A stretch of 63,976 nucleotides of DNA, filler included, from Octopus bimaculoides (taxonomy: Eukaryota), in the NCBI RefSeq assembly GCF_001194135.2. It is 5 parts of 5 records of this genome, joined end to end, with 100 filler letters (N's around TTAATTAATTAA, not from the genome) between each part and the next. Parts side by side here need not be neighbours in the genome. Positions count along the whole stretch, not along the records: positions 40,714 to 50,822 come from NC_068989.1; 4 more parts are not named here. The stretch is one strand, 5' to 3'. This document shows positions 1-63,976 of the stretch, one piece after another. A program made the translations under genes and the position numbers. The notes beneath the pieces are model-generated. The model was not told where the DNA came from. It worked only from the letters and a program-made list of their open reading frames with translations, and did not search any database. How positions within the stretch are numbered: position 1 is the stretch's first letter; each line of letters starts with the position of its first letter.

Positions 1-373
1 CCTGGCACGAACCCAAACTGCATCTCATCTAAATTGATTCGCTCCCTAATTAGTTGGGCTATGACCCTCTCTGTAACTTTCATAACCTGATCTAACAGCT
101 TGATGCCTCTGTAATTATTTGTATCTAAAGCGTCCCCTTTACCTTTGTAGCAGTTGACTATGATGCTGCTACACCAGTCATAGGGTATGACTCCTTCGTG
201 TATCACCTGGTTCGTAATACGGGTGACTAGGCTATAGCCAACACTGCCAGATATTTTGAGCATCTCTGCAGTGATTCCTGATGGGCCGGGGGCTTTCCCG
301 GTCTTCATACTCTTAATTGCTTTATCTACCCTGGTACTATCAACTCGGATAGCTGGTCCCTCTATTGGGTCGA
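1..373 (-). mobile_element. RTE-clade LINE fragment (N-terminal part of the reverse transcriptase), running off the window start
   Basis: Stop-free minus frame: VDPIEGPAIRVDSTRVDKAIKSMKTGKAPGPSGITAEMLK...WCSSIIVNCYKGKGDALDTNNYRGIKLLDQVMKVTERVIAQLIRERINLDEMQFGFVPG. Contains the KAPG.SGI, NYRGI.LL and QFGF motifs of non-LTR RTs. Confidence 0.92.
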
Positions 374-546
374 CATGTGTGTGCACGTGTGTGTGTGTAT
401 ACACACACACACGTGCGCACATGCCAATGTGATTGTGTATAAACACATATGTATGATAGATACCAGTACACAAAATACTCAATCCTTGAATCACTGTTAC
501 TTATGCCAATTAACAATATATATATATATATATATATCTATCTATA

Positions 547-587
<41 letters not shown>

Positions 588-1628
588 NNNNNNNNNNNNN
601 NNNNNNNNNNNNNNNNNNNNNNNNNNNNNNNNNNNNNNNNNNNNNNNNNNNNNNNNNNNNNNNNNNNNNNNNNNNNNNNNNNNNNNNNNNNNNNNNNNNN
701 NNNNNNNNNNNNNNNNNNNNNNNNNNNNNNNNNNNNNNNNNNNNNNNNNNNNNNNNNNNNNNNNNNNNNNNNNNNNNNNNNNNNNNNNNNNNNNNNNNNN
801 NNNNNNNNNNNNNNNNNNNNNNNNNNNNNNNNNNNNNNNNNNNNNNNNNNNNNNNNNNNNNNNNNNNNNNNNNNNNNNNNNNNNNNNNNNNNNNNNNNNN
901 NNNNNNNNNNNNNNNNNNNNNNNNNNNNNNNNNNNNNNNNNNNNNNNNNNNNNNNNNNNNNNNNNNNNNNNNNNNNNNNNNNNNNNNNNNNNNNNNNNNN
1001 NNNNNNNNNNNNNNNNNNNNNNNNNNNNNNNNNNNNNNNNNNNNNNNNNNNNNNNNNNNNNNNNNNNNNNNNNNNNNNNNNNNNNNNNNTATATATATCT
1101 TAATATATAAAGCTGAAGTTGTGTGTCTGTGTGAAGCCTTTTTAAAAGTTTATAGAAATCCACATTTTCCACTTTTTCGTAAAAATGTTTACATCAACGG
1201 AATTTTCTCGATCTGAACTTTCCAGTGCAGTAATTAGATTTTTAAAATTCCGTTTACTTTGTGTGATTTAAGGGAGATTTGGCTGTTGTTTCTAGCAAGT
1301 TTTATATTTCTTCCCTTCTACCTGTAGCGGCGTTCATCGATCACACGCTCAACATAAAATATAGAGAGTAAGAGTGTGAGAGAGTAAGAGTGTGAGAGAG
1401 TAAGAGTGTGAGAGAGTAAGAGTGAGAGAGAGAAAGTGATACATACAAAGTCTTCTTTCTTCTTCCTCTCTCCCATTTAATAGTTTTCTTGGATCCCTCT
1501 ACCTCTAATATATTTTTCATAATATAGAAACGTAAAAACACACACAACCACACATATGTGATCTGTGACAACAACATACACAGAAACACATCAACATTAT
1601 ACATATAAGATTTAGTTTCTGTGTCTTT

Positions 1629-1671
<43 letters not shown>

Positions 1672-2943
1672 ACATATATGTGGAGGCGCAGTGGACTTGT
1701 GGTCATAAGATCGCATTTTCGATTCCCATACCAGGCGTTGTGAGTGTTTATTGATATTTTTATTGTTTCAATGCATTTAATACTTGTGTTTCTGATAGTT
1801 TTGTAAGATAATTCTTACATAGTGCAATCTTCATCAGTTAAACATTTCAAAATATAAGTGACTGACAAAAATTTGCCCTGTATTTAGCAATTATCAGGAT
1901 GGTCTCTAGAGAACCCTAGTTTAAGCAGAGAGAAAGAAGGAAGTTCAGAAATAGTAGACTTAGAGGGACAGAGAGGAGAGGAAAGGTTAATAAAGAAAAG
2001 AGAAGAGGAGGAAGTCAAGTTAAAAATATATAAATGCATGATTAGACACAATCATGACTATTAATGGCAAAGAATGGGGGAGGAATAGGAGGATGACGAT
2101 GACAACAACAGCAAAAACATAGAAGCTGATGAAATAAGAAAAGAAGGAAGAAAAAGATGATGAAGGAGGAGGATAGAGAGGGGACAGAATAAAATAAAAA
2201 GTGAAGAGAAAAATCAAAACAGACCAGAGACAGTAAAAGATTTGGCTCCTTGGTGGGGGGGGGGGGGGGGTCAGGACAAAAGAAAAACGGAAAAGAAGAA
2301 TGAGGCACCAGATATAAAATTAATAGCTGCAATAATGTTTAATAAAAATATTCCAGAGGGGAAATGAAGAAAGCTTAAATGGTACAAGCCATGTCAATTG
2401 GTTTGTGTTTGACCATGTGTGTAGATCCAGTGACTCGCTGCCAAGAAAAAGCAAGGAAATAATAATCACACACATATATAGATCAGTAAATTATACTTAC
2501 TGCATACTATTATAAGCAGAGTGGTAAGGCATGTGGAAAGATAGTGAAAAATAGATTATAATTCAGGGAAGATACAACCAAGAAGGGTTTAGATTAAATA
2601 AGATAAGGATAAAATAAAATAAAATCAATAAACTAAGTAGAATAAAGGTTGAATAAGATGGGCTAAGGTGGAATTTTGAGGTAAGTGTATACATATGCGA
2701 AATAAAATTTGGAAATAAGAGTTAGGCATTGGTTTGTAATTAAGGAATAATAATATAGTAAATTAATAACTTAGTATGAAATAATAAATATTGTTGTGCA
2801 GAAGAATTGTTGAAGTAACTGTTCGTTTTAAGTCTCCAAGAGCAAATGTGGAACAAATTGTTATATATATGTTTTACAGGAGCTTTTGGTAGACACAATA
2901 ATTAAAATAAGAATAAGGTTAACAACAACAACAATAATAATAA

Positions 2944-3156
2944 TAATAATCCTTTCTACTATAAGCACAAGGAGTCAAATTTCAAAGGAGGAGGCTAGTC
3001 AAGTACATCAACTCCAGTGTATAACGGGTACTTATTTCCTCAACCCCCAAAAGGTTGAAAAGCAAAGTCAACCATGGCAGAATTTGAACTCAGAAAGTAA
3101 ATGCTGCTAAGCATTTTGCTCAGCAAGCTAATGATTCTATCAGCTTGCTGCCTTTA
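2944..3156 (-). mobile_element. tRNA-derived SINE family A, CpG-decayed copy
   Basis: Degenerate match to the core tcgaccccgaaaggatgaaaggcaaagtcgacctcggcggaatttgaactcagaac, with an (AAT)n tail on the left. Confidence 0.8.
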
Positions 3157-3268
3157 ATAATCATGACAATGATTTCAAATTCTAAGTGAGAAGTAAATAA
3201 ATCTGCTAAATTGAATCAGGGCCAAAGTTAGTAATTTGGGAAAGAGGTGGTGATGTGCCTGTCTAAAA

Positions 3269-3498
3269 CAGTAGTTCTCAACCATTTTTTACCTATGGGC
3301 TCTTTTGATACCGGTTTTACCTAAGTAGACCTCAAAGCAATTTGATGTTTGAAAAAAATCTCAGTATATTCTTATGCAGAAAATTCTTTAAAATCTTGAA
3401 TATTGTAGTAGCATAACCAGTTTGTCGCACATAAGCTTTAGCAACATACCTTTACAAGGAATCTCAAAGGCCATCTGGACACAGGTTGAGAATCACTG
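3269..3498. mobile_element. hAT (Charlie/Buster-type) MITE
   Basis: TIRs CAGTAGTTCTCAACC and GGTTGAGAATCACTG. 8-bp TSD gtctaaaa/gtctaaat with central TA. Confidence 0.85.
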
Positions 3499-3649
3499 GT
3501 CTAAATAAAATTGCTATCCCCTCTTTTTTCCTTGGTTAGATTGAGCTAAAGGTAAAATGAACCAATAAATGTGATAACGAGTTTTTTTTTATTTCGGAAT
3601 GGGGGGGGGGGGTAATTCTGAGAGGAAATATATTTATAGTTTATGTCTC

Positions 3650-4166
3650 AAGACAGCCCAAAGAAGCCTTCAACTCTGACTGTTTCGTACCTAACATGAA
3701 GCATGAAGAATACTTTGTGATGATTTGGGAAGGCATATTACAGAACACTCTTGGACTTCCGTTTGTTCTACATGATAGAGTTAACACCAAGGATTATCTT
3801 TGTAGTTTGGCTGGTTACATTCATCCTGTGGTACAAACATTGTTCCCAACTGATAGTATAATCTAAATACACCAGTTACATGCTTGATGTAACTAAAAAT
3901 TGGCAAAAAGAGCACAAAAGCGAAGTAAACCACTAAGATTTCTCCTTTGCCCCATAACCACTGATCTCCATATAATCAAACATTTATGGTGTATTTTGAA
4001 GCAGTAAACCTGGAGCTGGTTCCTTCAATTAGAGTTACTTAAAGAGCTAATGCAGGTTTTACTTGAAAACAATGGCTTCAAAATTCCCCTAACAATTATT
4101 CAAAACTTGTACACGTCAATTCCAGATTTTCACATTACAAGATGTTTCCATTATTTTGTCCAACCC
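3650..4166 (+). mobile_element. Degenerate Tc1 (DD34E) transposase 3' half with right TIR
   Basis: Translates to ..VPNMKHEEYFVMIWEG..LHDRVNTKDYL..IHPVVQTLFP..DLHIIKHLWCILK with stops and frameshifts. Ends in gtttccattattttgtccaaccc, the same TIR as the 21037-22226 element. Confidence 0.8.
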
Positions 4167-4184
4167 ATACATACATCTATATAA

Positions 4185-4262
<78 letters not shown>

Positions 4263-6087
4263 TTATAATATATGTATGTATGTATACATTATATTCATAC
4301 ATATGTTTATATATTTATGTGTGAGTGTGAGAGACATAAACAGACCTTAAGCATAGCCCATAGTTGCTTTAAAAATCATGATGAAATATCAAAAATGAAA
4401 CATTAAAAATACTGGTAAAGAATGCAGAGAACAGCAAACGTATTGCAATAAAATATAAAGTGGAATGGTTAGAAACAATGTATGAAGGTCTAAAACACAT
4501 TAGCAATGATTACGTATTGATTTATGTTTGGTATTGCATGTGATATTTGGGCTTTGTCACTGAGTTTTATAATGAAAATATCAAATTATTTTAAAATGTG
4601 CACAAAGTGTCAAATGAAATAGTGGAGTGTGAGATGGTATATTTATTTAGTGATGGCGGAATTATAAATACAGGCATTTGTGACACTAATACTAGGAAGA
4701 TTACCGCTAGTGTCAACAAAGCAGGACAAACAAACCAACTAAACCATACTAAAGCAAAAGTATAAACTGTATTTGCAAATGGCAACTTAATCAAAATAAT
4801 TCAGTCACTGCAATTTTGGCCTGTGAAAAAAAAAAAAAACTAGAAAGTAAGAGTGTAAAAAATCAGCAAGACATGAAAAATTGTCCCTTTTTTTTTTTTT
4901 TTTTTTTTTTTTTCATTGGACACAACTTGGCTCTCATTGGAATTGGAAGCAATGAAAGGAGAAAGTGAAAGAAAAAATAATATTAGGGTGGATAAAAAAT
5001 AAAAACTATATAAGTATAGAAAAATAAAAAAAGGGTTATATTAATTTCATTTTGAGCACAAAGAAAGTCTTGATTCAATTAATAATTGTTTGTATATGCC
5101 ATTATTACATGCTTCAAGCATTCTTTTATGATTTCTTTATGGAATATTTTCTGTTTCCATTTTTTCATTTTTTTTATTGTTAAACATCTTCCACCCACAC
5201 TTCCCTCTCTAGCAACCTACCAACTAACCAACCAACAAACCAAATAAAAAATTACATCAAAAAGTATGCAGTCCAAATAAGACCCAAAAAAATTCAAGTT
5301 TCAGAACCATTTGTGTTTTTTTACTCTGCTTCCTTAAAATTTTCATTTATTTTTGGTCTTAAAAATACAATAACTATATTCTTTTATTATTATTATCATC
5401 ACCATTGTTATTATTATTAGTAGTAGTAGCAGTAGTATTAAACTGGTGTCGTTCCCCAAGTTTGTGTCTCGGCATTTTCTATTTGGGATGCTCACAATAT
5501 TGGAAACACCATCAAAATTTCCTCATTGAAATTCCTTGAAAGAATTCTGCTATTTCTACCAAAGCTAATGCAAATTTTTTTTTCTTGTTTATTGCAGATC
5601 ATTTTGTGAACCAATTTTTATACCTGAGATATTTTCTTAAAAACAAGTAAAGAAATGAATAAATTACATAGATATAATACATGTATATGAATGTGTGAGT
5701 GAGAGAGCATTCATATATATGTTTATGTGCATATGTAAAGAGAGGAGAAAAACAGCAATGTTAGTAGAAATTTGCAAAAGGAAATTGTAAGATGAAAAAA
5801 AAAGACTAAAAAAATGCCTGACATATGCAGCTGTTTTGGCATTGGTAAAGAAAAGATAATGGCATCAAGAGTATATTCTTGAAATTTTGCCTTTAATGAA
5901 TTTCAAGACATTCCTCATGTGTGTATGTACATTCAAATACAGGAGTATAATAAAAGTACTTATGTGCTACGGTGTCTTCTTTCACATGTGTATGTATGAT
6001 GAAATATATAAATATATGCATCTACAGGCAATTATCTAAATATATACTTATATACTAGAACATATGAGCAACTATGTTCATGGTGAT

Positions 6088-6200
<113 letters not shown>

Positions 6201-6351
6201 ATAAAATGAAGTGCATTACACATACACAAACTTATAAGTAAATGCACATGTACAAATATAAACACTCATACACAGATACATAAACATCTCTGCTTGTATA
6301 TGTGATTTTGTATATACTTATACACACATATAAGTTATTGTATCTTTTATT

Positions 6352-6720
6352 TGCTTCATTCATTAGACTGCAGCCATGCTGCAGCATCGCCTTGAATGGT
6401 TTAATCAAACAAATTGACCCTTGTACATTTTTTAATAAAAAAGAAATCTGGTACTTATTTCTTTGGTCTCCATTGCTGAGACACTAAGTTACAAGGAGAC
6501 AAACAAACCAACACCAGTTGGTAACAGTAGGTATTCAAATACAAGGACACATACATGGGCATGTGTGTGTGTGTAGGTATACAAACACAATGGGCTTCTA
6601 GATTTACTAAAAAGGTATTGATCAACCTGGGGCTACGGTAGAAAACACTCGTCCTAGGTGCTGTGTCACGAGACTGAACCAGAAACCACATGGTTGCAAG
6701 GTGAGTTTCTTAATCACGCA
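6352..6720 (-). mobile_element. SINE family B, CpG-decayed
   Basis: Colinear with 46240-46650 (gactgcagccatgctg..., ...ctgaaccagaaaccacatggttg). Confidence 0.7.
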
Positions 6721-6784
6721 CAATACACACCACACATGTAGATAGATTCCTGTGTGTATACAAACACACATACACGCGCGCGCG

Positions 6785-6852
<68 letters not shown>

Positions 6853-7162
6853 CATATGTATATGCTACAAGGTCAAAAAACATAAGAGAAGGGAAAACTG
6901 CTGAGATATAAAGTGCAGGAGAAGTAGTTAAATAGGAATAAACTATAACACTTAACAACCTGATGGGACCCTATGATCATATACCACACTGTGTAAACCA
7001 GATGTTGTTCCAGAAACTAGGATTTGTGAGGGCCATGCCAGCTATGTACACAAGTGTCATCAGTTGTGAAACAGCAGTGAGAACAAAGACAAATTTAGTA
7101 AGTAGCTAAGGTGTCAGTGCTCAATTCTTACCCCTCCTCCAGGATATACTAGAAGAGTTTAG

Positions 7163-7353
7163 CCCTTTAGTATTTAATCCAGCTGTATCTGGCCCAAATA
7201 TTCTACCTATTTTATGTTAAAACTGACCAGATCCAATTTTCACACCTACACTACAATGTCATTCTAAATGTACACAAACACACTGTTGAAAATCTTGAAG
7301 CCACAAGATGATGCATGACTAATTTAAAACAGAATAATCTGAATGCAAAAGGG
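7163..7353. mobile_element. piggyBac-type TTAA MITE
   Basis: Ends ccctttagtattta and gaatgcaaaaggg, flanked by ttag/ttaa. Homologous along its length to 19504-19724. Confidence 0.75.
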
Positions 7354-8410
7354 TTAAGATAAGATATCTGTAAGAATTCTTGTGTACTGATAACCTAGTT
7401 CTTATGACTGAATCTGTACATTTGGAGAAGAAATTCCAATCATGGAAGGTAAAAATCTACCATTGAGAGGCCTGGAAATAGATTATAAAGCAAGAGTCTT
7501 AGCAAATAGAGAAGACAAGACCATGTCACCATCAAAGAAATGAATGTACACAATATACAAAAAAACAGCAAGGGAAAAATTGTATACAGTGTGCCCACAA
7601 TAAACCATGAACATGGTGGGATGACAAGCTAGCTAATTAGGAAGGCAAACATTTTTATCTTATTTTGCCAGGAGAGAAACAGTGCCTGTGACATTTTACA
7701 GGGTCTCCAAGACAGGTAGGGAGGTACCTACTTTCATCCCTCCTACCTGAGACTTGATCTGAATGCTTGCCACAAAGCGAACTCCACTTAAGATTCCCAA
7801 AGTGCAAGGTGGTGATAAACTAAGCAAGGGATCAAATCAACCACCTAAGCAGGCTTTGATGGAATTTGAACTCAGAACATAAAGAGCCAGAACAAATACA
7901 GCAAGGCACTTATTCTGGGTATGAGATGTTTCGGTACTATTTTGGTACCAACTATTTGGCATCGCTGATTTGGCACTGACTTATTTGATATCAACCATTT
8001 TAATGTTTCTCCCTACCTCTATGAGTAAGCATTTAGTTATGTTTGTATGTATATGTAATGTCTCTCTCTCTCTTTCTGTATGTGTATATTTCTACATGTA
8101 TGCGTGTATGTGTTTGTGTTTACCTCCAGTGCCAAAATGTACTATCACCAAAACAGGTGAAATGTTCAGTCAGCCATGCAAAATCATTAGCATCTAAACA
8201 GCCACTCCCAATTGTCTCCTACTGTCTGCTCTGATGTTCTTCGAGTTCTGTCAATCTGCTGCTATACATTGGTACATTTTAACTGACTTCAAAAGGATGA
8301 AATCCTTTTGGGGTTACATCAGAATTTGGACACAGAGCACAGATCATTAGAATAAAATACCACAAAGTATTCTATCTGATGCGACAATTACTGTCAATTC
8401 TGAGACTGCT

Positions 8411-8629
8411 TGAGGGAATGCTGAGAAGTTCCTGGCTTTAGGTAAAAGAAAATACATGAGGATCAGTTAATTATGATTTTATTGAACATATTACCCTCTC
8501 AGATTCACACACATATTACAGTGGTCCTTCAGTTTTTCTAAGCTCTGTAAAAGAACTTGGAAGATTGAACCTCCAGCCAAGCCTATTCCAATACCCTTAA
8601 AGTCAGAAATACTTTTCAGCACCTCCTCA
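8411..8629. mobile_element. mariner-type MITE
   Basis: Imperfect TIRs tgagggaatgctgagaagttcctggcttta and taaagtcagaaatacttttcagcacctcctca(ta). Confidence 0.7.
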
Positions 8630-9262
8630 TATATGTTATCATTTTACTTGATTACACAAGTAAAATGTGATTTAATTAGAAATGAAGGTCAGTGCTCCAG
8701 ACTGGGTGAAAAATGTCAGGAAGATATTAACATTACTATTTACAGTATCATGTACCTGTCTAAGGAATGGCATTGGATTTGTTTGTATTCAATCCTCTTC
8801 CACGTACCAAATAATGGCATCAGATCTTTGTATTCAATACCCACTACCATCGCTCTCCCATAACCAGACATCTTTTTACAGAAGATTGGCAATGAAGGAC
8901 ACTGCTTGTATAAAAGTGACACTCACAACTATCACACACACATACATACATATATGTATATACATAGATGATGAGCTTCTCTCAGTTTCCATTATAAGAC
9001 TTTGGGTCAGCTTAGAGCTGTAGGAGAAGACACTTGGTCAAGGTATTGTATAGTGGGATTGAATTCAAAGCAATATGGGTGGGTGTGTGTGTGATTGTAA
9101 TGCAGATAAACACAAATACACGCAGGCTTCTCACATACACACACACACATACTCACATGTATAAATATATAAAGAAATATATTTACCTAGAGCATAAAAA
9201 ATACAAAATACTAAGAAGAAAATACATAATATAGATATATTTGTGTGTATGTGTGTGTGTGT

Positions 9263-9302
<40 letters not shown>

Positions 9303-9799
9303 TACCCAGTCTTGGAATTGAACCCTTAACTTTATGATCACGAGCCACATACCCTAAACACAAATCCACATGCTTTCACAAGATATAGAAGTATTGCGAT
9401 GCAAATGACCTAAGAATTTGCAACATTAAGTTCCACTAAAATCTGACCAGCCAGCTGATCATCTACTAATCAGTTGAATATGCAAACCAGACAGAATTCA
9501 TACTCACAGAAAATTAGGATAAGCAACAGATTGTGAATATGAAGTCCTTCTCTCGTGAAGAGTATAGCAGTATATAAAGGCGAGTGATCAGTAACTCAGT
9601 ATATGATAAAAACTAAGAGACAAGGGATAGTCTAGAAAAGGAAGTTATAGAAGTTGGAAGATTCCTTGGACAGACATAGGCCTAAATAAGCACTAGTTGA
9701 TGAAAAGATGAAGAGGTGAGAACAGAGACTTATTGATAACAATCTGCTGTGGGCCACAGACTAGACTTGAAGACAGATTAGAGTTCTAACCAAGCAATG

Positions 9800-10500
9800 G
9801 TCATCCACTCATTAAGCCATTCATTCCTATGGAGCAGAGGCAATCGATGACTTTTCTCCTTTCTCAACTTTGGTCTGTCTTTTCTGCTTTTCTCCAGTCA
9901 GATCCCTGCTTTTTTCAGCTCTGCCTCAGTACCTTCCTTTAGAATTTTCCTGCACAATATCATATGCTTCTCTGAGGAAGGCTGGTTGGTTTTGAACTGT
10001 CATCAAAGCTTCTGTAACTTTACCTTCTTCTAAGTAGGGGTGCTGCTCCTACACAAAGCCATTTTATCTCAAGGAAGAGGTGGCCTAGATTAGTTTACCC
10101 TTATCCTTTGACCTGTCTGGCATGGGAGGCCCTACTAAGAGGAACTTGTACCCTGCTGGAATAGATTTCAGGGTCTCTGAGGCACACAAGCCACCAGATC
10201 ACAAGGACTGGACCTTGAGGTGTCAAGCCAATGTGGTGGGATCATAAAATAGATTGGACCATAAAAACTAAAAGACCAGCTTGAAAAGACTAGAAGATAA
10301 GGAGGAGTAAGAAACAATATAAAGCAGCTAAAAGAGAAGAAAGATGTCAAGTATATCTAGCAAGAAGAGAAGCTGAAAGGAAGAAATTTGCACTTGTTCT
10401 GCAACATGAAGATCAGAGACATGAGGAGCTCAAGATTACCAAATTGCGTGTTAGTGCAAATAAAAAGAGTATTGGGAAAAAAATCGGATAAAGTAGTACC
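9800..10500 (+). mobile_element. Internally deleted RTE-related element (antisense RTE C-terminus + RTE 5'UTR-like motif + ORF piece)
   Basis: 10315-10480 translates YKAAKREERCQVYLARREAERKKFALVLQHEDQRHEELKI, resembling the RTE EN-RT linker. 9810-10210 aligns by eye to the reverse complement of 19770-20440. Confidence 0.65.
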
Positions 10501-12682
10501 ATACAATCCCAGTGGAAGTAATCAGTGAAAGAGGAAAACTGACAAAGACATAACACCTGGTAAAAGTTGAAGTCAAGAAGACGAACTTCATAAAGGAGAT
10601 GACAACAAAGAGCTGCAGTAAATGGCAAGGCGCTGTGCTAGAAAAAACTTGTCCATCACATGCAAGCTTGGAAAAGCAAATGTAAAAATAATGATGATGA
10701 TACACACACACATATTTATATAATTATCATACATATGCACATTCATACACACATGCAACACATATATGCCCACACATAAATTTAGCATATCTAACCAGAT
10801 TTAATTCTATGGTGATCGAAGAGTTGGGATTAAAAGCCCAACTCACATAGAGAGAGAACACAGAATCAACAATCAACAGATCAGTTTTTTATTTATTCTA
10901 GAGATTGCAGAATCTCTTCAGCTTCTATAATGATGACATATTGCGGCTGTCTCAATTAAACAAACAATTCTCTGTAAAATCTATAATTTAGAACATTGAT
11001 GCCTGCTCAACAATAAATGGCCGACAAAATCTTTAGAGTAGCTGTTCTATAACTACCAAATACCATCCCCTCCTAAAAAAAAAGACTAGTGAAATTTGTC
11101 CCTACCTCCCACTTTATTAATAAGACAAATACATTGCATTCGCCACCAGCAACATCAAACAATACCAACACACTAACAAAACCATCAATATATGGATACC
11201 TTCACATGAGGAACATACATGAAAAATTACATAACCGAAATGCACTCATCGTTTTTTTAAGATAATGATTTGAAAGAAATATGACTGGTTTTTGTTTCTT
11301 GGTTGAGCAAGAGTGTAGAGGCATCTGGAGTGCAACAAGATTTCCATACCATAAAAATTGACTGAATATTATATTCTCCAGTCAAAATACAAACCTGACT
11401 TCCACCAACTTGCCAACTTTAAACAAAAGTGTTGCTGAAGCGAGAAAAGATGAACAAACTATAGAACCATAATCATTAGCTAATCAATGTCATTTCACCT
11501 CTACACTCAGCTAACAAGAGTAACGTTCAAAATATAAGCCAAACAACTCCTTTGTCTTTTTCTGCTCTCTGTTGAAGGTCAAGAGCCCAAACATTACATT
11601 CACCACTCCTTCCAAAAACTTGCATTTTTCATCCACAAACACCCTTTTTCATATTAACTGATCATCAATGCATGTGACACTATGCTGAGTCACAATTTTG
11701 CTTTTGTGCTTTTATTCACCACTCAGTTTTGCTTAAAGCAGATAACTATCAGTATGGTAGTTGACGAGCCGTAACAAAATATTATATAACTGTCCTTTAT
11801 AGAAATTAGCCTTGCATCTCATCAAATGAAATCATTACCCCCTACATAGCAGTACTTGTATCAACATTGTAATACATCAATAATTTACAACTCTTCAGAT
11901 ATAACAATATGTTATACCATAATCAACTGACTGAAGACACCAAAATGGCTATAATAAAACATGGTATAATAATATAACATTAATCAGTTCACTTAACGAT
12001 TTCTGACTTCTTATACTGCTCAGAACTTAACTTCAAATTTATGTCCTGAGATTTAATGACATTCACAAATTTCATGTTGTTCAAACATACGATACTTTCT
12101 AACATAATAGAAATAGTTATTCTCTGTAAAGAAGTATTAACAGCTGTCATTTGGGGAGTATTATTATTATACAGGTGATGAATTGGTGGAGTCATTTAAA
12201 TATCAAATAAAATGTTTCACAATATTTGTTCTGACCCTTTCATTCTCCAAGTTCAAATCCAACTGACATCAATTTTGCTTTTCATCGTTTTCAAGGAGGT
12301 GGTCATTACAAAAGTACCAATCCAAGATGATGGACAGGTAGAAATGTAAAAATGTCAGACTAGATGCCTTACCATATTTGCTCTGCTTCTTTGCATTCCG
12401 AGTTCAAATTCCATTACAGTCTACTTACATGGTAGACTTAATCTGTTACCCAGTTTAATACCACCTGACAACTTGCTGGCAATTAGCAGCATCCACTCAT
12501 TTTAAACCATCTGGGCTAGATATCCAGTTTGAGGATATCTTCATAGATCTTTGCCTCCTACCAGCCTCAGAGACCTAGTAAAAGGTTGTGGGCACTATCT
12601 TTCAACCTGAGTATAAGGTCATAATAATGACTTCTAATTCAGTTACAAAGCCAGCAATTTTCAAATGGTTTGGAGTTAGTCA

Positions 12683-12908
12683 ATAATAATCATCTTTTCT
12701 ACTCTAGGCACAAGGCCCGAAGTTTTGGGGGAGGGGGCCAGTCGATTAGATTTACCCCAGTATGCAACTGGTCCTTAATTTATCAAACTGAAAGGATGAA
12801 AGACAAAGTTGACCTCGGCAGAATTTGAATCCAGTACGTAAAGACAGACAAAATACTGCTAAGCATTTTGCCTGGCGTGCTAACGTTTCTGCCAGCTCAC
12901 CACCTTCA
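12683..12908 (-). mobile_element. SINE family A
   Basis: Same core and head (gctaagcattttgcctggcgtgctaacgtttctgccagctcacc). Confidence 0.85.
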
Positions 12909-26410: not shown

Positions 26411-26568
26411 TGTTGTATTATATGGAGATATATCGTTACTTACCCCCGCCACTTCCTCTGCCCCAGCTATCAGTTATGCGATAGCCTTTCTTAATGTTCA
26501 CGTACTCTAGGGTGCTGGGTGTCACGGTAACTGTTTACAACACACATGCAGATTAGAAAAAAAAATAA

Positions 26569-26604
<36 letters not shown>

Positions 26605-26759
26605 CAGTAATTTTTTTCTCCTTCCATGCTGTTTCAATTTTTTCGCGTTCATTTATTCTTTAAATCTTTCTTTCGTTACATAATTCTGAGTTTTCTCGAC
26701 TTCAGCCTTTTTCGTATGTTTTAACACTGGCTCCACAGCATTTTTTTTTGTATATACCA

Positions 26760-26919
26760 CTCTACACCTTCCAATATCAGCACTGATTGGAATTGTAAGA
26801 ATTCTGCACAGGGTTCTTGAACCATGATCAGTAAACAGCTATCACCTTTGTCGGCTGGCTGTGGACAGCTGACACTTTCCATCATGCCCTGCAAAATAAG
26901 CTGTGAGTTTTCATCACAC

Positions 26920-26969
<50 letters not shown>

Positions 26970-27074
26970 TAATACAGTAACCATAAGAGCATCACAACAA
27001 ACCACAGCACATACCCAAGGCACACAGAGCTGCGCTCGGTAGTGAAGTGAAAGCACGTTATAAAAATAAAACTA

Positions 27075-27159
<85 letters not shown>

Positions 27160-27351
27160 TGGCATCTCATACCGGTTGCAATACCAATAATTGTAAGAGC
27201 ACTCGGAATGATAAAAAAAAAAGGAATTGGAAATTATCTGAGAATTATTCCTGACTTACCATCCATGCGAGAAGTGCAAAAGATTGTTTTAACTGGAACG
27301 TCACAAGCAAGAAAATCATTGTCGCTGAGAGAAGGATTATCACACAAGTAA
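26760..27351 (+). mobile_element. Cluster of R4/Dong-like LINE 3' fragments separated by (AAT)n arrays
   Basis: 27157-27351 translates WHLIPVAIPIIVRALGMIKKKGIGNYLRIIPDLPSMREVQKIVLTGTS, like the RLE non-LTR C-terminus. About 26780-26830 gives GIVRILHRVLEP. Pieces are bounded by (AAT)n at 26921-26962 and 27079-27157. Confidence 0.65.
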
Positions 27352-27530
27352 TTTTTTTTTTCATCACATAACTACATTTTATTTCGAAAATGATCAATCT
27401 GGTGTGTTTAATTTGATAGCTTATCACTGTATACTGTTAGTTTCTTTACCCTAGGTGTCGGCAAAATACTCGGCCAGAAATGGAAACATAACTGAAAGAA
27501 AGAAAGAAATAAAAAAGAAAAACAGCAATA

Positions 27531-27562
<32 letters not shown>

Positions 27563-28504
27563 AAGAGCAATGCTTGTAGATTGAGGTTTTTGTGTTCATG
27601 GCTGTTCAACTCATATTTATTCTAACAGTTTCTTTGTCTCTTTGGAAAAAAATATTTACTCGTTCAAGTTTTGTGTGTTTACTGGGAACAATCGGTTACT
27701 GTTCCAAATGATGTTCACGGTATAACTTGCAACAGAATATTGTACGAAACGGAAGACTGTTTTATAGGGCGATAGACAATAGATGAAAGGCAGAGTCTGT
27801 TAATTTGTTGTATAAAGTGGAAAAGAGCAAAACAACGTACTGTAACGAATGTCTCTGGTGGTCGCACGGTCTACCTCTTCATCAGATTCCACGATGAGAT
27901 TCTATCACAGATACCAGAAAGTATTTGTAGTTGCAACTATGGTCACGTGGTTTAGGGGATTGCTCCCTCGGCTGTTGGTCATCGAGGTGTATTGATAGTC
28001 TGGTGGCTCTCACCTTTACAAACAGCTTATAGATTTGACACAAAAGGTATATGAGCGATAGATTTGTTTTAAACCTTCTTTATCACTATTCTTATGGAGC
28101 AAAGATTGCATCTGACTCTTTCCACGGGGACGGTACTTTGACCTTTTATAGGTATCGATCGAAGCGTAGAACAAATACTTTTCACAGCTCTTCTATCTAC
28201 TTCAGTGCTTTCTAATGTATTTTCTCCCAGGCTCCATCAGAACATTCCAGAAAATTGTATGACACACCGGTGGTTGGGAAAAATAAGCTTTATTTTTAAT
28301 ATTTTATCACAATGGATTTCCGTTGCGGTCAACTTTGCCTTTCATCCTCGCCATCCTTTTGGGGTTGATAAAATGCTGAGATCGATATATTCGATTCAGC
28401 CCCTTCCCCAAAATTGCTGGCCTTGTACCAATATTTCAAATCAATTTTCTATCAGAATTATTTGATACGAAAGAATCCACCGATAACTTCTTTTATTAAG
28501 TTGT

Positions 28505-28835
28505 TGGTACTCCGTCGCTTACGACGTCGAGGGTTCCAGTTGATCTGATCAACGGAACAGCCTGCTCATGAAATTAACGTGCAAGTGGCTGAGCACTCCA
28601 CAGACACGTGTACCCTTAACGTAGTTCTCGGGGATATTCAGCTTGACAAAGTGTGACAAGGCTGACCCTTTGAATTACAGGCACAACAGAAACAGGAAGT
28701 AAGAGTGAGAGAAAGTTGTGGTGAAAGAGTACAGCAGGGTTCACCTTAGGTGTTTTCGCTCAATAAACACTCACAACGCCCGGTCTGGGAATCGAAACCG
28801 CGATCCTATGACCACGAGTCCGCTGCGATTGCGCC
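28505..28835 (-). mobile_element. SINE family C (tRNA head)
   Basis: Reverse complement of 58222-58522 (aattaacgtgcaagtggctgagcactccacagacac; ggaatcgaaaccgcgatc B-box region). Confidence 0.8.
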
Positions 28836-28984
28836 TCAGAGTACTAAAAAAAGTACATTATTGACAAAGGAAAAATAAAGGGACTCACTTTAGTGAGAAC
28901 CTTGTGCCTGGCAAATACGGCACCACACCCCACCGCAATTTTCCAGGCCCCACCAGTGGGGCCTATGTCCATGTTCGGAATCAC

Positions 28985-29350
28985 TGATCTTCACTAACAT
29001 TTCTGTTGTGATGCCATCTTTCCCTGCAGCTTGGTCTGTTTTCATCAATTTGAAAGCATTTTTAATTCCACTGATCAGAATACGAGGCACTTCTTCCAGC
29101 ATTTGTGGCAATGTCGGATTGAGCTTTATTCATAATTTTAAAACGGTGGCGTTGAAGCTTTTGCACATCTCCTCCATCTCTCCTTAGTTTCTCACTGTGA
29201 GCCCACCCTTGATCTCGAGCGCCGTAACCTCCGACCTCTAGAGCGTCAGGCCTCTCCTGCATCTTTTCAAACTTTTACTTTCCTCCGTAGCCTGCACAAA
29301 TTTCTTCAGTCTATATTTACCAGAGTCATTTCTTAGATGTTTCATGTCCT
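28985..29350 (-). mobile_element. RTE-like LINE fragment (pre-RT region)
   Basis: Translates EEVPRILISGIKNAFKLMKTDQAAGKDGITTEML, matching VP.I..SEV..A.K.MK..KAAG.DGIT.EML. Confidence 0.75.
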
Positions 29351-29511
29351 TACAGATTACAGAATACTTGAGGTGAAATTATATGTTACTTCTCGTCGTT
29401 TTCCGTTTCTCTGGCATTTTTTTTCTCTCCTTCAAGATTCTTCAGCCAGGCTCCTGTTATACACACACACACATATATTTGTGTGTGTGTGTGTGTGTTT
29501 GTATGTATAGG

Positions 29512-29575
<64 letters not shown>

Positions 29576-29854
29576 GATGTATACACACACACAAACACGC
29601 ACACACATATACACATGCACACACACAAACACTGAACTCCGAACACAGAGCAAAGGTTGTTTGATTTCATTGTTCGAAAGTTGTTACCTCATCGAACTGG
29701 AATAGATGGTACAAACAAGCGTAAAAGACGTTTCCTTCGAGGAATAATAAAAGCAAAAAAACAAAACCAAAAAAAAAGACAAAACAACAGTAAGAACGGT
29801 ATAATCGATAGCATTAGAACGCCTGAACCAAAATTAGATATCACTAGTATTGAT

Positions 29855-29886
<32 letters not shown>

Positions 29887-29945
29887 TTACTACTACTACT
29901 ACTACTATTACTACTATTACTACTACTACTACTACTACCACTCCC

Positions 29946-30160
29946 AATAATAATAATAATCCTTTCTACTATAGGCACAAGACCTGAAATTTGGTGGGAG
30001 GGTGCCTTTCGATGAAAATTACCCCAGTATGCAACTGGTACTTAATTTATCGACACCGAAAAGATGAAATGCAAAGTCGACCTCCGCGGAATTTGACCTC
30101 AGAAGGTAGCGACGATAAGCATTTATTCCAGCGTGCTAACGATTCTACCAACTCGCCGCC

Positions 30161-30163
<3 letters not shown>
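29946..30163 (-). mobile_element. SINE family A
   Basis: Core and tRNA-like head present, with triplet-repeat flanks. Confidence 0.85.
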
Positions 30164-30218
<55 letters not shown>

Positions 30219-30220
30219 TT

Positions 30221-30267
<47 letters not shown>

Positions 30268-30290
30268 AATAATAATAATAATAATAATAA

Positions 30291-30805
30291 TGCTCTGACG
30301 CAGTACCAAGCAATGGCAGTCATGGCTTCTCATCTTAACTGATTGGAAGTGTTATCATGTACATTGTTTTGTCTTACCACAGATTTGCTTGTCAGTTGTT
30401 TGATCTCAACCAGTTGAGCATATCCCTTAGTGGCTGATGATATGTACATCTCTGATCACGAGCAGAAGTAGTGGGGGAGCATCATAACCATATGCTGAAA
30501 GGAATTCTTTGGGCTTTGGATTAATTCACCTTTGGAAACATGGGTGTTTCGTTCAGCATCCTTAAAACAAACCTCATTCAGGGACCTTTTGTGCAGGATG
30601 GGCTACTCAACCTGAAGAAAATTCTGAGCCCCACCTGTGAGGTCATGTGCTGTAAATCTTGATGTGAGATCACCATGTCGCGCACATATGGTTGTGATGC
30701 ATGTGCCTGGTGTACCCTTATCAGACGGGTAGTCATGAAGGGTATAATGGGCTTCGTATATTTTACCCCAGTGTCACTTTGATGGCATACACTGCTCTTT
30801 CGCGC
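30291..30805. repeat. Interspersed repeat embedded in (AAT)n arrays, probably the UTR of an R4/Dong-like LINE or a derivative
   Basis: Complex non-coding block with (AAT)n on both sides. Recognised from memory as a common octopus repeat; no ORF evidence. Confidence 0.45.
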
Positions 30806-30862
30806 AATAATAATAATATCGCTATGAAAAGTACTATTGCTATTTGTAGAGTAACCAGATAC

Positions 30863-30971
<109 letters not shown>

Positions 30972-31655
30972 TAATCCACTAATAGGATTGACCTTGAAAT
31001 ATTCTTGAGCCAAAGGCGATCAATAACTCGGTTGAATGGTTCGAAATAATACACAATCTGAAATGACATCAGCGGCAGCTCTTCATTATTGTGCAAGAAA
31101 GAACTCAACTCGAAACCCCCACCAGCCTCTCCGCGTAGAATCTACCATGTCCGCTCCTTCAAATACTGAGATTTTTCATTTGATGTAAACCGCGCATGCC
31201 AGAGCACTTCAGGAGATTAGGTGGCCTCTTCACACAGAGCATTCAATCAATCAACCAACCGACTAACATAACAACAAGCCAGCAAGTCAGCTAGTCTGGT
31301 TAATTAAGCGCAAATTTGAAGCAGCGTAAATTGTTTCTTCGGTTGTTTGTTTGTTTGTTTGTTTGTTATTAGCGTGGTTGCTGCCTGGAAACATATCTCC
31401 TTCCCAATCACATGGTTCCGAGTTCAGTCTCACAGCTAAGCACTTTCGGCGATTGTCTCCTGCTATGCCCTTGTGCCGACCGATGTCTTGATAGTGGATT
31501 CAGTAGACGGAAACTGAAAGAAGCCCGTCGTGTGTGTGTGTGTCTGTGTGCCTANNNNNNNNNNNNNNNNNNNNNNNNNNNNNNNNNNNNNNNNNNNNTT
31601 AATTAATTAANNNNNNNNNNNNNNNNNNNNNNNNNNNNNNNNNNNNNNNNNNNNA

Positions 31656-32037
31656 GTATTTTTGTTTTATTGCCAACAAGGGGCTAAACATAGAGGGGAC
31701 AAACAAGAGATTAAGTCGATTACATCGACCTCAGTGCGTAACTGGTACTTAATTTATCGACCCCGAAAGGATGAAAGGCTAAGTCGACCTCGGCGGAATT
31801 TGAACTCAGAACGTAACGGCAGACGAAATACCTATTTCTTTACTACCCACAAGGGGCTATACACAGAGGGGACAAACAAAGACAGACAAACGGATTAAGT
31901 CGATTATATCGACCCCAGTGTGTAACTGGTACTTATTTAATCGACCCCGAAAGGATGAAAGGCAAAGTCGACCTCGCAGACGAAATACCACTAAGCATTT
32001 CGCCCGGCGTGCTAACGTTTCTGCCAGCTCGCCGCCA
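31656..32037 (-). mobile_element. SINE family A, long internally duplicated form
   Basis: Two core copies joined by the cctatttctttactacccacaaggggcta..gggacaaaca linker. Confidence 0.85.
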
Positions 32038-32461
32038 ATATACACACATATACAGTATATAACGTACATGCGGATCATGATGGTAAGATTCTTTTTATAA
32101 TATCAATAGGTTGTCAGTTATAACAACTATATTATTATTCTCTATCATGTATCGCTGCGTCCGTATTGAAATGACACTCGTATAAGGCTTCTGTTTCTAT
32201 GGGAAAACTCTCCAGTATCAAAAAAGAATTGTTGACTTTACTAATGCTGATTCGATGAAATATCCATTCAGACAATGAGTCACATAACAACCTGGCAGCA
32301 TAACGAGGGCGTTAAACAACAGACTGCTCAGACCAGCCCAAGAAAATATACTTATGTATTTATAAATCATGATATGATGTATTTTTATTATTCTGGAATA
32401 TTCTATTGTAAACAGTAAATTAGAGTAATGCTTTACAAGTGTTTAAGTAAGTTGTGTATGG

Positions 32462-32670
32462 GTTTCAAATATGGGCACAAAGTCAGCAATTTCGGGTGAG
32501 GAGGTTAAGACGATTACATCAACCCCCCAATGTGTAACTGGTACTTATTTTATCGACCTGGAAAGGACGAAAGGCAAAGTGGACCTTGGCAGCGTTTGAA
32601 CTCAGAACGTAAAGTCGGAAGAAATGTCGCTAAGCATTTTGTCCGGCGCGGTAACGATCGATTCTGCCAG
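32462..32670 (-). mobile_element. SINE family A
   Basis: Core and head present, diverged. Confidence 0.8.
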
Positions 32671-32749
32671 TAAATTGAGTACAGAAAGAAAAAAAAAATC
32701 CGAGCTCTCCCGCCTGTTTTCTCCCTTGCAAGGGTAAGACGCTTGGGAA

Positions 32750-32900
32750 AGACATTTATGGTGAACTAAGCAAGAACTGGCAAATAACGTACTGCTATGG
32801 ATGCCAAAGGATGGCCGTACTCGAGCAGGTCGTCCGAACACAACGTATGAGGATCAAATCGCAAAGGATGTTGGGTGCCTCCTCGAAGACCTCCTCAGCT
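32750..32900 (+). mobile_element. RTE/RTE-X LINE C-terminal fragment
   Basis: Translates KQELANNVLLWMPKDGRTRAGRPNTTYEDQIAKDVGCLLEDLL, matching LLW.P..G.R..GRP..TY.DQL..D.G. Confidence 0.75.
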
Positions 32901-33009
32901 CAAAAAAAATTTTAAGAATCACGAAGATTTTTAATGTTCTGCTCGTATCACATTTGTTTCATTTGATTTCATTGAATTAATTTTTGTGTTTGACTGTTAC
33001 AGATAGTGT

Positions 33010-34800
33010 AATAATGGCTTTTAGGTGCTACATCCAATCAGCCATCTGCTTTTGTTATGTGTGTGGACAAATGTGTTCTTTCGCAGAGTACCAAGTATTA
33101 TCACGTGTATGAAAATTACTACGATTGGAGACCCGGACAAGACATGGGTTTCTCGCGTAATAAGAGGTAGTTGCAGATTTATATTAGGAGGGAAGCCTGG
33201 CGAGAATCTAGCGAGACCCGACAAACCTTCTACACCAGGGGGTTTTCAAACTGTGGTCCGCGAACCACAGGGGGTCCGTGGACAGCAAATACTTTTTATG
33301 GGCAATTTGATTTTATATATGGTTTTTAATCGAAATCTTTTAATTGACAATAAACCTATTTGTTAAATACTGTTAAATAAATAAATGTAAAAATATATGT
33401 TATTTTAAGCAAATATTTATGTATAAATTTCATAAGCGTTTATAAGGGGGTCCCTAAGGTAAAGCTTGAAATATAAAGGGGTTCGCAAGTCAAAAAGTTT
33501 GAAAACCCCTGATCTACACGACTGCTATTTCTGTATGATGGACTAATAAAGCATAGGAATAAACTTTTCTATCCAAACATCTCATCTTCAATTGCAACAA
33601 TACCAATAACGAACAACTGCTGATTCCAGCTGGTCCAACTTTCAGATCGTGATGAAAATTGGGAAGAAGAGAAAGCAGTTTGCTCATGTGAAGGGCTCTA
33701 CTTCCTAAACAAGAATTTGATGATATCGTAGGAGACTTCACTCTCTACAAATCTGGAGCAAAGCTGCTATCGTCCACGTCGAAAGAACGGAATCTACTGG
33801 ATGTAAAGGTCCAATTCGGAAGTAGCGAACACGGTGTGAAGCTTTTGTCCATTTCCATTCTTTGACTGAATCACTGTGCTACTGTACGGATGAAAGAGAC
33901 CTATTCAAAACGATTGGTTTCAGATACCAGTCTGATTAATGACGTCTGTTGATTGACAACTATACGAGAAGTCTGGGAAGTCTGAAAGCACCGCTGCTTC
34001 CGAACCGCAACCAATATTCATCTATTCCTGTTGATTCTTCCGTACACTTGAAAGAAGACTGCATAATGTATAAAAGTTTTGCTTGCAAAGATCAAATATG
34101 ACCACAACATGTAGGATGTATGAGGAGATATTAAGATGTTGGAGTTCTTTCTCCGATTGTTGGATGGATTTAATAAGGGTCTCGCTTTTTGTAGCTGCAA
34201 GACAGCGGAGATTGAGCAAAACATGAGAAACAAGAATGGCCAACAAGTTCAGCTCTGCAGCCAAGCACTCAAAATATAAACCAGAAAACCCGTGCATTCG
34301 TAGACAAAATCTTTCTTCCTCCATCCCTACTTAAAACTTGGCTTGATAAAGATATTATTTACAGTTTTAGACTGCAACAGACGAGAAATGCTTCCAAAAT
34401 TGTCCAACGCAAAAGTTGTTGCTGGTGTGCTTGTTTGTACTCGAAGGAACACAGGTGAACCAGATGCAACAAAAACTCTGGACATGAAACCGAGAGTGAG
34501 GAGGAAAAGAGTTTTTGGAATGCATTCAAGAACGTTGTCAATGAGTTTCTGGGTAACAATATAGCAGAGAATTACAAAACTCTTTTCGAAGAACTGCATC
34601 AAAGTTACAGAATTATAGGATATAAAATGTCGCTTAAGTTTCATTATTTGCATTATCATTTGTAGTTCTTCCAACCGAATCTTGGTGCTGTGTCAGAAGA
34701 ACATGGTGAACGATTCCATCAGGACGGAGAAGCGATATTAAGGAAAGTGGAATGAAAGCATTGATGGGCGATTACGCTTGTAACATGGTTGCAGACAATG
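33010..34800 (+). pseudogene. Degenerate DNA-transposon transposase, probably Chapaev/CMC-type, interrupted by a hAT MITE
   Basis: Motifs occur in the expected order: FCYVCG, IGDPDKTW, WRDPTN-[MITE]-HDCYFC, DIVGDFTLYKSGAKLL, LKLGLIK, LPKLSNAKVVAGV, NEFLGNN, LGAVSEEHGERFHQD, MGDYAC. The transposase call is solid; the superfamily assignment is from memory. Confidence 0.75.
33236..33511. mobile_element. hAT MITE nested in the Chapaev-like transposase
   Basis: TIRs CAGGGGGTTTTCAAACT and AGTTTGAAAACCCCTG. TSD ttctacac/atctacac. Confidence 0.9.
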
Positions 34801-35198
34801 ACAGTCCATTGTTAATTTCTGAGACTGTTGATATTTTTGATCCACTCTATTGCCGCAAACAATTCTACCTCCACAAGTATTGTACTTCCATGGTTACTAT
34901 ATCTCGAAAGTTATTACGATTTTGTTGCATTATTCATGATTGCTCGCTATTTTATACAGTTTCTATAATGCAGTTAAAATTACAATGAATTGTATTAAAA
35001 TAAATATTGTGATTCTATGGTTATTTTGTACATATTTGTTGCTTCAAACTTTAATGTAATTTTCATATTCAGAATGATGGGAAGACAAAATAAATAAATG
35101 AGTGAATGAATGAAACGGGTCTGTCATAAAGATCTGGTCACGTGTGTAGCAACAACAGCAACAGCGACAATGACAACAACAACAACGACGACGACGTT

Positions 35199-35605
35199 GG
35201 TAATAATCCTCTCTACTAGAGACCCAAGGTCTGAAATTTGTGGGGAGGGGAATTGTCGATTACATTCAACCCCAGTGTTTCACTGGTACTTAATTTATCG
35301 ACCCCGAAAGGATGAAAGGCAAAGTCGACCATGGCGGAATTTGAACTCAGAACGTAGCGGCAGACGAAATACCTATTTCGTTATTGCCCACAAGGGGCTA
35401 AACATAGAGGGAACAGACAAGAAGAGACGAACGGATTAAGTCGATTACATCGACGCCAGTGCGTAACTGGTACTTAATTTATCAACCCCGAAAGGATGAA
35501 AGGCAAAGTCGACCATGGCGGAATTTGAACTCAGAACGTAGCGACAGACGAAATGCCGCTAAGCATTTCGCCCGGCGTGCTAACGTTTCTGCCAGCTCGC
35601 CGCCA
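35199..35605 (-). mobile_element. SINE family A, long internally duplicated form
   Basis: Two cores with the same linker as 31656-32037. Confidence 0.85.
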
Positions 35606-35649
35606 TAATGACGTTGGTAATGATAATCTTTTACAAACCACAGGACTGT

Positions 35650-35815
35650 GAAACAGGGCATCACAAAGACAAAGACACGATTTGAACTGTGGGTATCCTA
35701 CACTATCCCTTATCCGCTGACCAAACAAATACCCAATCTATATGCGATCTGCATGAACCACTGTGGTTTTTCCATGTCCGTACTGGCAAAATCCGGGAAA
35801 TCCAGGAGCTTGCGC
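35650..35815 (-). mobile_element. L1/Tx1-like APE endonuclease fragment
   Basis: Minus strand reads RTWKNHSGSCRSHIDWVFVWSAD, the TW.N..G..RS.ID.VFV motif of LINE AP-endonucleases. Confidence 0.7.
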
Positions 35816-36279
35816 TCTGCTAACGTAGCTCCCAAGGTCACTGAGGCACACCAGCAACTGCGCCACCTCAACAAAGTGGTATTTAAGCCTGGTCTTAAAA
35901 TAAGCTACTGTGGCTGTTTGGACGCTGTCTTAAAATAAGCCATCATGAAATTCTAACACGCGTAGTTCGAACCAACAAAGGAGGAGACACATAGTTACTG
36001 GGACCTGTCAGAAATAACAGTCAAATCTCCATCAATGCTCACGAGTCAGCCATTTTATTTAGATGAAGGAGCGGGGATTTGATTGGATAATGTACTTTTT
36101 TTTTGATGCACCTTGTTTGAAGAAAACAAAGCAAAAAGGAACAAAAGAAAAATGGACGGAACGGTCGCGACGGATGTGTTGTCTGATCAAGCCGAAGAGG
36201 AGCTAAATAACAAAAACAAAAACAACAACAATGCTGGGTTGTAGACTGAATCTGTCATCCGGTTTAACAACAACCCCTG

Positions 36280-36450
36280 GCCCCTTTCTTGAGAGGACCA
36301 ATGTCTCAGTCTTCGCAAACACTAATTCTCATCCCTGCCTTGCAGCACTCGGCAGCGAACGTATTTAGTGCCCGCTGGAGATCACCTTGTGATGAGCCGA
36401 GTAGCACCATGGCGTATACTAATGGCCAGGATAACAGTCGAAGTCAGGAA
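36280..36450 (-). mobile_element. RTE-clade RT fragment (domains 5-7)
   Basis: Translates LVYAMVLLGSSQGDLQRALNTFAAECCKAGMRISV..KTETLVLSRK, matching LL[FY]ADD.VLL.SS..DLQ..L..FAAECE..GMRIS..K.E.MVL. Confidence 0.8.
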
Positions 36451-37782
36451 GTATACAACTTTTACCTTGGTGTTAGAATTTATTAATCGCATTGATCATT
36501 AGTAGCTGGTTCACGCTTCCACATGCTGGCGGTGTTTTGTTGATAAGAAGTTTTTATTTCAATTTTACTGTTTATTGTGTATATTATAAATGTTCATTGA
36601 TCGTTTGGTATAAAGCATTTTTCAGTTCTATTTTACGAGATTTTTTTGATAATGAGATCATCTATTGCATAATTAGTATGTATTTGATTTATATAATGTA
36701 CATTATGTGTGATTTGTGTGCTTTTAATAGGTGTAATATTTGATGTATTTATTGCTTTGCGTACGGTATTGTAAGTGCATGGAAAGGTGACGAGAGAGAG
36801 ACAAACTTGATGGCCGATATAACACACAAACACACACACTTAGATATACATATATATACATACGCATTTTTCTATTCTGTTTTACGCGATTTTTAATAAT
36901 CAATTCTATTCTATAGCTACTATGAAATTTACTCTCTCTATATATTTAAATGTATGTATGTATTTGTATAGATCATTATGAATATGTATGTGTATGTATG
37001 TATGTATATATATATGTATGTGTGTGTGTGTGTGTTTGTATGCTTGTATGTATGTATCTATGTATGCATGCATATAAACAGACTTCAATAAGCAGACAAT
37101 ATCAGCTCTTAACTCTACGCATTTTCTTAATAATAAATGTTTGACGATGAGCGTTAAAACATGAAGATATTGTATTGAAGACATCTATAGATCCTGCAGT
37201 GTGAATAACTAAAAAAACAAAACAAAATGAAGTAGATTGACAAGTTTATTTTTCGAACCTGTGGAAGACACACGAGATGTCGAAATATCGTTCACTTGAT
37301 AACAATGGCACTCTTCTTTTTTTTTTTTTTTGCTTCTATACTTTCTGGAGGAGTAACCTCAATCCTATAAATATCATTATTATTATTATTATTATTATTA
37401 TCTTCATCATCATTGTTACTACTACTACTACTACTGCTGCTGCTGCTACTGCAGCTATTGTTATCACTATCACTATTATTATTACTATTATTATTACTAC
37501 TATTATAACTATTAGTTATCACTATTAATATTATTGTCATCATCATCACCATCATCATTATCACCACCACCATCATCATCCTCATCCTCATCATCATCAC
37601 CATCGTCATCATCATCAATATTATACTACAAAAAGAGTAAATGTTTCCGCCATTGTTATTATATTATAAACAACTGAATATACTTCTACATACAGACATG
37701 CTGACTAATCATGCAATACGATATTCAATATACACATATATACATATATAATCATATATATATTATGTATATGTGTGCGTGT

Positions 37783-37828
<46 letters not shown>

Positions 37829-38229
37829 CTATGTATGTGTTTATGTGTGTGGATGGATGTGTGTGCCTAAATAAATAAACATGCCCATAAAGAGTGTTTA
37901 TACAATTAACAGAGCAGTAGAAATGTATGTATGTATATGCATGTATCCTTATGTATGTATGCGTATGTATTAGTATATTTGTGTTGGATTGTTCCCGCAT
38001 ATGCATGTATGTGTGTGTGTGTGCGTGTGTGTGCGTGCGCGTTTGTGTGTGTGTATTGATATATGTATGTGAATAAATTGTACCGTAAACACATGTACCT
38101 ATACGTTATACATGCGTATGTATGTTAAAATATGTTTATATAAATATATACATACACATATATATACATGTACAGTGTATATATATATATATGTTGTGTA
38201 TAATATATACGTATTTATGTATATATATG

Positions 38230-38284
<55 letters not shown>

Positions 38285-39394
38285 ATGTATGTATTTATAT
38301 ATATGTATGTATGTATTTATATATATATGTATGTATGTATTTATATATATATGTATGTATGTATTCATATATATATGTATGTATGTATTTATATATATAT
38401 GTATGTATGTATTTATATATGTATGTATTTATACATGTATATATATGTGTGTGCGTGTATGTGTGTATGTATATATATATATATATATATGTGTGTGTAT
38501 GTGTGTGTGCATGTATGTATGTATGTATGCATGTATGTTTGTGTGTGTGTATGTGTGTGCGTGTGTGTGTGTCTGTGTAGTACACTAAGTGGCATTTATA
38601 ATTCAAAGCGATCTTGAGAAACTCGAAGTGATGACTGTGAAATTTTAGACTTCAAATACTGTCTGTTTGTCTCCTTCTGTCTGTCTGTCCGTCTCTCCTT
38701 TTGTTTCTGTTTCTTTCTCTCTCCCTCACATACGATACATGCGTAATTTCCGAATGAAAATCAATATACAGTAATCAGAGAAAACCTATTAAGCAGACGA
38801 CACCAGCAACAACAACAACAAGAGTACAGTAACAACAATAACATCAACAGCGGCGACAACAACAAGAAAAAAAAATAACATCCTTTAACATCAACAACAG
38901 CAGTAGCAATGACAAAAGATAACATCTTAACGGCAACAACAATAACAATAACAACAAGTATGACAGCGATATAACAACAACGACGAAGAAAGCAACTACT
39001 GTAACAGGGCAACAATAACTAGCAATACAATTGCAATAATAAACATAATAAATAAACAATTGCTACGATGACGAAAGAAAATGATGAATTACCATAATGT
39101 GAATAATGTTTCATATTATCTCGGCACAATAGATTTATCTGGTCTGTAGGTAGGGTGGAATATTTTGGAGGTTGCGGCATTTCATAAATGGTAATCCAGC
39201 CGTGTCCAAGCAGTCTATTTGGATATCCATGGCAATCTTTCGGTATCAGTACATGACGTCAGTCATGAGGGAGTGTGTGTGTGTGCGTGTCTGTGTGTGT
39301 GTGTGCGTGCGTGCCAGTGTGTGTGTGCCAGTGCGTGTGTGTGTGTGCCAGTGTGTGTGTGTGTGTGCCAGTGTGTGTGCCAGTGTGTGTGTGC

Positions 39395-39430
<36 letters not shown>

Positions 39431-41177
39431 GTGTGTATTTGACTGTTCCCCTCTGTCAAGCAAATGAAAGGCAGTCTCACACACACACACGCACACACAT
39501 ACATACACACAATCACACACACACGCGCTCACACACACACTCATGACATACCAGCCCTGTGATAAAAGACGTCCCGTCCATAAACATCCTGTTGGTATAC
39601 ACAAGAGGACATTGTTTAATGATTGATCCACGAACGAATGGAAAAAGAGTGTCTACGTGGTCACCCAGCCTGCAAAGACCAGCAACCAAATCTTCCTCAA
39701 AATCATGTTCTACTTTCTTAAAAAGAAGAGAGAGAGAGAGAGTGAGTGAGTGAGAGAGTGAATGAAAGAGAGAGAGTGAAAGATAGAGAGATGTCGTTGG
39801 GAAGCAAGCTTCTTACCACACAGCCACGTATACGAAATGTGAAGAAGACGCTGCGGGTGAAAATAATGAACGGAATCTTTGCTATTTATTCCCACGTCTA
39901 GTCTCATTGGGCAGACCTAGAATCAAAAAACAACTGAAGCCGATGACAAAGGAATAAACGATTTATGTCATGGAATTCATTAGCTTACAACTGTTTCTGC
40001 TATTATATGCAGAGGACTCATAGTCAAAGTGTCTGAGTAACATCTTATAGCTTCATCGGAACTTCGAATATGAAGTGCAATCTATTTGGGAAAAGGATTG
40101 CTTTTATAAATGTTTAATATTCGCAGATTTTGGTCGTCAAGATCGAGAGAGAAACATGCGAGAGAAAAATTACTCGAGCGAAACTCGACAAGCCGTCGTC
40201 GACATGTTCAGACACTTAAAGCTTCATTTCCACGAACAGAAAGTATATTTCTTGCAGCTTTCATTGCTCAAATGCGCTTTTTTTAAATATATATATATTT
40301 CAAGCAGCATGCTGTGCCTATTATAGATCTGATCCATCTGAGCTCATTTTAAAAGGGTAAAATCAATATAAATTTAACGACTACGTTATAAAGTAGTCTA
40401 CAAAGAAAAACAAAAGAAAAAAGACATTAGAAAGTAAAAATTGATGTTTATTTTACCATAAACACTGGAAAAATACCCTCAAAATGAGGATGCTAAAAAC
40501 AGGATTTTATTTCCAACTTAATATATTCACATTGATTTCAAATTTTTGGCACAAGGCCAGTAATTTCATGGAGGAGAATAGGTAGATTAGATCGACTCCG
40601 GTGATCAACTGGTNNNNNNNNNNNNNNNNNNNNNNNNNNNNNNNNNNNNNNNNNNNNTTAATTAATTAANNNNNNNNNNNNNNNNNNNNNNNNNNNNNNN
40701 NNNNNNNNNNNNNATATATATATATATATATATACATATATATACATACACACTCATACACGTATATACGTATATATATGCGTGTGTGCGTCGCCATGTG
40801 TCAATATATATATATGTAAATATCGATGCAAATTTCTATAAAATTGGTATTAGAATGTTAAAAATTATTCTGTATTCCTCAATAGAAATGCAGCGAAGCA
40901 CATCCACGCTTGATCAGTTTATATAAGATGTACAGTGTAATTAAATTTAGATGTCTTTTCAAAATTAAGTTTACATTAGAGTTATGTGTTTAGGTATACA
41001 CACCAATGAATATAGTTTACATAGCTATTTTTTTAATATTCTAGTGCATACAGTGTACAGCACACACAAATATAGACACACATGCAAGTATATATGCTTA
41101 TTTATATATGTATGTATATGTATATATACATGCGTGTATGCACACAAACATATATGTATGTATACACACACACACAC

Positions 41178-41272
<95 letters not shown>

Positions 41273-41327
41273 TATATATATATATATATGAATATGTATA
41301 TGTACATACATATATGTATGTATATAT

Positions 41328-42801
41328 GGTGACCTGTAATTTGACTCCTGGTAATTCAACACCCGGTATTTTGACTACGGTAATTTGAATCCCCGGTAAT
41401 TTGACTGCCATTCAATTTCATTCCTGGTAATTTCATTCCCGATATTAGAAAACAGTAAAATGTTGAATGAAGATAAAGTACAGTAATACGTAAAAAATAT
41501 TACTAAAAGCTTCAAAAATGATCATGCTTATGAGCTATTTCTCGTAAAAATTCCAACTTATTTTCGGCTCAATAAATATGTGCAGCCGTTTGTTTATATC
41601 TTTATACTTTCTTTTGGTCTAGCAGATCTCACTTCGATTAAATTCAACCTTCCTCAGTTGTGCCAAGTGCTTTTCACTTTTCAGTGCAATAATTAATTTC
41701 CATATATTCGGATGTGTGTAAGTTAATGAACTTTGTAGTGCGTTGTGATATCCCTCTAAATGGTTATTAGTGCGAGGCACATTCAATTCTATTCTAAAGC
41801 GGACATTTCAACTATCAATGGGAAATAAAGAAGATCTTCGTTGTTTAATTCCTCTACCTCACGTGCATCATATGCACGATAATTCAAAGTAGGACACCAG
41901 TTCTTGCGGAAGGTCGTCGTCATCTACAAGATCTTTGATTCTGTTAATCACATCATCGAGAGAAAGAAAAGCCAGCGTTGAAAAACATTTGATTTTAATG
42001 CTAAACTCATTATCATGATGGTATATTTCCTTAGAGCCAAATTCGCATACTTTTCTGTACACATTTTGAAATAGATGAAAAAGACAACAATGAGATGGAA
42101 GCACTACGAAACACTGATAAAATGCTATTAATGTGAGCTATTTCAAAATCCATCATAACATTTCAGGGCTCAGTCCTTGACGTAATTCATTTAGTTTATT
42201 AAAAAAGCAGGTGTAAGTTTCTTGATTTTTATTTAAAAGTAATGCAAACAATCGCGGAATACTGAATGAACCGACTTGAATATGAAGCGTGTACAACTGA
42301 TAAAATACAGTTGGGAAGTACTTAAAAGTTCCATCACCTGCCCAATGTTTTACATTAAATAAGTCATCAAGCCCTTTATCAGTTGCAAGCTCAAGTAATC
42401 TGTCTACATTCGTTTCGCCACTATCAGACTGCAAGAAAAGTTCGCCACTATCTCATCTCATTGGCTATCTCCTTCAACAACAGTAACGAATGAGGCAAGG
42501 ATAGAGCACATGTGAACATGTAAACTCTTTAAATAAGACACCCGATGACTGAAAAGATACTTTCAGTTAACCAAATTAACACTGTAAATCAACAACCGAA
42601 TAGGTGACTGAAAAGATACGTTTAGTTAACTGAATTACCTTGTAAATCAGCAACAACGACGATTATAACAACAACAATAGCAACAACAACAACAACTTTC
42701 AGCGTTTCATGTACTTATTTTGTTTCTAATATTAAGAGTGAAATTACTGGGAATGAAATTGCCTGGCAGTCAAATTATCAGGAGTCAAATTACTTAGAAG
42801 C
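41328..42801 (-). mobile_element. MULE (Mutator-like) element with TIRs and degenerate transposase
   Basis: Minus-strand motifs WAGDGTFKYFPTVFYQLYTLH, LFALLLNKNQETY, MMDFEIA, FHLFQNVYRKV and PRTNNHLEGYHN. Both ends are built of inverted gtaatttgactcc/gtaatttcattcc units (41328-41455 vs 42725-42800). Confidence 0.9.
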
Positions 42802-42978
42802 ATATAAATATATATGTACACACACATACATATAAATACGTATGCATATAATTAGACTATGCAGCAAGCATACCTGAATACTATACACAACTAGTAATAA
42901 GCAAATATATATACTATATATATAATATATTTAGTATATATATTATATATATACAACATACATATATATATTATATAT

Positions 42979-43121
<143 letters not shown>

Positions 43122-43689
43122 ATATATATATTATATTATATTATATTAAGGGTGTTCTGTAATTTGAATGAGTATAAAATATTAGTTGAATAGACGCAGA
43201 AAACCACGCGCGTGTTATATTTTCACCGTTTTTCTGATAGAAGCAGAATGTCAACTTGCTTCTCTTTTAATATGTAAGTGTTACATAACAACGTAAGATT
43301 ATATATATCATAAGCGTGCGGTTCATATATGTATGTATGTATGTATGTATGAAGCACATTAGAGGCACAATTCTTCTTTGTGTTGTAATCGTTGCATACA
43401 TAAACATAATTGGAAGTGTATAAGTTAAGTATATTGAATATATGCAAAAAAATAATGTGAATTACTGAAGAATTCTATTAAAAGCATTGTTAAATAGTAA
43501 TTTAGTTGATGAATATATTTAAAAAATTGCTGAGTTGCAAGAATATTATTTGCACAAACGATGCTTTAATTTACAATTATATTAATATTTGCTCTTCAAG
43601 AGCACACGTGTGAATTAGTGATGTCGCATTAGGAATATAAAAAAAATACTACAAGAAAAGATTAGATTTATTCACAAATCAATCAATAA

Positions 43690-44450
43690 TTAATCACATA
43701 TTTTTATGTTCAATCAACTTCAGTCTATTGACTGTTAATTCGACTCAACTCTGAAAAATGATGTCTGATTGCCGATTTGATCATTCCATATTTTAGAGAA
43801 ACCATCAGCCAGATGATGATTATATAGTAGTTTCCGTATATTAAATAGTCATTTGATTGTATACCATAGTTTCTCAATGAGGTTCAGGTCTGGTGAATTT
43901 GAAGCTATATTATTAACTTACTTTTGTTTTCTTTAAAGTAACTCTTTATTTTCTTTGATGTATGCCGTGAAACATAATTGATCGAAATCATCTTTTCCCT
44001 ACAAATCTATAATCTCTCATATGATTTCATAGGCAAATCATCAAATGCTGAGATGTAATCATAAAATTTGTAAATATCCTTATATGATTCTTTATTGACC
44101 TTCTAATTTTCTCTTTTTATCTTTGGCAAATAATTTTGCTCTTATTTGATCATACGACATTTTAGCAGTTTCTAGTTGTGTACAGCCTATATTTAGATGT
44201 CAATCTTAGAATGTTATGTGTCTATTGATTTTTGGTGTCGCTTACTTTTATACCGCTTACCGAGATAGGAAACCTAGATTTATAGATGTGTACCTATAAT
44301 ATATAAGAATATTAACAACAAATGACCAATTTAAGTCAAAGCCCAGTTTTATGTTTGTCCAATCACTTCTCCGGTATATCCATTTCATAAAGTAATTCTG
44401 ATTCGTTTGGCTACTTGTATTTATAATAATCTTCTTTCAGAAATGTTAAT
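43690..44450 (-). mobile_element. Highly degenerate Tc1-like transposase
   Basis: Minus strand reads VSRHTSKKIKSYFKENK...NSPDLNLIEKLWYTIK, the SPDLN.IE.LW motif. Confidence 0.65.
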
Positions 44451-44571
44451 CTAACAAGTTTGCTTTACTATTTAGCTCTCAGATTTTAACTAGAGACCTC
44501 AAGACATTTTCCCTCGACAATCTAAATGTTCTACAAATCCACAGGCATATATATATATATGAGTATTATCT

Positions 44572-44605
<34 letters not shown>

Positions 44606-44978
44606 ATGTGTGAATGTGTGTGCATGTGAGCGTGTGTGTGCGCGAGTATGTTTTTAAATGTCTGTTTCGCCATATGTTAGAACGAGTAAAGTGATTGAGA
44701 CCATCATATTTGTTATGTTATGAATGCTTATACACTAAACGTGGTATCAAACAATTTCTTTATGCATTCAATAAAACTTAACCTATTTATTCACCGATTT
44801 ATTTGAAACAGGGTAATTCTAAGTCAATCTTAAGGTGACGATTAAATTACTTCTAAAGAAGAGATGTCGAAAGATTTAAAAAATTGTTATTTCCAAATTC
44901 CAGATTTAATTCCCCATTTCATATCTAACTCCAAAATATATAGAAATGTTTGTTTGATATACGTTTTTCATTGAACGT

Positions 44979-45015
<37 letters not shown>

Positions 45016-45322
45016 NNNNNNNNNNNNNNNNNNNNNNNNNNNNNNNNNNNNNNNNNNNNNNNNNNNNNNNNNNNNNNNNNNNNNNNNNNNNNNNNNNNNN
45101 NNNNNNNNNNNNNNNNNNNNNNNNNNNNNNNNNNNNNNNNNNNNNNNNNNNNNNNNNNNNNNNNNNNNNNNNNNNNNNNNNNNNNNNNNNNNNNNNNNNN
45201 NTTTTATTAAGGACCAATGCATCCGGAGATAGAGAAACTTGTAAGTAAATTATTAAGGATCCAAGGATTTCCAAAACTTACATTAAAATTTATTAAACAA
45301 AATAAAACAAAATAAAACATGC

Positions 45323-45366
<44 letters not shown>

Positions 45367-46239
45367 TTCATTCTCTCATGCATACATTATCCAGTTAGGC
45401 CATGAAATTTACGGACTATAACGTTATAAACACGTTCCAATCTTAGGTTTACTGTTTTTAAGTTTGCCACAAACCCACTAATAAATGATGCACAACGACA
45501 TATCTTTTTCCAAATCATTTTTGTTCTTATACCGACATCATCGTTGTCGTTGTCATAATCGTATAAATAATGTCAGAACGGACATAAACATCTATAAGTT
45601 TACGATGTTCCGGTTCCCCCTCCATCTCCACTCGTGACATAACTTAATTCAGTTAATATACTACGTAGTCAATTATGTCTAATTACATTTCATCAACAGA
45701 TAGCTGTGTGTAATGTTTATTTCAATCACATTTGGAAGTTGCTAAAACATTATATCTTAGTGGTGATATTAAATTTCAGGAAATTGTGCAATTAACACCA
45801 ATGAATGTCTAAATAAAACAAAATCTTTCATAAAAATGATTTTATGAATAAACGAAACAAAAATGTAATACATTATATGGTGTATTTCAGTATGCTCTAA
45901 ATAACGTACACTGGAGCTTGCTAAAATGTCCTCTTCCGAGTTCCAACCAAAGCAAGAGAAATACATACAAGTGTGCAGAAAAATGTTTCCAATACGCATT
46001 AAACTTTCAAATTTCTTAATAACATAAACGGTTATTGGGTAAAGAAACACATTTGGTGGAGTTCTAGTTTAAGCACCCCATATAATCCCGCATAGACTTT
46101 TCGTTATTTTTTGGGGAATTTTCAGTAAATTTTAGTGAATTTGTGTTCTACACACGGGAATTTATGCGATTTAGAAAAAAATGAAAAACAAAAAATTTAC
46201 CTCCTATCCCCTACCCATAAATCGGTTCTTCTTTTATTC

Positions 46240-46461
46240 TTTTACTTTTTCTATTATTTTGTTTCAGTCATTTGACTGCGTCCATCCAGTAGCATCGCCT
46301 TTAGTCGAACAAATCGACCCCAGGACTTATTCTTTTGTAACTCTAGTACCTATTCGATCGTTTTCATTTGCCGAACAGCTAGGTTACGGGGACGTAAACA
46401 CACCAGCATCGGTAGTCAAGCGATGGTTGATGGGAAGACAAACACAGACACACAAACATAT

Positions 46462-46493
<32 letters not shown>

Positions 46494-46650
46494 GCATGCA
46501 TGCATGTATGTATATGTATATAGGACGAGCTTCCTTCAGTTTCTGTATACCAAATCCACTCACAAGGCTTTGGTCGGCCCGTGGCTATACTAAAAGACAC
46601 ATGCCCAAGGTGCCACGCAGTAAGCAAGCCACTTACCACATACCAACTCC
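46240..46650 (-). mobile_element. SINE family B (about 70 bp past the KCNH exon donor)
   Basis: Reads tttcagtcatttgactgcg..gtcgaacaaatcgaccccaggact..gttacggggacgtaaacacacc..ttcagtttctgtataccaaatccactcacaaggctttggtcggcc. Confidence 0.85.
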
Positions 46651-46719
46651 TTCTATGTATCTAATTGATAAACGGCACAAGAAACAATAGAATACTAGGA
46701 ATTGTAGTCGAATACTTAC

Positions 46720-46913
46720 CTTCTCTAAATCGAAAGTTAACTGAAATTTTAATAAGAAATCTCCTGCAAATTCTGGATAAGTTCTAAGGATTTCTTTTAG
46801 TTCTGCAATATCGATTTTATTGATATCACAATAAGAAAGTGGGCGAACTGTATATAATGCTTTTCCTTCTGGTCCTTTATCTCTAATGTCGCCACCAAAT
46901 ATATCGTGTTTAC
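46720..46913 (-). CDS. KCNH2-like: ERG-family (KCNH) K+ channel internal exon: second half of the CNBHD (194 nt, phase 1 to 0)
   Basis: Translation (G)KHDIFGGDIRDKGPEGKALYTVRPLSYCDINKIDIAELKEILRTYPEFAGDFLLKFQLTFDLEK matches hERG GKNDIFGE...GKSNGDVRALTYCDLHKI...[20 protein letters not shown] (recalled). Acceptor atattccag, donor AAG|gtaagt. In frame with the 49407-49559 exon. Confidence 0.96.
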
Positions 46914-47296
46914 CTGGAATATTAACGAAGACATTCGTAAAATATCAACCATTTTGTATTGTAAAGTTATGACGAAAAGTTTTCGAAAAATATAAGTGTA
47001 ACACATCTAATTTAAAGATCAACAGTCGTTGTTAAAATTTGTATTTATTTAGTTTTTTAAAAGTACTTATTTAATATATAAATTAGTTAATTTATATATT
47101 ACAAACAAGAATACATTAAAGATTCGACGAATTTTGGAGTGTTTTCAACTTTTGTTAGCTGGATAACTTGTATATATTAGATTCATCTCCCTTGAATATA
47201 TCAATAAAATAAGAAAATAAATGTTAAACACACTTAGTAATATATCTACAAGCATTCACGCACGCACACACACACACACACACAATCTATATATCT

Positions 47297-47520
47297 TAAT
47301 AATCCTTTCTACTGAAAGCACAAAGCCTTGAAATATTGGGGAAGGGGACTAGTCGATTACATCGACCCCAGTGTTTCATGGGTACTTAATTTATCGACCC
47401 CGAAAGGATGAAAGGCAAAGTCAACCTCGGCGGAATTTAAACTCAGAATGTAGCTGCAGAGGAAATACCGCTAAGCATTTCGCCCGCCATGCTAACGATT
47501 CTGACAGCTCACCGCCTTTA
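47297..47520 (-). mobile_element. SINE family A (in KCNH intron)
   Basis: Near-consensus core and head. Confidence 0.9.
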
Positions 47521-48764
47521 TATATATTTTAATAATAATTTCACTCAGCTTCATATGACAGAGTTTCATGGACGCGTTAAGCAAAACCATCGCATCAGAT
47601 AACAGATTGTTCCTCTGATATCTTATCAGATGGGTCCGTCTAACGCGCAAACAAAACTTCAAGTCATATGAAACTGTGCCAAACTACTATTAAGGAATAT
47701 ATCTAACTCCTAGCAAATGTATTGAGTGCTATTTTCTTTTTTTCGTTCACGCTTGTATTATACATATACGTATATNNNNNNNNNNNNNNNNNNNNNNNNN
47801 NNNNNNNNNNNNNNNNNNNNNNNNNNNNNNNNNNNNNNNNNNNNNNNNNNNNNNNNNNNNNNNNNNNNNNNNNNNNNNNNNNNNNNNNNNNNNNNNNNNN
47901 NNNNNNNNNNNNNNNNNNNNNNNNNNNNNNNNNNNNNNNNNNNNNNNNNNNNNNNNNNNNNNNNNNNNNNNNNNNNNNNNNNNNNNNNNNNNNNNNNNNN
48001 NNNNNNNNNNNNNNNNNNNNNNNNNNNNNNNNNNNNNNNNNNNNNNNNNNNNNNNNNNNNNNNNNNNNNNNNNNNNNNNNNNNNNNNNNNNNNNNNNNNN
48101 NNNNNNNNNNNNNNNNNNNNNNNNNNNNNNNNNNNNNNNNNNNNNNNNNNNNNNNNNNNNNNNNNNNNNNNNNNNNNNNNNNNNNNNNNNNNNNNNNNNN
48201 NNNNNNNNNNNNNNNNNNNNNNNNNNNNNNNNNNNNNNNNNNNNNNNNNNNNNNNNNNNNNNNNNNNNNNNTATATATATATGTATTTACATGTATGTGT
48301 GTGTGTGTACAATTAGCAATATTATGTTCGGATATCTTGGCTGATCAATAGCTCTATCAATCACTGCCACAAAATCTTTTTATTTTATCCTTTAGCATTC
48401 ATTTATGTAAATTTCGTTTAGAGTTGTGCGTTTTTGAAAACGAAGAACTCAACGTAAACGTATGACGAAACACCTCATAAGAGTTATGTAGTTGATATGA
48501 CATTTTATAATTTGGTGTTAAAAATATATATGTAGGAGGTAAGAATTAATAAATGGTGTCGTTGTTTTGTAGCCACATGTCGTACCAGTAGGACTTTGTT
48601 ACGAAAGGATGCAGCTGAACGACTACGGGATATTCATAGACCCTGCAGGTTTTTAACACCAGATATTCACTAATTGCGTCATAATGACAACCACACTGCT
48701 TATAAATGATGTTCGATGCTGGGTAACTATCTGAACATATTTTTATTTTCCCACTTTTCCTACA

Positions 48765-49200
48765 TTTTTTTTCTCTGCTTGTTTCAGTCATTCAACACCG
48801 CTTTAAAGAATTTTAGTCGAACGAATCAACCCAAGTGCTTATTTTTTTTTGTGAAGCTTGGTACCTGTTCTATCAGTCTTTTGCCGAGCTGCTAAGTTAC
48901 GGGGATATAAACTCACTAAAACCGGTTGTCAAGCGTTGGTGGTGGGCAAACACATAATCAGACACACGAACGCACACATGCACGCACGCATACACACACA
49001 CGCAATCACGCACACACGCACGCACGCACACACACACACACACATAAATACGACAAGCTTCTTTTTGTTTCTGTCTACCAAACAAACTCACAAGCCTGTG
49101 GTCATCCTGAGGGTATAGCAGAAGAAGACCTAGTTGCCACGCAGTGGGACTGAATCCGGAACCATGTGGTTGGAAGCAAGTTTCTTACCTCGCAGCCTGA
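48765..49200 (-). mobile_element. SINE family B (in KCNH intron)
   Basis: Colinear with 46240-46650. Confidence 0.85.
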
Positions 49201-49406
49201 GTTTATGTAAAATCAAATGAAACTTCCACATTGACATTTGAACTACCAAACATAGCTGCAGCTGCCTAACTTACTATCATACATACTTTGACCGTTTTAT
49301 CTGTATTATAATATAACAGGGCATCTATAGTATCAAACGATTAACTTTGCGAAAGATACACAACGTAAAAATCATTGTATATTTACCGAAGGAAATTCAT
49401 ACGTAC

Positions 49407-49559
49407 CTAAAATTGCCATGACTATATCATCTTTAGATATTTCTATAGATCCCGACGCAATAAAATATATGGAGTGTAGTATATCACCTGGGTGTATTAA
49501 TGTGTCCCCCGGAGGGGCATGCGTCGACCTGAATTTCATAGATAAAACACGTAGGCAAC
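49407..49559 (-). CDS. KCNH2-like: ERG-family (KCNH) K+ channel internal exon: start of the CNBHD (153 nt, phase 1 to 1)
   Basis: Hand translation of the minus strand gives (G)[50 protein letters not shown](G). This is about two-thirds identical to h[55 protein letters not shown] as I recall it. Acceptor ttattccag, donor TTAG|gtacgt. Confidence 0.96.
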
Positions 49560-49572
49560 CTGGAATAATAAC

Positions 49573-49622
<50 letters not shown>

Positions 49623-49660
49623 TATTATAATGATAATAGTGATGATGATGAAGATAATAA

Positions 49661-49874
49661 TGATTTCAAATTTTGGTACAAGGCCAGCAATTTCGGGAGA
49701 AGAGTATGTCGATTACATCGACACCAGTGTTCATTTGGTACTTATTCTGTCGACCCCGAAAGGATAAAAGGCGAAGTCGACCACGGAGGAATTTGAACTC
49801 AGAAATTTAAGACTTATGAAATGCCGTTAAGCGTTCCGCCCGGCCTGCTAACGATTCTGTCAGGCGCCACCTTC
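49661..49874 (-). mobile_element. SINE family A (in KCNH intron)
   Basis: Core and head present. Confidence 0.85.
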
Positions 49875-50779
49875 AGTAATATTAGCAACGGTAACAAGAA
49901 CAGCAACAACAATACTAATAATGATAATGATGATGATGTAGAATTCACAGAAAATATTAAGCTTAAATAGCATTTAATATATCATTTATTACAATATAGA
50001 ATATCTAATGAAACTCATACAAACACAAGCACAAACACATTCTCACGAACACGCACAAACATAACTGTATGATGTAGTGCTTAAGCAATTCGAAATACGC
50101 AGATATTAAAGTTAAATATAATGCATCTCATTCACTTGCAAAAATTCACATGCAAAATGCACACCCACGTACAATATTGCGTAACTTGTGGGATAGGCTA
50201 TATCGGATGAAGAGAACGAAAAAAAAACAACACATCAGTAATATTTCAAATACTCATTTCTTCTACAGTTGTTCCAATGTTAATTATTCTTGCGTAGGAA
50301 CAAATACAATTAAGGAATTATAATTATTTGTAATTTTATTTATAAAGCATGCATGACTCACAGCGATACTACAATAAATTTGAATGATATGGAAAGGGAT
50401 GCCATGAATGTGAATGTATTCAAATTCACAATACCATTGATAAGGTGTTTCTTACGTGGACGATAATTAAAATTATGTATAATTATAATTGCCTAATTGC
50501 ATTTGTTGCTGATATATTACGTAGCAGTTATTGGAACAAGCTGTCAGAAAAAACGGATATTTTGACACACACATATAATAAATATATGTATGAGTAGGTG
50601 TGTGTGTGCGCGTATGTTTGTGTGTATGTATGTGTGTGTAGTATTATATGAGAGCCGTAAAATATATCAAAATATGATTTGCATAGAGCAACCATTATTT
50701 AATATCTCAAGTGAACAGCCTCGCTTAAGCGAAACTCAGGGTAGAATGTCATCTTCGATATGCATGTATATGCATATAT

Positions 50780-50822
<43 letters not shown>

Positions 50823-51068
50823 NNNNNNNNNNNNNNNNNNNNNNNNNNNNNNNNNNNNNNNNNNNNTTAATTAATTAANNNNNNNNNNNNNNNNNNNNNN
50901 NNNNNNNNNNNNNNNNNNNNNNAGAGAGAGAAGACGGGATAGAGTGAGAGGGAGAGAAAGAGACAGACAGACACAGAGAGAGAGAGAGAGAATGAGAGGA
51001 CGGGATAAAGTGAGAGAGAGAGAGAGAGGACGGGATACAGTGAGAGGGAGAGAGAGAGAGAGACAGAC

Positions 51069-51130
<62 letters not shown>

Positions 51131-51539
51131 CGGCAGACAGGCAGACGGACAGTCAGATAGAGAGAAAGCGAAGTGAAGGTAGGGATACATACAGAGAGAG
51201 AAAACAAAGAGGTACAAGGAATAAAAGAGAGGAAAGGCGAAGTCAAAAATGAGCAAGGAGATAGAAAAAGAGGAGAGAGAGAGAGAGAAAAGGGGAGAGA
51301 GAAAGGGGGGAGAGAGAGATCCAGGTACAGAGAGTGAGAGGCGGAGAGAGAGAGAGAGAGAGAAAGAGAGAGTGAGTGAGGTAGGAGAGAGGAGTAGGTG
51401 ATAGATACATCAATCAGTAAATAAACATTAGAAATATATAAATCAATTGCTGTGCCTCCATAATCAAATAAGAGCATGGTTGGATAACTTATTGACCTAA
51501 AGTGAACCGAGGTGGTAGGAGAGGAAAGGGGGGATAGCC

Positions 51540-51887
51540 GTTGAGGAGAGGGAGGAGGAGGAGGAGGAGGGGTAGGTGGAGGAGAAGGAGGAGGAGGAGG
51601 AGAAGGAGAAGAGGAAGAAGAGGAAGACGAAGAACAACAACAACAACAAGAAGAGGAAAAAAAGAATACGAGGAGGAGGAAGTAGAAGAAGAAGATGAGG
51701 AAGAAGAACAAGAAGAAGAAGAAGAAGAAGAAGAAGATGAGGAAGAAGAAGAAAATGAGGCAGAAGAGGATGAGGCAGAAGAAGATGAGGCAGAAGAAGA
51801 TGAGGCAGAAGGAGATGAGGCAGAAGAAGAAGAAGAACAACAACAACAAGGGGAAAAAAAGAATACGAGGAGGAAGAAGAAGAAGAA

Positions 51888-51918
<31 letters not shown>

Positions 51919-63976: not shown

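Follow-up and report, generated by a model that had tools for sequence, protein, structure and literature searches.

Two spliced exons of a probable ERG-type potassium channel gene in genomic DNA of Octopus bimaculoides

In KCNH channels, the cyclic-nucleotide-binding homology domain (CNBHD) sits after the C-linker, below the pore, and its beta-9 strand enters the pocket which, in true CNBDs, takes up cAMP or cGMP. This filling of the pocket is known from the structures of hERG, ELK and EAG channels, and the strand reads Y-N-L in ELK and EAG, against F-N-L or F-D-L in the ERG type. The pharmacological importance of ERG channels in humans is a matter on which the exons described here have no bearing. 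The closest solved counterpart of the octopus locus is the CNBHD of human KCNH2 (hERG, Kv11.1; residues ~734–864; 6syg, 2n7g, 5va1), and the second-best solved relative is that of an arthropod protein, Anopheles gambiae ERG (AGAP007709, PDB 4l11), which aligns over the same 113 residues. The CNBHDs of ELK (Kv12) and EAG (Kv10) channels (PDB 3ukn and 4f8a) belong to the same fold family and share the intrinsic-ligand principle, and score 30–40 bits lower.

The window is a stretch of 63,976 nucleotides of O. bimaculoides DNA, filler included, of which the piece at positions 40714–50822 (10.1 kb) was analysed. Two exons, A and B, were located on its minus strand (Table 1) and join in frame, as the first-pass annotation had proposed. 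Together they comprise 347 nt, which, read at a frame offset of 2, give 115 codons with no stop, and each is preceded by a pyrimidine-rich tract and AG and followed by a GT donor (GTACGT for exon A, GTAAGT for exon B). With slashes marking the exon boundaries, the reverse complement of 49407–49559 and its flanks reads ...TTATTCCAG/GTTGCC...TTTTAG/GTACGT, and that of 46720–46913 reads ...ATATTCCAG/GTAAAC...GAGAAG/GTAAGT. The 5′ end of exon A (GT) completes a codon (xGT) that begins in an upstream exon and precedes the 115 residues, while the codon at the junction of the two exons is split as G/GT and encodes Gly, making the intron phase 1. The joined peptide consists of 51 residues from exon A followed by KHDIFGGDIRDKGPEGKALYTVRPLSYCDINKIDIAELKEILRTYPEFAGDFLLKFQLTFDLEK. 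Exon B completes the beta-roll of the CNBHD with its second half and goes on to encode the C-terminal helices and the intrinsic-ligand strand, F-D-L. Directly upstream of the exon A acceptor lies a long (ATT)n microsatellite (49580–49640), which effectively doubles as the T-rich tract of this 3′ splice site.

Table 1. Exons and splice sites of the octopus locus (positions in the window) and structural matches of the joined peptide (positions in the 115-residue query).
Feature	Position	Strand	Description
AG acceptor of exon A	49560–49561	minus	T-rich (ATT)n tract before acceptor, 49562–49640
Exon A	49407–49559	minus	153 nt; CLRVLS...VMAIL; aligned to hERG residues 750–800, first half of CNBHD beta-roll
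Phase-1 intron	46914–49406	minus	GTACGT...CCAG; nominally 2493 nt including a 496-N gap; SINE-like repeats, GT/CA microsatellites
Exon B	46720–46913	minus	194 nt; KHDIFGG...TFDLEK; ends in phase 0; aligned to hERG residues 800–864
Donor of exon B, GTAAGT	46714–46719	minus	conserved in contig L001; donor at equal position in contig L002
Mosquito ERG CNBHD	query 1–113		PDB search; E-value 2e-33; 118.6 bits
Zebrafish ELK			PDB search; E-value 4e-25; 91.7 bits
EAG1			PDB search; E-value 1e-22; 83.9 bits
EAG2			PDB search; E-value 1e-19; 74.3 bits

Both exons are missed by a bacterial-style ORF list because the gene has introns. Among ORFs of at least 60 aa neither exon is present in its true frame, so the earlier statement that they are absent from the ORF list is correct at that length and trivial for a spliced gene. 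When ORFs of at least 40 aa are listed, exon A appears as a 55-aa ORF (49372–49539) starting from an internal Met, and exon B is overlapped only by a 69-aa ORF in the wrong frame. The word "hidden", as applied to this gene, therefore means a spliced gene unseen by a prokaryote-style ORF list and denotes no biological oddity.

Bioinformatics analysis of the joined peptide revealed a Pfam cNMP_binding domain (PF00027; 38.6 bits against a cutoff of 27.5). The top 17 matches in the PDB are KCNH-type CNBHDs throughout (hERG, mosquito ERG, ELK, EAG1 and EAG2; E-values from 2e-35 to 1e-19), and the true cyclic-nucleotide-binding proteins PKG, SthK and CNGA3 rank lower, with E-values of 4e-9 or worse. 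Both the domain and the family named in the first-pass annotation are thereby borne out. The best match is the CNBHD of hERG (E-value, 2e-35; 124.9 bits), to which query residues 1–113 align with no gaps at residues 750–862 (numbered as in the full-length chain 8io4_A, with query 1 at residue 750); 60 of the 113 residues (53%) are identical, of which exon A contributes 34 out of 51 and exon B 26 out of 62. The best matches are not to EAG, ELK or CNG proteins, and the ERG subfamily, also put forward earlier, is upheld by the bit scores of the two ERG structures against those of ELK and EAG (Table 1). The exons are significant singly as well, with E-values of 1e-17 to 1e-36 for database fragments spanning exon A alone or exon B alone.

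In a large protein collection, the named relatives among the matches listed are all of the KCNH2/KCNH6 type, and the closest of those listed are molluscan KCNH6-like proteins from the gastropod Nucella lapillus and the bivalve Mactra antiquata, with 62–66% identity across the exon junction (best values of 63% for Nucella and 62% for Mactra in the collection search); taken by themselves, these relatives point to a mollusc as the most likely host. Unlike in the octopus peptide, the loop following DIFG contains short insertions in these two proteins. The Nucella fragment leads from C-linker sequence directly into ...GASPG/CLRVLSLKF, where the slash marks the beginning of the part matching exon A. 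Query residues F111-D112-L113 align with F860-N861-L862 of hERG, so that the F-x-L ligand strand is found at the same position, reading F-N-L in hERG and F-D-L in the window; Asp as the middle residue of this strand also occurs in three database matches (P0001, P0005 and P0018). The segment GKALYTVRPL of the exon peptide lines up by eye with GKSNGDVRAL of hERG. In HCN2 (RRTASVRA), the Arg-Thr of the phosphate-binding cassette would stand at the site holding Ala-Leu in the exon peptide, and this replacement would be consistent with an absence of nucleotide binding. An AlphaFold2 model of the 115 residues, built on a 43-sequence alignment, is of low confidence (mean pLDDT, 55.8) and carries no weight in the assignment. 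The CNBHD is the gating domain in the cytoplasmic C-terminal part of the channel, and about 88% of it is covered by exons A and B together.

Variants reported in human KCNH2 include c.2398G>C (p.G800R), c.2398+1G>C, c.2399-2A>G and c.2592+1G>A (PMC10264754). These HGVS names place a human exon of 194 nt at c.2399–2592, extending from base 2 of codon 800 (Gly) through codon 864. Exon B is the same as this exon in length, in both phases, in its start and in its end: in hERG numbering, the Gly split between exons A and B is residue 800, and the last codon of exon B is 864. The intron at 46914–49406 thus occupies the exact position of the human intron at c.2398/2399, and the 49407/46913 junction proposed in the first-pass annotation coincides with it to the base. 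Since the 194-nt exon and the phase-1 intron at Gly800 are common to the octopus gene and human KCNH2, both are very old.

The preceding boundary in human KCNH2 is at c.2145/2146, as indicated by c.2146-2A>G (PMC10264754). From c.2146 the human exon continues through this region, whereas in the octopus gene the codon aligned to Gly749 is split by an additional intron. The same intron is present in two other invertebrate genomic contigs, of which L005 contains a 153-nt exon like exon A, with a cag/GT acceptor and a G/GTgag donor, and L002 has the same acceptor as exon A (aaaaag/GTTGCC); the additional intron is a feature of the invertebrate lineage. At the other end of exon A, 51 of the 120 best database fragments listed cease to align at query residues 51–56, that is, at the Gly800-equivalent intron. 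In contig L002 (674–1195), the CNBHD exons are fused and lack this intron, with the outer splice sites kept; it has been either lost or never gained in that lineage.

For comparison of exon B with its counterpart in a related species, a contig of 1001 nt (L001; run SRR11869390) was aligned to 46671–47338. Within the exon, 189 of 194 nucleotides (97.4%) are identical, against 78% in the upstream and 70% in the downstream intron flank, and the splice sites are conserved. All of the five differences fall on third positions and are synonymous, with 0 non-synonymous changes (pS 0.127, pN 0; 39.3 synonymous and 152.7 non-synonymous sites). The probability that all five would be synonymous under neutrality is about 4e-4. 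Exon B is under purifying selection, which counts against its being part of a pseudogene.

The two exons lie on separate contigs joined in the scaffold across a run of 496 N (47776–48271), which makes the length of the intron nominal and the adjacency of these contigs presumptive. The run falls wholly within the intron, so that the reading frame of the exons is unaffected. Another N gap of the piece is found at 45016–45201. (TA)n/(CA)n microsatellites flank all of the N gaps and both ends of the piece (40714–40790, 45016–45201, 47776–48271 and 50760–50822); the assembly was apparently broken at simple repeats, as is commonly seen where breaks occur inside a single scaffold. Adjacency is favoured by these microsatellite edges, by the order, strand and phase match of the exons, by the indel-free alignment to hERG 750–862 across the junction, by 65 of the 120 best database relatives listed, which span the junction, and by contig L002, in which the two exons are fused.

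Only 1263 nt of the piece lie upstream of exon A (above 49559), and about 6 kb lie downstream of exon B. No further KCNH exons, and no match to the PAS/eag domain or C-linker, were found in the piece by tblastn with 120 retrieved homologues. Similarly, phmmer against the PDB, including full-length hERG, gave no KCNH match for the minus strand of 49560–50822, 43600–46719 and 40714–43700; these flanks were searched as three-frame minus-strand translations at E ≤ 5, and the plus strand was covered by the tblastn search with the 120 homologues, the ORF list, and the repeat and RNA scans. In the 1263 nt upstream of exon A, the minus-strand search of the PDB yielded no match to S1–S6, the selectivity filter, PAS or the C-linker, and the query 49560–50822 returned only leucine-rich-repeat noise from poly-Leu/Ile. 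In a tblastx comparison of contig L002 (4.5 kb) with the piece, exons A and B were matched and no others; this contig carries its next exon about 70 nt past its donor. The only recurrent additional tblastn match (46375–46458) was rejected as low-complexity, being a Cys/His-rich microsatellite translation matched to "CLQADICLHLNR". The first-pass annotation had likewise failed to find C-linker, transmembrane or C-terminal exons, and tblastn, phmmer and tblastx all gave the same outcome. For the C-linker and transmembrane exons this is explained by the shortness of the upstream stretch; a divergent downstream exon in the piece could escape the search, as the distal C-terminus of ERG is poorly conserved.

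Based on these results, exons A and B are very probably neighbouring internal exons in the coding region of a functional voltage-gated K+ channel gene of the ERG type (Kv11, KCNH2/6/7-like, Drosophila seizure-like), transcribed from the minus strand. What is established comprises the exons with their splice sites and homology, the conserved gene structure and the purifying selection on exon B; the designation of the product as a channel is drawn from the homology of one domain, with two exons in view, and is accordingly predictive. Because the introns here are kilobases long, the remaining exons, for the PAS domain, the S1–S6 pore region, the C-linker and the distal C-terminus, would lie beyond the 10.1-kb piece. 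By analogy with hERG, the domain would be a CNBHD that does not bind cyclic nucleotides, the ligand pocket being filled by the beta-9 strand (F-D-L here, F860-N861-L862 in hERG). It may dock on the PAS/eag domain at the N-terminus of an adjacent subunit, and such docking would stabilise the open state and slow deactivation. This kind of gene is already known: the exons form an ordinary fragment of the conserved ERG family, not novel in kind, and their value is mainly for annotation, as they identify the piece as nuclear animal DNA with part of a conserved ion-channel gene.

Several other explanations were weighed against that of a functional ERG-type gene. The exons might represent a dead, unprocessed fragment of an ERG gene, a partial duplicate or pseudogene lying outside the working channel gene, as the lack of neighbouring KCNH exons in the piece and the transposon relics downstream could be taken to suggest. 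However, neither exon has a stop in frame and the splice sites of both are intact, exon B has accumulated only synonymous differences from the related species while the introns diverged by 22–30%, and missing neighbours are expected where introns run to kilobases and only 1.26 kb of sequence lies upstream, which makes this reading very unlikely. A processed pseudogene is ruled out by the introns at conserved positions. A little probability, equally small, attaches to a mis-join of the scaffold at the N gap, which would have brought together exons of separate loci, such as a pair of ERG paralogues: the gap between the exons is of estimated length, and no retrieved contig spans it, L001 stopping at 47338, short of the gap. 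Yet the exons follow one another in the correct order on one strand with matching phases, they are similarly divergent from the ERG references, and the gap has microsatellite edges, as has every other break in the piece.

An assignment to ELK (Kv12), EAG (Kv10) or a lineage-specific KCNH subfamily instead of ERG seems highly improbable. There is one domain to judge from and the assignment was made by scores, but ERG scores of 119–125 bits stand against 92 for ELK and 74–84 for EAG, the alignment to hERG is gapless whereas that to ELK places 115 chain residues against 113 query residues and so implies an indel, and the named relatives among the matches listed are all KCNH2/6. The rest of the gene lies outside the view, which leaves room for a non-channel gene that captured an ERG-like CNBHD by domain shuffling; this is scarcely credible, given an exon structure identical to that of the human channel gene, the high identity to channel CNBHDs, and no other domain detected nearby. 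There is likewise only a slim chance that the locus is a rearranged or domain-shuffled gene, or a lineage-specific ERG paralogue with altered gating marked by F-D-L and the extra intron.

Beyond the ERG-type exons, the piece harbors several repeats and relics of mobile elements. A decayed MULE-type transposase relic, interrupted by stops, is located on the minus strand at 41583–42452 (DSGETNVDRLL...NVPRTNNHLEGYH); its match to Pfam PF10551 (E-value, 1.8e-5; 25.5 bits) is just below the cutoff of 27.6. A stop-broken scrap of a Tc1/mariner-like transposase (43738–44175, minus strand), with SPDLNLIEKLW at 43864–43896, has a weak match to DDE_3 (E-value, 0.16) as its sole Pfam hit. Two SINE-like repeat families were also observed, family A at 47352–47507 and 49708–49863 (80% identity between copies) and family B at 46300–46621 and 48812–49145 (67% identity). 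Each exon is flanked by one copy of either family, and both sets share their orientation and the arrangement B–exon–A; the spacings to the exons differ, so the copies look like independent insertions and not a segmental duplication. Of the family-B copy below exon B, a part (~46540–46650) aligns at the orthologous place in contig L001. No tRNA genes were found in the piece by ARAGORN. About 39 Rfam miRNA matches obtained at a relaxed threshold (mir-3149, mir-297, mir-1277 and others; 41060–41340, 46438–46530, etc.) were discarded, as they are far below gathering scores and lie on TA/CA microsatellites. Lastly, an AT-rich stretch at 50248–50562 is 66% self-complementary over about 320 nt and is possibly a degenerate palindromic element.
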